A stretch of DNA of 64,000 bases from a virus (lineage: Duplodnaviria; Caudoviricetes): positions 1 to 64,000 of IMG/VR virus record IMGVR_UViG_3300028888_000115; one strand, given 5' to 3'. The position numbers and the translations under genes are program-made. Under the pieces are notes generated by a model. The model made no database searches and was not told the DNA's origin. It was given only the letters and a program-made list of their open reading frames with translations. This document shows, piece after piece, positions 1 through 64,000 of the stretch (positions are counted from its first letter, which is position 1; the number at the start of each line of letters is the position of its first letter).

Positions 1-1287
1 TACGGTTTTTGTAATATCTTCTTCATCAGGCTGCGGTTTTTGAATAGTGCTGTTAATATAAGACTGCATGCGAGAGGCAGATTCAGACTTCATGCGGTCC
101 GTGGTGTGACCGTAGATGTCCAAAGTAAATGCTGCGCTGGCATGACCGAGATTTGACTGCAGAGTCTTGTAGTCATCTCCGTTTTGCAAAGAGATGGTCG
201 CAAACGTGTGCCGCAGATCATGAACCCGGCTCTCGGACATGTCGAAGTCCGCTGCCATCCTTTTGTAGTGCTTGTAGACGACTTTCGGATTTATCGGGGT
301 TCCAAGCTCCGTCGTGAAGATCAGTGCGGTCTTTCTCTCTTTATCGTTCTGGTATCCTTGCCACAGTTCTCCGGCTTCTTCTTTTTGCCGGTCCTGTTCG
401 TCATACCGGTCAGTAAACACATCGACCAAAAAGTCTGGCATGCTCAAATATCGGATCTCGTCATTTTTCAGAGGAGCGAAGGTATATCCACCATCCGCAA
501 CCGGACGCTTCTGCAACTGCTGGTAAAGCTTTATGGTCTTGGTCTTGTAATTGATACAGTCCCACGTCAGACCTATAGCTTCCGACTCCCGCATTCCTGT
601 GAACAAATAGACCAGATAGAGAGACCGGTATTTCTCTTTGTCCAGCGCTTCGAGGAACGCTTTGACCTGGTCGTCGGCCAATGGAATAAATTCATATCGA
701 TTGACACGCGGTTTTGTCGTTCTGGACGATGGATTGTATTTCAAGTAGTTGAGTCGGATCGCGTCATTCAGACATTTTGAGAGAACACAATGCACGTTCT
801 TAATAGATTTAGGGGACAAAGGCTCTTGTGTGACAATTGTTTCTTTCTTTTCTTGATCACGGCGTCGAACAGTTTTTCCGTTCTCTTCCAACTGATTATA
901 GAACAACTGAATTTTTTCTGTGGTCAGATCGGATAGCCTGACTTCTCCGAGAGCAGGCTTGATGTGCGTGTTCAATTGGGCCCTGTAGGTTTTCTTTGTC
1001 CGGTACTTGATATCACCGCAGTATTTTTCAATCCACAGGTCTGCCCACTCGGACACTGTCATCTTGGATGGGTCAAAGTATTCTTTCTTGCTGACTTGCA
1101 CGGAAACATCCTGCATTTTTTCTTTGACCTCTTTTTGCGTGTCGGCAGAAAAGGACTTCCTGATCGCTTTTCCTGTGATCGGATCATACCCGACAGTAAC
1201 CTTTGCTTCCCAATAAGTATATGTTTTTCCGTTCACAGTTCGCGTTCTTTTGCAGATTGTACCTTCATTATTTGCGCGTCTTTTCAT
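1..1287 (-). CDS. int: Tyrosine recombinase / phage integrase (3' end runs off window)
   Basis: Hand translation, not in ORF track: N-term MKRRANNEGTICKR...GYDPITGKAIRKSFSADTQKEV; C-term HDLRHTFAT...LGHASAAFTLDIYGH (HxxR, H, catalytic Y); start 1287 and C-term in same frame. Confidence 0.95.
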   Translation of the reverse strand, partial: MKRRANNEGTICKRTRTVNGKTYTYWEAKVTVGYDPITGKAIRKSFSADTQKEVKEKMQDVSVQVSKKEYFDPSKMTVSEWADLWIEKYCGDIKYRTKKTYRAQLNTHIKPALGEVRLSDLTTEKIQLFYNQLEENGKTVRRRDQEKKETIVTQEPLSPKSIKNVHCVLSKCLNDAIRLNYLKYNPSSRTTKPRVNRYEFIPLADDQVKAFLEALDKEKYRSLYLVYLFTGMRESEAIGLTWDCINYKTKTIKLYQQLQKRPVADGGYTFAPLKNDEIRYLSMPDFLVDVFTDRYDEQDRQKEEAGELWQGYQNDKERKTALIFTTELGTPINPKVVYKHYKRMAADFDMSESRVHDLRHTFATISLQNGDDYKTLQSNLGHASAAFTLDIYGHTTDRMKSESASRMQSYINSTIQKPQPDEEDITKTV

Positions 1288-1344
1288 TACGATACCTCAA
1301 GTCGACGTAGCCATATTTTACAATCACCAAAAAGCACTTTATCG

Positions 1345-1373
1345 TTGACAAAAAGCACTCAACGGTATATTAT
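1345..1373 (+). promoter_or_regulatory. sigmaA-type promoter for xis
   Basis: TTGACA-17bp-TATTAT; AAAAAGCACT direct repeat at 1329 and 1350. Confidence 0.6.
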
Positions 1374-1411
1374 AATATTTAAAGAAACAGAAAGAACAGG
1401 GATGTATAAAC

Positions 1412-1612
1412 ATGGAAAACCGCTATAATCCGCAGGAAAAGATCGCTCTCAATATCACCGAAGCAGCTGAAATGCTCGGCATATCCAGAAACACGATGTA
1501 CAGAGACCTTCTGCATCGTCAGGATTTTCCCGCATTCAAGATTGGCGGTCGCGTTCTGATTCCACGCTCCAAACTGGAAGCGTGGGCCAATTCGCAGCCT
1601 AAAAATTTATGA
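1412..1612 (+). CDS. xis: Excisionase-like HTH protein
   Basis: ALNITEAAEMLGISRNTMY...FPAFKIGGRVLIPRSKLEAW; divergent from integrase. Confidence 0.85.
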   Translation: MENRYNPQEKIALNITEAAEMLGISRNTMYRDLLHRQDFPAFKIGGRVLIPRSKLEAWANSQPKNL

Positions 1613-1616
1613 AACG

Positions 1617-1632
1617 GATGCTTAAAAGCATC
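1617..1632. promoter_or_regulatory. Palindromic operator GATGCTT-N2-AAGCATC
   Basis: Perfect 7-2-7 palindrome; related copies at 2665, 8795, 23293, 38672, 45989. Confidence 0.7.
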
Positions 1633-1734
1633 TGTAACAGAACAAAAAGTCATTCTCTTGATTTTAAGGTCGTCTGTCTGTATCTATCTCATTGACGCCC
1701 GATACTCTGCAAAACACAAACAGGAGGAACAACA

Positions 1735-1914
1735 ATGAATCATACAGATGAACAACAGAGAATGGCTGAAGAATATTACGAAAAGTTAGGCGCAGTCCTG
1801 CACGTGCTCGACACATTCAACATCGAGCCGAACGACAGGGCCGCGCTTTTGTGGATTGCAAGAGACTATCACGACCTGCTTGGCGAAGTCATTGGAATAT
1901 CGGTGACGAAATAA
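1735..1914 (+). CDS. Small hypothetical protein (59 aa)
   Basis: AGGAGG RBS; MNHTDEQQRMAEEYYEKLG...; below ORF-track cutoff. Confidence 0.55.
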   Translation: MNHTDEQQRMAEEYYEKLGAVLHVLDTFNIEPNDRAALLWIARDYHDLLGEVIGISVTK

Positions 1915-2227
1915 TCGACACCTTACCGGCAAGAAGATTAGATTCTAAAGCAGAGTAGAAGTCGTCGTACTCCACGGACGTCAGGACGCTATTCAGCAGC
2001 ATAATATCGGCGATAGCGTCCTGATGCGTATATCCGCCATAGTAGAACTTAGAGCAGATCGCATCCAGATAGTCGACCGTCAATTCCGGGATCTCCGTCT
2101 TTGGACCGAAGTGCTCCAAGACAATCGTAACGCAGCCGTCTGAGTCAACGTAGATAGACTTCGCGTGCAAACTGAAAGTGAGCTGGATATCTCTGGCAAT
2201 CAGGACGGAGTTGTTTTTAGCCCTCAT
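1889..2227 (-). CDS. Hypothetical protein co-transcribed with repressor
   Basis: 112 aa ORF overlapping repressor stop. Confidence 0.6.
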   Translation of the reverse strand: MRAKNNSVLIARDIQLTFSLHAKSIYVDSDGCVTIVLEHFGPKTEIPELTVDYLDAICSKFYYGGYTHQDAIADIMLLNSVLTSVEYDDFYSALESNLLAGKVSIISSPIFQ

Positions 2228-2570
2228 ACTTTCTGAGAATCAGATCAATGACATCGCGGTCTTCCTTTGTGGCAACGGAATAGAGGTCAGAAATCTTCTT
2301 GATGTTCTCCGGAAGGTTTGCGTATCGTGACGTTTCACGTCCGACCAGCCAGTCCATTGAAACATCAAAAGTATCACAGATCCGCCAAAGCGCTGTAACG
2401 TCTGGCGTTCTCTCTGTGAGATACCGCGTTACGGTTGTTGGGGCGAGACCGCAGGCAAGAGCAAGGTCCTTCCCGGTATAGCCGTATGCGTCCATCAAGC
2501 TTCTGAGATTGCACCGGAAAGGTTCCCAGTCGTACCCGTCAGTATTGCGATATTTTAGGTTCTGAGCCAT
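2217..2570 (-). CDS. XRE-family HTH repressor (CI-like)
   Basis: LRSLMDAYGYTGKDLALACGLAPTTVTRYLTERTPDVTALWRICDTFDVSMDWLVGR; AGGAG RBS; divergent from main early promoter. Confidence 0.85.
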   Translation of the reverse strand: MAQNLKYRNTDGYDWEPFRCNLRSLMDAYGYTGKDLALACGLAPTTVTRYLTERTPDVTALWRICDTFDVSMDWLVGRETSRYANLPENIKKISDLYSVATKEDRDVIDLILRKYEG

Positions 2571-2599
2571 AGTGAACACTCCTTTTCTCAGGTATTCTT

Positions 2600-2628
2600 A
2601 TCTTACACCACGTCAAGCATGATGTCAA
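2600..2628 (-). promoter_or_regulatory. Leftward (repressor) promoter
   Basis: Minus strand TTGACA-17bp-TAAGAT. Confidence 0.6.
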
Positions 2629-2658
2629 AAAATATTTCCGAAAAGTGCTAAAAGGGTA

Positions 2659-2687
2659 TTGACAAATGCTATAAAGCATCTTATAAT
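2659..2687 (+). promoter_or_regulatory. Rightward early promoter with operator in spacer
   Basis: Perfect TTGACA-17bp-TATAAT; spacer AATGCTATAAAGCATC matches the palindromic operator. Confidence 0.85.
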
Positions 2688-2737
2688 ACAGACGATGGGT
2701 TCATGGGTTGGAACTGTTTGGGAATGGAGGGTATCAG

Positions 2738-3070
2738 ATGAGCCTTGATGTACCGAGAACGATTTTAGAGCAGCTTGGTGGGAACAAGTTCATCGTCATG
2801 ACTGGTGCCAAGAACTTTGTTGGAGACGGAAACACGTTGCGTATGACACTGCCGAGAAACGGCAGCAGGGCCAACCGGCTTTGGGTAACGCTGAACAGCA
2901 AGGACCTGTATGATATGCGGTTCTTCCGGTACACCGCGCCGAAGCTCAGCACGAAGACTTATACTTTCACGGACGAGAAGATTTCGGACGAGAAGATTTA
3001 CGAAGATGTGTATTTCGATCAGATGCAGGAAATCTTCACGGCTCACACAAAGATGTACACACATCTCTGA
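2738..3070 (+). CDS. Conserved phage hypothetical protein
   Basis: TILEQLGGNKFIVMTGAK motif; GGAGG RBS. Confidence 0.75.
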   Translation: MSLDVPRTILEQLGGNKFIVMTGAKNFVGDGNTLRMTLPRNGSRANRLWVTLNSKDLYDMRFFRYTAPKLSTKTYTFTDEKISDEKIYEDVYFDQMQEIFTAHTKMYTHL

Positions 3071-3080
3071 GGGCAGGACG

Positions 3081-3407
3081 ATGATTGAAAATGTGAGGCC
3101 CGGAGACAAGGTTTTCATTCCGGAGAACAAGCGACCGTTCAAAGTCAGATGTCGCAGCGAACGATACATCATCTGTACCAAGTGGATCAACCTGTACCAC
3201 ACTGTCAGATACTTTATCATTGACCTGCAAGAGAAAATCAGAGGACCGGACAATCAGGTTTTTTGCAGCGGATATGAAACGGACGAACAGTGTGAAGAGC
3301 GCCTGCAAGAACTGGAATCAGGAGAGATCGAAGTGTCGTTCCGGAATCGTGTTCCGCTGGACTGCTATACTTTAGAGGAGAGAGAGAATGCCAAAACCGA
3401 AATATGA
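3081..3407 (+). CDS. Hypothetical protein
   Basis: Operon position, overlaps next gene. Confidence 0.65.
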   Translation: MIENVRPGDKVFIPENKRPFKVRCRSERYIICTKWINLYHTVRYFIIDLQEKIRGPDNQVFCSGYETDEQCEERLQELESGEIEVSFRNRVPLDCYTLEERENAKTEI

Positions 3408-3711
3408 ATCATGGGGCGAAGAACGCTCCAAAGATATCCGGATGGCGAGAATGAAGAGCGGGTACTGGAATGCAGAAAAGTTCGCAGACGCCCTGACAGA
3501 TGCGGGGATGAAAGTGAGCATGCAGGCCTATCTGAGACGCGAGAGGGGCGAAACGCCCGTCATGGCAGATGACATCTGGATACTGGCCGATACGCTCGGC
3601 ATTTCTTTGGTGGAGACGCTCGAGCTTTTTTCACGCAGACCGGATGCTTACAAGCGTTCAATAGAGGACGAAAAGCTTCTTTTCGATAAATATTATACGA
3701 CGAAGGGCTGA
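3388..3711 (+). CDS. XRE/Cro-like HTH protein
   Basis: IRMARMKSGYWNAEKFADAL...YLRRERGETPVMADDIWILADTLGIS. Confidence 0.75.
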   Translation: MPKPKYESWGEERSKDIRMARMKSGYWNAEKFADALTDAGMKVSMQAYLRRERGETPVMADDIWILADTLGISLVETLELFSRRPDAYKRSIEDEKLLFDKYYTTKG

Positions 3712-3719
3712 GGGAATAA

Positions 3720-4202
3720 ATGGGTCGCGGAGCCACAATAGCAGCGGGAAATGTCTGGTATGAAGCCAGAAAACGGGCTGCAAAATGGAACGAAAAGCTG
3801 CAAAGCAGAGAAGGTGCTGCAGAGATTCTGCACGTCAGTGTTGACGTGATAGATGCTGTGGAGCGCGATACCTATAAGCACATGCCGGTGGAAACCGCTG
3901 TGGCGATGGCTGACGTATACAACGCTCCTGAGCTGGTGAACTACTACTGCCTGAAAGAGTGCCCAATTGGATGCAAGCGCTCTATTTCGGACGACTGCAT
4001 TGACATCGAAAGAGCAACAGTCCAATTGACCAAAATGCTCCGCAAGGACGTCGTTCAGGGAATCAAGCACAGACTTCAGGATATCGCGGCGGACGGAAAA
4101 GTATCAGATGATGAAGTTGAAGCCCTTGATGAAATCCTTGGAGATTTGAACGAGATATCCAAGATCATCTCCAAGCTTCAAGTAATCCGAGACAAACTGT
4201 GA
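3720..4202 (+). CDS. Phage regulatory protein (CII-like/XRE, Bacillota phage type)
   Basis: YEARKRAAKWNEKLQSREGAAEIL...MADVYNAPELVNYYCLKECPIG. Confidence 0.7.
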   Translation: MGRGATIAAGNVWYEARKRAAKWNEKLQSREGAAEILHVSVDVIDAVERDTYKHMPVETAVAMADVYNAPELVNYYCLKECPIGCKRSISDDCIDIERATVQLTKMLRKDVVQGIKHRLQDIAADGKVSDDEVEALDEILGDLNEISKIISKLQVIRDKL

Positions 4203-4245
4203 GAAGTGGTAACGAATTATGTGGAAAGGAAAGGTATCAAAAGAT

Positions 4246-4935
4246 ATGGAAGAGAATCTGACGATCTACAGGCCGAACAGCACAAGGCATTCGGTTCCGA
4301 ATGTGGAAAAGCGTATCCGCAGCCGTGGACTTCAGGTGAACAAATTCATTCACCAGAATCCGGAGATGGCTATTCGTCTCCTGATCGGCATTTTCTCCGT
4401 GGCGATTCTTATTTGCTGCGGAGTCACGAGACACCGGACAGAGGAACGGCTGAATGAGATCCATCAGCAGGAGCTTACCGCAGCCAGAATCCAGACTGAG
4501 CAAGAAGTTCTCGCCCGCGTCAAGGAAGAATATGGGATCAACGCGGAGAACGCTCAGAAAGAGCTCATGGAAAAGCAGGCCAAGGATGTTGCGCGGGTGC
4601 TGTATGCGATGAGGGACAATCGAGAGGCTGGGCTGCATCTGGCATGCTGGGCTGTCTTCGACAGGGTTGACCATGTACGCTATTCCGACGATCTTCACAG
4701 CGTGTGCTCTGCGGACCAAGCGTTTATGGGCTGGTCTGACGACAATCCGGTGCTGGACAATCTGTACAGCATTGCGCTGGAAGAGGTACAGCGCTGGCAC
4801 CGGGGGATCAGGCCGCTTGACACCGCGTATGTGTATCTCTACTGGACTCCGAGTGAAATCTATCTGTTCGACGATTTCGGACATCGTTTTTACGAGAGTG
4901 ATTGGAACAAGTACATTGATTCCATCTCTGAATAA
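4246..4935 (+). CDS. Membrane-anchored cell wall hydrolase-like protein (SleB/Hydrolase_2 fold, degenerate)
   Basis: TM segment, coiled coil, then VARVLYAMRDN...WAVFDRVD..YSDDLHSVCSADQAF resembling Hydrolase_2. Confidence 0.5.
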   Translation: MEENLTIYRPNSTRHSVPNVEKRIRSRGLQVNKFIHQNPEMAIRLLIGIFSVAILICCGVTRHRTEERLNEIHQQELTAARIQTEQEVLARVKEEYGINAENAQKELMEKQAKDVARVLYAMRDNREAGLHLACWAVFDRVDHVRYSDDLHSVCSADQAFMGWSDDNPVLDNLYSIALEEVQRWHRGIRPLDTAYVYLYWTPSEIYLFDDFGHRFYESDWNKYIDSISE

Positions 4936-4962
4936 TTGTGAAAGGGAAGGTACTATCGAGAC

Positions 4963-5925
4963 ATGGATGAGGAAGTAAAGGTCACGTCGTTAGTGGAAGT
5001 AACCCAGTTGCCGGTGATCGAAAATCAGTTGGCACGGGTGCTCCCAGAAATCAAGCAGCGCTGTGAGATCGCTGCAAGCCTTGTGGTGAATGAAGATAAC
5101 TACAAGGACATGAAGAAAACTCGGGCAGAGCTCAATAAGGAGTATGCCGAGTTCAAGGCGCTTATCAAGAATATCAAAGATGTCGTGATGGCCCCGCTGA
5201 ATGACTTCATGAACGGGATCTGCAAGGAAGTCGACGAGGCCTATACCAAAGGCATAGCTCAGTTGGACGGAAACATCAAGGACACCGAAAACGGGCTGAA
5301 AGACCAGAAGCGCGTTGCGCTGATGGAATACTACGATGACTACCGGAAAAGCTTGGACCTTGACGAGAGGATTGCTGATCCTCGCAGGTCCGGAATCAAG
5401 GTCGGTTTGACCGGAAGCCTGAAATCCTACAAGGATCAGGCAAAGAAGTATCTGGACCATCTGGCGAACGATCTGAAGACCATTGCCACGCTCGAAAACT
5501 GCGACGAAATCATGGCGGAATACGTGATCTCTCTGGATATGAGCAATGCTATCCAGATTGTGAAGGACCGGATTGCCCGAGAAGAAGCGGCAAGGAAGGC
5601 TCGGGAAGAGGCGGAAGCCGCACGGAAAGCCCGGGAAGAGCACGAGGCGTCTGTCGCTGCTGCGCTCGCGGAAGCAGAAGCTCAGGAAGCCACGGAAATG
5701 CCCCATGAGGCGCAGGAGGCGCCAGACGTATCTTTGTCCCCTCCAAGTGCTGAAAAGCTTCCGGAGGAAGCCGGAGAGCGTCAGGAGGAGATTCTGAAGG
5801 TCACGTATCTGAAATATGATATCTACGGGACTATAGATCAGCTTCGCGGTATGAAGGCCGCGATGATTGAAAGCATGATTGGGTATTGCGAAAAGGAGGG
5901 AATGCGTTATGGGAAATGCGAGTAA
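4963..5925 (+). CDS. DUF1351-like coiled-coil recombination-module protein
   Basis: VVNEDNYKDMKKTRAELNKE...IKDVVMAPLNDF; directly upstream of RecT. Confidence 0.75.
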   Translation: MDEEVKVTSLVEVTQLPVIENQLARVLPEIKQRCEIAASLVVNEDNYKDMKKTRAELNKEYAEFKALIKNIKDVVMAPLNDFMNGICKEVDEAYTKGIAQLDGNIKDTENGLKDQKRVALMEYYDDYRKSLDLDERIADPRRSGIKVGLTGSLKSYKDQAKKYLDHLANDLKTIATLENCDEIMAEYVISLDMSNAIQIVKDRIAREEAARKAREEAEAARKAREEHEASVAAALAEAEAQEATEMPHEAQEAPDVSLSPPSAEKLPEEAGERQEEILKVTYLKYDIYGTIDQLRGMKAAMIESMIGYCEKEGMRYGKCE

Positions 5926-6895
5926 CAACAAGCAGGTAGCACCAAAGCAGACATCCGAGATTGAAAAAAAGCCGCAGAAAATTGCGTTTTCACAGATTGT
6001 CAACTCCGAACGCTATCAGTCGGCTATTCTGAATACGCTCGGTAGTGAGAAAGACGCAAAGGATTTCACTACGTCTATCATTACCACATACAACAAAACT
6101 CCGGCTATTCAGGAGTGCACTGCCAATTCCATTATTGGCGCGGCGCTAAGCGGTTCTGCGCTGAAACTGCCTCCGTCCCCGCAACTCGGACTGTTTTACA
6201 TGGTCCCGTTCAAACAAAAAGAGAAGCGGGATCGAAGCGGAAACATCACGCAACAGGAGTGCACAAAAGCCGAATTTGTGCTTGGGTGGCGTGGATATTG
6301 GCAGCTCGCGTTGCGAAGCAATCTCTATCAGCGGATCATCATTCAGAACATCAAAGAGGGAGAATTTCGCGGATGGAATCCTCTCTTGGAAGAACTTGAT
6401 TGCAAAATGATGACTGATCCATATAAGAGAAAAATGATGAAGACTGTCGGCTATTATGGGGTCTTCATTCTTCAAAACGGCTTTACGAAATCCCTTTACA
6501 TGCCGAAAGAAGAAATGGTCGACTACGCCGACACATATTCACCGGCATTTTCCAAACGTGCGTACAACAAGATCCAGAGCGGCGAAATCAAACAGGAGGA
6601 TATGTGGAAATACAGTTCGTTCTGGTACAAAGATTTTGACGCAATGGGTACGAAAACCATTGTCAGGCAGCTTATCGGTCACTACGGTCCTATTTCTGTA
6701 GAGACGAACGAGGTTCAAAGAGCGTTTGCTTCGGACAATCAGATTATCAGTTTGGCAGAAAACGGCGATCTCATTTTTGAGGATGAGCCGACCTTCCAAG
6801 AAGATACTCCTGTACCGGCTGCGTTCAATGGTGTCAAGATCACAGAGCCAGAGTTTTCGGAAGTCACAAATCAAGTGAACCTTGACGATCTCTAA
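5909..6895 (+). CDS. recT: RecT-family ssDNA annealing protein
   Basis: IQECTANSIIGAAL...LGLFYMVPF...LGWRGYWQLALRS...FDAMGTKTIVRQL. Confidence 0.9.
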   Translation: MGNASNNKQVAPKQTSEIEKKPQKIAFSQIVNSERYQSAILNTLGSEKDAKDFTTSIITTYNKTPAIQECTANSIIGAALSGSALKLPPSPQLGLFYMVPFKQKEKRDRSGNITQQECTKAEFVLGWRGYWQLALRSNLYQRIIIQNIKEGEFRGWNPLLEELDCKMMTDPYKRKMMKTVGYYGVFILQNGFTKSLYMPKEEMVDYADTYSPAFSKRAYNKIQSGEIKQEDMWKYSSFWYKDFDAMGTKTIVRQLIGHYGPISVETNEVQRAFASDNQIISLAENGDLIFEDEPTFQEDTPVPAAFNGVKITEPEFSEVTNQVNLDDL

Positions 6896-6898
6896 GCG

Positions 6899-7573
6899 AT
6901 GATCCCGTTTCATGTTATTGGCACCGGCTCAACGGGGAATGGAGTAATCGTCGGCGAAAACATTCTCGTTGACGCTGGACTTCCGTTCGTGCGGTTTGAG
7001 CCATATATGGACAGCATCAAACTTGTCCTTCTGACACATGAACACGGAGATCATTTCAAGCCGTCTACCGTCCGGAGAATGGCTCACGACAAGCCACTTC
7101 TCCGGTTCGGCTGCGGACCTTGGATGGTCAGGAAGCTCGTGAATGCGGGCGTTGCAACATCTCAGATAGATGTCTTGCGGGAAAAAATCGCTTACAATTA
7201 CGGAATTTGCAATGTCATCCCCGTTCCTGTTTTTCACGACGTTCCAAACTACGCATACAAGATTCACTTTCCGAATGGAAAGGTATTCTACGCCACGGAC
7301 TGTGGAAATCTGAATGGAATTGTCGCGAAAAATTATTCACTTTATTTGATCGAAAATAATTATCGCGACGATGAACTGATGGCTCGCATGGACGAAAAGC
7401 TTGCCAACGGTCAGTATCCATATGAGCAGCGCGTTTTGAAGTACCACCTATCGGAACAGCAATGTAATGATTTTCTGGCTTCTAATATGGATTACAACAG
7501 CAGCGAGTATGTCTACCTGCATCAGCACATAGACAGGGAGAAGAACTATGAGAGCGCAGATTGTGAAGTTTGA
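6899..7573 (+). CDS. MBL-fold metallo-hydrolase (phage exonuclease partner of RecT)
   Basis: TGSTGN, ILVDAG, LTHEHGDH, HDVPN, YATD, ENNY, HLS motifs. Confidence 0.85.
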   Translation: MIPFHVIGTGSTGNGVIVGENILVDAGLPFVRFEPYMDSIKLVLLTHEHGDHFKPSTVRRMAHDKPLLRFGCGPWMVRKLVNAGVATSQIDVLREKIAYNYGICNVIPVPVFHDVPNYAYKIHFPNGKVFYATDCGNLNGIVAKNYSLYLIENNYRDDELMARMDEKLANGQYPYEQRVLKYHLSEQQCNDFLASNMDYNSSEYVYLHQHIDREKNYESADCEV

Positions 7574-8096
7574 CTGGCAGAAGAACGAGGTTACGTTTCG
7601 ATTCGATATCGACTTCTCCGAGTTCTTCGACAAGTTCAAGGACAAACTCATAAACGTTGAAATCAAGCTCTGGCGTCCGAAAAGAAGCGGCGCTGCAAAC
7701 CGGTATCTCTGGACCCTGATTGACAAGCTCGCGAAGGTACAGCATCTCACAAAAAATGAGATCTATCGCAAAGAAATCAAGGAAATTGGCGGCGTTTCCG
7801 AGGTCGTCCGGTGCAACGACAAAGCGGTAGACCGATTCTGCAAACAGTGGGAGTCTCAGGGCCTCGGGTGGCAGACGGAGGTACTGCCACTCGGGGACGG
7901 GACCTCTGATATCATCGTTTACTATGGCAGTTCGACATTTGACACCGAACAGATGTCGCAACTGATCGAAAACGTCATTTTTGAGGCAGAGCAGTTTGGG
8001 ATAGATACAGATACTCCAGACCGTCAAGCCTACTGGGAAGCAATAGAAGAGGAGGCGAAAGAATATGCCAGAGCCAAGCGCGGTGCAGGAAGCTAA
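7548..8096 (+). CDS. NinB-like recombination accessory protein
   Basis: KRSGAANRYLW...GSSTFDTEQMSQLIENVIFEAEQFGI. Confidence 0.6.
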   Translation: MRAQIVKFDWQKNEVTFRFDIDFSEFFDKFKDKLINVEIKLWRPKRSGAANRYLWTLIDKLAKVQHLTKNEIYRKEIKEIGGVSEVVRCNDKAVDRFCKQWESQGLGWQTEVLPLGDGTSDIIVYYGSSTFDTEQMSQLIENVIFEAEQFGIDTDTPDRQAYWEAIEEEAKEYARAKRGAGS

Positions 8097-8292
8097 AGTC
8101 CTGGACTACATGAGGAAACATGGGCGCATCAGTCAGTGGATCGCAACGCAGGAGCTTCACATTCTGAGGCTCGGAGCGAGAATCTGGGACTTGAAACAGA
8201 AGGGTTATCCGATCCGAAGCGAGATGATCTATCGCGTGGATGAGGACGGAAACCGAACGAAGTGGAAAGAGTACTGGCTTGCACCAGCTTAA
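8065..8292 (+). CDS. Small winged-helix protein
   Basis: VLDYMRKHGRISQWIATQELHILRLGARIWDLKQKGYPI. Confidence 0.7.
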   Translation: MPEPSAVQEAKVLDYMRKHGRISQWIATQELHILRLGARIWDLKQKGYPIRSEMIYRVDEDGNRTKWKEYWLAPA

Positions 8293-8319
8293 TCTTATCA
8301 ACACGGAGGAACATACTCT

Positions 8320-8769
8320 ATGGCAATGAACAATTGCAGTTTCACAGGAAGACTCACCGCTGACCCACGGATGGACTATGTCGGACAGGATCAGGTGGAA
8401 AAAGTCACATTTTCATTGGCTGTGGACCGCGACAGGCGCAAGGAAGACGGAAGCCGGGAAACCGACTTTTTAGACTTCGTCGCTTGGCGCGGCACGGCTA
8501 AATTCATTTCTGAGCACTTCAGCAAAGGCGATGCAATGACCGTTACCAATGTCAGGGAAACCGTCCGGGAGTATGTCGACAGGGACGGCGTCAAGCACCG
8601 GAAGCATGAGCATGAAATCTCTCCGAAAAGTGATATCTATTTCGGAAGTAGGCGTCGTGATCGGGCCGAAGGAACAAGCCAGCGCCCCGCGCAGGACCGC
8701 ATACCAGAAGCAGACTATGGCGGATATTCCGATTATTACAACGCCGGAGACGAAGAAACTCCGTTCTGA
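8320..8769 (+). CDS. ssb: Single-stranded DNA-binding protein
   Basis: MNNCSFTGRLTADP...FSLAVDR...TDFLDFVAWRGTA; acidic tail ending PF. Confidence 0.92.
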   Translation: MAMNNCSFTGRLTADPRMDYVGQDQVEKVTFSLAVDRDRRKEDGSRETDFLDFVAWRGTAKFISEHFSKGDAMTVTNVRETVREYVDRDGVKHRKHEHEISPKSDIYFGSRRRDRAEGTSQRPAQDRIPEADYGGYSDYYNAGDEETPF

Positions 8770-8849
8770 GGACAACTATATTTTTTGACGGGCGGATGCT
8801 TTGAAGCACCTGAGGACAAACAGAAAAGCATGAAAAGGAAGAAGTGAAG

Positions 8850-9749
8850 ATGGCTGGATACTTTACGGTGGATACCGCTTTTTGGTCAGATCCAGACGTA
8901 GCCGACAACTACACGCCCGAGGATAAATATTTTTACTTGTATCTTCTGACGTGTCCAAATGCAAACATTTCTGGATGTTATGAAATCAGCACAAAACAGA
9001 TGTCCTATGATACCGGCTACAGCAGAGAAACAATTGAACGCTTGATAGATCGTTTTCTTTCTGTTCACAGAGTCATCGATTACAGCAAAGAAAACAAAGA
9101 GGTTCTTGTTTGCAACTGGGGAAAGTATCACTGGACGAGCTCTCCAAAATATATTAAGGCACTAAAAAGCAAGATAGAAGACATAAAAACAGAAAAATTC
9201 AGAAAATTCTTAACAATACTACTCAAAAACTTCGAAAACGCAGATGAAAGAAATACTGTATGGATACCGTATCAATACGGTATGGATACATCATTTACTT
9301 CTTCAGATTCATATACATCTTCAGTTACCTCTTCTGAAAAGGATATAGGGGGTGTGGGGGGAGAAGGTGACGACGACCTTGTCTCTCAAAAGAAGAATGA
9401 CGACATCGTCGCACAGGCCAAGACGGTGATCGACGTTTGGAATTCGGAGAGCTGCCTGCCTGAGATCAAGAGATGTAGCCCGAGCTCCGAGCGCGGAAAG
9501 ATGCTGATTGCGAGAATCAAAGAATATGGCGTTGACGATGTTATCGAGGCGGTTCACCTCGCAGGGAACAGCAAGTTCCTCTTGGATGCAGCGTGGTTTG
9601 ATTTCAGCTGGTTCGTCAAGCCGAATAATTTCATCAAGGTTCTCGAAGGAAAATATAACAGACAGTCGTCGCTGGTAGAGGAATTTACGGGGAATATGTT
9701 TTTTGACAACGCGAAAGAGATGGTACGGAATGAACGTTTTGGAAGCTAA
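8850..9749 (+). CDS. Replication initiator / replisome organizer
   Basis: FWSDPDVADNYTPEDKYFYLYLLTCP N-term; WFDFSWFVKPNNFIKVLEGKYN C-term; internal repeats. Confidence 0.8.
   Translation: MAGYFTVDTAFWSDPDVADNYTPEDKYFYLYLLTCPNANISGCYEISTKQMSYDTGYSRETIERLIDRFLSVHRVIDYSKENKEVLVCNWGKYHWTSSPKYIKALKSKIEDIKTEKFRKFLTILLKNFENADERNTVWIPYQYGMDTSFTSSDSYTSSVTSSEKDIGGVGGEGDDDLVSQKKNDDIVAQAKTVIDVWNSESCLPEIKRCSPSSERGKMLIARIKEYGVDDVIEAVHLAGNSKFLLDAAWFDFSWFVKPNNFIKVLEGKYNRQSSLVEEFTGNMFFDNAKEMVRNERFGS
9258..9289. repeat. Iteron-like repeats in initiator gene (candidate origin)
   Basis: GTATGGATAC at 9258 and 9280; GATACCGTATC palindrome at 9263; AT-rich tract upstream. Confidence 0.5.
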
Positions 9750-10491
9750 TCTGATTCTTGGAACTCTGCAGTCTGCGTTCCCAAGCTTCTATCGAGGAAT
9801 CAAGCAGAAGGCCGCGCAGGACATCGCTGACCTTTGGGCAAAGATGTTTGAAGACGACGACTTCAAGGCGGTTATGGCTTCTGTGCAGGCTCTAATTGCC
9901 ACAAGGACAGAAGGGTATCCACCGACAATCGGCGAAGTGAAAGAAAAACTTGCAAAAATCAGGGGAGTGGACGGCCTTTCCGAGCAGGAAGCTTGGGCGC
10001 TGGTCAGCAAAGCCTGCCAAAACGGCTACTACCACTCTGTTGAAGAGTTTGAAAAGCTTCCGGACGTTATCCAGAGATCCATCGGTGGACCAGAGCAGTT
10101 AAAGGCATGGGCTCAGATGGACGCCGCAACTGTTGAGAGTGTTGTTGCCTCGAACTTCATGCGGACGTTCAAAGCAAAGCGGAAACAGCAGAAAGAGCTC
10201 GAAATGATGCCGACAGAGGTCAAGAACTACATGGCGGCGGTTGCAGACAAAATGCAGATCGGCGGGCCGGAGCATAAGAAACTGGAAGAGCCAAAACAGA
10301 GGGCTATCGAAGCTCCGAAGCTTGAAACAATGGTATTGCCGGACGTGAAGAAAAACCTTCCAAAACCGGACCTCCCGACACCAAAGCCGTACAAGGCACC
10401 CTCTGGCGCAGATTGGGAAAAGAAGCGCGAGGAGGCCATGGAAAAGCTGAATGCGGTAAAGAAAACGAAAGAGGCCTCGGCAAATGGCTGA
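9730..10491 (+). CDS. Helicase loader/inhibitor (G39P-like N-terminus)
   Basis: ILGTLQSAFPSFY...ADLWAKMFEDDDF...YPPTIGEV...EAWALV. Confidence 0.7.
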   Translation: MNVLEANLILGTLQSAFPSFYRGIKQKAAQDIADLWAKMFEDDDFKAVMASVQALIATRTEGYPPTIGEVKEKLAKIRGVDGLSEQEAWALVSKACQNGYYHSVEEFEKLPDVIQRSIGGPEQLKAWAQMDAATVESVVASNFMRTFKAKRKQQKELEMMPTEVKNYMAAVADKMQIGGPEHKKLEEPKQRAIEAPKLETMVLPDVKKNLPKPDLPTPKPYKAPSGADWEKKREEAMEKLNAVKKTKEASANG

Positions 10492-11854
10492 TGCAGTGCA
10501 CGATGCGAAGCGGCTTCTGGAACTGCAAGCCCTTCCGTTGGAACGGAAGATCCAGATATCGCAGGCGAGGATCATTGAATGGTATAAGCACTACGATGGA
10601 AAAGTCGTCGTAAGTTTCAGCGGCGGAAAAGACTCGACGGTACTTTTGCACATGGTCCGTCAATTATATCCGGGTGTCAAGGCCGTGTTCAGCAACACAG
10701 GACTCGAATATGCTTCCATCCAACGACACGTCAAAACATTTGACAACGTAGACATCATAGTCCCGCCTATGCGGTTTGATCAGGTAATTAGCATGTATGG
10801 TTATCCGCTGATTTCAAAAGAGGTTGCTGAGGCGATCTACTATGCCAGAAGAATTCGTTCACAAAACGGTAAAGTAGAGAGAGAGAGAGAGCCGAACAAC
10901 GAGCCGCAAACGGCGAGAACTCAGCGGACAGAGACTCTACAGCAGCGAGAGAGTCCAGAGAAGAAAAGGTTACAGAAAGGTTACGGAATCGGGGGGGGGT
11001 GGAAACAAGACCTTCCGAGTCAGACCGAAGATCAAGTTGCCACCAGACAGAAAAATACTCTCATCCAGACGAGCGTTGCAAGGAACAGACGAACCGTCTT
11101 GAGCGGGAAACTGACTGGCACGACTGGAGAAGGGGGTGTCTTTAGCAAGCCCGAAGAACAGTTCGGTCAGAAGTCGCAATTTAACAAGGAAAAATGGCTC
11201 CCTATGGTCTATGCTCCCTTCATGATCTCCCACATGTGCTGCGCAAAAATGAAAAAGGGGCCAATGTTAAAGTATCAGCATCAAAGCGGTCTCTATCCGA
11301 TTATCGGAACGCTGGCAGAAGAAAGCCGGATGAGAAAACAGGGATGGATAAGGCACGGATGCAATGCATTTGACAGCAAGAAGCCATCAAGCCAGCCTTT
11401 GTCGTTTTGGACCGAACAAGACATCTTAACGTATCTCGTGAAGTACAACGTAACGATTGCAAGTGTTTACGGTGACATCGTACACATAGACAAATCGACC
11501 GGAGCGGAGTACTCAGCGGTAGATATGTTCGGGAATGTAGGATGCAACCTGAAATGCACAAAGTGTGATCGCACAGGATGCGTGTACTGTGGCTTTGGAT
11601 TTCACAACGATGGTGAGAAAACGAGGTTTCAGTTACTTGCGATAGAAGAGCCAAGGAAATACGAATACAGTTTGAATGGCGGTCAGTGGGCGGATAACCC
11701 GTATTACGACCCTGCGGCACCGAAATTTGACGGCTCATGGAGAAATTGGAATCCGAAAAAGATATGGGTCCCGTCAAAGCAAGGCCTTGGCATGAGGGTG
11801 GTTTTTGATTACGCGAACGAACTGTATGGCAAGGATTTTTACAGGTATGAGTGA
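10484..11854 (+). CDS. Phosphoadenosine phosphosulfate reductase-family protein
   Basis: VSFSGGKDSTVLLH, SNTGLEY, CCAKMKKGP, SQPLSFWTEQD, RTGCVYCGFG; low-complexity insertion. Confidence 0.88.
   Translation: MADAVHDAKRLLELQALPLERKIQISQARIIEWYKHYDGKVVVSFSGGKDSTVLLHMVRQLYPGVKAVFSNTGLEYASIQRHVKTFDNVDIIVPPMRFDQVISMYGYPLISKEVAEAIYYARRIRSQNGKVEREREPNNEPQTARTQRTETLQQRESPEKKRLQKGYGIGGGWKQDLPSQTEDQVATRQKNTLIQTSVARNRRTVLSGKLTGTTGEGGVFSKPEEQFGQKSQFNKEKWLPMVYAPFMISHMCCAKMKKGPMLKYQHQSGLYPIIGTLAEESRMRKQGWIRHGCNAFDSKKPSSQPLSFWTEQDILTYLVKYNVTIASVYGDIVHIDKSTGAEYSAVDMFGNVGCNLKCTKCDRTGCVYCGFGFHNDGEKTRFQLLAIEEPRKYEYSLNGGQWADNPYYDPAAPKFDGSWRNWNPKKIWVPSKQGLGMRVVFDYANELYGKDFYRYE
10876..10891 (+). repeat. (AG)8 microsatellite inside CDS
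   Basis: Read directly; encodes ERERE. Confidence 0.9.
10991..10999 (+). repeat. G9 homopolymer inside CDS
   Basis: Read directly. Confidence 0.9.
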
Positions 11855-11865
11855 AGGGGACGAGT

Positions 11866-12225
11866 ATGGGAAAGAAGAAAAACGGCGTCAAGAAAGGTTC
11901 ATACCAAGCGCAGACATATTCCAGACGAGTTAACGCGGCGAGAGAGGCGACCAACCTGACAATATTCCAAGATGGTATGCAGCACGCGATTGATATTACA
12001 TCGATGGTCTTGCACAAGACCTTCGGCTTTGGACCTGAACGGCTGAAAAAGTTTGGAGACGGGTTTCAGGATAAATTCTCTGAGATTCAGCAGTATTCCA
12101 GAGAGGACAGGGCGGATGACAAGGACCAATGGTATTCCGAGGAGCGCTTCGAGAACGAACTGAAAGAAGCGTGGGGACCTTACTACACGCCGAGAGCTAT
12201 CCGGTATGACGAAGACAAGCTTTGA
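11866..12225 (+). CDS. Hypothetical phage protein
   Basis: VLHKTFGFGPERLKKF motif; RBS. Confidence 0.7.
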   Translation: MGKKKNGVKKGSYQAQTYSRRVNAAREATNLTIFQDGMQHAIDITSMVLHKTFGFGPERLKKFGDGFQDKFSEIQQYSREDRADDKDQWYSEERFENELKEAWGPYYTPRAIRYDEDKL

Positions 12226-12508
12226 GCCGAGCTTCGATCTGTGTTACGTCCAAGGGTACACCGCAGCACTGCAGGACGTGCTGGAAGTCTTCGCAAACAT
12301 TCAAATGGACCTCAAACGCCACAGCAGAAAGCAGAACTACAAAACCTACAAGGGAATTGTAGAGTGTATGCTGGAAAACCGGACGATCCTGAGAGAGACG
12401 GCGGACTCATTTGTGAGGTGCACGGATCGGAACGATACCGGCTATGAAATCTGGCGGGAAGCATGGTCAAGGGCCGAAGAGGAAAACAAGAATGAGCAGC
12501 GAGTTTGA
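12206..12508 (+). CDS. Hypothetical protein
   Basis: Overlapping operon structure. Confidence 0.65.
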   Translation: MTKTSFEPSFDLCYVQGYTAALQDVLEVFANIQMDLKRHSRKQNYKTYKGIVECMLENRTILRETADSFVRCTDRNDTGYEIWREAWSRAEEENKNEQRV

Positions 12509-13094
12509 AGAAACGGTACGATCTCTACAATCATTTACTGGCGGGAAGAAATATCAAACGATATATGCCGACCCGCCGTGGCGCTTTCAAAATCGGACTG
12601 GAAAAGTCGCGCCAGAGCACAAGCGCCTGAGCAGATACAAAACGATGAGCTTGGAAGATATAAAAGCTCTTCCGGTTTGTGAGTTATCAGACGACAAAGC
12701 TCATTTATACCTGTGGGTACCGAACGCAATTCTTCCAGATGGATTAGCTGTGATGGATGCGTGGGGATTCGAATACAAAGGAAATCTTGTTTGGGAGAAG
12801 GTTCGAAAGGACGGGGGACCAGATGGCCGGGGAGTGGGCTTCTACTTCCGGAATGTGACAGAGATTCTGCTTTTCGGAATCAAGAGAAAAAGCATGCCAA
12901 ATCGGACACTCGCCCCTGCAAGATCGCAAGTCAATCTGATCCGTGCTCAAAAGCGTGAGCACAGCCGTAAACCGGATGAGTTTATATCTTTGATTGAAGC
13001 ATGTTCGCAGGGGACAAGAATAGAATTATTCAGTCGTGAGCTTCGCTCCGGTTGGGATTGCTGGGGTGATCAGGTGGACATGCATACGGAATAA
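12492..13094 (+). CDS. MT-A70 family adenine methyltransferase
   Basis: YQTIYADPPW, LYLWVPN, WGFEYKGNLVWEK, EHSRKP, IELFSR, GWDCWGDQ. Confidence 0.92.
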   Translation: MSSEFEETVRSLQSFTGGKKYQTIYADPPWRFQNRTGKVAPEHKRLSRYKTMSLEDIKALPVCELSDDKAHLYLWVPNAILPDGLAVMDAWGFEYKGNLVWEKVRKDGGPDGRGVGFYFRNVTEILLFGIKRKSMPNRTLAPARSQVNLIRAQKREHSRKPDEFISLIEACSQGTRIELFSRELRSGWDCWGDQVDMHTE

Positions 13095-13103
13095 AAATGT
13101 CGA

Positions 13104-14099
13104 ATGGAAAATGAGCGGAAGATTCTACAGGGAGATGCCCTGACAAAACTCAAAGAGATCCCGGACGAAACGGCTGACATGTGTGTGACATCGCCACCGT
13201 ACTACGGACTCCGGTCATATAACGTGGACGGACAGATCGGCTTGGAGGATACACCGGATCAATACATCTCAGCGCTGGCAGATGTCTTTGATGAGGTCAA
13301 GAGAGTCCTCAAACCGGACGGAACGCTCTGGGTTAACATCGGAGATAGCTACGCAGGAAGCGGGAAGGGCGCGTGGGAAAACAAGGAAGCGCAAAAGGAA
13401 AGCTACGTTCCAGACAGCGACTCTCCGCAATGCAAGATGCCAAAAACATGGGATGGAATCAAAGCAAAAGACCTGATTGGGATTCCATGGATGCTTGCAT
13501 TTGAGCTCCGAAAGCGTGGCTGGTATCTGAGGCAGGACATTATTTGGGAAAAATTGAACCCGGTCCCAGAAAGCGTGATGGACCGATGCACGAAATCTCA
13601 TGAGTATATCTTCCTACTTTCCAAACAGAGCCGATACTACTTCGACCATGACGCGATGCAGGAACCGGCAGTCAAGGCTGCTGCGTTCGGCGAAAACCGC
13701 ACAACGCGATACGGCGGAAAGAAGTATTCTGACCGTCCGGAATCGTTCTACAGAACGAAAAGCGGGAATGCCTACAACTACACGGGGTACCGCAATAAGA
13801 GAGATGTATGGAGCGTTGCGACCAAACCGTTTATGGAAGCGCACTTCGCAACGTATCCGGAAGAACTGATCGCCCCGTGCATCTTGGCCGGAAGCCGCGA
13901 TGGAGGGACAGTTCTCGATCCGTTCAATGGCGCTGGGACAACAGGAGTTGTTTGCTTAAAAACTGGACGGAAATATCTCGGAATCGAACTGAATCCGGAA
14001 TACATCGACATCTCTGAAAAACGTCTGCAAAAAGTGAAAGAGCAGATTGAGTGGGAGAAAGCACAGATCAGCTTTTTCGATACGGAGGAAACAGCATAG
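13104..14099 (+). CDS. N4/N6 DNA methyltransferase (beta class)
   Basis: VTSPPYYGLR, HFATYPEELI, VLDPFNGAGTT. Confidence 0.93.
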   Translation: MENERKILQGDALTKLKEIPDETADMCVTSPPYYGLRSYNVDGQIGLEDTPDQYISALADVFDEVKRVLKPDGTLWVNIGDSYAGSGKGAWENKEAQKESYVPDSDSPQCKMPKTWDGIKAKDLIGIPWMLAFELRKRGWYLRQDIIWEKLNPVPESVMDRCTKSHEYIFLLSKQSRYYFDHDAMQEPAVKAAAFGENRTTRYGGKKYSDRPESFYRTKSGNAYNYTGYRNKRDVWSVATKPFMEAHFATYPEELIAPCILAGSRDGGTVLDPFNGAGTTGVVCLKTGRKYLGIELNPEYIDISEKRLQKVKEQIEWEKAQISFFDTEETA

Positions 14100-14930
14100 A
14101 TGACATTCGACTTGCAGAACGGCGACTGCCTGCAATTGCTGAAAAAGATACCGGATAAGAGCGTCAGTATGATTCTTGCAGATTTACCTTTCGGAACGAC
14201 GAAGGCGCACTGGGACCATCCGGTCCCGTTAGACAAGCTCTGGAAGCAATACGAGAGAATCATCAAGGACAACGGCGTGATTGCTTTGTGGGCGCAGTCC
14301 CCGTTCGACAAAACTCTCGCGTGCAGCAACATGAAGCTCTACCGGTATGAGTGGATCATTCAGAAGACAAGGCCAACCGGCTTCCTGAATGCAAAGAAAA
14401 TGCCGATGAAGGCGCATGAAAATGTCTTGATCTTCTACAAGTCGCTTCCAACGTATCATCCTCAGATGACACACGGGCACGAGAGAAAGGTTTCAACGGC
14501 TTACCAGAAGCGAAACAGCAAGAAGACGGAATGCTACGGCGACTATGGATTGACTACCTACGACAGTACGGACCGGTACCCTCTGGATGTCCTGAAATTC
14601 AAATGGGACACGCAGACGAGCAAAGGTCACAGTGCACAAAAGCCGGTAGCCGCGTGTGAATACTTCATCAGGACATATACAGACCCGGGAGATACGGTTT
14701 TGGATAACGTGATGGGCTACGGTTCTACCGCGATTGCAGCATACAACACGGGACGAAACTTTATCGGGATGGAACTGGACAAGGAAATCTTCAACAGCGC
14801 ATTGCTCAGAATATCGATACAGACAGGGAAAACAATCAAGGAACTTACAGGGGAGGTACAGAAGAGTGAAAGAGAAAATGCAGGAAGCAAAGGAGCAGGT
14901 GAGGCTGTTCTGGATATGCGCCAAGTATGA
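14100..14930 (+). CDS. N4/N6 DNA methyltransferase (beta class)
   Basis: ILADLPFGTT, HSAQKPVA, YTDPGDTVLDNVMGYGSTAIAA. Confidence 0.9.
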   Translation: MTFDLQNGDCLQLLKKIPDKSVSMILADLPFGTTKAHWDHPVPLDKLWKQYERIIKDNGVIALWAQSPFDKTLACSNMKLYRYEWIIQKTRPTGFLNAKKMPMKAHENVLIFYKSLPTYHPQMTHGHERKVSTAYQKRNSKKTECYGDYGLTTYDSTDRYPLDVLKFKWDTQTSKGHSAQKPVAACEYFIRTYTDPGDTVLDNVMGYGSTAIAAYNTGRNFIGMELDKEIFNSALLRISIQTGKTIKELTGEVQKSERENAGSKGAGEAVLDMRQV

Positions 14931-15027
14931 TGTCAAGAGCGCGATTCTGGCGACGAAGATCCAGATTATGAGGCTAAAAATTGCTCTGGCAAAGAAAGCG
15001 GTGGAGGTACTTCGCGATGAGCTATGA
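14866..15027 (+). CDS. Small hypothetical protein
   Basis: GGGGAGG RBS plus GTG; overlaps MTase C-terminus. Confidence 0.35.
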   Translation: MKEKMQEAKEQVRLFWICAKYDVKSAILATKIQIMRLKIALAKKAVEVLRDEL

Positions 15028-15595
15028 TATTTCCCTCAAAGACCCAGTGACAAAAAAGACGATTGAGCTTAACGAACCGCACTTCATGCAGGGCGGCACG
15101 TATGCGATGGGCGGAACGAAAGAGCTCTGGCTGAACATCACGTATAATTATGGCCTTTACTACTACGAGGCGACGGACAAAGACCCGAGATTCGCCCACG
15201 ACGAGGTCTCCTGCTATTACGCGGACGGAACGAAGGGCCCGATCGAAACAGAGTACGGAATTCGCGGAATCTACGGAAAAACCGGCGCGGAATCGATCCC
15301 GATGCTGGAAGACATGATTCGACGCATTACGGAGAAGTACCAGAAGGACGGCGAGTGGATTGAGACCGAGCGCACAAAAGCCAGGTGGTACGATGAGAAC
15401 GGAAACGAGGTCGCAGACCCGTTCCACATGATCCTGCAAGGAAAGAATGTGACGAAGGAAGAGTACACGGTCATGGTTTCCGAGGGAGACACTGACGACT
15501 ACTGGGAAGCCACGGCAGTCAACGCAATCAAGCCGCTGCACCAGCTGATTGCGATGGCAAAAATGAGACCGGACGGTGTGTGGGATGGAGATTGA
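15017..15595 (+). CDS. Conserved phage hypothetical protein
   Basis: MSYDISLKDPVT...LNITYNY...DYWEATAVNA...MRPDGVWDGD. Confidence 0.75.
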   Translation: MSYDISLKDPVTKKTIELNEPHFMQGGTYAMGGTKELWLNITYNYGLYYYEATDKDPRFAHDEVSCYYADGTKGPIETEYGIRGIYGKTGAESIPMLEDMIRRITEKYQKDGEWIETERTKARWYDENGNEVADPFHMILQGKNVTKEEYTVMVSEGDTDDYWEATAVNAIKPLHQLIAMAKMRPDGVWDGD

Positions 15596-15971
15596 CGAGG
15601 TTTTCTTGGAAAAGGACGTCGAGCAAAGCCTTGAAAACATCCGGCAGACCTTGGAACACCAGAAGCAGACCATAGAGGATCTGAGAAAGCGCCTGCGGGA
15701 GTATGACAAGGACGCCGAAATCGTGAAGAGAGACCAGAGAATCCGGGACCTGTATGATCACTCTTTGCAGCAGATGACAGACCTTGAGGTTCGGCGTGCA
15801 AGAGAATTCAGGGGAAAGCATCTTGCGCGATGCTGCGGGAACGGAAAATACAAGGGGCGAGGGAACACATGGGTTTACACTCTGACCGGAACCGGAATAG
15901 GAACCTGCATAGAAATCATGTGCCCGGTCTGCGGAGAATCGGAAGACATCACAGATACCGATTCGTGGTAA
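15585..15971 (+). CDS. Hypothetical protein with C-terminal CPVC
   Basis: TGTGIGTCIEIMCPVCGESEDITD. Confidence 0.7.
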   Translation: MEIDEVFLEKDVEQSLENIRQTLEHQKQTIEDLRKRLREYDKDAEIVKRDQRIRDLYDHSLQQMTDLEVRRAREFRGKHLARCCGNGKYKGRGNTWVYTLTGTGIGTCIEIMCPVCGESEDITDTDSW

Positions 15972-16014
15972 ACGGAAACGGGCCGAATTGAAACGCTTGG
16001 AGGCTTAGAAGCAC

Positions 16015-16518
16015 TTGGATACGTCCAAACAGCAAAACTCAATACGAGGCGTTTCTGAGCCTCCTGACGGAATTGCGAGATTCACGGTGTACGGAGAGCC
16101 AGTTCCCAAATTGAGAGCCAGAACTGTCAGGCAACAAACAAAATCGGGGAAAACTGTCACGCACAGCTATACACCAGAAAAGACTGAGATTCAAGAATTC
16201 AATGTCGTGATGGTGTACAAGTCAATATACCGGGGATTCGGCTTTGACGCGGATGTCCCGCTGCGTGTCGTCGTGACATTTTTTCTTCAGATTCCGAAGT
16301 CAACCAGCAAAATCAGAAAGCAACGGATGCTGTCTGGACTTGTCAGGCCAACGAAACGACCGGATGTTGAAAATGTGGCAAAGCTGATCATGGATGCGCT
16401 TAACACTGTTGCATATCATGACGATTCGCAGATCGTGGAACTTGAAGTGAGAAAGTTCTATTCGGACCAGCCGAGAACGGAGATATTCATAGCGAGGATC
16501 GGCGATGAAAACGAATGA
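16015..16518 (+). CDS. rusA: RusA-family Holliday junction resolvase
   Basis: GEPVPKLRAR, PTKRPDVENVAKLIMDALN..AYHDDSQIV. Confidence 0.92.
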   Translation: MDTSKQQNSIRGVSEPPDGIARFTVYGEPVPKLRARTVRQQTKSGKTVTHSYTPEKTEIQEFNVVMVYKSIYRGFGFDADVPLRVVVTFFLQIPKSTSKIRKQRMLSGLVRPTKRPDVENVAKLIMDALNTVAYHDDSQIVELEVRKFYSDQPRTEIFIARIGDENE

Positions 16519-16849
16519 ATACGGAACTCAAATTGACCGGAACGGGTATGCGCCAAGCGTTGTGGAATCTGATCAGACGCGGTGCATGCTGTGCGGAAAG
16601 CGAAACTGCAAGCTGGACCGGCACGAGCCTTTCAACGGGCCCCTGAGAGAAAAGAGCAAGCGTCTTGGAATGTGGGTTCTGATCTGCCACGAGTGTCATC
16701 AGGGAACGGACGGAGCACACAGCAGCGGAAGCAAGGCACGAAAACTGAAAGCAATCACCCAGTACAGCGCCATGAAGCATTACGGATGGTCAATGCAAGA
16801 GTGGCACCATGCGTTCGGAAAAAGCTTTCTGGACGATAGCGATCTTTAA
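16505..16849 (+). CDS. Small Zn/HNH-like phage protein
   Basis: CMLCG..DRHEPFNG..REKSKRLGMWVLICHECH. Confidence 0.65.
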   Translation: MKTNEYGTQIDRNGYAPSVVESDQTRCMLCGKRNCKLDRHEPFNGPLREKSKRLGMWVLICHECHQGTDGAHSSGSKARKLKAITQYSAMKHYGWSMQEWHHAFGKSFLDDSDL

Positions 16850-16938
16850 TCTGACAACAGAGGACGGAACGGAAGCAGGCAAAAGCGGAAGGTAAAGAAT
16901 CTTATGAACAGGATAATTCTTTACAGGGAGGCTTTTGC

Positions 16939-17421
16939 ATGTACAAGAGTCAGGCTGATGCGGTCAAAGAATGGCTGCAGGCATATCTGAAGGGCGTAAA
17001 GAAAGTCGACGACATGCTGGAACGACTCCGCACAATCCAAGCAAGGATGAAGAGCGTCGGCGCACAGGAGTTATCAGATATGCCGAGACCACCGAGCGCT
17101 CCAAAGGACAGAATGGCCGAGTACGTTGTCCAATGTGAGTCTTTGGAGCTTGCGATCAAGAAAGAATCACACGAATTGGAATTGTGCAGGCAGAACATCA
17201 TGGACCTGACCGGACAACTCAAGAAACCGGATGCCTGCACCATGATCCGGTACAGGTACCTCTATGGGTACGAGTGGTCCGAGATTATGGCGAAGCTCTA
17301 TAGCGAACGAAAAGATCTCACAGAAAAAGAAAACGCCTATCGGCGTAAGATGTACCGGCTGCACGAATCGGCACTGAAGGAGATGGCGAAGCTGTGGAAC
17401 AAGAGCGAAAAATCGAGCTGA
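16939..17421 (+). CDS. ArpU/RinA-like late transcription activator
   Basis: KEWLQAY...LRTIQARM; MIRYRYLYGYEWSEIMAKL..LHESAL; position after rusA. Confidence 0.75.
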   Translation: MYKSQADAVKEWLQAYLKGVKKVDDMLERLRTIQARMKSVGAQELSDMPRPPSAPKDRMAEYVVQCESLELAIKKESHELELCRQNIMDLTGQLKKPDACTMIRYRYLYGYEWSEIMAKLYSERKDLTEKENAYRRKMYRLHESALKEMAKLWNKSEKSS

Positions 17422-17735
17422 GGAACACACTTTTCTGTTTGGAAGGCGATAACGTATACTTTCGTGGCCTTGACGCCGGTCGGCAGTGGGAAGGCTATGA
17501 GTGCCCGTTGTTCAACTTCTGGAATGCGAAAACAGCAGCGCGGTACATCTCAAATTCGAGCGTCGAGGTCTCTTTCGACAAAGAGCAAGGTGCGTTTATC
17601 GTATCCAAGCGCGGAGATCCGAACAAATACCTGCTGAGGATGTACAAGATCGAAAAGGAGGTCTATGTCGACTTCGGCGGTACAGGAAGATGGAAGAAAA
17701 TTGAGAAGGAAACAAAAGGGGAGGAGCAGAAATGA
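17394..17735 (+). CDS. Hypothetical protein
   Basis: WEGYECPLF motif; couples to next gene. Confidence 0.6.
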   Translation: MEQERKIELRNTLFCLEGDNVYFRGLDAGRQWEGYECPLFNFWNAKTAARYISNSSVEVSFDKEQGAFIVSKRGDPNKYLLRMYKIEKEVYVDFGGTGRWKKIEKETKGEEQK

Positions 17736-18232
17736 GAGTAACATCCGCAGAGGCGAACAAGATCCTCAGAACGAAGCAGGATGAACTGAATGCTTTGAAA
17801 GCTGTGGAAAACAAAAGCGCGGTCTTCGTCGCGGCGACGACCGAGGATGTCGAGGCGGCGAGACCGGAGTACGACATCAAATCGGTGCAGGAGAAGATTG
17901 TAAACGCGCAGGCCGAGATCCGGAAACTGAAGCACGCAATCAATCTGTTCAATGTGAGCCACAAGCCGGAAGGGTTTGACATGACGGTCGACGAAATGCT
18001 GATCTATATCCCGCAGCTTACCAGCATGAAAGGCAAATATCAAGGCATGGCAAGCAGGCTTCCGAAAACAAGGCGGGAATCCGGATACAGCAGAAGCGGC
18101 CTGATCGAGTATGAGTATGCCAACTATGATCCGGCTTTTGCACAAGAGCAGCTTGACCGGATAACCGACGAGCTTTCCAGAGCGCAACTGGCTTTGGACA
18201 AGCTCAATACGACGGAAACCTTCGAGATCTGA
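17732..18232 (+). CDS. Helical protein, tentatively DIP1984/DUF6847-like
   Basis: VTSAEANKILR...RPEYDI...IRKLKHAINLFN...YEYANYD...AQLALDKLN. Confidence 0.7.
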   Translation: MRVTSAEANKILRTKQDELNALKAVENKSAVFVAATTEDVEAARPEYDIKSVQEKIVNAQAEIRKLKHAINLFNVSHKPEGFDMTVDEMLIYIPQLTSMKGKYQGMASRLPKTRRESGYSRSGLIEYEYANYDPAFAQEQLDRITDELSRAQLALDKLNTTETFEI

Positions 18233-18248
18233 TTTGAAGTATATTCCG

Positions 18249-18395
18249 GCAGCACTGTTTTCAATGAAAGTAATTCTTGGTTATTAGGGTTCAAGGTTGT
18301 TGTTTTTTGGTTATTCCTCTTTGTTATCGGTTGACGTTTATGTTCAAGGTACAAGAAGAAGAAAATTCTTAACAGAACGTCTTTTACAGTGCTGC
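18249..18395 (+). ncRNA. Candidate structured RNA: 10-bp closing stem around GUU-repeat loop
   Basis: GCAGCACTGT (18249-58) / ACAGTGCTGC (18386-95); inner TTCTTG/CAAGAA; periodic GTT units. Confidence 0.55.
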
Positions 18396-18445
18396 GAAAA
18401 CTTAGGCGGCGGCGGAAGTTCGGTTTCAAGCTGCTACATAAAGGA

Positions 18446-18485
18446 ATCCCGCAAGATCCTCAGGACCCTGCGGGATTTTCTTCTT
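18446..18485 (+). terminator. Intrinsic terminator-like hairpin
   Basis: AATCCCGCA / TGCGGGATT followed by T-rich run; between convergent genes. Confidence 0.55.
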
Positions 18486-18696
18486 CAGATGAATCCGGGA
18501 CACAATGGATTATTTCACTGATATCACAGTTCAGCAGGTTACATAGACGAGTCATAATCTCCCATGAAACAAGCTCACCATTGCGTATTTGCTGGACGTA
18601 GCTTTCTCCTATAAGTTTTTCCTTCCTCAAACGATAGGTGGTATACCCTTTGCTTTTGAGGGCAGATAGGACATCGATTTTGTAACGGATTTGCAT
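18460..18696 (-). CDS. Cro/C1-type HTH (HTH_26-like) regulator 1
   Basis: IRYKIDVLSALKSKGYTTYRLRKEKLIGES...RLCNLLNCDISEII; GGAGG RBS. Confidence 0.85.
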   Translation of the reverse strand: MQIRYKIDVLSALKSKGYTTYRLRKEKLIGESYVQQIRNGELVSWEIMTRLCNLLNCDISEIIHCVPDSSEEENPAGS

Positions 18697-18756
18697 AAGC
18701 TTTTCCTCCAAATATGCACGAGATAAAAGTGCACAAAATGCACAAAATAAACACGT

Positions 18757-18806
18757 AAAATTCGTGCATAATGCGAATTGATAAACACGCGAATATCGTG
18801 TATACT
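18757..18806 (+). promoter_or_regulatory. Conserved-box promoter P1
   Basis: AAAATTCGTGCATAATGCGAA-TTGATA-17bp-TATACT. Confidence 0.75.
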
Positions 18807-18872
18807 AACCATGCTGGTGAGAGAGGTAATGAGTTTGAGAGCCCGCTGCGGCGGGAGAAAGTGAGGATAAAG

Positions 18873-19151
18873 ATGCTGAGTAAGAAGGTTGCTGCTGAGA
18901 AGCTGGCTCGCTGGGAAGAACTCTCCGCGCTCGAAAAAGAGATCCTTGCTGAGAAGAGTGCCATCGAGGATGACTTCAAGCAGGAACTCGATCGCAAGGG
19001 CGTCGAGATTCTGGAAGTCGGAAACAAGAAGGTCCGCTGGACCTCTGTGGTGTCCAACCGCTTCGACAGCACCGGCTTCAAAAAGAGTTTTCCTGAGCTC
19101 TACAAGGCTTGGACGAAGGCTGTTCCGTCTCGCCGGTTCTCGATTGGCTGA
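18873..19151 (+). CDS. Hypothetical phage protein
   Basis: RFDSTGFKKSFPELYKAW..VPSRRFSI; first gene after P1. Confidence 0.75.
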   Translation: MLSKKVAAEKLARWEELSALEKEILAEKSAIEDDFKQELDRKGVEILEVGNKKVRWTSVVSNRFDSTGFKKSFPELYKAWTKAVPSRRFSIG

Positions 19152-19381
19152 TGACTGAGATAGACACTTGGGTTGGCGGGTGCAAGGTCCGGGCGTTCGA
19201 TTGGATCGACGGAAAAAGCATTTACATAAACGTCCGGTACTTTGCCCCGGGGCAATCACTTGAACGATCTCCTGCGATGGAGCGGTCGGTGTTGATTCCG
19301 AAGACGCCGGAGAACGAAGACAGGATGAGGACTCATCTTCACAGTATTGTGGATGGGATCATGAAAGGAGCGACGCGATGA
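19151..19381 (+). CDS. Hypothetical protein
   Basis: Translationally coupled. Confidence 0.7.
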   Translation: MTEIDTWVGGCKVRAFDWIDGKSIYINVRYFAPGQSLERSPAMERSVLIPKTPENEDRMRTHLHSIVDGIMKGATR

Positions 19382-19635
19382 AGTTCGTTTGCGAGTTTAT
19401 CGGCGGTCCGATGGCCGGTAAGATGCCTCTGGAAGATGCGGAAAAGCTGACTGACAAGCGGAGCGCCGACTGGAGCAAGGACCGCGCGAGGGGCGGTCTG
19501 GTGCCGCGTGTCGAACTGGACAACCGTCCGAAGTTCAAGGATTATGCCGGTCCGATGTGGGACGGCGAGCGTCCTGGAGGAATCGCGATCCTGCGGTACG
19601 AGAGCTGGCCGGTGTATGACATGCTGAGCCGTTAA
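19378..19635 (+). CDS. Hypothetical protein
   Basis: AAAGGAG RBS; ATGA overlap. Confidence 0.7.
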   Translation: MKFVCEFIGGPMAGKMPLEDAEKLTDKRSADWSKDRARGGLVPRVELDNRPKFKDYAGPMWDGERPGGIAILRYESWPVYDMLSR

Positions 19636-19649
19636 GGAGGGAACTGCTG

Positions 19650-20150
19650 ATGAAAGAAGTGTTCGGGTGCGAATTTCTGACCGAGCGTCAGGAAATCGGG
19701 AAGGCCATGAATTTCGGCAAGTATCCTGTTCTCTGGATGGATATTGGAAATCCGAAAAAGGTCATCACAGAGGGTGATCATTACACTGGATGCAAGGCAC
19801 GGTTTGCCTATCAGACGCGAAGCTGCGGAGAACTGATCTACAGCGGAACACTGGACATGTACGCCGACGAGCAGAAGCCGGAAGTGAGATATGCGCCGTG
19901 GCTTTGGGATCACATCCATCTGTCGAGCTGGGGGTCCTGCGTAAAAGCTGACTTCGGATACAGCGACGTGATGGAAGATCTGGAAAACGCCATGGCACCG
20001 ATGATTCAGCCGGGTCAAGAGGTCGTCGTCGTGTTCAAAAACGAGGTGAAGAAGAGTGTGTCCGTGCGAAAAATGGTCACGAGCAGCCGCGTCGATCCGC
20101 ATTGCTCTTCTATGATGATGATCGAAAACAGGAAGAAGACCGAGGAGTGA
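19650..20150 (+). CDS. Hypothetical protein
   Basis: AAGGAGG RBS. Confidence 0.75.
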   Translation: MKEVFGCEFLTERQEIGKAMNFGKYPVLWMDIGNPKKVITEGDHYTGCKARFAYQTRSCGELIYSGTLDMYADEQKPEVRYAPWLWDHIHLSSWGSCVKADFGYSDVMEDLENAMAPMIQPGQEVVVVFKNEVKKSVSVRKMVTSSRVDPHCSSMMMIENRKKTEE

Positions 20151-20180
20151 CCTCCTCGCAGAACCGGAAAGGAGAGCGCG

Positions 20181-20360
20181 ATGAAGAAAGCAAAACGGTA
20201 TGAGTCCGGATATGCCTTCTGGCTGGATCTGGTCATTCAGTTTGGAAAAAATGGGGCGGTAAAGGTCGCAAATAACTACTTTGACTGCCCGGTCGCCGAT
20301 GGAGATACCGAAGAGGCCCAGTTCCGCGAGGAACTGCGAGACGCGATGACAGCGTGCTGA
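20181..20360 (+). CDS. Small hypothetical protein (59 aa)
   Basis: AAAGGAG RBS; hand-translated MKKAKRYESGYAFWLDLV... Confidence 0.6.
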   Translation: MKKAKRYESGYAFWLDLVIQFGKNGAVKVANNYFDCPVADGDTEEAQFREELRDAMTAC

Positions 20361-20373
20361 AAGGAGAAAAAGA

Positions 20374-20613
20374 ATGACCTGCTGCGGGAAATGCGCTCAC
20401 TGCAAGAGAAGTCTGGCGACTCGGTACGATCCGCCTGAGAGCTGGTGCGAACTGAAACGCGAAGAGTTCGAGATGGATGACGACGAGTACGAAGCGGAGC
20501 TGGCGGAAAAGTACGGTGTCGAGTGGTACGATGTCGCAATCGTCGAGTGTGAAGACTTCTTGGATGAGGACGATATTGCTTGGCTCCGCGCAGACTCGCG
20601 TGGCGATGATTGA
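20374..20613 (+). CDS. Small acidic Cys-containing protein
   Basis: CCGKCAHC; D/E-rich. Confidence 0.65.
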   Translation: MTCCGKCAHCKRSLATRYDPPESWCELKREEFEMDDDEYEAELAEKYGVEWYDVAIVECEDFLDEDDIAWLRADSRGDD

Positions 20614-20631
20614 GAAGGGAGGACGAACAAG

Positions 20632-20838
20632 ATGGATGAAGCATACATGACCGGAATCAAGGATGTGGAGCCGTGGATGGTAGAAAAGGCCAGACAGCAT
20701 TCGAGCGATGACCTGAAAAGCTGGATCTGGTCCGAAGTGTCCGGTGGCTCGCCTGTGCCGATGTGTCTGTCGGTGGAATCTCTGAGGATCGTCCTGAGAG
20801 AGCGCGGCGAAGATGGAAAGGGGTGGCACAACACGTGA
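20632..20838 (+). CDS. Hypothetical protein
   Basis: GGGAGG RBS. Confidence 0.65.
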   Translation: MDEAYMTGIKDVEPWMVEKARQHSSDDLKSWIWSEVSGGSPVPMCLSVESLRIVLRERGEDGKGWHNT

Positions 20839-21251
20839 ATCAGGAGCAAAAGGCCTATGCAATGGCAAGAGCAGCGTATCAGCTTGCCAAAGACGAGATC
20901 AAACGGTACGAGCAGGATTTCATCGTCCGTGAGAACGTGCACAATCAGGACGGAAGCGTCCCTGATCAAATCTGGGCACTTGATACGGACTTTGACGAGG
21001 ATTACTTCGATGCGCTCTGTGACAAGCTTGATTCGGAAGATGCCTTCAAAGCTCTTTGCAACGCAGAGACCGAGGCCTACAAGAAGCTTCAGGCCGCAGA
21101 AGATCGTCTGATTGATTTCAGCCTGTCTCTTCCGATGCCGGAGAGCGTGCGTCGGACGCTTCAGGAGCACCGGAAAGAATACAAGATCCGGGACCGGCTG
21201 ATCGATCTTGCCTTCCGGCTGGATACAAGAACCGTGAAAGCGAGGACGTAA
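20835..21251 (+). CDS. Acidic helical hypothetical protein
   Basis: GTG overlap start; D/E-rich. Confidence 0.7.
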   Translation: MNQEQKAYAMARAAYQLAKDEIKRYEQDFIVRENVHNQDGSVPDQIWALDTDFDEDYFDALCDKLDSEDAFKALCNAETEAYKKLQAAEDRLIDFSLSLPMPESVRRTLQEHRKEYKIRDRLIDLAFRLDTRTVKART

Positions 21252-21252
21252 A

Positions 21253-21456
21253 ATGGAAAACGAAGACATGATCAGCACCAAGAATCCGGAACCGTTTGTC
21301 ATCCACGAGGAATACTACCAGCCTTCCGAAAGAGCGCCTATCTTCGACGACCTGGAAGCTCTCTTGGAAGGAGCAGCAAAGCTCCACGAAGCGCATGATT
21401 TCGGTCACGCGGTCGGCCTGGTCTATCTTGCACTGGAAAAGGTGCGCTCAGTCTGA
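21253..21456 (+). CDS. Hypothetical protein
   Basis: GAGG RBS. Confidence 0.6.
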   Translation: MENEDMISTKNPEPFVIHEEYYQPSERAPIFDDLEALLEGAAKLHEAHDFGHAVGLVYLALEKVRSV

Positions 21457-21684
21457 AGACGCGGCCTTTTCAATTTTGGAGTCCGGGACGTATTCGATAA
21501 GCTTTCCGGGTTGCTTGCCAGTGATAGCGCAGATCCGGTCAAGCGTATCAAACGAGATGGACTTGCTCTCCTGAATGTTCCGGACGGTTTGAACGCCGAT
21601 AATCTTTTCGCGGCGCAGACGATAGGTGGAATACCCGCAATCCTTCAAAAGCTGGATCGGGTCAACACGCCAACGTATAGCCAA
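21448..21684 (-). CDS. Cro/C1-type HTH (HTH_26-like) regulator 2
   Basis: AGGAGGTG RBS plus TTG; IRWRVDPIQLLKDCGYSTYRLRREKII..TLDRICAITGKQPGKLIEYVPD; paralog of 18460 gene. Confidence 0.85.
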   Translation of the reverse strand: MAIRWRVDPIQLLKDCGYSTYRLRREKIIGVQTVRNIQESKSISFDTLDRICAITGKQPGKLIEYVPDSKIEKAASSD

Positions 21685-21710
21685 TATATCACCTCCTGTA
21701 AGGGTATATA

Positions 21711-21744
21711 TACTAATTTTAGTACATAAACGAAATTTTGTCAA
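21711..21744 (-). promoter_or_regulatory. Promoter of HTH regulator 2 with palindrome over -10
   Basis: Minus TTGACA-17bp-TAAAAT; TACTAATTTTAGTA palindrome 21711-24. Confidence 0.7.
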
Positions 21745-21782
21745 CCTAACAGTTCGTCTGAATGTATATTTGAGAAGAGGAT

Positions 21783-23177
21783 GTGCGCGCTACAATGGGC
21801 GAAAACAAATTAATTATCAAAGACCACAATCTTGAGGCCTATGACAGAGTGAGAAGACGATTTGAGAAAAGCAAGAGAACGTGTGTCATCAACGCTACCG
21901 GCACAGGTAAAGCTTACATTGCGCTTCAATGCATGCGTGACTATCATGGCAAGAAAATATATATTACATCGTATATGGCAAATCTGAAAGAGTTCCAAGA
22001 AAAAGCGAACATATATCTCGGTGAAACAAACACAGATTTCTTGATCTATGCAGGAGTCAAAAACTATCTCCCAAAACTACGAAAAATGGAGCTGAAGCCA
22101 GAACTTATCATTTTGGATGAATTTCACAGGGCTGGGGCAAAAAAATGGGGAGAAAATTTGAAGAAGATGTTAGCGGCCTGCCCAAACGCAAAGGTTTTGG
22201 GATTAACAGCAACTGAAATACGTTATCTTGACAACGAACGAGATATGGCTAATGAGTTATTCAATTCTGATATAGCTTATAGATTGCCATTAGACGAGGC
22301 ACTAATGAGAGGAATTCTTCCAGAACCTCAGTATTCTGTTTGCATTTACTATGACGACGAAGTTGAAAAAATGGAAAGGCTGATACAAGAGGGAAAGGTT
22401 GCTGACATTGAGAAGTCCAAAAAGATTTTAATGGCTGCAAAAAAATACCTCGAACACACAAAAGGGATTGCCGACTACTTTGATGAGATGATGCAAAACA
22501 AAAATGGAAAGTATATTGTCTTTTGTCAAGACTATAAGCACCTCCAAAGGATGAAAGAAGAAAGCCGGAATTGGTTTCATCATAGAGAAGTTCATTATTA
22601 TGAAATGTACTCAGACGACGACATGGCATATGAAAACATGAAGCAATTCGAAAAAGATAACAGCAATCTGCTAAGGCTGCTTTTTGTGATATCAATGCTG
22701 AATGAGGGGGTGCATATAGATGGAGTGGATGGCTGCATTTTGCTTCGCACAACGAAAAGCGCAAATGTCTACTTTCAGCAGATCGGTAGAGCGTTAAGTA
22801 CTAACCGGCACGAATCACCGCTTATCTTGGATGTTGTGAACAATGCAGAGAATCTCAATCAGGCAAATCATTTTTGGACCGGCGTTCGCAAGAAAGCGGG
22901 AAAGAAAGCAAAAAGAAAATCAGGTCGGCAACCAGAATTTCACGTCAGCGTTTTTGGAGAAAACAAAGATCTGGCGTTGCTAATCGAGGAGTTCTACCGG
23001 CTCAAGCAAGATGATGATAACTGGAGTGAAGAAGAATTAAACATTCTCAAAAAAGAATTTCCAAAAATAGGAAGAGCCGTTTTCTTCTATTTAGAAAAGA
23101 AGACGCCGTTCGAATGCTATAAAAAGGCAAAAGAGCTTGGACTTCCTACAGGATATGCAACATTAAGCTTTAGGTAA
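21783..23177 (+). CDS. Stand-alone SF2 (DEAD/DEAH, ResIII-like) helicase
   Basis: ATGTGKA, LDEFHR, GLTAT, LNEGVHIDGVD, FQQIGRAL; visibly AT-richer than flanks. Confidence 0.88.
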   Translation: MRATMGENKLIIKDHNLEAYDRVRRRFEKSKRTCVINATGTGKAYIALQCMRDYHGKKIYITSYMANLKEFQEKANIYLGETNTDFLIYAGVKNYLPKLRKMELKPELIILDEFHRAGAKKWGENLKKMLAACPNAKVLGLTATEIRYLDNERDMANELFNSDIAYRLPLDEALMRGILPEPQYSVCIYYDDEVEKMERLIQEGKVADIEKSKKILMAAKKYLEHTKGIADYFDEMMQNKNGKYIVFCQDYKHLQRMKEESRNWFHHREVHYYEMYSDDDMAYENMKQFEKDNSNLLRLLFVISMLNEGVHIDGVDGCILLRTTKSANVYFQQIGRALSTNRHESPLILDVVNNAENLNQANHFWTGVRKKAGKKAKRKSGRQPEFHVSVFGENKDLALLIEEFYRLKQDDDNWSEEELNILKKEFPKIGRAVFFYLEKKTPFECYKKAKELGLPTGYATLSFR

Positions 23178-23205
23178 AATCACAAAACGCATAAAAATAA
23201 GCACA

Positions 23206-23255
23206 AATATTTGTACACAATGCGAATAGAAAAAGAGACGAAAATGTGGTAATAT
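23206..23255 (+). promoter_or_regulatory. Conserved-box promoter P2
   Basis: AATATTTGTACACAATGCGAA-TAGAAA-17bp-TAATAT, TGn extension; operator copy at 23293-23308. Confidence 0.7.
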
Positions 23256-23333
23256 ATAGACGCTGGCGGGGCCAGTAATTTGATGCCTGATAGATGCTGC
23301 GAAGCATTCGCCAAAGGCTGATTGGAGGACTCA

Positions 23334-23522
23334 ATGAGAAGGAAACTGTTCGCCGCTTCCGGTTCGTGTTCCGCCGAGGAAAAGATCATTGAGGGCCGCG
23401 TAGTAAATCAGATCACGTTTGTCAGCAACGAGTTCACGGGGACAATGGACGGGCAAGGCTTTTGGGATGATCTGGCAAAGCTGGCGCGGGAAAAAGGAAA
23501 GTATATCAGGCTGGTGTACTGA
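23334..23522 (+). CDS. Small hypothetical protein
   Basis: GGAGG RBS. Confidence 0.65.
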   Translation: MRRKLFAASGSCSAEEKIIEGRVVNQITFVSNEFTGTMDGQGFWDDLAKLAREKGKYIRLVY

Positions 23523-23549
23523 GACAAGCTGCTGCGAAGGAGGATAGCG

Positions 23550-23930
23550 ATGCTGGAAAAGAAAGAGGATCTGTTCATTGGCCAGTTTCCCGGATGCCTT
23601 GTCTTTGCGGACAAGACGGTCAATGAGAACGGGGATTACAAGGATCTGGCCCGTGTTTCTCATGCTGGGAACAAAACATACAGCGTCAATCCGGCTTCGC
23701 TGCCGGACTGGGTCAAGAAGATCATCGATGATCAGGCCGAACAAAAGAAGATGGAGTGGCAGGGATACGTCCGGCGTGAAATCGGCGGGCGTCCTGGGCC
23801 CTTCTACGAAAAGATGCTTGACGCGCTGCCGCTGACAGTGTTCGCAGACTGGGTGACCACCAAGCGAAAGGGCATGACCATCGAGGAATGCTGCCGGGAG
23901 CTTCTGCCGATCTACGAGAAATACTGCTGA
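23550..23930 (+). CDS. Hypothetical protein
   Basis: AAGGAGG RBS. Confidence 0.7.
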   Translation: MLEKKEDLFIGQFPGCLVFADKTVNENGDYKDLARVSHAGNKTYSVNPASLPDWVKKIIDDQAEQKKMEWQGYVRREIGGRPGPFYEKMLDALPLTVFADWVTTKRKGMTIEECCRELLPIYEKYC

Positions 23931-23945
23931 GGGAGGGACTCTGTG

Positions 23946-24194
23946 ATGGAAGGAGCAGGCTATGAGGTCCGGTATCTGGTACCGACTGCGGAGGGAAACC
24001 AGAAAGAGCACTCCCTGACGGTTGGAAGCTATCAGGAATACGCGGGCACGATCAACATGTGCAAGAAGCTTGGATACAAGCTGGTCATCAATCCGATGTG
24101 CACCAGATGCGCCAGTCTCGGGCATGACTGTCATGGTGAGGCCAATCACGTCTACACCGGCTGCGTGTCTCGCAGGGTTGCAAGACATGTTTGA
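23946..24194 (+). CDS. Small Cys-motif protein, paralog 1
   Basis: NPMCTRCASLGHDCHGEANHVYTGCVSR. Confidence 0.7.
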   Translation: MEGAGYEVRYLVPTAEGNQKEHSLTVGSYQEYAGTINMCKKLGYKLVINPMCTRCASLGHDCHGEANHVYTGCVSRRVARHV

Positions 24195-24423
24195 GTTCCA
24201 CTATGAATATCTGTGCGCTGCCGGGTGGCGTGAGGAAAAGGTCAAACAAATTGAGAGTTATGCGCAACTTGACGATCTGACGGCGGAGTGCCAGAAGAGA
24301 GGATGGACGATTCTCGAAAATCCGATTTGCCGGAGCTGCGCCAAGTTTCCGGAAGAATGTCCGGGAACGAGAAATCACATCTGGACAGGATGCGTCAACA
24401 GGAAAGAGAGGGTGAACACATGA
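24187..24423 (+). CDS. Small Cys-motif protein, paralog 2
   Basis: NPICRSCAKFPEECPGTRNHIWTGCVNR. Confidence 0.7.
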   Translation: MFEFHYEYLCAAGWREEKVKQIESYAQLDDLTAECQKRGWTILENPICRSCAKFPEECPGTRNHIWTGCVNRKERVNT

Positions 24424-25475
24424 CGGAGAAAGAAATGCGGGCAGAGATGACGGAAAAGATGCTGAGTGGGGAAGGAAGGGTCTATCTGGATGCGATCACT
24501 TGGAAGTCCGACCGTCTCCAGTGGCTTCTGAAGGAATCGGAGACGAGAAACAAGAAACTCTCCGAGGTGACCGGGATCAGGGAGAGCTCTCTGAAGATGT
24601 ACGAGTCCGGATGGGCAAAGCCGGGGCTTGGGGCGATCATCAAGCTTGCGGACTATTTCCACGTTCCGGTGGATTTCCTGCTTGGCCGGTGCTCGGAGCG
24701 GGAGGATAATGAAATCTTCGAGCACTTCGCGGACTATTTCAGGGTCCTGCGAGACGCGTCTTATGACGCATATCTGATCAACAAGTACGCCGGTGACGAC
24801 TACATCAAGAGCGATAAGGTCTTCTCATGGCCGTACAACTTGGTAGAGAACATCTACCGCGTGGAGGGAAACGAGGCGGTGGAATGCAGCCTTGACGGTC
24901 TCAAAGAAGCGATCTCTACTCTGACAGACAGAGAACAGCGCATTGTTTACATGAGGTATCGGGAGGACATGACGCTGGATGAGATTGCGGCAGAAGAACA
25001 GGTAGGCCGCGAAAGAGTCCGGCAGATCCTTGCAAAAGCGTGCAGGAAGCTACGACATCCTACCAGAATTCGCCTGATCCAGTACGGGATTGCCGGGACG
25101 GAGAAGCTTCGTGAGCTTCGGGACAGGGAGCGAGAAATCGTCGCCCGGGAGCAGGAACTTGATGACCGGGAGGCCGCGATTGCGGAGCGTGAAAAGGCGC
25201 AGGGCGTCCCAGTGCCGGAAAAAAAGGAACCGGCAAAGCCGGATGAACCGCTGAGCAACCTGCGGCACGAGATTGAGGATTACGACCTGTCGGTCCGGTC
25301 CTACAACTGCCTGAAGCGAGCCGGATGCAAAACCATGGAGGACGTTGCGAAGGTGGCGGAAAGCGGGGGCCTGCTGAGAATCCGGAACATGGGCAGACGG
25401 TCGGCAGAAGAAGTGCTTGGGGTTCTGAAGGAAAAGTGCGGGCTCGATTACTCGGCTCTCTACTTTGCAGCCTGA
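24420..25475 (+). CDS. XRE HTH - sigma70 region 4 - RNAP alpha-CTD fusion protein
   Basis: IIKLADYFHVPVDFLLGR; LTDREQRIV..MTLDEIA..VGRERVRQILAKACRKLRHP; IEDYDLSVRSYNCLKRAG..IRNMGRRSAEEV. Confidence 0.88.
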   Translation: MTEKEMRAEMTEKMLSGEGRVYLDAITWKSDRLQWLLKESETRNKKLSEVTGIRESSLKMYESGWAKPGLGAIIKLADYFHVPVDFLLGRCSEREDNEIFEHFADYFRVLRDASYDAYLINKYAGDDYIKSDKVFSWPYNLVENIYRVEGNEAVECSLDGLKEAISTLTDREQRIVYMRYREDMTLDEIAAEEQVGRERVRQILAKACRKLRHPTRIRLIQYGIAGTEKLRELRDREREIVAREQELDDREAAIAEREKAQGVPVPEKKEPAKPDEPLSNLRHEIEDYDLSVRSYNCLKRAGCKTMEDVAKVAESGGLLRIRNMGRRSAEEVLGVLKEKCGLDYSALYFAA

Positions 25476-25492
25476 GAAGGGAGAAAACGCAG

Positions 25493-26155
25493 ATGAGGAA
25501 ATTCTGGTTTTCTGACAAGGACAAGAATCTGTTTTCCAGAGAGTTTGAATCTTTCAACGAAGCGGAGAACTATGCGGAGGAAAACGGGTTTCAGTATTAT
25601 TGCCCGTCCATTTACCGGTGCAGGAAGCTTGCACAGAAACGGATGGAAGAATACGGTGACACGAAGTACACGGTCTTCACGGTTCCTCATCTATACTGCG
25701 GTGACTGCAGATATAACGGGCGGAACTGCAAGCGTGTGGACCACGACGGCGTCAAGTTTCACAAGTCGCCGTTCCAATCATACCACGGCGGCGAGCATCA
25801 TATCCCATGCCGTGATTTCGAGCCGAGATTTCCGCACTATGCAATGTACAGGGATCTCTGGCAGGGATTTAATGATTGCTGGCCTGTCTATGTGGACGCG
25901 TGGCTCGGGTGCAGAGAGCCGAAAGAACTGACGTTCCATCTCGGAGACGATTTTGACACGGACTATGCGGTGCCGTTCAACCTGTTCTTCTACGGCGGGA
26001 TGATTCAGGACGGCGTCCTGATGGCAACAGAAAAGCGGACGACGGTTCGCGACAAGGTGGATCTCGGGGTCCAGCTTTATAAAATCAAGAGGACGCCGAT
26101 TGGAGGCGTCGTGATCAAAACCGGCGAGTGTCTTCCGGTAAAGGAACCGACATGA
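25493..26155 (+). CDS. Hypothetical Cys/His-rich protein
   Basis: GGGAG RBS; YCGDCRY, HHIPCRDF. Confidence 0.7.
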   Translation: MRKFWFSDKDKNLFSREFESFNEAENYAEENGFQYYCPSIYRCRKLAQKRMEEYGDTKYTVFTVPHLYCGDCRYNGRNCKRVDHDGVKFHKSPFQSYHGGEHHIPCRDFEPRFPHYAMYRDLWQGFNDCWPVYVDAWLGCREPKELTFHLGDDFDTDYAVPFNLFFYGGMIQDGVLMATEKRTTVRDKVDLGVQLYKIKRTPIGGVVIKTGECLPVKEPT

Positions 26156-26364
26156 GAAAGATAACGACAGGGGTAGCGATTGCGATTTTCTCGGATATCC
26201 GGACGGAACGGTATACGACAGAAGAGAAAATGCGGGCCATTGAAATTGTGCTGGGGCTGAATCGAAACGGCGAAGTCCGGAAAACGGCTGCATTTGATGT
26301 GATAAAGTGGCTTATGGAACAGAATAACGTGGAGGGTATCAGAAGTGACAATCAAGGGGAATGA
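26152..26364 (+). CDS. Hypothetical protein
   Basis: Coupled start. Confidence 0.6.
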   Translation: MRKITTGVAIAIFSDIRTERYTTEEKMRAIEIVLGLNRNGEVRKTAAFDVIKWLMEQNNVEGIRSDNQGE

Positions 26365-26602
26365 CGTAATCTATCTGTCGGACCGGCAGTATGTGGCGGT
26401 CACCCACAATCCGTTCGGGATGGGGATGCGGTACAACGTGTACCGGAAAAAGAACTATCCATTGGGCGGAACCGGCTGGGAGTACCAGGACTCCTTCGAC
26501 ACGGTCTACGAGGCGGTTGGATACGCAAAGATGATGGTAGACATCCCTGTCGAATGGGAGCCAAAAACCTACCAAGATTGGGGGGTGCTCCTGCATGGGT
26601 GA
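26345..26602 (+). CDS. Hypothetical protein
   Basis: GGAGG RBS plus GTG. Confidence 0.65.
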   Translation: MTIKGNDVIYLSDRQYVAVTHNPFGMGMRYNVYRKKNYPLGGTGWEYQDSFDTVYEAVGYAKMMVDIPVEWEPKTYQDWGVLLHG

Positions 26603-27245
26603 CGCACAGTTTATCTTTAACCAGACCTCCTCTGAGCGGAAACGAATTGGAAGAGGAGCCGCCGCGAGAAAGAACGGCGTCAAAAGCAAGAAGTGCAGCC
26701 TTCCGTCTGATCATCTGACGGCAGCGCAGAAAAAGAAGATGAACGGGGAGTGCAAGAAATACGATCTTTCAAAACCGATGAAATGGGACGTGTTTAAGAC
26801 GCTTCCCTGTGACTTGCAGTCGGAATACATCAAGAAACTGGCTGCGATGGGCGCGAGCAGATCCGATGTCTGCGACATGTTTAGCGTGAGGACGGAAACC
26901 TACTCCGAATACATGAACAAGCACCACAAGGGAGAACGGTTCTTCGACCGGAGCAAGACCGGGAACGGGAAGAATGACGCTTTCGTCGCGTGGTTTGTCG
27001 AGGAAGGAAACATCCAGACGGCGAAAGCGGGCCCGGAAGAGCCAAAAGTTGAACAGACAGCAGAGGAAAAACACGGGATCGCGGAAATCGGCCTCGCGAC
27101 CAAGATCGTCTCTCCTGTCCTTCAGTCCGGGAGCATGACCTTCGAGGGTCAGCCTGAAGCCGTATTTGCGCAGGTTATGACCATGATGAACGCAGGGGAA
27201 CGCTATCAGATCACGGTAAACTTTCAACTGAAAAGCATTTTGTAA
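26595..27245 (+). CDS. Conserved phage hypothetical protein
   Basis: SKKCSLPSDHLT..KMNGE motif. Confidence 0.7.
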   Translation: MGDAQFIFNQTSSERKRIGRGAAARKNGVKSKKCSLPSDHLTAAQKKKMNGECKKYDLSKPMKWDVFKTLPCDLQSEYIKKLAAMGASRSDVCDMFSVRTETYSEYMNKHHKGERFFDRSKTGNGKNDAFVAWFVEEGNIQTAKAGPEEPKVEQTAEEKHGIAEIGLATKIVSPVLQSGSMTFEGQPEAVFAQVMTMMNAGERYQITVNFQLKSIL

Positions 27246-27276
27246 ATGCTGTGCAGAATTCACAGAATTATACTCT

Positions 27277-27326
27277 AAAATTTGTACATATTGCGAATTG
27301 CAAATGTTCTAAAATTAGTGTATATT
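27277..27326 (+). promoter_or_regulatory. Conserved-box promoter P3
   Basis: AAAATTTGTACATATTGCGAA-TTGCAA-17bp-TATATT; CTAAAATTAG in spacer. Confidence 0.78.
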
Positions 27327-27393
27327 ATAGATGCTGGGGGCGGTCCTCAGCGGCCTTCGGGCCTTGGCTTTTGAGTGGAAAGTGAGGTTTCGG

Positions 27394-27849
27394 ATGCTCG
27401 ATAAAAACGGTGTGGAAATCAGGACCGGCGATGTGGTCCGCGTGAGCAACGCGTTCTTCGCGAATGACAACGGGACGTACTTGGTCGTTCACTCTGCCGG
27501 TGATCCGTCTTGGACCGGAAACGATCACTGCCTGTATCGGCTCCGCCGCGACGGAAAGATCAGCGCGAACAAGTACAAGACCGCCTTCTGGCCTCTTGGC
27601 GCTTGGACGAACGACAAGTTGAAGAACGCGGAAGCTCGGAAATGGAACGCGGAACACGCGGAAATCGAAGTGATTCCGTTCGAGAAGCGTGATGGCGCTC
27701 GGGATTACTTCGCGGAAAAGGCCGATGAGCTCGGCGAGTCCATCAAGCTCGATGTGTGGAAGGGCTGGGATGAGAACTGCGACTGGATCGTGAAGAACAA
27801 GAAAGCCAAGAGCTTCTACGAGTCGGTTGCGGCGCGTCTGGCTGCGTGA
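27394..27849 (+). CDS. Hypothetical protein with YopX-like N-terminus
   Basis: MLDKNGVEIRTGDVV. Confidence 0.7.
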   Translation: MLDKNGVEIRTGDVVRVSNAFFANDNGTYLVVHSAGDPSWTGNDHCLYRLRRDGKISANKYKTAFWPLGAWTNDKLKNAEARKWNAEHAEIEVIPFEKRDGARDYFAEKADELGESIKLDVWKGWDENCDWIVKNKKAKSFYESVAARLAA

Positions 27850-27860
27850 GGAGGTGCCTG

Positions 27861-28100
27861 ATGGAAAAGGAAAAGCTTCGCGACTTCTACATGAGCAAGT
27901 ATCCGACCGACAGCTACGGAGAGAGCATCGATCCGGATGCGGATTTTGAAGGCCTGTTCGAGACTCTGGACCATTACGGTGATGTTTATGAGTACATCGG
28001 CGTCGGAGACAGCATGATCCGGGAGGCCCTGTTTTCCCGTCTGGCGGAAATCATGGGCTGTGGGTACGATGTTGTGTATGAGCAGTGGCTTGCTGCCTGA
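27861..28100 (+). CDS. Small acidic protein
   Basis: GGAGGTG RBS. Confidence 0.7.
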   Translation: MEKEKLRDFYMSKYPTDSYGESIDPDADFEGLFETLDHYGDVYEYIGVGDSMIREALFSRLAEIMGCGYDVVYEQWLAA

Positions 28101-28113
28101 GAAAGGAGCCAAG

Positions 28114-28338
28114 ATGTTTGCGGTTTCTCTTGACAGGGTTCGCGGACGGTCGACGACCGGACAGTATTTCTACGGTGGAACGATGGAGTTCTCCAAGTTC
28201 GGAACGATGACGGAGGCAAAAGAGGAGGTATCCGACGCGTTCAAATCCGGATACTTCAATCATGCGAGGATCTATGACCAGAGCGACAGGACGGAGATTG
28301 AAAGGTTCTCCGGTGGTGAGTGGACAAAGGTCTGCTGA
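28114..28338 (+). CDS. Hypothetical protein
   Basis: AAAGGAG RBS. Confidence 0.65.
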   Translation: MFAVSLDRVRGRSTTGQYFYGGTMEFSKFGTMTEAKEEVSDAFKSGYFNHARIYDQSDRTEIERFSGGEWTKVC

Positions 28339-28352
28339 GAAAGGAGATTGTG

Positions 28353-28919
28353 ATGGGTTGGACTTTCTATCACGTTGACAGTTGGGATCTGGACAGGAAA
28401 GCGGAAATCGACAAGAAGTTCAACTGGGAAGAGGACGGACAGAGCGTCAAGGTCCTGAAGTCCGCGATGGTCGGTTCGACTTGGTACGGAGCTCTTCGAG
28501 TGGACAACGGCGAGAGCGTTGAAGTGACTGCAGAGGTTGTTCTGACGTCAATGAAGAGTCGAGACTACTTCAACTTCGGATACAAAGCGATGAGCGAGAC
28601 GGTCGGGCCTGGCGAGTCGAAGTGTCCTGCTGGAATTCTGAAGATGCTGACTCCGACAGACTCGGAATTTGCGAAGGCGTGGCGCGAGCGCTGCTGGAAG
28701 TATCACGAGTCAAAGAAGAGTCCGGACGCGCTGAAAAATCTTCCTTATGGGGCCGAGATCCGCTTCAAGTGGGGCAACAGGGAAGTCGAGGTTGTCAAGC
28801 GTGCGCCGCGATATCAGTTCAAGACCGATTGGTGGCAGGTCAAGGGCGAGAAACAGTACTGGGCGAAGAAGAGAATTCCGAGTGAGTACGTGGTGGTTTC
28901 GAGAGGGGAGGCCGCGTGA
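28353..28919 (+). CDS. DUF6927-like protein
   Basis: VLKSAMVGSTWYGA...FGYKAMSETVGP..CPAGILKMLTPT..AKAWRERC. Confidence 0.7.
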   Translation: MGWTFYHVDSWDLDRKAEIDKKFNWEEDGQSVKVLKSAMVGSTWYGALRVDNGESVEVTAEVVLTSMKSRDYFNFGYKAMSETVGPGESKCPAGILKMLTPTDSEFAKAWRERCWKYHESKKSPDALKNLPYGAEIRFKWGNREVEVVKRAPRYQFKTDWWQVKGEKQYWAKKRIPSEYVVVSRGEAA

Positions 28920-29134
28920 TGGCTGAGACAAAGATTGATGTCAACGACTTCTATACGAGGCGAATTCGCGACTACGCACTGGCTGATCCGGAGACACGCA
29001 AAAAGAGCATGGCACATTGGCTTGAGTGCTATGCGGACGAATTTGCGAAGGGCAGATTCGACGAGCACAGCGCAAGGGTGATCGCCAACATGGCTCTGGT
29101 GGACGCTGGCCTTGTGACACTGGAAGAAGAGTGA
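28916..29134 (+). CDS. Hypothetical protein
   Basis: GGGGAGG RBS. Confidence 0.65.
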   Translation: MMAETKIDVNDFYTRRIRDYALADPETRKKSMAHWLECYADEFAKGRFDEHSARVIANMALVDAGLVTLEEE

Positions 29135-29149
29135 AGGGGGGTGCTGTGA

Positions 29150-29782
29150 TTGATCAGAACGGTTGCACATCAGGAACTTGGCGGCGGGTATGCGATGGGA
29201 CCGAGATATACGGTGGATACCGCAGAACTGGAACCGGGCGTGTTTGAGACAATGGTTTTGAGAAACATGCCGTTCGGTGATGCGGATGAAATGGACTGCA
29301 AGCGGACGGACAATGAGGTCCAAGCGCAGCAGGACTTCCGAGAACTGCTGATGAAGTACGCAGGGAAGACCCAGAACGCCTTCCTGAAGGCCGACATGAA
29401 GCCCGGAGGGCGGTACACAATCTTCCGCCTGAATGAATTCGGCTGGCCGGTTGCGCAGAAGATCACGTTTGAGAGCATGGAGCTTACGACCTACGCCCAG
29501 CACTGGGACACGGTTGCTCTCACGTATCGAGGGGCACGGAAGCAGAGATCCGAGAAACAGTTTTTCTTCCATGGAAGCTTCGCTATCTGTGAGGGATGGC
29601 AGGACCTTCCTGAAAATTTTGGTCAGGAAGTGCTTAAAAGCACTCGTAGCGTGACAATCAGTAAATCCAAGTACGGATGCTTCGACAGCCGGTACTTTGA
29701 GGATATCAAGAAGATCCTGAAAAACGTGCTTGTGGTGCTGGAAGACTACCAGACCGGTGCAGACGGCAAGGTGTATGCATGA
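29150..29782 (+). CDS. Hypothetical protein
   Basis: VDTAELEPGVFETMV motif. Confidence 0.7.
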   Translation: MIRTVAHQELGGGYAMGPRYTVDTAELEPGVFETMVLRNMPFGDADEMDCKRTDNEVQAQQDFRELLMKYAGKTQNAFLKADMKPGGRYTIFRLNEFGWPVAQKITFESMELTTYAQHWDTVALTYRGARKQRSEKQFFFHGSFAICEGWQDLPENFGQEVLKSTRSVTISKSKYGCFDSRYFEDIKKILKNVLVVLEDYQTGADGKVYA

Positions 29783-29943
29783 TGCGGTATGCGGTCTATC
29801 GTCGGTTCTTCCGATGCCCGATCTGCGGAAACGTGACGACTGCGACGAAGAGAAGGGATAGAATGACGCCGCGAGGACACCGGAAAAACATGTGGTGCTG
29901 GAAGTGCCAGAAGGTTGTAAACCATATCCAGATCAGCAGATGA
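29779..29943 (+). CDS. Zinc ribbon protein resembling ribosomal protein L33 (54 aa)
   Basis: Hand-translated: FRCPICGNVTTATKRRDRMTPRGHRKNMWCWKCQKVVNHIQ; ATGA overlaps at both ends. Confidence 0.65.
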   Translation: MMRYAVYRRFFRCPICGNVTTATKRRDRMTPRGHRKNMWCWKCQKVVNHIQISR

Positions 29944-31907
29944 TGGGGGTGCGATTTTTGACTCTTTACTGTTCGGAAAGACGGATGGAGAACGGCAAGC
30001 GTATTGTTGACGTTATCGTGGACGGCGGCAAGGCAAAGCTTTTTCTCGTGGAAAACACCTCATGGGGCAAGCCGGTCTTTACTGTATATCTCCTGAGGAA
30101 AGGAAAGAGCGCATGGGGTAATGCATCGTATATCGACGGCGAACGCCTGTTCGATGCGAAAACCATTGCAGAGGCCAAGAGAAAGATAGCCAAATACATC
30201 GCAAACAACCCGGGACTGCTGGAAGAGGACGAACAGGAGACGGCAAACGTCGCCTATCTGCCTGCGGGAGACGGAAAAGACTTCTATCCGACGCCGGATA
30301 ATCTGGCTGGAAAACTGATTGCCGGTGTAGACTGGAAGGGCGTAAAGGAAATTCTTGAGCCGTCTGCCGGTAAAGGGGATCTGGTGGAAGCGGTACAGAA
30401 GATGACAGAGCAGTACAAGTACTGTGAGACCGTGCGCGGCGCTTCCAAAGGTGGAAAGAAGGAATTCGACGTTGTCGAACTGGACTATAACCTGCGTCTG
30501 ATCCTCAGAGGAAAGGGAATGCGTCTGGTCGGAGACGACTTTCTCGAATTCCGGACCAACAAACGCTATGACCTGATTATCATGAACCCGCCGTTTTCTG
30601 AGGGGGCAAAACATCTGCTGCATGCGATTGAGCTCCAGAAGGAAGGCGGGCAGATTGCGTGCCTGCTGAATGCGGAGACGATCCGGAACCCGTATACCAA
30701 TGAACGAAAGCTTCTGAAGAGCCTGCTGGCGAAATATGAGGCACGGATTGAATTTGTGCAGAACGCATTTGCAGACGCGCAGCGGAAAACCGGCGTGGAG
30801 GTGGCGGTGATCCACCTGAATATTCCGAAGACAGCAAGGGCGGAGTCCAATATCTTTGAAGGAGCGCGGAAAGCGGAGGAGCAGGATTTTGAGAACATCC
30901 GGAAGGATGACGGGCAGATGGTCATTGCGGACGATATTCTGAGCCTGATCGAGTACTTCAACGTAGAAGCCAGAGCCGGAATTGAGTTCATGAAGACCTA
31001 CGACGCCCTGATGCCGCATATCATGGCTGGCGAAGACGGATACGGGGCCTTGATCGAGCTTGTGGTCGGCAAGAGCACGTTCCGGGGAATGACCAACGAG
31101 ATTGTCAACAACTATCTCCGCAGCCTGCGCCTGAAATACTGGAATCTGCTTCTGGACAGGCCGCAGCTTCGTGAAAAGATGACATCACAGATGCAGGCTG
31201 ACTACCACTCGAAGGTGACTGAGATGGAGGAGTATGACTTCAATAAGCACAATGTCATGCAGGTTTTCTACGACATCCAGATTCAACTGCAGCAGGGGAT
31301 CGAAGACTCCATCATGAAGCTTTTCTCCAAACTCAGCGAAGAGCACTCATGGAGCCGGGAAGTGCAGAACGACAACATCCATTACTTCAACGGATGGGCC
31401 ACAAACAAGGCGTGGAAGGTTGGCATGAAGGTGATTCTCCCGATCAACGGCTTCCGGTCCTTCGGATGGTCCGCCGAAAAGCTGGATGAGTACGATATCG
31501 TGAAGACGATCTCCGATATGGAGAGAAGCCTGACTTACCTTGACAAGGGCGAAATCGGGTGGCAGAGAGACCCGTATAACGTGATTCACATGGCAAACGA
31601 ACTCGGAAACCAGAGAGCGGAACTGGACTTCACATACTTCACTGTCAAGTTCTACAAGAAGGGGACCTGCCATATCAAGTTCCGGAAAGAGGCAGAGCCG
31701 ATTGTTGACCGGCTGAACATCTATGCCGCGAGGCAGCGGAACTGGCTTCCTCCGTCCTATGGAAGAAAGAAGTACAGAGACATGGACGAAAAGGAACGCG
31801 CTGTCATCGACGACTTCCAGGGCGAGGCAGAATATGAGAAGGTCATGGCGAACCCGGGCATGTATGTGATCGAGGCGGCGCAGATGACGCCGCTGCTGGC
31901 GGGGTGA
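29940..31907 (+). CDS. DUF4942-type adenine DNA methyltransferase
   Basis: DFYPTP, ILEPSAGKGDL, IIMNPPF, VKFYKKGTCHIKF; start may be TTG 29958. Confidence 0.88.
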   Translation: MMGVRFLTLYCSERRMENGKRIVDVIVDGGKAKLFLVENTSWGKPVFTVYLLRKGKSAWGNASYIDGERLFDAKTIAEAKRKIAKYIANNPGLLEEDEQETANVAYLPAGDGKDFYPTPDNLAGKLIAGVDWKGVKEILEPSAGKGDLVEAVQKMTEQYKYCETVRGASKGGKKEFDVVELDYNLRLILRGKGMRLVGDDFLEFRTNKRYDLIIMNPPFSEGAKHLLHAIELQKEGGQIACLLNAETIRNPYTNERKLLKSLLAKYEARIEFVQNAFADAQRKTGVEVAVIHLNIPKTARAESNIFEGARKAEEQDFENIRKDDGQMVIADDILSLIEYFNVEARAGIEFMKTYDALMPHIMAGEDGYGALIELVVGKSTFRGMTNEIVNNYLRSLRLKYWNLLLDRPQLREKMTSQMQADYHSKVTEMEEYDFNKHNVMQVFYDIQIQLQQGIEDSIMKLFSKLSEEHSWSREVQNDNIHYFNGWATNKAWKVGMKVILPINGFRSFGWSAEKLDEYDIVKTISDMERSLTYLDKGEIGWQRDPYNVIHMANELGNQRAELDFTYFTVKFYKKGTCHIKFRKEAEPIVDRLNIYAARQRNWLPPSYGRKKYRDMDEKERAVIDDFQGEAEYEKVMANPGMYVIEAAQMTPLLAG

Positions 31908-31911
31908 TGCG

Positions 31912-32145
31912 GTGAGCAAATATCAAGGCTGCGACGGATGCAATCTTATTCCATGTGGAAAGACAAAACTTGCAAAGAAATATTGCCCATACAGGCTGCA
32001 CAGGATGCAGGCATATAGTCCAATGATGCCGAGGGCAGAAGATCCTGCAAAATGGGCAGACTGCGAAAGTGAGGAAAATGATGGACAAATTGATGCTTAC
32101 GGCGGGTGCAGTGCTCACAACGATCGGAATCTACCTGATGTTTGA
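31912..32145 (+). CDS. Small Cys-containing hypothetical protein
   Basis: CDGC motif; ORF track. Confidence 0.45.
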   Translation: MSKYQGCDGCNLIPCGKTKLAKKYCPYRLHRMQAYSPMMPRAEDPAKWADCESEENDGQIDAYGGCSAHNDRNLPDV

Positions 32146-32224
32146 GGGTCACAAATCGGCTGGATGCGGATGCATGAGCGCCGGTCTCGTACTTCTTCAT
32201 CAGAAATATCCGGAGGGCTTCTGA
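32078..32224 (+). CDS. Small membrane protein
   Basis: GAGG RBS; MMDKLMLTAGAVLTTIGIYLMF. Confidence 0.5.
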   Translation: MMDKLMLTAGAVLTTIGIYLMFEGHKSAGCGCMSAGLVLLHQKYPEGF

Positions 32225-32388
32225 TGAAAACTCCACAGATCGTGTTAATAGCGCTGTATTCCTTGAGCCTTGGAATTTCAATGGCCAAACATGGTAAACC
32301 GCGAGAACCGTATAATTTCTGGACCAGCTTTCTTGCGGTAATCATCGAGGTGGCGATTCTATGGTGGGGAGGATTTTGGAGAACATGA
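32224..32388 (+). CDS. Small membrane protein
   Basis: MKTPQIVLIALY...KHGKPREPYNFW...LWWGGFW. Confidence 0.7.
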   Translation: MKTPQIVLIALYSLSLGISMAKHGKPREPYNFWTSFLAVIIEVAILWWGGFWRT

Positions 32389-33068
32389 GAACTGGGTATA
32401 TCAGCAAGGACGCGGCACTCAAAATCGCAATGATCGCCGTTGTGCCATATATTTTTTCCACGGAAAAATTCCAAGAATTTTGCACAGGGATCGAAAAGCT
32501 CGTTCGAGACTATCCGGAAGAGCCGGTGAACTGTAAGACGAGTAAAGAACTTCATGACTTTGTTGCAAGTTTAAGAAGAGAGGCCAGCGACGACAAAGGA
32601 CTGTACGGATGCTGCGCCGACATCATCGAAGCACTCTGCATAGAACTTGACCGGAAAAATGAGGTTATCGATTCTATGCGAAACTGGACGCCTGCTTCAG
32701 AGGGAAAGCCGCCACTCTATGAAGATGTCCTCGTGACCGATGGGGAAGACTATGCGGTCGGCTTCTGGAGAGATGATGCCAAAGCGTGGGATAGCTGCAA
32801 TTTTGGGTGGCTGGAAAACAGGCAGGAACCTCCGTGCGGCATAAAAACAGTCACACACTGGGTCAAACTTCCGGACCTTCCAAAGTTGGAAGCAAAAGGA
32901 ACGGAACCGCGAAACTGCTATAACTGCGAATATGGCGATGATGGAGACAGCGAATTTGGGCTAAACATTGCCGGTCACTGCTGGAAACATAACGGCGAGG
33001 TTGATTTTGAACAGCCTCCAAAGATGAGCGGATGCGATGAGTGGAAGAAGAGGTCTCCCGATGATTGA
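32385..33068 (+). CDS. DUF551-containing protein
   Basis: WTPASEGKPPLYEDVLVTDG...VTHWVKLP. Confidence 0.7.
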   Translation: MRTGYISKDAALKIAMIAVVPYIFSTEKFQEFCTGIEKLVRDYPEEPVNCKTSKELHDFVASLRREASDDKGLYGCCADIIEALCIELDRKNEVIDSMRNWTPASEGKPPLYEDVLVTDGEDYAVGFWRDDAKAWDSCNFGWLENRQEPPCGIKTVTHWVKLPDLPKLEAKGTEPRNCYNCEYGDDGDSEFGLNIAGHCWKHNGEVDFEQPPKMSGCDEWKKRSPDD

Positions 33069-33444
33069 AGCATGTTCAGACTGCAAATTCGGACCTAAAT
33101 CCAATAAATGGCCTTGTATCGATTGTCTGGAACACGACCGCAGCGAACCGATTGTTCAGATTAAGAAAACGAACACCTACATCGAACATGAGATTGTTGT
33201 AGACGGAAAGGTAATCGGAACCGCAGAGATCGAACCGAATGAAAAAGAACTGTCCAGACTGACCATTTTTGAGCCGTATCAGAATCATGGATATGGGACG
33301 CGGGTGATCAAGAGTCTGATTGCCCGATACGGGATTCAGACACTTTGGGTGAGGTCAGACAACGAGCGAGCAATCCACGTTTATGAAAAATGCGGATTCG
33401 TGAGATCCAAAGAAACAATGTTTCAAATGACAATTAAGGAGTAA
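33061..33444 (+). CDS. GNAT acetyltransferase
   Basis: IFEPYQNHGYGT...VRSDNERAIHVYEKCGF. Confidence 0.85.
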   Translation: MIEACSDCKFGPKSNKWPCIDCLEHDRSEPIVQIKKTNTYIEHEIVVDGKVIGTAEIEPNEKELSRLTIFEPYQNHGYGTRVIKSLIARYGIQTLWVRSDNERAIHVYEKCGFVRSKETMFQMTIKE

Positions 33445-33448
33445 AAAC

Positions 33449-33607
33449 ATGGTTTATTTATTCGTTCTTGCAATTTTCGTGACCGTTTGGTTTGGGTCTA
33501 TCAACTTTACAAAGCTTGTCGGTAGAGAACCGATCCCGGCAATGAACTTCGTCATCATGGCTGCGGCGATCACGGCTGTCATCACTCGGCTTATAGGCCT
33601 GTGGTAA
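33449..33607 (+). CDS. Small two-TM membrane protein
   Basis: AAGGAG RBS; MVYLFVLAIFVTVWFGSINF. Confidence 0.6.
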   Translation: MVYLFVLAIFVTVWFGSINFTKLVGREPIPAMNFVIMAAAITAVITRLIGLW

Positions 33608-33632
33608 TCGTGTCAATTGGAGGAGAATAAAA

Positions 33633-34241
33633 ATGGCAACAGGATATACATGCTTCATCGAGGACGGAAAGATCACAACGGCAAAGGGTTTTCTTTTGCT
33701 GTGTGCCAGAGCATTCGGCGCGTGCATTGAAATGAGGGATGAGCCACTGTCGGAACCTATCCCGGAGAAGTTCAATGGGGATGACACTTACCGGCTCTGG
33801 CTTGAAGATGCCAAAACGAAGCTCTCGAAGCTGAAAGCCCTGTCGCAGGACGAGGTGCATGCAGCTAATGAGGCTGAGTACCGAAAGCACGTAGACAGAT
33901 GGAAAGCGGGACTGAAAGAAAGAGAAGAAAAACGTCAGGCCTATTTATCTGTGCTGGATGGCGTTCAAAAGTGGACTCCGCCCACACAGGACCATGAAGG
34001 AGTGAAGATTTTCGCTCTTGATCAGATAAATATGTGTCTGAAAGACCTGCAACAGATGGATAAGTTCACGGAAGAACCCGTCAAAGAGTCGGACGAAGAA
34101 TGGCTGAGCACTCATATCAAGTACTGCGAATATGATATAAGACGCTATGAACAGCAAGTCGAAGAAGAGGAGCAGCGAACGGCTTCACGAAATCTGTGGC
34201 TCAGAGAACTGAGAGAAAGTCTGGACCGATTGGAGGAATGA
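33633..34241 (+). CDS. Conserved phage hypothetical protein
   Basis: MATGYTCFIEDG...FLLLCARAFGACIEMRD. Confidence 0.75.
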   Translation: MATGYTCFIEDGKITTAKGFLLLCARAFGACIEMRDEPLSEPIPEKFNGDDTYRLWLEDAKTKLSKLKALSQDEVHAANEAEYRKHVDRWKAGLKEREEKRQAYLSVLDGVQKWTPPTQDHEGVKIFALDQINMCLKDLQQMDKFTEEPVKESDEEWLSTHIKYCEYDIRRYEQQVEEEEQRTASRNLWLRELRESLDRLEE

Positions 34242-34247
34242 GAACAG

Positions 34248-34919
34248 ATGGTAAGCGTTACACCGGTGAACGATCTGTCCGCAAGGTCCTGTAATTGCTG
34301 CACCGAGAAGGCGGATATCGAGATCCATTTTGCCAACTGGAACAACACAAGGGACTCGGTCATAGTCTTGTGCAATCGGTGTGCAAGCGATCTGAAGAGG
34401 AGACTGCGAGATGACACACTTGAACCGTGCAACATCGTTTGTCCGAACTGCGGCAATGGAAACTATATGCGACATCTCGTTGGCAACGATGTTGGAAGGC
34501 TGGATTTGAAGTGCATAAACTGCAATTCATATTTCAACTTCTGGGAAATTCATGATCTTCAAAAAATGCGAGCCAGTGCCGCCGAAGGAGGAAACGTGAC
34601 GGGCTTGAAATCACTCTGGCCGGAGCAGAGGATCATTGCGGTCTATGTGAAAACCCTTCCGGAATGCTGTACAGCCTGCAATTATCAGTATGTCACGGAC
34701 GGCGACGATGGAGATTTGGTCTTCGGTTGCGACTTCCTGGGACCATCGTCAGAAACAAAGTTCCCGGATGATTTCGGGAGACGCCCTTGCTGCCCAATGA
34801 AAAAGGCAACGAAACGGATAAAAAAGACGGCGATCCGGTGCCGAGGGAGGAAACATAATGTTTGGACACGATCCAATAACAGAGGCATATCTATTAAGGG
34901 AAGATCCATATTGGTATGA
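34248..34919 (+). CDS. Cys-rich hypothetical protein (possibly two genes in frame)
   Basis: Multiple CxxC; internal GGAGG plus GTG. Confidence 0.55.
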   Translation: MVSVTPVNDLSARSCNCCTEKADIEIHFANWNNTRDSVIVLCNRCASDLKRRLRDDTLEPCNIVCPNCGNGNYMRHLVGNDVGRLDLKCINCNSYFNFWEIHDLQKMRASAAEGGNVTGLKSLWPEQRIIAVYVKTLPECCTACNYQYVTDGDDGDLVFGCDFLGPSSETKFPDDFGRRPCCPMKKATKRIKKTAIRCRGRKHNVWTRSNNRGISIKGRSILV

Positions 34920-34985
34920 CAAGTGGGAAGAACTGAGAGTTAAATATGAGCGAAGTGTGGGAAACAGCAAGCAGCCGAAGGAGAA

Positions 34986-35225
34986 ATGAGTATTTTAATA
35001 GAAGGCCTTACACTGCCAAAAAATGATGACGGAACATATTTTATTCCGTCATACGAAGTCAGAGGCGTTGAAATTGGTGCAGTTGTTATGACGCTGATGA
35101 TTGACCAAAAAACGCAAAAACTGCGCGTGCAACTTTGGGGTAGCGATAATCCTTACGGTCTCGTTGATTCGTATCCGTGTTCAGAATTGCAGACTATCAT
35201 CCCGGCAAGTGGAACGGAGGAATGA
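34986..35225 (+). CDS. Paralog triplet member 1
   Basis: MSILIEGLTLPK...TIIPAS. Confidence 0.7.
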   Translation: MSILIEGLTLPKNDDGTYFIPSYEVRGVEIGAVVMTLMIDQKTQKLRVQLWGSDNPYGLVDSYPCSELQTIIPASGTEE

Positions 35226-35506
35226 GTGTGAATATCTATATTCCCAACATTAAACTACCGAAAGATGAACCGGGTGCTTTTCAAGTCATTGTCCTGTATG
35301 TCGGGGCTGACGGGAAACTCAGAGCAGAATGTAATGGAACACATGAAGTTACTGTTGTCCCGCCTCATGGGCGGCTTGGCGATCTGGATGCACCGATTTC
35401 ATTAATTGACACACGCGGCGAAAAAGTTGAAGTAACGGTTGCACACATCATAGAAAAGAATCGGGGAATCGTTAAAGCCGTCGTCCCCGCAAGTGAGGAG
35501 GAATGA
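35222..35506 (+). CDS. Paralog triplet member 2
   Basis: IYIPNIKLPK...VPPHGRLGD...VVPAS. Confidence 0.7.
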   Translation: MSVNIYIPNIKLPKDEPGAFQVIVLYVGADGKLRAECNGTHEVTVVPPHGRLGDLDAPISLIDTRGEKVEVTVAHIIEKNRGIVKAVVPASEEE

Positions 35507-35823
35507 ACATGGGAATTTATCTACCTAACATGGAGATGCCGAAGGAAACAACCTTGATTTCTATTGGACCTGGCGGGACAGTTGAGATTCACAGAAATGA
35601 TGATCTCACATGGGTGCCTCTGAAAGAAAAAGCCGTCCCCGTCCCACCGCATGGGCGGATGATCGACGAAAGTGAGTTCTTCGCACGCCTTGACGATGGA
35701 ATAAAAACAATTTCGTCGCTTGCGCTTCCGGAAGATTTTGTAGCGGTGTATACGCAACTGGTGAAAGAGGTCAAAGAGGAAATCGGGAAGTGCCGAACAA
35801 TTATACCGGCAGAGGAGGGCTGA
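35503..35823 (+). CDS. Paralog triplet member 3
   Basis: IYLPNMEMPK...VPPHGRMID...TIIPA. Confidence 0.7.
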   Translation: MNMGIYLPNMEMPKETTLISIGPGGTVEIHRNDDLTWVPLKEKAVPVPPHGRMIDESEFFARLDDGIKTISSLALPEDFVAVYTQLVKEVKEEIGKCRTIIPAEEG

Positions 35824-36073
35824 AATGTTTCATTACTACGAAGTTATTGAATTTTACCCTTATCCTACGGCTTGCGGCTATCGCTGTTGGGATGGGAAAG
35901 AGTGGCGCGATTGCGACAAGCACGGGAGGCCGTATGAAAGAAAGTGAAAAATGGCTTGCATTGTGTGACCCGCATTGCCCGTTTAGGAGACATTTCCCGA
36001 GCTGCGTATGCTGTGATATAGCGTTGGAATACAGGCGGTGCAAATCCGAAGAACAGGAAGAGGAGGGCGAGTG

Positions 36074-36661
36074 ATGGGCTACAGACACTACCTGTACGCA
36101 GTAGACAAAGAATTGGTCGGTAAGATCAGAAAGTGCAAAACGAAAGAAGAGCTTGTCACGCTTATGAAGACCGAGGCTCCGGACAGCGTGTCAGACGGAA
36201 GCGAAGATGAAGACAGCTATGTCCGGCTGTACGATATCGGGAAAAAGCTCTTCGAGTTTGGGAAGTACTATCCGAATGCCGATAATATGTACGAACATGG
36301 TGACAGCCTGTTCACTTCCGATGAGCTCAACAAAAAGTATGCGGACTATGGCGCGATTATCATAGACCCCGATGGCCTGAAATGCGCAATAGACTGGTGC
36401 CGACAGTATGTTGTGGAGATCTATGAAGACCTGCTGAGAGAAAAATCCGTTGATCCTTTCGATGACCGAAGTCAGGAACTACGGATGCGGGACCATGCGG
36501 AGAGCTACCTGAGATGGTGGAAGTACGATCCGGCCAATATGGACATGTCCAGTGAGAACATCGTCAGTTCATGGCTGTATGAGCACGAATACTTTGAACT
36601 TGTCCGGATCTATAAAACCTTCGACTGGGGCAAGAGTCAAATTATGTTTATGGGGTGGTGA
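36074..36661 (+). CDS. Conserved phage hypothetical protein
   Basis: MGYRHY...SWLYEHEYFELVRIYKTFDW. Confidence 0.75.
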   Translation: MGYRHYLYAVDKELVGKIRKCKTKEELVTLMKTEAPDSVSDGSEDEDSYVRLYDIGKKLFEFGKYYPNADNMYEHGDSLFTSDELNKKYADYGAIIIDPDGLKCAIDWCRQYVVEIYEDLLREKSVDPFDDRSQELRMRDHAESYLRWWKYDPANMDMSSENIVSSWLYEHEYFELVRIYKTFDWGKSQIMFMGW

Positions 36662-36665
36662 TCGT

Positions 36666-36824
36666 TTGGTAGAACATGTCAGCTTGTTCAAGAGAATAAA
36701 GTGCCTTCTCGGATTCCATGAACCCATGAAGTTCACGACGGTAATACCGTACAGGAAGGAATTCAAGGAATTCCAGAAGTGCAGAAATTGCGGAAGACGG
36801 TTGGAACCGAAGGAGAAAACATGA
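36666..36824 (+). CDS. Small Zn-ribbon protein
   Basis: IKCLLGFHE...KCRNCG. Confidence 0.55.
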   Translation: MVEHVSLFKRIKCLLGFHEPMKFTTVIPYRKEFKEFQKCRNCGRRLEPKEKT

Positions 36825-36988
36825 ATATCCGAGACTGCGCCGGGTGCAAATTCTTTGTGAAGCACCACGGCAACAAAGACAAGCTTGGTGCACGGACGGT
36901 AAGCAATTATTGGTGCGCCAAGAAGAATGGCTTCATCCGTTCGTTTCCAAAGAAATGTCTGTTCAAGCCAAAGGAGGATCAAGCATGA
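36821..36988 (+). CDS. Small Cys-containing protein
   Basis: AAGGAG RBS; CAGCKF. Confidence 0.6.
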   Translation: MNIRDCAGCKFFVKHHGNKDKLGARTVSNYWCAKKNGFIRSFPKKCLFKPKEDQA

Positions 36989-37152
36989 GCGACTATGCGG
37001 TATCGAAGCTGATCACGGCTATGGGAATGTTTGTTCACGACCTGTGGGCGATACGCGGAGACACGGAAGGACCATACGACGAGACTGCCTACTATGATTT
37101 AGCGGCAGATATCACAAGAGGGTGCGATTTGCCACGGAGGGAAGAAACATGA
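36985..37152 (+). CDS. Small hypothetical protein
   Basis: AAGGAGG RBS. Confidence 0.6.
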   Translation: MSDYAVSKLITAMGMFVHDLWAIRGDTEGPYDETAYYDLAADITRGCDLPRREET

Positions 37153-37481
37153 ACGAACTGGACGACCTGATCCGGCAGAAGAAGGAACTGGAGCAGAGGA
37201 TCAAAGAACTGAAAAACAACGCGTCTGTCTGCGGACAAGTGAAGATTGACATGGAACACTATCCGACAGCAAAGCCGGACCGGTATTATCTGGCAGTATA
37301 CTACAAGCCGCTTGGAGACGGCAGGCCGAAGTGGCAGACCGTTTTTTCGGCAAATGACAGGCAGAAGGTAGTAGAGGTGATTCCTTCCATCATAGCGAAT
37401 CTCCAAGATCTGTATGACCGCAATAAGGGAGAGCCAAAGACAAAGGAAAACCCGTTCGGAACCGTCAAATGGAACCCATGA
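37149..37481 (+). CDS. Hypothetical protein
   Basis: GGAGG RBS. Confidence 0.65.
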   Translation: MNELDDLIRQKKELEQRIKELKNNASVCGQVKIDMEHYPTAKPDRYYLAVYYKPLGDGRPKWQTVFSANDRQKVVEVIPSIIANLQDLYDRNKGEPKTKENPFGTVKWNP

Positions 37482-37493
37482 AGGAGAAGCGCT

Positions 37494-37910
37494 ATGAGCA
37501 TCAGCAAGAAAACCAGAGAACAGGTTTATAAAAAATACAACGGGCGCTGCGCCTACTGCGGAAGGGAGATTGCCTACAAGGACATGCAGGTAGATCACTT
37601 CATTCCAAAAGACATGGAGTTCGTCTTCACGTCCGGAAACGTCCCGGGAATGGACAGCGTCGATGACATCGGAAATCTGATGCCGTCCTGCCGGAGCTGC
37701 AATCACTACAAGAGGGCAAACAGTCTGGAGATGTTTCGCCGGTGGATTGCGGAGATCCCGAGAAAGCTCAGAAACGACTACATCTACAAAATCGGTGTCA
37801 TCTATGGCAATATCATCGAAAATGAAAAGCCGATCAGATTTTACTTCGAGATGGAGGCGGAAAGAAAAGCCAAAGAGGAGGACAGCAATGAGCAAGCAAA
37901 CGATCTGTGA
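37494..37910 (+). CDS. HNH endonuclease
   Basis: RCAYCG..MQVDHFIP..NLMPSCRSCNHYK. Confidence 0.9.
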   Translation: MSISKKTREQVYKKYNGRCAYCGREIAYKDMQVDHFIPKDMEFVFTSGNVPGMDSVDDIGNLMPSCRSCNHYKRANSLEMFRRWIAEIPRKLRNDYIYKIGVIYGNIIENEKPIRFYFEMEAERKAKEEDSNEQANDL

Positions 37911-38103
37911 CCTGTGCAAGAAGCCCATCACATTTGACCAAGTGGAAAAGGCCAGACATTTCAGAATCAAGGAAAGGCATTTTCCATTCTTCTCATTCGA
38001 TGAATGGGCGGAAATAGACGCGCATGACGAATGTGTCAGAACGTTAATGGCTGCTTCGGTTGCTGGCGTTTACGACAGAGCTAAGGAAGGCAAGTCCGAA
38101 TGA
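37888..38103 (+). CDS. Small hypothetical protein
   Basis: GGAGG RBS; ICDLCK. Confidence 0.65.
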   Translation: MSKQTICDLCKKPITFDQVEKARHFRIKERHFPFFSFDEWAEIDAHDECVRTLMAASVAGVYDRAKEGKSE

Positions 38104-38369
38104 AACTGATGGAGATTCTTGGCGATACTCCGGTGCCGGTTATCACGGAACGCACATTCTATCCGGAGAGGATGAACCCGGAACTGGATGAAGAAGAGAT
38201 CCGGAACGGCATGCTTTTCGGATATTGCGCGTGGGACGGAAAAAACCTGAGGCCTCTGGATGGAGACAACTATAGTCTTGATCGCGAAGTCGAACGGTTT
38301 GAGTGGGATCAGGAAGGAAACTTGACGTATTGGACGAGATACGAATGGGAAGGAGGATCAGACACTTGA
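38100..38369 (+). CDS. Hypothetical protein
   Basis: FGYCAWDG..PLDGDNYSLD. Confidence 0.7.
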   Translation: MKLMEILGDTPVPVITERTFYPERMNPELDEEEIRNGMLFGYCAWDGKNLRPLDGDNYSLDREVERFEWDQEGNLTYWTRYEWEGGSDT

Positions 38370-38563
38370 TTGAGTGCGGATTGATGAAGACAGCATACTT
38401 TCTTGACAGTGACCTAAACATCTATACAACTCCGGTGACAAACAGACGCGAGGCAATCCAGATAGCCGAGCAGCACGGCCAAGAATTCATCGGATTTCTC
38501 ACACCGAACGAGGCCGCAAGCATCGTGGAAGAACGGTCCGGAAAAGATTCTACACACCGATAA
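38366..38563 (+). CDS. Small hypothetical protein
   Basis: AAGGAGG RBS plus TTG. Confidence 0.55.
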   Translation: MIECGLMKTAYFLDSDLNIYTTPVTNRREAIQIAEQHGQEFIGFLTPNEAASIVEERSGKDSTHR

Positions 38564-38584
38564 AAATGCACAAGAATATACACT

Positions 38585-38634
38585 AAAAATTGTACAGATT
38601 GTCAATTGCAAACAGCGGCCTGATATGGTAAAAT
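38585..38634 (+). promoter_or_regulatory. Conserved-box promoter P4
   Basis: AAAAATTGTACAGATTGTCAA-TTGCAA-17bp-TAAAAT, TGn; operator copies at 38672 and 38693. Confidence 0.78.
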
Positions 38635-38713
38635 TATCATGCTGGCGGGTGGCTTTTCTTTTTGACCGTCGAGTGCTGAAAAGCATTTGACGGATGCTTG
38701 AAAGGAGCTTCAT

Positions 38714-39052
38714 GTGATTGACTTTCGCGAGTACAAGGATGCGGTTCGCGCTGCGGTAAAGGCGGCAGACGAACAGGACAAGAACTGGAAGTGGAAGGTT
38801 GCGGCAATCAACAAGGACGAGGTCACAATCGGCTGGGGGTATCTGGACTATCTCGGCGAAACCAGAAAGTTCACACTGAAAGCGATTGAGCGGCAGGAGT
38901 CGCTGGAGATTGTCGGGGAGGACCCGAACGGTCTGTTTCGTGCGTATTCGTTCGTCGGAGATGACGAACTGTTCTGCGACGTGAAGACGATTGAAGAGGG
39001 AATTGCGAACGCGGTAAAGAATCTGGCTCGTGAGGCCAGAAACCGGTACTGA
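38714..39052 (+). CDS. Hypothetical protein
   Basis: AAAGGAG RBS; first gene after P4. Confidence 0.75.
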   Translation: MIDFREYKDAVRAAVKAADEQDKNWKWKVAAINKDEVTIGWGYLDYLGETRKFTLKAIERQESLEIVGEDPNGLFRAYSFVGDDELFCDVKTIEEGIANAVKNLAREARNRY

Positions 39053-39061
39053 GGAGGTGCT

Positions 39062-39304
39062 TTGATGAAGGAATTCTTCGTGAAGGGTACGGTCGCTTGG
39101 ACAGTCAGCTATGTGGCAGATGGCGAGAAAAGGTCGAAGGAAAGCAAAGCTGAGTTCGATCGGTTTGTGAAGGCCAAGAGCGCCGAGACCGCCAAAAAGG
39201 ATGTCACAGACCGAGTGATTGAACAGAGAAGCCGCCGAAGCGCGTTCGGGACAAAGAGCAATGTCAGGATCACAGAGATCGCCGTGTATGAGAGGGTGGC
39301 TTGA
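39062..39304 (+). CDS. Hypothetical protein
   Basis: GGAGGTG RBS. Confidence 0.7.
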   Translation: MMKEFFVKGTVAWTVSYVADGEKRSKESKAEFDRFVKAKSAETAKKDVTDRVIEQRSRRSAFGTKSNVRITEIAVYERVA

Positions 39305-40302
39305 TGCAAAACAAGATCCAGGACATCGTCCGATTCGCTACGGACTGCAAAACGGACGCGATGAGATGGAACCTGCCGGACGAATTGCAGGACGAATATC
39401 CGTGGCCGTTTATTGAAAAAGTGACGACATGGATTGAGAAGTACGTGAGCGCGTCTGGCGGAGAAAAGGCCGACCAGACTGAGGTTGGAAATCATGTGCA
39501 GTCCATGTACATCGCGTATCACTGGTGCAAGTTCAAGAAGATCTATTCGATGAACAGCACATTTGCCCGGTATCTGGCCGAAACAGAAGATGCACCAATC
39601 TCCGTGAGCATTATCAGGAGGTTGCCTTTCAGGAGCTTTGCTCTGACGTTTGACGATGACAAGAAAATAATCGATCTGTTCCCGCAGGTTTTCAGCAGCG
39701 TGGAATGCCTGCTGGTGACTGTCGGCATTGAGGCCGAAACAGATGTTTATATCAGCATTGCGCTTGTTGGAACGTCTGCGAGAGGAAAGAGAATCGTTGC
39801 AACCGGGATCACATCCCTGAAGGATGGAGATTGCTACGAGACTGCGCTTCGTGACGGGGATAAGATTCTCTATACGGGGAGTCTGGAAGAAGCTCGGATG
39901 GAATGGAGGCCGGTGTACCGCCTCGCTCTGAATGCATGTCAGTACTTTTGTGCGTCCAATGCAGAAGTCCGAGATGTAAAGATCTCGAAAAACAAGAAGC
40001 CGAAAGTGATGGTCAACGGGAAAGAAAAGCCGGTTGCGGTCAGCATGTCAGAGGTTGGCTTCAGAATCGGGAAACGCTTCGAGGCGATGTATGCGCAGAG
40101 AGGAGAACCGGAGCAGCGCAGTGACGAGAGGTCATGGACACCAAAGCGCCCACACGTCAGGCGAGCGCACTGGCACCACTACTGGACGGGCCCGGGAAGA
40201 ACGGTGCTGGAGCTGCGGTGGTTAGAGCCGGTATTTGTGATGGGCGATTCGGACAGGGTTGACGCCGTGGTCCACGAGGTCGGAAGAGAAAATGCGAGCT
40301 GA
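39304..40302 (+). CDS. AcrVA2/FinQ-like protein
   Basis: W.KFKKIY, RRLPF, VGFRIG, KRPHVRRAHWHHYWTG..ELRWLEPVFV; 333 aa. Confidence 0.7.
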   Translation: MQNKIQDIVRFATDCKTDAMRWNLPDELQDEYPWPFIEKVTTWIEKYVSASGGEKADQTEVGNHVQSMYIAYHWCKFKKIYSMNSTFARYLAETEDAPISVSIIRRLPFRSFALTFDDDKKIIDLFPQVFSSVECLLVTVGIEAETDVYISIALVGTSARGKRIVATGITSLKDGDCYETALRDGDKILYTGSLEEARMEWRPVYRLALNACQYFCASNAEVRDVKISKNKKPKVMVNGKEKPVAVSMSEVGFRIGKRFEAMYAQRGEPEQRSDERSWTPKRPHVRRAHWHHYWTGPGRTVLELRWLEPVFVMGDSDRVDAVVHEVGRENAS

Positions 40303-40313
40303 GAGGAAAACAG

Positions 40314-40556
40314 ATGGCAAGAAAACAACCGGAGACGATCAAGGAAAAATTCGCCTCCATGCGGATCGGACGGTATAAATCCGAGGTGAAGGTCTGGCAG
40401 TATTATTCGATCTTCAACTTCTGCCGGACTGCCGGAATCGACCGCGAAGAGTCGGACCGCGTGGCAAAGTGGTGCAGAGATGCCGCAAGCGTCGGAAGTG
40501 AGTATATCACGCCGGAACTGTCCATTCGGATTGTAGAGAAAGAAATCATCATATGA
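40314..40556 (+). CDS. Hypothetical protein
   Basis: GAGG RBS. Confidence 0.65.
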   Translation: MARKQPETIKEKFASMRIGRYKSEVKVWQYYSIFNFCRTAGIDREESDRVAKWCRDAASVGSEYITPELSIRIVEKEIII

Positions 40557-40587
40557 TTAAAGATATTTTTGATAAGGGGGTGATCAG

Positions 40588-41448
40588 GTGAACAAATTCG
40601 ATTCGCTGGGCGATAGGATGAAAGGGTACGAAAACGTACAGAGATACTATCTCACGCGCCGCGTTCCGGTTATTGTTCGCCTTTAGCTTGACGGAAAAGC
40701 GTTCCATTCCTTCACGAAAGGAATGCAGAAGCCTTTTGACCGGTTCTTGATGACTGTGATGCAGGAAACGATGCTGAGCCTGTGCAAAGAAATTCAGGGC
40801 TGCGTGTTCGGGTACACCCAGTCGGATGAGATAACGCTGGTGCTGACAGACTATAAGACCATCAAGACGGATGCGTGGTTTGGCTATAACATCCAGAAAA
40901 TGGCAAGCGTGTCCGCGTCAATCGCGACATTGGAGTTCAACCGGATCTTCCGAGAAAAAAGTAATTATGTCAAGGCAGCGGCTTTTTTGGAAGGGAAAAA
41001 GGATGAATCCGGGGTGCTGAATCCGGAAGACGGTCTTGTGAGACGGGCAATGCTTCTGGCTTCAAAGTATAACAAGGCCTTGTTCGATTCCAGATGCTTC
41101 TCGGTCCCGGAAGATGAGGTGTGCAACTGCCTGATCTGGCGGCAGCAGGACGCCACTCGGAACAGCATTGAAGCTGCGGGGCAGGCAAACTTCTCGCACT
41201 CCGAACTGCACGGGAAAAGCTGCAACGAGATCCAAGACATGCTCTTCACAAAGAAGGGAATCAACTGGAACGACTATCCGACAGACTTCAAACGCGGAGC
41301 GGCGTGCTATCGTGTGAATACGACAGTGGAGATGCCTGACCGCATGACTCCTGGACATAATATTGAGGTGACACGCCGCATCTGGACGGTGGACTGCGAG
41401 ATCCCGGTGTTCTCACAAGACCGAGATTTCGTTGAAAAGTGGCTGTGA
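40588..41448 (+). pseudogene. thg1: tRNA-His guanylyltransferase (Thg1-like) with in-frame TAG at 40684-86
   Basis: DSLGDRMKGYE...PVIVRL*LDGKAFHSFTK; YTQSDEITL; LFDSRCF; WRQQDATRNSI; ORF track only captured the part from 40723. Confidence 0.8.
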
Positions 41449-41459
41449 GGGGATAACAA

Positions 41460-42146
41460 ATGAGTTTTTGGACCTATATCCGAGGCATGATCACGGTTGA
41501 ACCGATGGGCCGCACACAGGCCGAGAAGCGGTATATTCTGGATACTGTCCTTGAGCACCTTCCGAGAGTCACCGGATCAGAAAAAGACATGCATATTCAT
41601 GTTATCCAGAGAGCAGGGCATGACATGTCATGCAGCAGTGATGAGTTCGGCATGCACACGAACAACCTGATCGGGTATTTAGGAGATTATGATAGCCGAA
41701 CGAGAAGAGGATCGCTTCAGATCCAGACGCAGTACTTTCTTGTTTTGGAAGCGGATCTCAGGGACCGAGTATTTGAAGAGACGAAGAAAGAGTTTCTCAA
41801 GTGGCTGGTGCGTCTGGCTAAGAGAGTTTACGTATCCGACGTTTTTGTCGAGATTCGCAGCGATTATCCCGAAAGAGAGTGGGTGATCAGAGATCACTGG
41901 AATTTCGGCGATCTGTGTGAGGCACCGTCTTGGTCACTGGATGACAAAGAACTTTCTGATCCGAATTACACGGGCCCAAACTGGTGCGAGTTCATGATGT
42001 GGGATTATGGGCATGAAAGCGATATGCCGATGCTCCTGCTACACAAATACTTCAAGGATGAAGTCAACGATGCTGAGGTGGAGCACCGCAGAAACCATGG
42101 AGGGCGTCACTGGACCAGACAGGAAAAATGGGGAGACCCAAAGTGA
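41460..42146 (+). CDS. Conserved phage hypothetical protein
   Basis: MSFWTYIRGMITV..LPRVTGSE. Confidence 0.75.
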   Translation: MSFWTYIRGMITVEPMGRTQAEKRYILDTVLEHLPRVTGSEKDMHIHVIQRAGHDMSCSSDEFGMHTNNLIGYLGDYDSRTRRGSLQIQTQYFLVLEADLRDRVFEETKKEFLKWLVRLAKRVYVSDVFVEIRSDYPEREWVIRDHWNFGDLCEAPSWSLDDKELSDPNYTGPNWCEFMMWDYGHESDMPMLLLHKYFKDEVNDAEVEHRRNHGGRHWTRQEKWGDPK

Positions 42147-42670
42147 GCAAAAGCATGGATAAAAGAAAAAGCAAATGTCGGACATGCATTCATAACGGTG
42201 AAAGAGGCTGGGATGGTCGGTGCTTCGACTGTGTGTATCCAGATTCCATAGATGGAAAACAATACGAATTGTATGAGCCGATCTTTGAACTCTCCAAGGA
42301 ACACAGATGTGACTATTGCAACGGCCTTATTGGGGAGGACGGTGTGTGCCAAAGGTGCGGTGCAGAATTCAGTGTTACGCGGCTCCCAAAGGCTGATGGA
42401 AGCTATGTGCCGGTTGGTGTTATTCAAGAAAAAGAAAGCCAAGCGTTCGTGCTTGGCGGCACCGTCGTTGTGACTGAGGATCAAGCAAAAGTTTTTAAGG
42501 ACAGTGCAGAAAACTATGCAAGGCAGCACATCACAAGGATGATTGCGGAAAAAATTGCTCAGGAAGAGCTTATTGAGCTTGTGAAGAGAGAGTTCCCGGA
42601 TGTTGGGAGGACGTTTTACACAGGACGCCTCCGTGTACTACGCCCGGAGTTCAAATTTGGAGAGAATTAA
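42128..42670 (+). CDS. Hypothetical protein with CxxC motifs
   Basis: ORF track; operon fit. Confidence 0.6.
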   Translation: MGRPKVSKSMDKRKSKCRTCIHNGERGWDGRCFDCVYPDSIDGKQYELYEPIFELSKEHRCDYCNGLIGEDGVCQRCGAEFSVTRLPKADGSYVPVGVIQEKESQAFVLGGTVVVTEDQAKVFKDSAENYARQHITRMIAEKIAQEELIELVKREFPDVGRTFYTGRLRVLRPEFKFGEN

Positions 42671-42673
42671 AAG

Positions 42674-43315
42674 ATGCTGGAAGAACTTGTGAACAATGCG
42701 GTATATCGGGCGTGCAGAGAAGTTTACGAGGATGCTCCAAAGATCCGCATCAAAGGGGAAAAGTATCCGCCAGACCCGTTGGAGGGCTTCTACTACAATG
42801 CGGGATACCACACACGGTTTGATTTTCTCCCTGGAGTAGACGGAAGGTCTGGACTTTGGAAAAAAGGCAGTCTGTTCCGTAAAGCGTGGCTGTACTTCAA
42901 TGACAACGGCGACAAAATATTCCTTGGTTATGTTCGGGACCGATTTGACGGCGACCTGAAAGCCGGGATGATCCAGATGACAAACTACAACAGTCTGAGA
43001 GACGATTACATCAAATACTTCGGCGAGCGAAGGAGGAAACACTTGGAACAGGAACAGAAAGCGCTCGAAGCGGCTGGCGCTGCGCTGAGCGTAAGAAAGA
43101 GAACTCCGCAGAGTCACGGAGGTGTTGCAAATCTTCTGAAGGTTCTGACAAAGACCATGACGGAACAGGGCAGCAGCATTCAGACCATCGCGAAAGTACA
43201 GTACGCGGTTTGCATTCAGGCGGGAATTGCCCTTCCAACTGACTTCCTGACTGACGTGATCGTGGCCGAGGAGATTATCAATGAAGAATGGGGTCACCAA
43301 GAAGACAAGATTTGA
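42674..43315 (+). CDS. Hypothetical protein
   Basis: ORF track; operon fit. Confidence 0.65.
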   Translation: MLEELVNNAVYRACREVYEDAPKIRIKGEKYPPDPLEGFYYNAGYHTRFDFLPGVDGRSGLWKKGSLFRKAWLYFNDNGDKIFLGYVRDRFDGDLKAGMIQMTNYNSLRDDYIKYFGERRRKHLEQEQKALEAAGAALSVRKRTPQSHGGVANLLKVLTKTMTEQGSSIQTIAKVQYAVCIQAGIALPTDFLTDVIVAEEIINEEWGHQEDKI

Positions 43316-43339
43316 ATAGAACGGAAAGGGGAAAAGAAC

Positions 43340-43585
43340 GTGAAGAAATGGATCAATGAAAACAAGCAGGAGATCGTTGGCGGTATTGTTGTACTTGCGG
43401 TGCTTCTGAGCATTATCTTGGGCATTGCAAAGTCGTTCGGTGCAAGTTTGCTCCAGGAAACCGAACCGCTTTCGCCAATATTCATTGTGTTTTGCGTGTG
43501 GGTTGCATGGTTTCTGTTCAAGCTGGCCTTTGAAACGGTCAGGATGGTCAATCAGACGCGCGACAAAAAGACGGATGACAAGTGA
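43340..43585 (+). CDS. Small two-TM membrane protein
   Basis: Two hydrophobic segments. Confidence 0.65.
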   Translation: MKKWINENKQEIVGGIVVLAVLLSIILGIAKSFGASLLQETEPLSPIFIVFCVWVAWFLFKLAFETVRMVNQTRDKKTDDK

Positions 43586-43899
43586 TGAAAGAGTTTGTTT
43601 CTAAAGACGAGGCAAAGAGCGCTCTGTCGGCAGCGTTCGCTTTCCATAGCTACGCCGGTCCTACGGCGTGCGCTGTGATTGACAGGTTACCTCCTGCGGA
43701 CGTGGAAGAAAAGCGGCGGTGGCACGATCTGAGGAGCGATCCTGATGACCTTCCGGAAAAACAGGGAACCTATCTGATCGTCACCAATCAGGGCAAAGTC
43801 GTTTCTGCCACTTATGCGCCGAATTTCAAGAAATTCAACGGATCTGCTGGAAAGAGCGCGACCCATTGGCAGAACACGCCGGAGCCGCCGAAGGAGTAA
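43582..43899 (+). CDS. DUF551-like protein
   Basis: IDRLPPADV..WHDLRSDPDDLP..THWQNTPEPP. Confidence 0.65.
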   Translation: MMKEFVSKDEAKSALSAAFAFHSYAGPTACAVIDRLPPADVEEKRRWHDLRSDPDDLPEKQGTYLIVTNQGKVVSATYAPNFKKFNGSAGKSATHWQNTPEPPKE

Positions 43900-44151
43900 C
43901 TTGAGCATGGAGAAGCAGGAAACGTCAGAGACCAATAGCTGGGTGTATGTCGGAAAGGACGGACTGTACGAGGTAGGAACCGTCTTTGAGGCGGCAGGCG
44001 GAAACGACCCTGTCGGAGATGGATTCTACCTTAAAACGAGGCCGCACGCGTGCTCTATGGCTGGATGCGCTGCCTGCGGAAACCGCCTTTGTCCGATTTT
44101 GTGCATAACGAAATCTTGAGAATCAAAAAGAACAGATGGAGGAGACGGAGC

Positions 44152-44412
44152 ATGAAGAAGTTTGCGATGGTACTTTTTGTGCTGATTGTGTCTGTTTTTC
44201 TTGTCGGGTGCGGCAGTAACAGACAGTGGTTTGACACGACCTACGAATTCGACTACGCCATGATCAGGCTCCCGGACGGCAAGGTTGTGGAAGGAACTGT
44301 GGAGACGTGGAGAGACTTTGATGACGGAGATCAGCTTCAAGTCCGGATAAACGGAACGACTTATCTGACACATTCCTGCAATGTTGTTCTGGAAGCGAGG
44401 AACGGCGGATGA
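44152..44412 (+). CDS. Phage lipoprotein
   Basis: Signal peptide with lipobox LVGC; FDTTYEFDYAMIRLPDG. Confidence 0.75.
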   Translation: MKKFAMVLFVLIVSVFLVGCGSNRQWFDTTYEFDYAMIRLPDGKVVEGTVETWRDFDDGDQLQVRINGTTYLTHSCNVVLEARNGG

Positions 44413-44618
44413 CTGGACTGAGGCCTGGAGACAAGGTACGCATGACCGACAAGTACTTTGAAGGCGAACAGCACGCCGGGAAGGTCTGGAAAGTTCGGTC
44501 GTGGCCGTGGACCACCTGCGGAGAGGAAGTTGTACTTCTGGAAGGTTTCACAGGCGGATACGCCGTGGATGGGTTGGAACTGGTAGAGAGAAGCAGCGAG
44601 GAGGTTTTCGGACCATGA
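44409..44618 (+). CDS. Small SH3-like hypothetical protein
   Basis: LRPGDKVRM..VVLLEGFTGGYAVDGL. Confidence 0.65.
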   Translation: MTGLRPGDKVRMTDKYFEGEQHAGKVWKVRSWPWTTCGEEVVLLEGFTGGYAVDGLELVERSSEEVFGP

Positions 44619-44938
44619 CAACGACAGAACTGATTGCATTGTTGAAAAAGAACGAGTTCGGCGGAGCAACCGGCAGACCGAGAGAAATCTCTTTCAGATT
44701 TCGCGACATGCTGATAGCGGACCCGGATATCGAGGTTGTTGGCACCGGTGACGGACTCATCACGGACATTGAGCTGGAACTGGTACAGGAAGACAACAGC
44801 AGAATCTATTTCAGCGACGGAGAAGAATACGAAGACCTCCTGATGAGATACAAGGCCCTTGGAACGCCAGAAGAAATTGAGGCCGTTATCGACAAGCGGC
44901 TGATAGAGATTGCGGAAGATCAAAGGCGGGAAGTGTGA
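44615..44938 (+). CDS. Hypothetical protein
   Basis: GGAGG RBS. Confidence 0.65.
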   Translation: MTTTELIALLKKNEFGGATGRPREISFRFRDMLIADPDIEVVGTGDGLITDIELELVQEDNSRIYFSDGEEYEDLLMRYKALGTPEEIEAVIDKRLIEIAEDQRREV

Positions 44939-45441
44939 TGGCCGATAAACCGAAACTCTTTGTCATGTGCGGCATGAGCGGCAGCGGGAAAACGACGTTC
45001 GCAAAGCGATTTTGCGAAACGAGGGAACTCAGATACCTCAATCCGGATCAGTTCTACGAACTGTTCAACGGAGACGAGCGAAACCACAGCAATGAGTTTG
45101 ATGTCTGGATGGCAGTTTATCGGGCCTTGCATATTGCCGAGCAGGAGAAAGTCGATACAATCCTTGACACAAACTGTCCGTCCTTCTCTGGACGAAACCA
45201 ACTGATCGAATTCTTCCCGGACTTTGACCATCACCTCATCGTGATACAGGCGGATCTGGACCTTTGCCTGAAAAACAATGCCAAGAGATACAGGCAGATA
45301 CCGGAAAACGAGATGCGGCGAATGTGGACCGCCTTCCAGTATCCGGAGATCAGCGAGTGGAAATACTGGAAGAGCATGATCTGGTACCGCAACATGAACA
45401 ACCAAGGCTTCCAGCAGATGCACATGATCAGGCATATATAA
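44938..45441 (+). CDS. P-loop kinase, polynucleotide-kinase-like (AAA_33)
   Basis: LFVMCGMSGSGKTTFA, NPD, ILDTN, CLKNNAKRYRQIP..P..SE. Confidence 0.85.
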   Translation: MADKPKLFVMCGMSGSGKTTFAKRFCETRELRYLNPDQFYELFNGDERNHSNEFDVWMAVYRALHIAEQEKVDTILDTNCPSFSGRNQLIEFFPDFDHHLIVIQADLDLCLKNNAKRYRQIPENEMRRMWTAFQYPEISEWKYWKSMIWYRNMNNQGFQQMHMIRHI

Positions 45442-45480
45442 GCCCCGTCATACTGTAAATTTTATATAGTTTTAGGCACT

Positions 45481-45530
45481 AATATTTGTACATATTGTCA
45501 ATTGAAAATCCGGATGCTTTTTGGTATACT
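45481..45530 (+). promoter_or_regulatory. Conserved-box promoter P5
   Basis: AATATTTGTACATATTGTCAA-TTGAAA-17bp-TATACT, TGn. Confidence 0.78.
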
Positions 45531-45592
45531 GTAGATGCTGAGAGGGGAGCTAACGGGTTGTTCCCGCTGCGGCGGGAGGAAGGAGATTGACA

Positions 45593-45958
45593 ATGGCGAA
45601 AGCTGCAAATCATTCATTCAAGGTCGGCGACATTCTGGCTTCTTCTTGGGGCTATGAACAGACGAACATCAGCCTGTATCAGGTTGTGGCCTTGAACGGC
45701 GCTTCGATGGTGACGGTCAAGCCGTGCCGTCTTCCGGTCAACAAGGTCCACGCGGTAAGCGGAATGTCTGAGGACATCTCTTTCAAGCTCCCGATGCCGG
45801 GAACAATTGTGGCGGATGAGAAGGCGAAGCCGATTCGCCGGAAGGTCAAGAACTACTATCAAGACAACAGGCCAGAGGGCGATCTGATTGAGATTTCGAG
45901 CTACGAGGACGCTCACCACTACAACGGCGAGAAGATGTATCGAAGCTGGTATGCATGA
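45593..45958 (+). CDS. Conserved phage hypothetical protein
   Basis: FKVGDILASSWGYEQTNISLYQVV. Confidence 0.75.
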   Translation: MAKAANHSFKVGDILASSWGYEQTNISLYQVVALNGASMVTVKPCRLPVNKVHAVSGMSEDISFKLPMPGTIVADEKAKPIRRKVKNYYQDNRPEGDLIEISSYEDAHHYNGEKMYRSWYA

Positions 45959-46032
45959 CGGCGAAAGCCGCTTTTCTTCTGCTGGGAAGATGCTTTGAAG
46001 CGTTCAAAAGATGATGAACGGAGGGGGATACG

Positions 46033-46545
46033 ATGATCTGGACACCGACAGAAATCAAGAGCGGGCTTGATGACCGGTTTTGGGACAAGTACCACTCTGA
46101 GGATGTGCCGCCGATGGAAGAGCCAGCCGAAACAAAGGCCGGTGAACTGCTGAAAGCGGTCGGAATCATCGTCTTCCGGTATTTCAGCTACGGCGAAATG
46201 GTCGGCGGAGACTGGGACACTGAGTATGTCAATCCGGCAGCGAGATTTGTTGCCGAGACTTATCCGGGAACAGAGCTTGCCGGAGCAATCAAGGCCATGT
46301 GGAAGGTGCAGTGGCACGATACTTACAAGAGCAGCTTGGCGGTCCTGACGAAGATGGTCATGGATTACTTGGAAAGCCACGAGAATCTTTTCACGGAGGA
46401 AAACGAGTGGGATTGCCTTGAATTCACGGGCCCGGAGGATAAGCCGATTGACGATGAAGAGGAAGAAGACGAGGACGAATGGGGTGGCAAAAGCCAGCGA
46501 GAAATCGATCTGGCCGAGTATCCGCCGCTGGATTGGAGGAGGTAA
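46033..46545 (+). CDS. Highly acidic hypothetical protein
   Basis: GELLKAVGIIVFRYFSYGE; DDEEEEDEDE tail. Confidence 0.75.
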   Translation: MIWTPTEIKSGLDDRFWDKYHSEDVPPMEEPAETKAGELLKAVGIIVFRYFSYGEMVGGDWDTEYVNPAARFVAETYPGTELAGAIKAMWKVQWHDTYKSSLAVLTKMVMDYLESHENLFTEENEWDCLEFTGPEDKPIDDEEEEDEDEWGGKSQREIDLAEYPPLDWRR

Positions 46546-46549
46546 AGGT

Positions 46550-46873
46550 ATGATCAAAGCGGATGGAATCTGGGCATTTCACGGCACGATGATTTATTCA
46601 CCGCCGAACCCGAAGTTTCGGAAGGAGATCAAGGGTGACTTCGTTCACCGGCAGTTCGACGGCGAGGGGTACTGGTACGACGGATGGTCCAGTTATGATG
46701 ACCGGTTCTGCGAGGTTCACGAAGATCTGAGCGCGGCGGATCTGGTCGAGGAACTGGAAAAGCGGATTGCGAGCCTGAAGGGGCTTGTGGTTACTGGCGA
46801 GAATCTTCCGGAGATTCAGGCGATTATCGATAACACGGAGACGTGGATCGATGGAGTAAAGGCAAGAATTTGA
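46550..46873 (+). CDS. Hypothetical protein
   Basis: GGAGG RBS. Confidence 0.65.
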   Translation: MIKADGIWAFHGTMIYSPPNPKFRKEIKGDFVHRQFDGEGYWYDGWSSYDDRFCEVHEDLSAADLVEELEKRIASLKGLVVTGENLPEIQAIIDNTETWIDGVKARI

Positions 46874-46897
46874 AAGGGAAGGGGACTGATTTAAACT

Positions 46898-47707
46898 GTG
46901 ATTGGAGCAATTATCGGAGATATCGTTGGATCTCGTTTCGAGTTCCACAACACAAATACAAAGAAGTTCGAGTTCTTCACGGAGGAATGCCGGTTTACAG
47001 ATGACACCGTGATGACTCTGGCGGTGGCTGAAAGCCTGATGCGCAGCAGAAAGAACAACTACAAGGATCTCCCGAACGTGACCGCGCGGACAATGCACGA
47101 GATCGGCAGGCGCTATCCTCGTGCCGGGTACGGCGGACGATTCGCAAGATGGATGTTCTCGGAGATCTGGATTCCGTACAATTCCTGCGGAAACGGCAGC
47201 GCGATGCGCATTTCTGCCGTTGGAGATATTGCGGAGTCCGTCGAGGAAGCCAAGAAACTGTCTGCCGCTGTGACGGAGATCACGCACAATCATCCGGAAG
47301 GAATGAAGGGCGCGGAGGCTGCGGCGGTCGCAAAGGTGATGCTCAAGACCGGCAGCACGCTGAGTCAGGTCGAGAGCTATATCAACGACCACTACTACAA
47401 GCTTGACAAAACCGTCAATGAGCTTCGAGAGGAGACGCAGGGCCAGCATGGAAAAGAAATCTGCCAGGTTACCATGCCGCAGGCTTTCACTTGCCTGTTT
47501 GAAGGAACTGACTTTGAGGATGTCATTAGAAATTGCATCTCTATTGGGGGCGACAGCGATACGATTGCTGCTATTGCCGGTGGTATTGCTGAGGCGGTTT
47601 ACCCGGTCCCGGTAGAAATGCAGAAGACGGCCAAGAAGTTCCTGACGCGGGATCTGAGGGACATCGCTGCAAGATGGGAGAGGTTCACCGGTGGTAAAGA
47701 AGGCTAA
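46898..47707 (+). CDS. ADP-ribosylglycohydrolase (DraG/ARH family)
   Basis: GAIIGDIVGS, FTDDTVMT, NSCGNGSAMR, THNHPEG, GGDSDTIAAIAG. Confidence 0.93.
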   Translation: MIGAIIGDIVGSRFEFHNTNTKKFEFFTEECRFTDDTVMTLAVAESLMRSRKNNYKDLPNVTARTMHEIGRRYPRAGYGGRFARWMFSEIWIPYNSCGNGSAMRISAVGDIAESVEEAKKLSAAVTEITHNHPEGMKGAEAAAVAKVMLKTGSTLSQVESYINDHYYKLDKTVNELREETQGQHGKEICQVTMPQAFTCLFEGTDFEDVIRNCISIGGDSDTIAAIAGGIAEAVYPVPVEMQKTAKKFLTRDLRDIAARWERFTGGKEG

Positions 47708-47915
47708 GGTTATTGAGCAGTATCAGGTCAACTTATACTGCGACAAGTGCGGAAAGAGAATCGATAAGTATTCTCAATTCCTGACGACATATCCTCCACA
47801 GTACGTATACCAATGCGAGTGCGGGTGGAAAACTACCACTACCGATGTATACCCGCACACGGTTGTAGTGTTCGATGAGACAAATGCCGAGATCCTGCAG
47901 GATAAAGTCATTTAG
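47691..47915 (+). CDS. Small Zn-ribbon protein
   Basis: YCDKCG..TTYPPQYVYQCECG. Confidence 0.7.
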   Translation: MVKKAKVIEQYQVNLYCDKCGKRIDKYSQFLTTYPPQYVYQCECGWKTTTTDVYPHTVVVFDETNAEILQDKVI

Positions 47916-47922
47916 GTGTGCT

Positions 47923-48186
47923 ATGAAAATGGAGATCAGTAAAACAGTTACGAAGACCTACAAGATTTCTTTCATACAGTATTGGGGAAAGTACGGTGAG
48001 TTTGTAAAACAGCGTAAAGAAGTGTTCGGCGGAGACGGCAAGATGAAGAAGCTCTGCAAATGCTTCAACTGCGGACACAGGTTTGCTGACGACGAGGATA
48101 TCAACGCTGCGTTTATGATCAGGCACCAGAATGTGTTCGTCTGCAACAAGTGCGCAGACAAGCTGCGTGGAGAAAACGAAGAGTAA
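47923..48186 (+). CDS. Small Zn-finger protein
   Basis: KCFNCGHRF..FVCNKCA. Confidence 0.65.
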   Translation: MKMEISKTVTKTYKISFIQYWGKYGEFVKQRKEVFGGDGKMKKLCKCFNCGHRFADDEDINAAFMIRHQNVFVCNKCADKLRGENEE

Positions 48187-48189
48187 GAA

Positions 48190-48460
48190 AAACCGGAGGG
48201 TGCGCCCTTGACGACCTTTTGTCCTTTCATCGTCGGGGTGGAGAAATAATAAACGTAATAACTTAAAGCACCGCGAACCGCAGGCATGACGCGGACACGT
48301 AAAGACAGAAAGCGGGTCCTCCCAAAAATCCTTACAGAAGATGAACAGGGCGTGATAGGGGCCTGTGAGTAATCAGAAACGCCTTCTGCCTGCAAGCGCC
48401 GGTCAGTTTTGAACGGTCTGACCGGCAAACAGTTCTGGATGGTGCACAATCCAGAACTGT
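48190..48460 (+). ncRNA. Candidate structured RNA upstream of tRNA-Leu pair
   Basis: Helices 48206-14/48230-38, 48271-75/48290-94, 48398-406/48418-26 and perfect 12-bp IR 48429-60; no ORF. Confidence 0.45.
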
Positions 48461-48467
48461 CATATAT

Positions 48468-48552
48468 GTGCCTGTGGTGGAACTGGTATTCACATCCGAT
48501 TTAAGATCGGACGCCAAAAGGATTGAGAGTTCAAATCTCTCCGGGCACACCA
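48468..48552 (+). tRNA. tRNA-Leu(UAA)
   Basis: GTGCCTG/CGGGCAC stem, TCCGA-TTTAAGA-TCGGA, long V arm, CCA. Confidence 0.92.
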
Positions 48553-48555
48553 CGC

Positions 48556-48632
48556 GCTTCCGTGCTGCAACCGGTAGACAGGGGCGGCTCAAACCCGTCT
48601 GTTTCCGAGTTCGAATCTCGGCGGAAGCACCA
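48556..48632 (+). tRNA. tRNA-Leu(CAA) with short variable loop
   Basis: GCTTCCG/CGGAAGC, loop CTCAAAC, 5-nt V region, TTCGAAT, A73-CCA. Confidence 0.85.
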
Positions 48633-48656
48633 ATTAATCAGAAAAGGAGAGACAAG

Positions 48657-49301
48657 ATGGCGGTAGACATCCAGAAAGCGAAAGACGAATTCAGCATGAT
48701 CTATGATCACATCGAAAGAGATGGGGCTATGGCGCTGTATGACTGGCTGGAAAACGAGACGGACTTTTTCAGTGCTCCGGCCAGCAGCAAGTACCATCTT
48801 TGCGAACCGGGCGGATTGTGCCAGCACAGCATCAACGTGTACAACCGACTCAAGATGTTCCTTGACTGTGAGTACGGCAAAAACAATCCTTACAGCGAAG
48901 AGACAATCGCGATTGTTGCGCTGCTGCACGACCTGTGTAAGACCGACTTCTATGAGATGGATTGGAAAAACCAGAAAAACTACGACCAGGAGGTTGTCCG
49001 CAACGCACTTCCGAAAGAGAGAAAGAGCGATAACAGGGGAGAGTTCATCTGGGAGAGTGTTCCCACCTACACGATCCGCGAGCAATTCATCTATGGTCAC
49101 GGAGAGAAGAGCGTTTATTTGATCCGGAACTATATGAATCTGACGGACGAAGAGGCTCAGGCGATCCGGTTTCACATGGGCAGCTTTACCGAAGCCGACA
49201 AGAACAATGCTGGCAAGGTCTACGCCCAAAGCCCTCTGGCCTTCTACTTGAATATGGCGGATGGAGCCGCGACCTTCTTGGATGAGCCGAGGGGTGAGTG
49301 A
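48657..49301 (+). CDS. HD-domain hydrolase (YhaM-like)
   Basis: FFSAPASSKYH..GGLCQHSINVY, ALLHDLCK, GHGEKSV, AIRFHMG. Confidence 0.88.
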   Translation: MAVDIQKAKDEFSMIYDHIERDGAMALYDWLENETDFFSAPASSKYHLCEPGGLCQHSINVYNRLKMFLDCEYGKNNPYSEETIAIVALLHDLCKTDFYEMDWKNQKNYDQEVVRNALPKERKSDNRGEFIWESVPTYTIREQFIYGHGEKSVYLIRNYMNLTDEEAQAIRFHMGSFTEADKNNAGKVYAQSPLAFYLNMADGAATFLDEPRGE

Positions 49302-49615
49302 TGGAAATTCCGGAAGCAAAGTCGCTTAGATGGCTGGCGAATATGTTCCCGTATACAGAAGGAGCGGTGGATCAGGTCGACAAAATGAGCAACTGCATCC
49401 ATCTGTATGCGACGAACGGCGCGAACAAGATTGACGAACTGGCGAACAGAAAGCAGGGAACATGGATCTATAACACAGACGGATGGACTCCACACCTTCG
49501 GTGTTCGGAATGCGGATTCAACTTTCCGGTTGTTGCTGCCGAAGATGGAGATCCTACGCCGAGAAAGTTTTGCTCCAACTGCGGAGCTCCCATGATGGAA
49601 GGAGAACTGATATGA
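49298..49615 (+). CDS. Hypothetical protein with C-terminal Zn ribbon
   Basis: RCSECG..FCSNCGAPM. Confidence 0.7.
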   Translation: MMEIPEAKSLRWLANMFPYTEGAVDQVDKMSNCIHLYATNGANKIDELANRKQGTWIYNTDGWTPHLRCSECGFNFPVVAAEDGDPTPRKFCSNCGAPMMEGELI

Positions 49616-50022
49616 CCGCAAAAGAGATGGCGGAAATCCTCAATGGTCGGGAATACGGCATGGAGGTAGATTCGGACGACAAAGCTGCGGCGAAGGCCAG
49701 CGGACTTGTGATCGTCTACGGGTACTCGGATGACTGCGCGGAACTGGAAGGGGCAATCGATGACGAGGTGTCCTGCTACGATGGCGGCGGGTTCTCTGTC
49801 ACCAAAGACCGCGTTTGGAACGGTCCGGATTGCGGAAACGACAGGTGCGAGTTCTACCAAGCCGCAAAGAAGGAAGCCAAATTGATTACTGCGATTTGGT
49901 GTGATCCGGAATCTGGGGCGTCTTGGTCTTACAAGACGGACATCCCGCACGAGACCTTCAACATCTACGAAGACGGAGAACTGTTTTGTATCGGAATCGT
50001 ATTCAGCATAGACGACCTGTAA
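49612..50022 (+). CDS. Conserved acidic phage protein
   Basis: LNGREYG..GLVIVYGYSDDCAELEGAIDDE..WSYKTDIPHETF. Confidence 0.75.
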   Translation: MTAKEMAEILNGREYGMEVDSDDKAAAKASGLVIVYGYSDDCAELEGAIDDEVSCYDGGGFSVTKDRVWNGPDCGNDRCEFYQAAKKEAKLITAIWCDPESGASWSYKTDIPHETFNIYEDGELFCIGIVFSIDDL

Positions 50023-50235
50023 ACTGGCTGACGGAGCGGCAAAGGCAATATCTGGAAAGAGCCTGCCAAGCAGCCGGTCTGGCTCTTCCAAAGAATCCGG
50101 ATACGATGCTCTTGTGCGGCGGTTCAAGGGGCGGCGGAAAGCTTTTCTTCAAATGGGCTTATGAGGCCGGAATTGAGAATCCGATGCTGATAAACGTCCT
50201 GACGGAAGAGGGCATGGAATTGAGAAAAAAGATAC

Positions 50236-51264
50236 TTGGAGATTTGTGAGGTGATAGCTACGAAGAAAGGAAAAGAGGTCCCGGTGATCCGGGACATGAC
50301 GGAAGAGCAGACAAGGGAAATGTTCTATCGATGCGAGCCAATACTGATCGGATATGGCGGAAGCATCGCTTACGGGACCAATCTCCCGACCTCGGACGTG
50401 GATATTCGCGGGATCTACATGAATCCTCTGGATGAGTTTATCGGATGCCGTCCTGTATCGGAGCAGTACTGCCCATCGGGAACGGATATCACAATCTACA
50501 GCCTGAAGAAAATGATGCATCTGCTTTTGCAGTGCAATCCGAACGTGATTGAAATTCTCGGGCTGAGGCCGGAGCACTACCTGTACAAAACCGAAGAAGG
50601 CCAGATGTTGGTGGACAACGCGGAAATCTTTCTGTCCAAGCACGCGGCTTACACCTTCGGAAACTATGCCAAGTCGCAGTTGAACCGCCTGATGAACAAG
50701 TCCGGACGGGCAAACGATCAGGTGGTCTCGAACGAGGTCAGGTCAATTTCCAAAACGCTGAGCTCTATCCGCAAAAGGGAAGGCCTGCAAAACATCCGAA
50801 TCGACGAGGTGGACGGCGTGCCGGTTCTGACCATCAATGAGTCCATGCCGATTGACAAGTTTGCCAGCATAACCAACGAGATCAACAATGTCCACTTGGA
50901 CTACAAGTCCAGTTCCCGCAACCGCAAGGCCGTGGAGCACAGCAAACTGGCAAAGCACATGATGCATCTGCTGCGTCTGTACATGATGGGCATTGACATC
51001 TTGGAATCCCACAAGATCGTCACATATCGCGAGGCGGAGCACGACCTTCTCATGGACATCCGCAACGGGAAGTACCTGAAAGAAGACAAGACCACGCCGA
51101 CTGCTGAGTTCGACGAGCTTCTGGCGGATTACACGGCGCGGTTTGAAAAGGCGGTGGAGGAGACGACGCTTCCAAAGCGACCGGACACGGATAAGGCCAA
51201 TGAACTGATGATGCGGCTTGTCCGCATGCACTATGACGGACTGTCAGGAGGAACGACACGATGA
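50236..51264 (+). CDS. Pol-beta superfamily nucleotidyltransferase (RlaP/Nuc-transf-like)
   Basis: YGGSIAYGTNLPTSDVDIRGIY, CNPNVIEILG, KHMMHLLRLY. Confidence 0.85.
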   Translation: MEICEVIATKKGKEVPVIRDMTEEQTREMFYRCEPILIGYGGSIAYGTNLPTSDVDIRGIYMNPLDEFIGCRPVSEQYCPSGTDITIYSLKKMMHLLLQCNPNVIEILGLRPEHYLYKTEEGQMLVDNAEIFLSKHAAYTFGNYAKSQLNRLMNKSGRANDQVVSNEVRSISKTLSSIRKREGLQNIRIDEVDGVPVLTINESMPIDKFASITNEINNVHLDYKSSSRNRKAVEHSKLAKHMMHLLRLYMMGIDILESHKIVTYREAEHDLLMDIRNGKYLKEDKTTPTAEFDELLADYTARFEKAVEETTLPKRPDTDKANELMMRLVRMHYDGLSGGTTR

Positions 51265-51902
51265 CGGATATTGATAAGTTGAAAGAAGAATACAAGAATG
51301 TCAGAGCCGTGTTCGGAGCTTTCAAGTGCCGTTTGGACGCGGCAATTCAGAAAGCGGAGTGTATCGCCAACGCGGAAGAAATCGCCTACCAGAAAGGATA
51401 TGAAAGCGGCAAAGCTGAGGCAGAAATCCAATTGCTCAATGAAAACGGCGAATGGGCCAAAAAGCTGAAGCAGACAGCCTATCAGAAAGGCACCCGGGAC
51501 GGAAACGTCGAAGGCGCTCTGGCGGCGTGGGATATTGCCACGATCATCGTGACGCCGGAGGAAGACGGCGGCACCATTCCGACAAAGGACCTGAGAGAAC
51601 TGTTCGACGTCGAATGTGACTATGAGGTTTTCAAACGGTATACTCCGAGCGAGGCTCTGGCAAAGCTTCAGGAGTACGACAAACAGATCCGGGTCGGAGA
51701 TGAGGTCATTGCGGAAGGTGACGCAAAGTATATTGTCACGCAGATCAAGAACAATGACGGATGCAAAACATACTCCGGCATCAATTCCGATGGAGAGACG
51801 TTCTGCTATTTTGAGACGGACGGCGTAACCAAGACAGGAAAACACGTGGATCTCTCCAAAATGTTTTCTTCCATCCGGGAGGAATCAGAAAAGAATGAAT
51901 GA
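51261..51902 (+). CDS. Hypothetical protein
   Basis: IRVGDEV..GVTKTGKHVD motif. Confidence 0.7.
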   Translation: MTDIDKLKEEYKNVRAVFGAFKCRLDAAIQKAECIANAEEIAYQKGYESGKAEAEIQLLNENGEWAKKLKQTAYQKGTRDGNVEGALAAWDIATIIVTPEEDGGTIPTKDLRELFDVECDYEVFKRYTPSEALAKLQEYDKQIRVGDEVIAEGDAKYIVTQIKNNDGCKTYSGINSDGETFCYFETDGVTKTGKHVDLSKMFSSIREESEKNE

Positions 51903-52821
51903 GAATTACCGGAATCTGTTTCGCGCGATTTCGGCGAACGACCTTCCCAAAACAAGGGCCTATGCTCAGGTAATTCTCCGGACTAACAGCACGGCAAAAG
52001 ACGCCCAGTTCTGCGAAAATATTTTGCAGAAGATGGATGATCAGGATAAGGCTGGACCGGAGATCCCGTATAACCTGAAGGGGGTTATTCGGACCAGCAG
52101 TTCGCCGTTCGGATTTCATGCGGACAGGTATTACCTTTCGCCGCGCGAGAAAACGGTCATCGAACACATCAAGAAGATGTATCAGGTGTCCGGGAAGCTC
52201 GCTGAGCTTGGGATCAGATACACCAACGCGGTTCTCCTGCACGGAGAATCCGGAACCGGTAAGACTACCTTCGCGCAGTACGCTGCAATCTTGCTTGGGC
52301 TTCCGTTCTTCTATGTGAGCATCACACAACTGATCGACTCCTACATGGGCAAGACGGGTCAGAACTTGGAGAATGTCTTCGAGTTCGCCAACTCGCAGCC
52401 GTGTGTCCTCGTCCTGGACGAGATTGATCAGATCGGCTCCAAAAGACGGGATGACGGCGGTGTATCCGGAGAGATAAAGCGCGTGCTCATTACGATTTTG
52501 CAGAACATGGACAGACTCCCGAATCATGTTGTTCTGGTCGCCGCGACAAACCGCCCGGACTCATTGGATGATGCTCTTGTTCGCCGCTTTGCGGTCAAGC
52601 ACGAAATCACCCGCCTGAATTTGGAAGAAAGCGAGGCTTTTGTCAGTCGGTATATGTCAAGTCTCGGCTTGGGATGGGCAGGCTCCGTCAGAGCGTTCCT
52701 TTTGTCTTTGGGTGCAGACAAATGGAACTACACACCGGCTGAGCTTTCCCAGCATTTAAATGAAAAGATTGCCGAGGCGATCTACACGGGCGAGCAGGAC
52801 CCGACGATTTATCTGAATTGA
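51895..52821 (+). CDS. AAA+ ATPase
   Basis: HGESGTGKT, LVLDEIDQIG, VAATNRPDSLDDALVRRF. Confidence 0.9.
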   Translation: MNENYRNLFRAISANDLPKTRAYAQVILRTNSTAKDAQFCENILQKMDDQDKAGPEIPYNLKGVIRTSSSPFGFHADRYYLSPREKTVIEHIKKMYQVSGKLAELGIRYTNAVLLHGESGTGKTTFAQYAAILLGLPFFYVSITQLIDSYMGKTGQNLENVFEFANSQPCVLVLDEIDQIGSKRRDDGGVSGEIKRVLITILQNMDRLPNHVVLVAATNRPDSLDDALVRRFAVKHEITRLNLEESEAFVSRYMSSLGLGWAGSVRAFLLSLGADKWNYTPAELSQHLNEKIAEAIYTGEQDPTIYLN

Positions 52822-52834
52822 GGAGGACGGACAG

Positions 52835-53110
52835 ATGAGGCGAAAGATTGCCAAGCGTCTGAAGAGGGAAATCGTCAAAATGGGGGCCGTCATCCAAAAA
52901 GACGGTTGGGATGTTCCGAGGAAAAGCGTCCCGAGAAAAGAGAACGGCTACATCTTCAAAGTCATGTATCGGGGCTGGTCCATATTTGCAGCCGGTGAAG
53001 ATGAACTGGAATCCTTCAGAATGGTCCTGGACGTCATGAAAAACGACTGCGAAGAGATTTTTGTTCGCGAAAATAAAACCGATGGAGGAAAACAAGATGA
53101 CCAAAGTTGA
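52835..53110 (+). CDS. Hypothetical protein
   Basis: GGAGG RBS. Confidence 0.65.
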   Translation: MRRKIAKRLKREIVKMGAVIQKDGWDVPRKSVPRKENGYIFKVMYRGWSIFAAGEDELESFRMVLDVMKNDCEEIFVRENKTDGGKQDDQS

Positions 53111-53381
53111 GCAGCATGCTAAGGTCTGCAAGGAACTGAATGAGCTTTACAGCAGAAAGAATTCTGATTACGGAGATTCTTTCGGCAAGAGCTATGAGGA
53201 GTTTGGCCCGGTTATGGCGGCAATCCGGATGGGCGACAAGCTCAATCGATACAAGGCTCTGATCAAGGGGCGTCAGCAAGTCAATGACGAAAGCGTCAGG
53301 GACACCCTGATTGATCTTGCCAACTATGCTGTCATGACGGTTGTGGAGATGGATCTGCAAGCGAAGGGCGGCGAAACATGA
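53097..53381 (+). CDS. DUF1599 / nucleotide-modification-associated domain protein
   Basis: KNSDYGDSF..IRMGDKLNR..DESVRDTLIDLANYAVM. Confidence 0.85.
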   Translation: MTKVEQHAKVCKELNELYSRKNSDYGDSFGKSYEEFGPVMAAIRMGDKLNRYKALIKGRQQVNDESVRDTLIDLANYAVMTVVEMDLQAKGGET

Positions 53382-53806
53382 CCGAAACAGAGACCAGCCG
53401 AGATCCGGTCGTCGGACGCCTTGACAAAGCCACACTCGATACATTGAGAATGGTGTACAAAAAAGGCACCAAAGTGGTAGCAATCAAGGTCTTTGGGTTT
53501 CCTTCCGGGAAGATCGGATACGTGAAAGAGGTCCTTCCAAACGGAAACATCAAACTCCGGTGGGAGTCCGGCGAGGACACCGAGATCATATATGGGAAAG
53601 AAAGCATCCGGGAATTCACTGCCGGAAAGTGCATCTTGAAACGAGACAAGGAAGAGGCGGAAGGCGGCTGCGATGACTTCGTGTGCGAGCGCTGCGGATG
53701 GAACATCGATGTCGCCGAAGCACGTCTCCAAAGAATCCGAAACGATGAGATGCACAGAAACCCGGACGGCACAAAAAGCCTCAGAGTCCAGAGCGCGAGA
53801 GTGTGA
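53378..53806 (+). CDS. DUF4314-like protein
   Basis: LRMVYKKGTKV..GYVKEV..GNIKLRWESG. Confidence 0.6.
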   Translation: MTETETSRDPVVGRLDKATLDTLRMVYKKGTKVVAIKVFGFPSGKIGYVKEVLPNGNIKLRWESGEDTEIIYGKESIREFTAGKCILKRDKEEAEGGCDDFVCERCGWNIDVAEARLQRIRNDEMHRNPDGTKSLRVQSARV

Positions 53807-53814
53807 TTTTGGGG

Positions 53815-53843
53815 TTGACGTATGTCTAATTTTAGTGTATAAT
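53815..53843 (+). promoter_or_regulatory. sigmaA promoter with CTAATTTTAG palindrome in spacer
   Basis: TTGACG-17bp-TATAAT. Confidence 0.75.
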
Positions 53844-53969
53844 TCAAACATAACCGAAAAGCATTTGATGAAAGCCACACAGTTCACTCTTTGTTCATGA
53901 AAGTGACACCTTGCCGTGTTAAAATGACTATGATGGAGAAAGTGTAGATACACTCCGAGATAGTAATTG

Positions 53970-54004
53970 AACGCGGCTGAGAGAAGCCGCGTTTTCCTTT
54001 TTTT
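53970..54004 (+). terminator. Intrinsic terminator
   Basis: AACGCGGCT-GAGAGA-AGCCGCGTT followed by T run. Confidence 0.75.
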
Positions 54005-54016
54005 GAGGTGAGCGCG

Positions 54017-54715
54017 ATGATTGACAAAAGAGCGATCCGAAGGTATCATAAACGGGTAGATGCGAGACTTGCAGCGAGAGGCAAACGGTTCGACGGGAAC
54101 CGGTGGGAAGAAGACAAACACCCGAGAGCGAAGGACGGAAAGTTCGCCTCCGGGAACGGCGGACCATCAAGGCAGAGCGAAAGCAAGCCAGCGGCGAATG
54201 CGGCAGGCTCGGCAAAGCCAGTTGCAAAATCGAGGATCGAGCTTGACGGACCGTCCGGAAGCAAGGGCTTTGCTGACAAGTACATGGCGTCGCATCCCGA
54301 TGTCGCAAAGGAGGCCTCGAAATACAGGGGTGTCCTGAACAAGGTGAAAACCTTCAAGGCGGACGAGGACGGAACCTTCAGCGCAACAACCGGAGAAAGG
54401 CTTGACCTGACCGAAGGGTTCTGCGTTACCTTCCACCAAAACCTGAAGATCGGCGACGAGTACGGCGCTTATGATGACGACACGTATTCCAAGATGTGTG
54501 CCATTACGAAGCACGAACTCAAGTCCAGCGATGTCTACATCGGCTATTACGGGAATCCGGAAGTTTCGTTCAATTGCCCGGATGAGAAAACGGCGATGGA
54601 CTTTGCGATCAAGCATAACCAGAAGTCGATTTACAACTGCAAGACCGGAAAGACCATTCTGAATAAGCACTACAATCCGGAGACAAATCCGATAGAGGGC
54701 GATAACGATGGCTAA
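54017..54715 (+). CDS. Arg-tag protein 1 (WEEDKHPRAKDGKF motif, unknown payload)
   Basis: IRRYHKRVDARLAARGKRFD N-terminus. Confidence 0.75.
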   Translation: MIDKRAIRRYHKRVDARLAARGKRFDGNRWEEDKHPRAKDGKFASGNGGPSRQSESKPAANAAGSAKPVAKSRIELDGPSGSKGFADKYMASHPDVAKEASKYRGVLNKVKTFKADEDGTFSATTGERLDLTEGFCVTFHQNLKIGDEYGAYDDDTYSKMCAITKHELKSSDVYIGYYGNPEVSFNCPDEKTAMDFAIKHNQKSIYNCKTGKTILNKHYNPETNPIEGDNDG

Positions 54716-55007
54716 GATCGATATTGGAAAACTGAATGAATCCGTTTCATCCTTTGTGGAAAACCCGCATTGGAAGAAGTATCTGGAAGAAGCTCCGTCC
54801 GGCGAGTGCAAGGCGTACATCAAACTGAACTTCTATCTCAGCGACATCGAATCAGATGGCCCGGAGAAAGACGCGGTGATCGACAAGATGAACGCCTACG
54901 AGGATAAGCTTGGCCTTGCAGACTGGAAGCACCTGCTGAAATACGCAGGGAACAATCCCTTCGCCGGTAAGTGCAAGAAGCGGATTGCAGAGCTCTCAGA
55001 ACAATAA
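54708..55007 (+). CDS. Small protein coupled to Arg-tag protein 1 (possible immunity)
   Basis: 8-nt overlap; function inferred from context only. Confidence 0.65.
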   Translation: MAKIDIGKLNESVSSFVENPHWKKYLEEAPSGECKAYIKLNFYLSDIESDGPEKDAVIDKMNAYEDKLGLADWKHLLKYAGNNPFAGKCKKRIAELSEQ

Positions 55008-55056
55008 ACGATACGGGTTGGTAAACCCCGGCATAAAAACCGAAAGCTTCCAATAT

Positions 55057-55132
55057 TGCGGCGTGGTAGCAGTGGTAGCTCGCTGCCCTCATAAGGCAGA
55101 GGTCGTTGGTTCGAATCCAACCGCCGTAACCA
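55057..55132 (+). tRNA. tRNA-Met/Ile2(CAU)
   Basis: CTGCC-CTCATAA-GGCAG; lacks initiator GGG/CCC stem; CCA. Confidence 0.85.
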
Positions 55133-55134
55133 AA

Positions 55135-55275
55135 GGTCGGGTAGCTCCCGAATGATCTCAGTAGCTTGTCGGTGTGCCTGAGAGAGAATAACAAAGGCCT
55201 TTCTGAAAACTCCTTGCGCGTGAACGGTCGTGCGCAGGCTGGGGCGCGAGTGAGATAATCTAAGAAGGGAAACCG
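55135..55275 (+). ncRNA. Candidate RNA carrying module shared with 57022
   Basis: TCGGG/CCCGA hairpin, TCTCAG/CTGAGA helix, GAGAATA. Confidence 0.45.
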
Positions 55276-55283
55276 CACAATAC

Positions 55284-55360
55284 AGCCCTGTGGTGCAGTT
55301 GGTGAACACGTCGGCCTGTCACGCCGAAGATCGCGGGTTCAAGTCCCGTCAGGGTTGCCA
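55284..55360 (+). tRNA. tRNA-Asp(GUC)
   Basis: TCGGC-CTGTCAC-GCCGA; G73-CCA. Confidence 0.92.
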
Positions 55361-55364
55361 ATAC

Positions 55365-55660
55365 GTCTCATCTGAGCGTGGCACAACACAGCCTGTTGAC
55401 GCAAGGGCTGCACGGGCGAAATCAGATGCCGGGGCGGGGTTACATCCCACGGAGCGTCACCGTGCTCGCAGAAACGGACTCGGTATGTCCCAAACCATCG
55501 TGAGAGTATACCTTGGATGGCACAAAGCGTTTAGAAGTGCCCGATCAGCCTTCTGCGCGTATCCCGGACGGTCCGGGACCAAGGACTGTGAAGAGCGTGT
55601 TCGATTCCGCGAACTCGAAGGTTCGACTCCTGACAGTGCTGGTGCAATATCAGTCCTTTT
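55365..55660 (+). ncRNA. Candidate ~300-nt structured RNA with kissing loops
   Basis: Helices 55369-75/55422-28, 55467-73/55551-57, 55581-88/55651-58; loop-loop TGACGC/GCGTCA. Confidence 0.55.
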
Positions 55661-55666
55661 TCATAC

Positions 55667-55755
55667 GCGGAATGATGCCGTCCGGCGACGGCTGCGGCCT
55701 TGAAAACCGTGGGTAGCAGAGATGCTATGGGGGTCGGCACCTCCGTTCCGCGCCA
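55667..55755 (+). tRNA. tRNA-Ser(UGA), 8/4 fold
   Basis: 8-bp acceptor GCGGAATG/CGTTCCGC, 4-bp T stem, T loop GTCGGCA, 6-bp D stem, long V arm. Confidence 0.85.
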
Positions 55756-55758
55756 GAT

Positions 55759-55848
55759 GCAGTGTTGCCAGAGCGGTAATGGGCCCGCTTGGAAAGCGGA
55801 AGCCAGGTTGAGAAGCCTGCGAAGGTTCGATCCCTTCACGCTGCGCCA
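55759..55848 (+). tRNA. tRNA-Ser(GGA)
   Basis: Canonical 7/5 fold, loop TTGGAAA, long V arm, G73-CCA. Confidence 0.9.
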
Positions 55849-55851
55849 GAT

Positions 55852-55941
55852 GCTTCGTTATGCCGGACGGCTCCGGTCCTTGCCTCGAAAGCAGAGGGTG
55901 CCCGATGAGGGCATGGGGGTCGGCACCTCAGCGAAGCGCCA
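55852..55941 (+). tRNA. tRNA-Ser(CGA), 8/4 fold
   Basis: 8-bp acceptor GCTTCGTT/AGCGAAGC, 4-bp T stem, T loop GTCGGCA, 6-bp D stem. Confidence 0.85.
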
Positions 55942-55944
55942 CAT

Positions 55945-56019
55945 AGAGCTGTCGTCTAAGGGTAAGACACGAGGCTTTGACCCTCGTATGTGAAAGTTCG
56001 AGTCTTTCCGGCTCCGCCA
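55945..56019 (+). tRNA. tRNA-Gln(UUG)
   Basis: CGAGG-CTTTGAC-CCTCG; A1:C72 mismatch; CCA. Confidence 0.88.
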
Positions 56020-56023
56020 GTAT

Positions 56024-56109
56024 GGAAGAGTGGCCGAGTTGGTCAATGGCGGCGGACTGTAAATCCGTTGGCACTGCCTACACAGGTTCGAATCCTGTCT
56101 CTTCCACCA
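56024..56109 (+). tRNA. tRNA-Tyr(GUA)
   Basis: GGAAGAG/CTCTTCC; CTGTAAA loop; CCA. Confidence 0.93.
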
Positions 56110-56112
56110 CAA

Positions 56113-56189
56113 GGTCCCATCGACTAACAGGCAAGGTCACCAGCCTTTCACGCTGGCAATGCTCGGTTCAAATCCGGCTGGGATCACCA
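56113..56189 (+). tRNA. tRNA-Glu(UUC)
   Basis: CCAGC-CTTTCAC-GCTGG; CCA. Confidence 0.9.
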
Positions 56190-56192
56190 CAT

Positions 56193-56268
56193 GGGGTCGT
56201 AGCTCAGCTGGGAGAGCGCCTGCCTTGCAAGCAGGAGGCAGAGGGTCCGAGCCCCTCCGATTCCACCA
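56193..56268 (+). tRNA. tRNA-Ala(UGC)
   Basis: G3:U70; CTTGCAA loop; T loop TCCGAGC; CCA. Confidence 0.9.
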
Positions 56269-56271
56269 CAA

Positions 56272-56348
56272 GGTCTCTTCGTCTAAAAGGATAGGACGCA
56301 AGCCTCTCAAGCTTGTAATGCTGAGTTCAAGTCTCGCAGAGATCACCA
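56272..56348 (+). tRNA. tRNA-Glu(CUC)
   Basis: CAAGC-CTCTCAA-GCTTG; CCA. Confidence 0.9.
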
Positions 56349-56468
56349 GCACATCTGACCGCCGAGGACGCGTACTCGGGAGATACCCGCAGATAGACGG
56401 AGAAGAAGCGGGGCTGAGCGGCACGGTGCAGACCCGACACCCGCAGGGTCCATGCCGCAAGCGGGTAT
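56349..56468 (+). ncRNA. Candidate small structured RNA between tRNAs
   Basis: ATCTG/CAGAT, CCGAG/CTCGG, GCGGCA/TGCCGC, GACCC/GGGTC helices. Confidence 0.35.
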
Positions 56469-56470
56469 AT

Positions 56471-56547
56471 GGCTCATTAGCTCAGTTGGTTAGAGCGCAT
56501 GGCTGTTAACCATGATGTCGAAAGTTCGAGTCTTTCATGAGCCTCCA
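56471..56547 (+). tRNA. tRNA-Asn(GUU)
   Basis: CATGG-CTGTTAA-CCATG; followed by CCACCA. Confidence 0.92.
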
Positions 56548-56550
56548 CCA

Positions 56551-56840
56551 AGTGGCTGTGCTGCAGTGTTTGCATCGAAGCACCTCCTTTCGTAAATCCA
56601 CACGTCTGCTGGCCGTGCTTGCGCTACGGTTGTTGGATGAAACAAAGCAGAGCCGTGAACCGGAACAACGTGCGTACTGGGAACGCACGCCGGGAAATCG
56701 GCACAATACAGAACTGTTGGCTTTGATTCCTGACTTGTACCGAAGGCTTCGGTCCCACCGAGGCGATTGATGTAGGTAGCATCTGGGGCTCATGAAAGCC
56801 GCAGGCCCGATTAAAGCTCCGCGAGACGGGCTATCGGGCA
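56551..56840 (+). ncRNA. Candidate ~290-nt structured RNA with anti-SD segment
   Basis: GTGCT/AGCAC, CGTGCGT/ACGCACG, ACCGAA/TTCGGT, GCCCGAT/ATCGGGC; CACCTCCTTT at 56581. Confidence 0.45.
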
Positions 56841-56844
56841 ATAC

Positions 56845-56919
56845 AGGTTGGTGGTGTAATGGCAACATGCCGGTCTCCAAAACCGTGCGATCAGGGTTCG
56901 AGTCCTTGCCTTCCTGCCA
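56845..56919 (+). tRNA. tRNA-Trp(CCA)
   Basis: CTCCAAA loop; two U:U mismatches in acceptor stem; CCA. Confidence 0.85.
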
Positions 56920-56930
56920 AAAAAGAATAC

Positions 56931-57019
56931 GGAGCGTTGGCCGAGTTGGTAAGGCACCGGATTGCTAATCCGTGGTTAGGGGTAACTCTACGAATGTTCG
57001 AGTCATTCACGTTCCGCCA
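56931..57019 (+). tRNA. tRNA-Ser(GCU)
   Basis: TTGCTAA loop, long V arm, G73-CCA. Confidence 0.9.
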
Positions 57020-57021
57020 TT

Positions 57022-57486
57022 TCCGGGTAGCTGCCGGATGATGTCAGAGCAGATGCACCAGAGGCCTGACAGAGAATATGAATGGTAGACCGACCAAAGC
57101 GGGGCGGAAGCCCTGCACAAGGCCTATGGCGGTACTACAAGTGAGGGCAACGTCGAAGGAACGCGACTGATTTGTGCGGGATGGCAAACCCACAAAAAAG
57201 AACAAACACGCCCCGCTGCGGGTGACAGCACCAAAGGAAGCTGAGACGTCCGGTTTCCGGGTCTATCACTTAAAGCGGGGAATAGGCCGAATAAAACAGG
57301 AACTTGGCCGTAGGGCAGTGAAAGTGCGAATGCGTTGTAGCTGGCTGATGATGGCAGACAGAGCAAACGGCTGTAACGACAGGACGTGAGAATTAGCCGT
57401 CTACTGAAAGGGAAAGAAATCCCATCAAAGCTGTTTGCTCACAATTCTATATCGGATACCGTCATGCCGAAAGGTGTGGCGGTATC
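57022..57486 (+). ncRNA. Candidate large ornate ncRNA (~460 nt)
   Basis: Nested 9-bp helices 57083-91/57260-68, 57098-106/57209-17, 57112-20/57172-80; pseudoknot 57121-27/57281-87; 12-bp helix 57360-71/57428-39. Confidence 0.65.
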
Positions 57487-57509
57487 TTTGCTTTGGGGAG
57501 AGAGCAGAA

Positions 57510-57758
57510 ATGAGTAAGTCGAAGGATATTCGCACGCTCTGCGCCTCCTGCAGAGCAGAATACGAGGAAGCCGGATTTGAACTGATCAAAGTCTGGGTGA
57601 AAAACAAAGAGGAATGTGACTGGTGCCGCGTGAGACTGGGGTGGACCTATGAAATACGCGGAAAGAGACAACATCTTCGTAGCTCAGATGGCAAGAGCGC
57701 TGAATACTCCCAATTCAGGGGTCGCGAGTTCAAGTCTCGCCGAAGATGGACGCGATAG
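57510..57758 (+). CDS. Small Zn-binding protein reading through a tRNA-like gene
   Basis: RTLCASC..EECDWC..WTYEI; GGGGAG RBS. Confidence 0.6.
   Translation: MSKSKDIRTLCASCRAEYEEAGFELIKVWVKNKEECDWCRVRLGWTYEIRGKRQHLRSSDGKSAEYSQFRGREFKSRRRWTR
57673..57748 (+). tRNA. Deviant tRNA-Gly-like gene (9-nt anticodon loop, no CCA)
   Basis: ATCTTCG/CGAAGAT, GCTC/GAGC D stem, CTGAA-TACTCCCAA-TTCAG, GCGAG-TTCAAGT-CTCGC. Confidence 0.65.
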
Positions 57759-57896
57759 GCCGCAGTTTGCGGATTTTCTGCGGCGCTTTCATGTTAGTCG
57801 CTCCTCCGCCCCACGATTGCTGGCTGCTGCTTGGGAAGTAACAGTCGCGGGCAAACAAGCAATGCCGGTGGAAATCCGGCCTATTGACGAACCTAC

Positions 57897-57925
57897 AGCC
57901 TGCGGAAACGCGGGCTTTTTCTTTT
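57897..57925 (+). terminator. Terminator-like hairpin before ParB genes
   Basis: AGCCTGCG-GAAA-CGCGGGCT followed by TTTTCTTTT. Confidence 0.65.
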
Positions 57926-57934
57926 GGAGGAACT

Positions 57935-58408
57935 ATGGAACTGATTCAGGTCCCACTTGACCAACTGAAACCTTATCAAAACAACCCAAGATACAACGAT
58001 GACGCGATTGACGCGGTCGTCGAAAGCATTGATCAGGTCGGGTACATCACGCCGATTATCGTGGATGAAAACTGGCAGATCCTTGCCGGTCATTCCAGAT
58101 GGAAGTCGTTGAACGAACTGGGTGAGGACAAAATTGACGTCATCCTCGTCCCGGGACTGACCGAAGAGCAGAAGCGTAAATTCCGACTGCTGGACAACAA
58201 GACGGCGGAGATTGCGTCGTGGGATCTCGATAAGCTCCAAGAGGAACTGGAGATGGTCGATTTCGGCGGCTACGATTTCTGGTCAAAGGAACTGGAACAG
58301 ATGGCCGACAACCTGATCGCCGACAAGCCGAAGAAGAAAGTGATCATCTGCCCGAAGTGCGGAAAAGTTGTGCAGGGCTTGGTGGATATGGACCAATACG
58401 ACGAATGA
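57935..58408 (+). CDS. ParB/Srx N-terminal domain protein 1
   Basis: LKPYQNNPRYND..SIDQVGYITPIIVD..ILAGHSR..FRLLDNKTAE; CPKC tail. Confidence 0.88.
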   Translation: MELIQVPLDQLKPYQNNPRYNDDAIDAVVESIDQVGYITPIIVDENWQILAGHSRWKSLNELGEDKIDVILVPGLTEEQKRKFRLLDNKTAEIASWDLDKLQEELEMVDFGGYDFWSKELEQMADNLIADKPKKKVIICPKCGKVVQGLVDMDQYDE

Positions 58409-58409
58409 T

Positions 58410-58868
58410 ATGGAAAAACATCTTGTAACTATGAAACTGAGCGAGATTATTCCCTACAAGAATAATCCTCGTAAAAATAAAAGCGCGGTCAAGACCGTTG
58501 CGGAGAGCATTCGACAGACCGGATACAACAATCCGATTATTGTAGATGAGAACAAAGTGATTCTGGCCGGACACACAAGGCGTCTGAGCCTGATTCAGCA
58601 GGGAGTAGAAGAGGTGCAGGTGCTTCAGGTGCTTGGACTTTCTGAGACTGCCAAGAAAAAGTTCCGACTTCTGGACAACAAGGTCGGAGAGTTCGCGTCG
58701 TGGGACTACGTTGCTCTGACAGAGGAACTTGCAACGCTGGATTTTGGCGGTCTGGCTCTGGACTGGGGCATTGAGTTCAACATGGACGACGCGGAGCCGA
58801 AGGAAAAGAAAAAGAAGGAAAAGCCGGAGTATGTCTGCCCGGAGTGCGGTTTCCACTTCAAGGCCTGA
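58410..58868 (+). CDS. ParB/Srx N-terminal domain protein 2
   Basis: IIPYKNNPRKN..GYNNPIIVD..ILAGHTR..FRLLDNKVGE; CPEC tail. Confidence 0.88.
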   Translation: MEKHLVTMKLSEIIPYKNNPRKNKSAVKTVAESIRQTGYNNPIIVDENKVILAGHTRRLSLIQQGVEEVQVLQVLGLSETAKKKFRLLDNKVGEFASWDYVALTEELATLDFGGLALDWGIEFNMDDAEPKEKKKKEKPEYVCPECGFHFKA

Positions 58869-58877
58869 GGTCGAAAG

Positions 58878-59330
58878 ATGGTAGAACTGACACCGAGCTG
58901 CATGGACAGAAATCTGTTCATGAGAATGGCAAAGGATTATGTGGATACCCTCAGCCAATATGATCACGAAATCAAGTGGGATGAACTGGCTTGGGAACAA
59001 GGGATGTGGTACTCACAGTTTATTGTAGAGGACCGGACTGTGCAGGGATTCATACAGACTGAAATCGTCCCGTTCAACGTTTTTCCGAGTGCGTTTTATA
59101 TTGCTGAGTTCTATGTTGTTCCTGAGGCAAGGCACCGGCACATCGGTACGGAGGCCGTAAAGGCCGCTACTCAGTCGTGGAGCGGGGATGCGTTTTTATA
59201 TATCCTCGACAAAAATGTTCCGGCACGCTTCTTCTGGACCGATGTAGAGGCGGAACTTGGATGGAAGCGAATAGAAAGACCGGAGATCCGAAAAGAATCC
59301 GGATGTGAGCTCAGAGTGTACAAAACCTGA
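58878..59330 (+). CDS. GNAT-like acetyltransferase
   Basis: IAEFYVVPEARHRHIGT..ILDKNVPARFFW. Confidence 0.75.
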   Translation: MVELTPSCMDRNLFMRMAKDYVDTLSQYDHEIKWDELAWEQGMWYSQFIVEDRTVQGFIQTEIVPFNVFPSAFYIAEFYVVPEARHRHIGTEAVKAATQSWSGDAFLYILDKNVPARFFWTDVEAELGWKRIERPEIRKESGCELRVYKT

Positions 59331-59344
59331 AAGGATGAGAAAGC

Positions 59345-60478
59345 GTGGATGACATTGTAAAGAAATACCGCATGCGCCGAGATGCAAGGATTGCGGCCAA
59401 AAAAGCCCACGCGGACGACCAGTGGATCACAATGCGAGGAACGCATGTCCTGATAGACGACGGCGGGCAGGTATCAAAGGGGCCTGAAAAGCTGAAAAAC
59501 GTCGTGAAGCAGGGCGGCGGGTACAAGTCAAAAGCTGACCGGAAGTACGGAAGCAGCGACAAATACAGCAAGGCGATGAATAACGGCTGGAATGTGAAAC
59601 CAGCCGTGGAACAGACAAAAAGAGAACGAAGACCGCTTGCAGACATACACAAAGAGTTTGAAGACAACAGGTACCGTCTGGAAGACTCTTTGAAGAAACG
59701 CGACAAGGCCAAAGAAAACTATGAGATGAGCAATGGCAATTACGATTTGTACATGGATGATCCGGGAACGTCTGAAGAGTTCAAAGAGATGTTCCGGAAA
59801 GACCTTGCCATGACTCAGAAAAAATATCATGAAGCAAAGAGCGAAGTAGACCGGCTTTCGGAGAAAGACAGAGCCTTGAAAAAAGAACTGTCTGAAGAGC
59901 GCGACGCGGTCAAGAAAGAAGACCAAGCGGCAATCAGGTCCGGTCCTGTGGCATACGTCAGGTCTGAAAAAGTCGTTACGGCGATTCGCGGCAACGAGAG
60001 CTTGATCAGAAAGAAAGATTACGAAAAAGGAGCTTGCGTGGACAAAAACGGCAGACTCTTGTTTGAGGCAACTGACGGCAAAGCGAGTCAGATCGACCTT
60101 GAAGCGTATAAGGACAAACTGAAAGACACCGTGTTCACGCATAACCATCCCCGGGGTTCAACACTCAGCGTGGATGACGTCAGCTGTGCCGTCGCTCATG
60201 GAATGGCGGAAGTGAGGGCTTGTCATCGAGACGGTGCATACTCTCTTGTCAGGCAGTATTCGCTGGATGGCGAAAAGCCTGCAAATTACATGGACTTCGC
60301 TTGGGACTATCAGGAAAGCGTCGCAAAGTATGACCGCGAAGTTATCGATCCAATCTGGAGGCGTGGACCGCAGGTACAGGAAACTGCGGACAGGTGCAAT
60401 AAAATGTACGACGATTACCGCCGTCTGTGGCTGGAACTGAATTCGAAGAAATACGGATGGATTTATTCGGAGGAGTAG
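59345..60478 (+). CDS. Arg-tag protein 2 with C-terminal JAB/MPN-like domain
   Basis: VKKYRMRRDARIAAK N-terminus; YEKGACVD..G...FTHNHPRGSTLSVDD. Confidence 0.75.
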   Translation: MDDIVKKYRMRRDARIAAKKAHADDQWITMRGTHVLIDDGGQVSKGPEKLKNVVKQGGGYKSKADRKYGSSDKYSKAMNNGWNVKPAVEQTKRERRPLADIHKEFEDNRYRLEDSLKKRDKAKENYEMSNGNYDLYMDDPGTSEEFKEMFRKDLAMTQKKYHEAKSEVDRLSEKDRALKKELSEERDAVKKEDQAAIRSGPVAYVRSEKVVTAIRGNESLIRKKDYEKGACVDKNGRLLFEATDGKASQIDLEAYKDKLKDTVFTHNHPRGSTLSVDDVSCAVAHGMAEVRACHRDGAYSLVRQYSLDGEKPANYMDFAWDYQESVAKYDREVIDPIWRRGPQVQETADRCNKMYDDYRRLWLELNSKKYGWIYSEE

Positions 60479-60482
60479 GATC

Positions 60483-60620
60483 ATGAAATACACAAGGGAA
60501 GAACTGCAAAAAGGGGTCACGGTACTTGATAAGTCCGAGAAAGACTGCATTTATCGGGTCCCGACTCCTGAGAAGAAAAAACAACCGGAGAAGAAGACGG
60601 GCCGACCGGAAAGGACGTGA
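60483..60620 (+). CDS. Small basic protein
   Basis: GGAG RBS; 45 aa hand-translated. Confidence 0.45.
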   Translation: MKYTREELQKGVTVLDKSEKDCIYRVPTPEKKKQPEKKTGRPERT

Positions 60621-60624
60621 CAGC

Positions 60625-60801
60625 ATGGGACAGGCGAAACCGAAGATGGACGGAATTAAGGACAAATACCTCAATATCATCGAGCATGTCTACGGCATTC
60701 CGAGAATCCTTTTGGAAGACATGACCTATGACAAGATCGATGACTATGTCTACGACGAGCTGCAAAGGCGCGAAAGAGAAAAAGAAGCCGCCAAGAAGTG
60801 A
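60625..60801 (+). CDS. Small hypothetical protein
   Basis: AAGGA RBS; 58 aa. Confidence 0.5.
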   Translation: MGQAKPKMDGIKDKYLNIIEHVYGIPRILLEDMTYDKIDDYVYDELQRREREKEAAKK

Positions 60802-60903
60802 GGATGACTTGAGATGGATGAGCTTATGAACCTCATGAGAAAACATTGGAAGAAGATCCTCGGGGAAGAGGAGACGGAAAACGAGGAGTAAGAAAGAAAC
60901 GGC

Positions 60904-61560
60904 ATGAACATCGTAAAATCTGCAATTGTCATCGAAGACGGTCCGGAATACGACAAACTGCTCCAGAAGATCGAGCGGATCGGACGGACCTGCTACAAGA
61001 GCGAAGACCAAATCGGCATTGGGAGTGCCGAGAAATTTGTCAACCGCCTGATTGCGTCCGGTCACGAGTCGGTCATCGAACACGGGAGCATCACGGTGAG
61101 AGTAATCTGTGATCGTGGAGTCAGTCACGAGATTGTCCGGCACCGGCTGGCGAGCTACAGCCAAGAGAGTTCGAGATACTGCAACTACACGGCGGATAAG
61201 TTCGGAAACGAGATTACCGTCATTGATATAGCAACAGGTTTTCAATATGACCTGTCAAGTGAAAAAGACATCAAGAAATACCAGATCTGGACCCAAGCAA
61301 TGCTGGACGCGGAGAAGCACTACTTTGAGATGATCGAAGCCGGTGCAAAGCCGGAAGAGGCAAGAAGCGTGCTTCCGAACTCCACAAAGACAGAGATCGT
61401 CATGACGATGAATCTCAGAGAGTGGAGACACTACTTCCGGATGAGATGCAGCAGCAGGGCCCATCCGCAGATTATCGAAGTCAGCAAAATGATTCTCAAG
61501 GTCTTTGCGGAACGCTATCCTGCATTCTTTAGAGACCTTGCGCAGGAATACTCCGCCTGA
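60904..61560 (+). CDS. thyX: Flavin-dependent thymidylate synthase
   Basis: GHESVIEH; RGVSHEIVRHRLASYSQESSRY; ARSVLPNS; AHPQI. Confidence 0.95.
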   Translation: MNIVKSAIVIEDGPEYDKLLQKIERIGRTCYKSEDQIGIGSAEKFVNRLIASGHESVIEHGSITVRVICDRGVSHEIVRHRLASYSQESSRYCNYTADKFGNEITVIDIATGFQYDLSSEKDIKKYQIWTQAMLDAEKHYFEMIEAGAKPEEARSVLPNSTKTEIVMTMNLREWRHYFRMRCSSRAHPQIIEVSKMILKVFAERYPAFFRDLAQEYSA

Positions 61561-61584
61561 ATTGGCGTCAGCAGATACAATGAG

Positions 61585-62787
61585 GTGACAAAGATGGAGA
61601 GACATGTAGCAGCCTACAAGAGGCGCAGAGCACAAAGGCTCTGTGAGCGATACGGATTCAGATATGACTCGTTGAATTTAGATTCAGGACTTGGCTGGCT
61701 GTTTGGTCTTGCCACGGATCTTGGAATCAAGACAAAGGGTATGAAGATTCCTGAAATCTTCAAGGCTGTGAATGAGAAGCGTGCCCAGAAAGGGCTTGAA
61801 CCTGTTGGACACAAGGGAAATGTTTCCGGAAAGAAGGGTTCATTCAAGCAGACAAGCCGGAAGGGACCGGAGGTCAATCAGTCCCTCGTGTCCAATGCGA
61901 AGGAGGAAGCCAAAAAGAATATGGCGACCTCCTACAAAACTGCGAGCGGAGCTAATTTCCCGAAGCCAAAGGCTGGCGCGAAGTTTGACAACAGTGTTAT
62001 GTCCGGCGTTGAAAAGAGCGCAAAGGATCTCGGAAAAGAAAAGGAATTTGACGACATCGTGAAGAGCCTGAAACCGACCGATTATGTCTATATGAAAGAC
62101 CCCGTGACGGGTGATCAGGTTGCTTCCGTTCCTGGCTTGGCTCAGCGTTTCGATAAGACAATGACCGGGCGGTCAGAAGAGTGCCAGAGGATCTACGACC
62201 AGAAAATCAAGAAGGGCGCACAGATCTCGAAAGACATGATTGATGCAGTCAACGGAATCGGGTGCCGTCTGTCCGGACTGGAGAACTGCTTCAAGGGCGG
62301 CGACTCCACGTCAAGGAAGATTTCTACCAAACGCAGCGAGGCAGAAGCAAGAGGAAAAGAAACCAAGACGGACGAAGGATACACTGCTGGTTTTGGTGAT
62401 ATCATCCGATTCACGGCCTTGTGTGACCACGATGACATCGCAGAAACGGTGACAAAGCTGGAAAGCGCTATGCAGAAGAAGGGCTATGAGCTCAACGAAA
62501 GAGACAATAAGTGGGTTACCGGAGACGGCAGCTACAAAGGCGTGCATGTTGAATTCATTTCTCCGACAGGCGAGCGTTTTGAGGTTCAGGTACATTCTAC
62601 TGTCGCTCTGGCATTCAAAAACAAGGGTCACAGATACTACGACAATGCACGCGTGGAAGACGTGAGCACTGCGAATGGCAAGAAGCGCCACGATGCCGCC
62701 ATTGAGAAATGCAAGAGCATCTGGAAGACTTGCCCGATCCCCAAAGGAATTGAGGACCTGAAACCGATCCCCAAAAAGAAACGGTAG
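61585..62787 (+). CDS. Arg-tag protein 3 with RelA/SpoT-like synthetase (toxSAS/Apk2-like) domain
   Basis: VAAYKRRRAQRLCER N-terminus; GDIIRFT..YKGVHVEFISPTGERFEVQVHS. Confidence 0.8.
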   Translation: MTKMERHVAAYKRRRAQRLCERYGFRYDSLNLDSGLGWLFGLATDLGIKTKGMKIPEIFKAVNEKRAQKGLEPVGHKGNVSGKKGSFKQTSRKGPEVNQSLVSNAKEEAKKNMATSYKTASGANFPKPKAGAKFDNSVMSGVEKSAKDLGKEKEFDDIVKSLKPTDYVYMKDPVTGDQVASVPGLAQRFDKTMTGRSEECQRIYDQKIKKGAQISKDMIDAVNGIGCRLSGLENCFKGGDSTSRKISTKRSEAEARGKETKTDEGYTAGFGDIIRFTALCDHDDIAETVTKLESAMQKKGYELNERDNKWVTGDGSYKGVHVEFISPTGERFEVQVHSTVALAFKNKGHRYYDNARVEDVSTANGKKRHDAAIEKCKSIWKTCPIPKGIEDLKPIPKKKR

Positions 62788-62801
62788 ATCGGATATTATC
62801 C

Positions 62802-62830
62802 TTGACAATGTACTAAAATTAGTGTATAAT
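62802..62830 (+). promoter_or_regulatory. Internal promoter for immunity plus hydrolase genes
   Basis: Perfect TTGACA-17bp-TATAAT; TACTAAAATTAGTG in spacer. Confidence 0.85.
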
Positions 62831-62851
62831 GACCATGGAGGTGAGCGGGCT

Positions 62852-63100
62852 TTGAGTGTGAGAAAAGAAGTGTTCTATTATCAGGATCGCGATGACGATT
62901 CAGGGATTGCTCGTTCGGTTCGTGATGAGACCGGGACCGACTATCAGTTCTGGAACTATGAGAAGCACGACTGGGTATCTCCGAAAGATTCGATTGCGAT
63001 GGACTTCTGCCATGACTACGACAACACGCGCGTGATCAGTGAGGAGGAGGCAAAAAAGGCAATCGAAGAGGCTGAAAAGGAGATTGAAAGCCGAAAGTAA
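62852..63100 (+). CDS. Putative immunity protein (IapK-like)
   Basis: GGAGGTG RBS plus TTG; VFYY..W..VISEEEAKKAI; between toxSAS and SAH. Confidence 0.65.
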   Translation: MSVRKEVFYYQDRDDDSGIARSVRDETGTDYQFWNYEKHDWVSPKDSIAMDFCHDYDNTRVISEEEAKKAIEEAEKEIESRK

Positions 63101-63112
63101 GGGGATGGTAGC

Positions 63113-63532
63113 TTGATTTCGATGGTCTGGCAGGCAGAGGCCTTTGCGAAAGAAAGGCACTTTGGACAGTTTGACCGCGCCGGAGTTCCGTATATCGAGC
63201 ATCCGCGTGCGGTTGCGGCGAAGGTGGACACGGATACGGAAAAGGTTGTCGCGTTCCTGCACGACACGGTGGAGGACACCAACACAACGCTGGATGAGAT
63301 CCGGAACAAGTTTGGCACTGAGGTCGCGGACGCGGTTGAATGCCTGACTCACAAAAAGGGTGTTCCGTATATGGAATACGTCAAGGGAATCAAAACGAAC
63401 GACCTTGCGCGGAGGGTGAAACTGGCGGACCTGAGCCACAACATGGATCTGAGCCGTCTGCCGAAGGTGACCGATGCAGACCTGAAGCGCGTGGAGAAAT
63501 ATAAGGCTGCTTACGACTTTCTGGTCGAGTAA
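63113..63532 (+). CDS. Small alarmone hydrolase (HD domain, Mesh1/Aph1-like)
   Basis: HFGQFDRAGVPYIEHP..VAFLHDTVEDT..VKLADLSHN. Confidence 0.9.
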   Translation: MISMVWQAEAFAKERHFGQFDRAGVPYIEHPRAVAAKVDTDTEKVVAFLHDTVEDTNTTLDEIRNKFGTEVADAVECLTHKKGVPYMEYVKGIKTNDLARRVKLADLSHNMDLSRLPKVTDADLKRVEKYKAAYDFLVE

Positions 63533-63574
63533 AGGCCGACCGGGCGTTCGTTCGAGATAGATAACGAGATTATA

Positions 63575-63610
63575 AGGACGACGCTCTGAGGGGTGCCGTC
63601 CTATATTTTT
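63575..63610 (+). terminator. Intrinsic terminator-like hairpin
   Basis: AGGACG/CGTCCT stem followed by ATATTTTT. Confidence 0.55.
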
Positions 63611-63627
63611 GCATAGGACGGTGCGAG

Positions 63628-64000
63628 ATGGAAAAGAGCCGAGCGAAAGCGATTGCGGACTACCGCAGGAGAAGAATACAACGGCTGAGAGCCAGGTTCG
63701 ACGATGATAACGACGAGAACAATGCCCCGGCACCGGCTGGCGGGCATGGAAATACAAAACTTCCGTTCGGACTTTGCCGGAGGGAAGGCATCAAGGTAGA
63801 CCCGACATGGACCCCGAAGGATGCGTGGAATGCTCTGGAAGGCAAGGGATACTCTGCCAAGGAAGCCTATAAAGAACTGAAGGAAACCGGCAAGGTGGCT
63901 CCGAGAGCACCGCAGAAACCGGTGAGGACTCCTGCTGAGATCAAGAAGATGGGCAAGTCCGTTTCCGACCTGAAGAAGGCTATGAAGAAGCGGGATAAGC
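63628..64000 (+). CDS. Arg-tag protein 4 (partial, runs off window)
   Basis: Hand translation: MEKSRAKAIADYRRRRIQRLRARFDDD...PFGLCRREGI..TPKDAWNAL. Confidence 0.75.
   Translation, partial: MEKSRAKAIADYRRRRIQRLRARFDDDNDENNAPAPAGGHGNTKLPFGLCRREGIKVDPTWTPKDAWNALEGKGYSAKEAYKELKETGKVAPRAPQKPVRTPAEIKKMGKSVSDLKKAMKKRDK

Follow-up and report, generated by a model that had tools for sequence, protein, structure and literature searches.

A modular structured RNA, new to Rfam, beside the tRNA array of ruminant-gut phages

At the end of a phage array of 12 tRNA genes, we find a genuine structured non-coding RNA of about 470 nt that is new to Rfam and whose secondary structure is conserved among its relatives. 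It occupies positions 57020-57497 on the + strand of the window, that is, of the whole 64,000-nt stretch analyzed, which comes from a 75-kb IMG/VR virus record. Phage-borne and directly adjoining tRNA-Ser, this large RNA sits in the genomic and ecological niche of ROOL and GOLLD, but its modular build is unrelated to theirs. A first-pass annotation, made from the letters alone, had proposed a large ornate RNA in the tRNA array; covariation in relatives now supports a large, structured RNA at this place, although not as one integrated giant fold: its modules follow one another in a chain, some occur more than once, and they are gained and lost between lineages.

ARAGORN places the 12 tRNA genes on the + strand between 55057 and 57749, and Rfam alone adds one Sec-like tRNA. 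Most tRNAs in the array are only 3-10 nt apart, without any such element between them, while a gap of 490 nt separates the end of tRNA-Ser(GCU) at 57019 from the ATG (57510) of a small CxxC...CxxC ORF and holds the large RNA (Table 1). At all homologous loci (labeled L below), the order tRNA-Ser then large RNA is kept, and every copy has tRNA-Ser(GCU) on its 5' side and the small ORF on its 3' side, with a length of 416-623 nt depending on the lineage. The ORF has 17 clusters of homologues and persists where the large RNA is absent (L016, L017, and L081-L083); its Shine-Dalgarno sequence sits in the loop of a small hairpin. As a separate observation, the reading frame of this ORF meets no stop codon ahead of tRNA-Gly(UCC), the tRNA gene itself supplying the last ~28 codons, and this arrangement is kept in relatives even with tRNA-Val instead (L016, L017, and L081); cleavage of the tRNA would therefore leave an mRNA without a stop codon.

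To assemble relatives, we combined the contigs of the 17 small-ORF clusters with one metagenome pattern scan, which returned 60 loci, five of them with the large RNA (four distinct sequences, L054 being the same as L041) and the remainder chance matches. In all, 18 distinct homologues from about nine lineages were obtained, every one on a ruminant-gut phage contig (sheep or cattle gut or rumen assemblies); the evidence base is thus one phage clade, and statistical power is modest. DNA runs from at least eight studies contain more than half of the sampled words of the stretch. Two pattern scans of IMG/VR gave only two near-identical relatives, and blastn of the large RNA against 50,697 GenBank phages gave no match. 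When 185,579 species-representative genomes were scanned by pattern, 61 loci came up, some of them in Faecousia and Ruminococcaceae MAGs, but none matched the covariance model of the 3' half, so that no host or prophage copy was found; Bacillota as the host phylum had been an assumption. Since related phages lack the large RNA (L016, L017, and L081), it is dispensable.

We then examined whether pairing is conserved among these homologues. Three covariance models (R1, R2, and R3) were built from hand-checked seeds, and all loci were realigned to each. In these alignments, which are fitted to the models and in two cases (A5 and A7) take in paralogous copies, compensatory changes exceeded both the shuffled and the slid controls in the 3' half, the 5' part, and the central part, and the observed count was reached by 0 of 500 shuffles for each. 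The predicted fold of the window's own copy has a minimum free energy of -172.6 kcal/mol on the + strand (z = -4.35), and none of 100 shuffles was equally stable, compared with z = -2.0 for the - strand of the same region; G.U pairs fix the strand of the RNA as +. No ORF is common to the lineages, since those of the region vary in strand, frame, and length, in agreement with the earlier remark that no credible ORF exists here. Together, these results show that the large RNA is a real structured non-coding RNA with a conserved secondary structure.

Table 1. Features of the large RNA and its surroundings (positions in the window; compensatory counts are given with those of the shuffled and slid controls where available)
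Feature	Position	Strand	Description
tRNA-Ser(GCU)	56931..57019	+	ARAGORN and Rfam tRNA; encoded CCA end immediately precedes the large RNA
5' part	57020-57152		Model R2, alignment A5 (with paralogous copies); 95.8% of cells paired; compensatory 19/24, shuffled 8.0 ± 1.5, slid 0-6
Central part	57118-57291		Model R3, alignment A7 (with paralogous copies); 87.4% of cells paired; compensatory 22/29, shuffled 13.0 ± 1.9, slid 4-10
3' half	57300-57453		Model R1, alignment A2; 92.7% of cells paired; compensatory 14/37, shuffled 4.8 ± 1.7, slid 2-7
H1	57022..57038	+	5-bp hairpin, 7-nt loop GUAGCUG; stem compensatory at 4/5 pairs
H2	57040..57073	+	Hairpin 57042-57047/57066-57071; 100% paired; compensatory at 6/8 pairs
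GA opposite GA	57040-57041, 57072-57073	+	Flanks H2
H3 domain	57085..57138	+	11-bp closing helix 57085-57096/57127-57138; compensatory at 8/11 pairs
GNRA hairpin	57099-57116		Enclosed by H3; loop GGAA
Pseudoknot	57121-57127/57282-57288		GGCCUAU/AUAGGCC; 5' strand enclosed by H3
H4 and H5 (second unit)	57152..57196	+	H4 57152-57167, UGAU, H5 57171-57196, then conserved A-rich AAAGAACAAACACG
Pc	57211..57288	+	57211-57217/57274-57280; encloses variable arm H6; followed by pseudoknot strand AUAGGCC
Linker	57289..57306	+	Single-stranded; ~125-nt insertion between 57296 and 57297 in about half of relatives
Domain D	57307..57355	+	Irregular hairpin; GCCG-(G/U)A-GG 57307-57314; bulged strand CU-GAN-GA-UGGC 57345-57355
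X module	57361..57440	+	Three-way junction; P1 57361-57372/57429-57440 (GAGCAAACGGCU with AGCUGUUUGCUC), P2 57380-57386/57398-57406, P3 57410-57413/57420-57423
Intrinsic terminator	57454..57497	+	Hairpin 57454-57487, 15 bp, GAAA loop, U-rich tail UCUUUGCUUUG
Shine-Dalgarno hairpin	57489-57509		Shine-Dalgarno of the small ORF in the loop
Small CxxC...CxxC ORF	57510..57758	+	Frame extends into tRNA-Gly(UCC) 57672-57749
Paralogous ~150-nt unit	55133..55283	+	tRNA-Met/tRNA-Asp spacer; hairpin, AUGAUC, hairpin, AGAGAAUAACAAAGG, closing stem, GUGAGAUAAUCUAAG

Individual helices bear out the statistics. The H4 stem reads GUCG/CGAC, GCCAG/CUGGC, CCGGU/ACCGG, GUCUGG/CCAGAC, or GCCCGG/CCGGGC by lineage, so that its sequence changes while pairing stays constant; H5 is 99% paired, and the pairs of Pc take the types CG, GC, UA, and UG. 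In the X module, compensatory pairs number 6/12 in P1, 4/7 in P2, and 1/4 in P3. Three domains have a closing stem (H3, Pc, and P1 of the X module), of which only X is resolved as a multistem, three-way junction, and there is a single pseudoknot. A further candidate pairing, AAGUGAG/CUCACUU, was rejected, as it is not kept in the L006 group.

Several of these features had been read from the window beforehand and lie where they were placed, give or take 1-2 nt. The 12-bp helix said to close a 3' domain is P1. The pseudoknot, whose 3' strand had been put at 57281, is also found in L011 and L018, where GGCCCU/AGGGCU gives two compensatory pairs, read directly; its support comes from three lineage groups only, and pairing is unclear in L080, L012, L084, and L085. 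The GNRA-capped hairpin holds as well, with the loop GAGA in L003 and L056, and is specific to the window's lineage. Conversely, the three nested 9-bp long-range helices did not survive the comparison: the complementarity is present in this window (GCGGGGCG 57099-57106 with CGCCCCGC 57209-57216; CCUGCACAA 57112-57120 with UUGUGCGGG 57172-57180), but pairing is not kept in relatives, the L006 group lacking the 5' strands and L056 breaking the second helix, and the 3' strands pair instead in Pc and H5 in all lineages. The final GAAA hairpin exists, with 15 pairs rather than the 14 first counted, but it is a terminator and lies outside the ornate fold.

Domain D also contains a stem CAGU/GCUG, a hairpin (57324-57335), and a conserved loop GAAAG; its helices 1-3 are 90-99% paired, with compensatory changes in L084 (CUGU/GCAG) and L080 (GCC/GGC). 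Compared with the kink-turn motif (C stem, 3-nt bulge, tandem G.A/A.G pairs, NC stem), it offers a C stem GG/CU, a bulge GAN, GA opposite (G/U)A, and an NC stem UGGC/GCCG. The third position of the bulge is U, G, or A, a variability expected of a kink-turn, and in L010 a G replaces the key A. Domain D may be regarded as a putative kink-turn. The GA/GA junction of H1 and H2 looks like tandem G.A of the kink-turn type, and the two repeated units match the kink-turn consensus only loosely.

The loop of H1 deserves separate attention. In every lineage, positions 2-7 read as a self-complementary core, and 25 of 27 cells pair over three "pairs", two of which are compensatory (outer CG, GC, UA, and UG; middle AU and UA; third GC). 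The core is UAGCUG in this window and the L006 group, CAGCUG in L013, UAGCUA in L080, GUGCAC in L011 and L018, CUGCAG in L084, AAGCUG in L085, and UAGAUA in L012. Since the central two bases are adjacent, they cannot pair with each other inside one hairpin, and the partner would be the loop of a second copy. The HIV-1 dimerization initiation site is likewise a hairpin loop with a 6-nt palindrome after a purine that forms a loop-loop homodimer, and its GUGCAC form has the same core as L011 and L018; the two are of unrelated origin, with a 9-nt versus a 7-nt loop, and the analogy is one of mechanism only. We also considered pairing of the H1 loop with the identical GUAGCUG of domain D, which is impossible in L011 and L018; because there is no covariation there, and because the domain D copy sits in a stem with a compensatory change of its own, it is not the partner of H1. 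The intermolecular bridges of OLE and GOLLD have been argued from the same pattern of a covarying palindrome (Kretsch et al., doi 10.1101/2024.12.08.627333). Together, these observations suggest that the H1 loop is a symmetric kissing-loop contact of a homodimer, its palindrome kept by symmetric double changes, while the palindrome could also matter for the DNA.

We next turned to the repeats within the RNA and elsewhere in the array. The large RNA contains two related units that run hairpin, UGAU, hairpin, AGAGAA, closing-stem domain. The model of the 5' unit (R2) matches 55134-55249 in the tRNA-Met/tRNA-Asp spacer at 28.6 bits and also the central unit of L011; the model of the central unit (R3) matches 55112-55280 at 29.3 bits as well as the spacer after tRNA-Thr in L015. 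Alignment shows blocks common to the units and the spacer, for example CUGAAAACU and GUGAGAUAAUCUAAG. These matches, with the alignment, indicate that a ~150-nt unit occurs twice in the large RNA and a third time on its own elsewhere in the array. The linker insertion is a second, diverged X module, which gives two X copies in relatives of the L003 type, whereas L015 has an X module alone between tRNA-Ser and the terminator. L085 lacks domain D, and L084 has a different 3' hairpin.

Other spacers of these arrays hold small structured RNAs of known families, drum (RF02958) and DUF3800-VIII (RF03075). Both occur in the L015 array (drum, 66 bits, before tRNA-Thr; DUF3800-VIII, 40.4 bits, above its threshold; L015 3402-3468 and 2309-2415), and the window has a near-hit to DUF3800-VIII of 36.7 bits, against a gathering score of 40.2, at 56724-56792 in the tRNA-Asn/tRNA-Trp spacer. 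They differ from the large RNA in having other folds and a much smaller size, and models R1-R3 give no match to them; these phages yielded no gene for a DUF3800 protein. Separately, the ~300-nt spacer at 55361-55665 after tRNA-Asp has T-arm-like GGTTCGA hairpins and is covered by RNA-library contigs from four runs (four studies), with no match to Rfam or to R1-R3. It is followed at 55666-55752 by the selenocysteine-type tRNA, which reaches 49 bits against a gathering score of 47 in Rfam and is not reported by ARAGORN; a similar element seems present at ~55852-55941.

Comparison with Rfam 15 gave the large RNA no family. At gathering thresholds, the only matches in the window are tRNAs, and no tRNA model matches inside the large RNA. 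When all 4227 families were searched by cmscan at E<=10 on 4 kb and then on 506 nt, nothing in the large RNA exceeded 18 bits, and the same held for four plus four related loci; the best scores were rnk_leader (18 bits, on the terminator), Hammerhead_II (15.1), and RNaseP_arch (11.3). OLE, RNase P, tmRNA, group I and II introns, T-box, hammerhead, and the other Rfam 15 families all stayed below their gathering scores, ARAGORN found no tmRNA, and no riboswitch model, T-box included, matched the large RNA. The ROOL model (RF03087; gathering score 99.1 bits) gave no match at E<=10 to the 506 nt or to an insert-bearing form, in a search run without a ROOL-positive control, and, used by itself, it likewise found nothing at E<=10 in this record or in two relatives (146 and 83 kb), again without a positive control; the negative is in keeping with the different architecture. 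GOLLD (RF02032; 150 bits) had no match at E<=10 in the 506 nt, this record, or the two relatives. The first-pass annotation had named searches for ROOL, GOLLD, and OLE, and for homologues, among the ways to judge its candidate; the former being negative and the latter having returned covarying relatives, the absence of a family match makes the large RNA a new class.

Resemblances to known RNAs were followed individually. Blocks such as GCAACAAGAGCAAACGGC recall the CR-II of RNase P, but they are not kept in L011 and L018, and RNase P models score 11 bits. A hammerhead, prompted by CUGAUGA and GAAA, fails for want of stem I and of a conserved A15.1-U16.1 pair, and scores 15 bits. A T-box was ruled out as no model matched. 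In the literature, we found nothing on the large RNA, nor on the function of drum or DUF3800 RNAs.

The ends of the RNA can be proposed from its context. It begins 3 nt past the encoded CCA of tRNA-Ser, and since this CCA end lies directly 5', tRNA 3' processing would create the 5' end of the large RNA; on the + strand inside the array, no promoter-like site was seen. The terminator, a GC-rich hairpin followed by a U tract, is conserved in relatives, with U.G replaced by U-A and G-C. It is also found without the large RNA in L016 and L081, which marks it as a transcript end and not as part of the ornate fold; together with the small Shine-Dalgarno hairpin, it belongs to the ORF unit. Three metatranscriptome studies contributed RNA-library contigs that span 56544-57219 and 57291-57444 (X15), 56926-57103 and 57313-57616 (X16), and 57124-57277 (X19), individual runs leaving some stretches of the large RNA uncovered. 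These contigs place the large RNA in RNA libraries and no more: they give neither ends, strand, nor level, and carried-over DNA is possible.

The surrounding genes look like an auxiliary or counter-defense island, with an AAA ATPase, ParB-like proteins, and GNAT. It also includes, just upstream of the tRNA array, an ADP-ribosylglycohydrolase and an RlaP-family nucleotidyltransferase (RNA-repair systems), at 46898-47707 and 50236-51264. Farther off, at 24288-25475, a 395-aa protein joins HTH_3, sigma-70 region 4, and an RNA polymerase alpha C-terminal domain, a fusion that is unusual for a phage transcription factor. Of candidate partner proteins, TROVE/Ro60, DUF3800, L7Ae, and RtcB, no gene was found in this record or in the 146-kb and 83-kb relatives. 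Ro60 was seen in L017 alone, a relative without the large RNA, where a Ro60/TROVE protein with a vWA domain (L017 1-310) stands directly before the tRNA array.

We lean, if only slightly, to the reading that this is a phage-encoded structured RNA of an undescribed class, processed from the tRNA array, ended by a terminator, modular, dimerizing, and acting in trans during infection. The course we infer, from processing and kink-turns to dimerization and any role in infection, is as follows. Transcription of the tRNA array probably yields the large RNA as its final portion; the 5' end of the RNA would be freed by processing of tRNA-Ser(GCU), and its 3' end would be set by its own intrinsic terminator. 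It would fold into two related kink-turn-like (UGAU/GA) units linked by the pseudoknot, followed by domain D and then X, and two copies may join through the symmetric kissing loop of the 5' hairpin. In infection, it might then serve in trans as a self-assembling RNA scaffold or decoy, tied to the tRNA and counter-defense island. The main rival confines the modules to the processing or stability of the tRNA transcript: they would be cis-acting trailers or spacers by which tRNA processing is guided or protected, 3' exonucleases are blocked, RNase P/Z/E is positioned, and the folding of neighboring tRNAs is insulated, the released RNA having no job. That the basic unit always lies 2-4 nt past a CCA (tRNA-Ser and tRNA-Met here; tRNA-Thr in L013 and L015), that modules come and go among phages, and that other spacers carry drum and DUF3800-VIII all speak for it, and the gain and loss of modules is as compatible with independent small RNAs as with a single integrated machine. 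However, a processing signal needs far less than 470 nt that combine a three-way junction, a pseudoknot, a kink-turn consensus, and a loop with a covarying palindrome, and most tRNAs of the array manage with a few nucleotides between them; we consider this cis-acting role unlikely.

It strikes us as quite improbable that the RNA is a long leader, acting as a riboswitch or as an attenuator that senses a protein or a tRNA, with its terminator gating read-through into the zinc-ribbon ORF, tRNA-Gly, and the downstream ParB-like genes. The strong terminator does lie 22 nt 5' of the ORF start with no promoter-like site between them, the Shine-Dalgarno sequence is in a conserved small hairpin, and kink-turns are common in T-box and SAM-I leaders. 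Yet terminator, Shine-Dalgarno hairpin, and ORF occur together without the large RNA in L016 and L081, and with X only in L015; whole domains are inserted or lost beside the supposed expression platform, no upstream stretch is complementary by eye to either terminator strand, and T-box and riboswitch models are silent. It is very improbable that the RNA is a far-diverged ROOL or GOLLD missed by the Rfam models, for even relaxed filters at E<=10 on the 506 nt, and the models used alone, gave no match (without a ROOL-positive control), and tandem kink-turn-like units with a three-way junction are unlike the six junctions and three pseudoknots of ROOL; this notwithstanding the agreement in rumen habitat, phage carrier, tRNA-array neighborhood, and size range, and the few strictly conserved bases of ROOL (PMC5737381). 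Scarcely credible is a spacer without function, for example one of decayed tRNA genes, whose apparent structure would stem from chance and shared ancestry: the narrow distribution and the relatives without the RNA would suit it, but compensatory changes rise above both controls in all three parts, helix sequences are wholly different between lineages with pairing kept, and no tRNA model matches within.

ROOL, first found in cow rumen, occurs in phages and prophages, frequently next to tRNA clusters, and is several hundred nt long with junctions, pseudoknots, and kissing-loop assembly (PMC5737381; doi 10.1101/2024.12.08.627333). Rumen habitat, phage carrier, and tRNA neighborhood are common to both, whereas the large RNA has repeated kink-turn-like units, one pseudoknot, and variable modules, and is known so far from one phage clade. 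With GOLLD, it shares a phage or prophage setting near tRNAs, a conserved and a variable part, a covarying palindromic loop (a kissing loop in GOLLD, a putative one here), and a terminal position next to tRNAs; GOLLD, however, is often >800 nt, has a universally conserved 3' domain, and forms a 14-mer cage. OLE is likewise large, with a functional kink-turn, and dimerizes partly through a covarying palindromic symmetric kissing loop (PMC9723947), but it is a host gene of extremophilic Bacillota that acts with Oap proteins at the membrane, and the large RNA has no Rfam match.

Bacteria and phages have so far yielded only a few large, elaborately folded RNAs whose function is unknown; ROOL and GOLLD, both of which adjoin phage tRNA clusters, were recently shown to form RNA-only cages, and the large RNA carries the same signature of intermolecular pairing. 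That the habitat and genomic niche of ROOL harbor another RNA, unrelated to it, suggests selection for such RNAs in this niche. It is also a smaller, modular test object: the ~150-nt unit and the stand-alone X are separable for study, the unit in the tRNA-Met/tRNA-Asp spacer could be studied as a minimal form of the family, and natural variants with or without each module are ready-made deletion mutants. Tentatively, and with more doubt than belief, we raise the idea that it is a third, unrelated self-assembling phage RNA class beside ROOL and GOLLD, in which tandem-duplicated ~150-nt kink-turn units would form loop-mediated dimers or larger assemblies and act with the phage tRNAs against host defenses that target tRNA or translation. 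If this were true, phages would have arrived repeatedly, and independently, at the strategy of placing RNA-only quaternary assemblies next to tRNA arrays.
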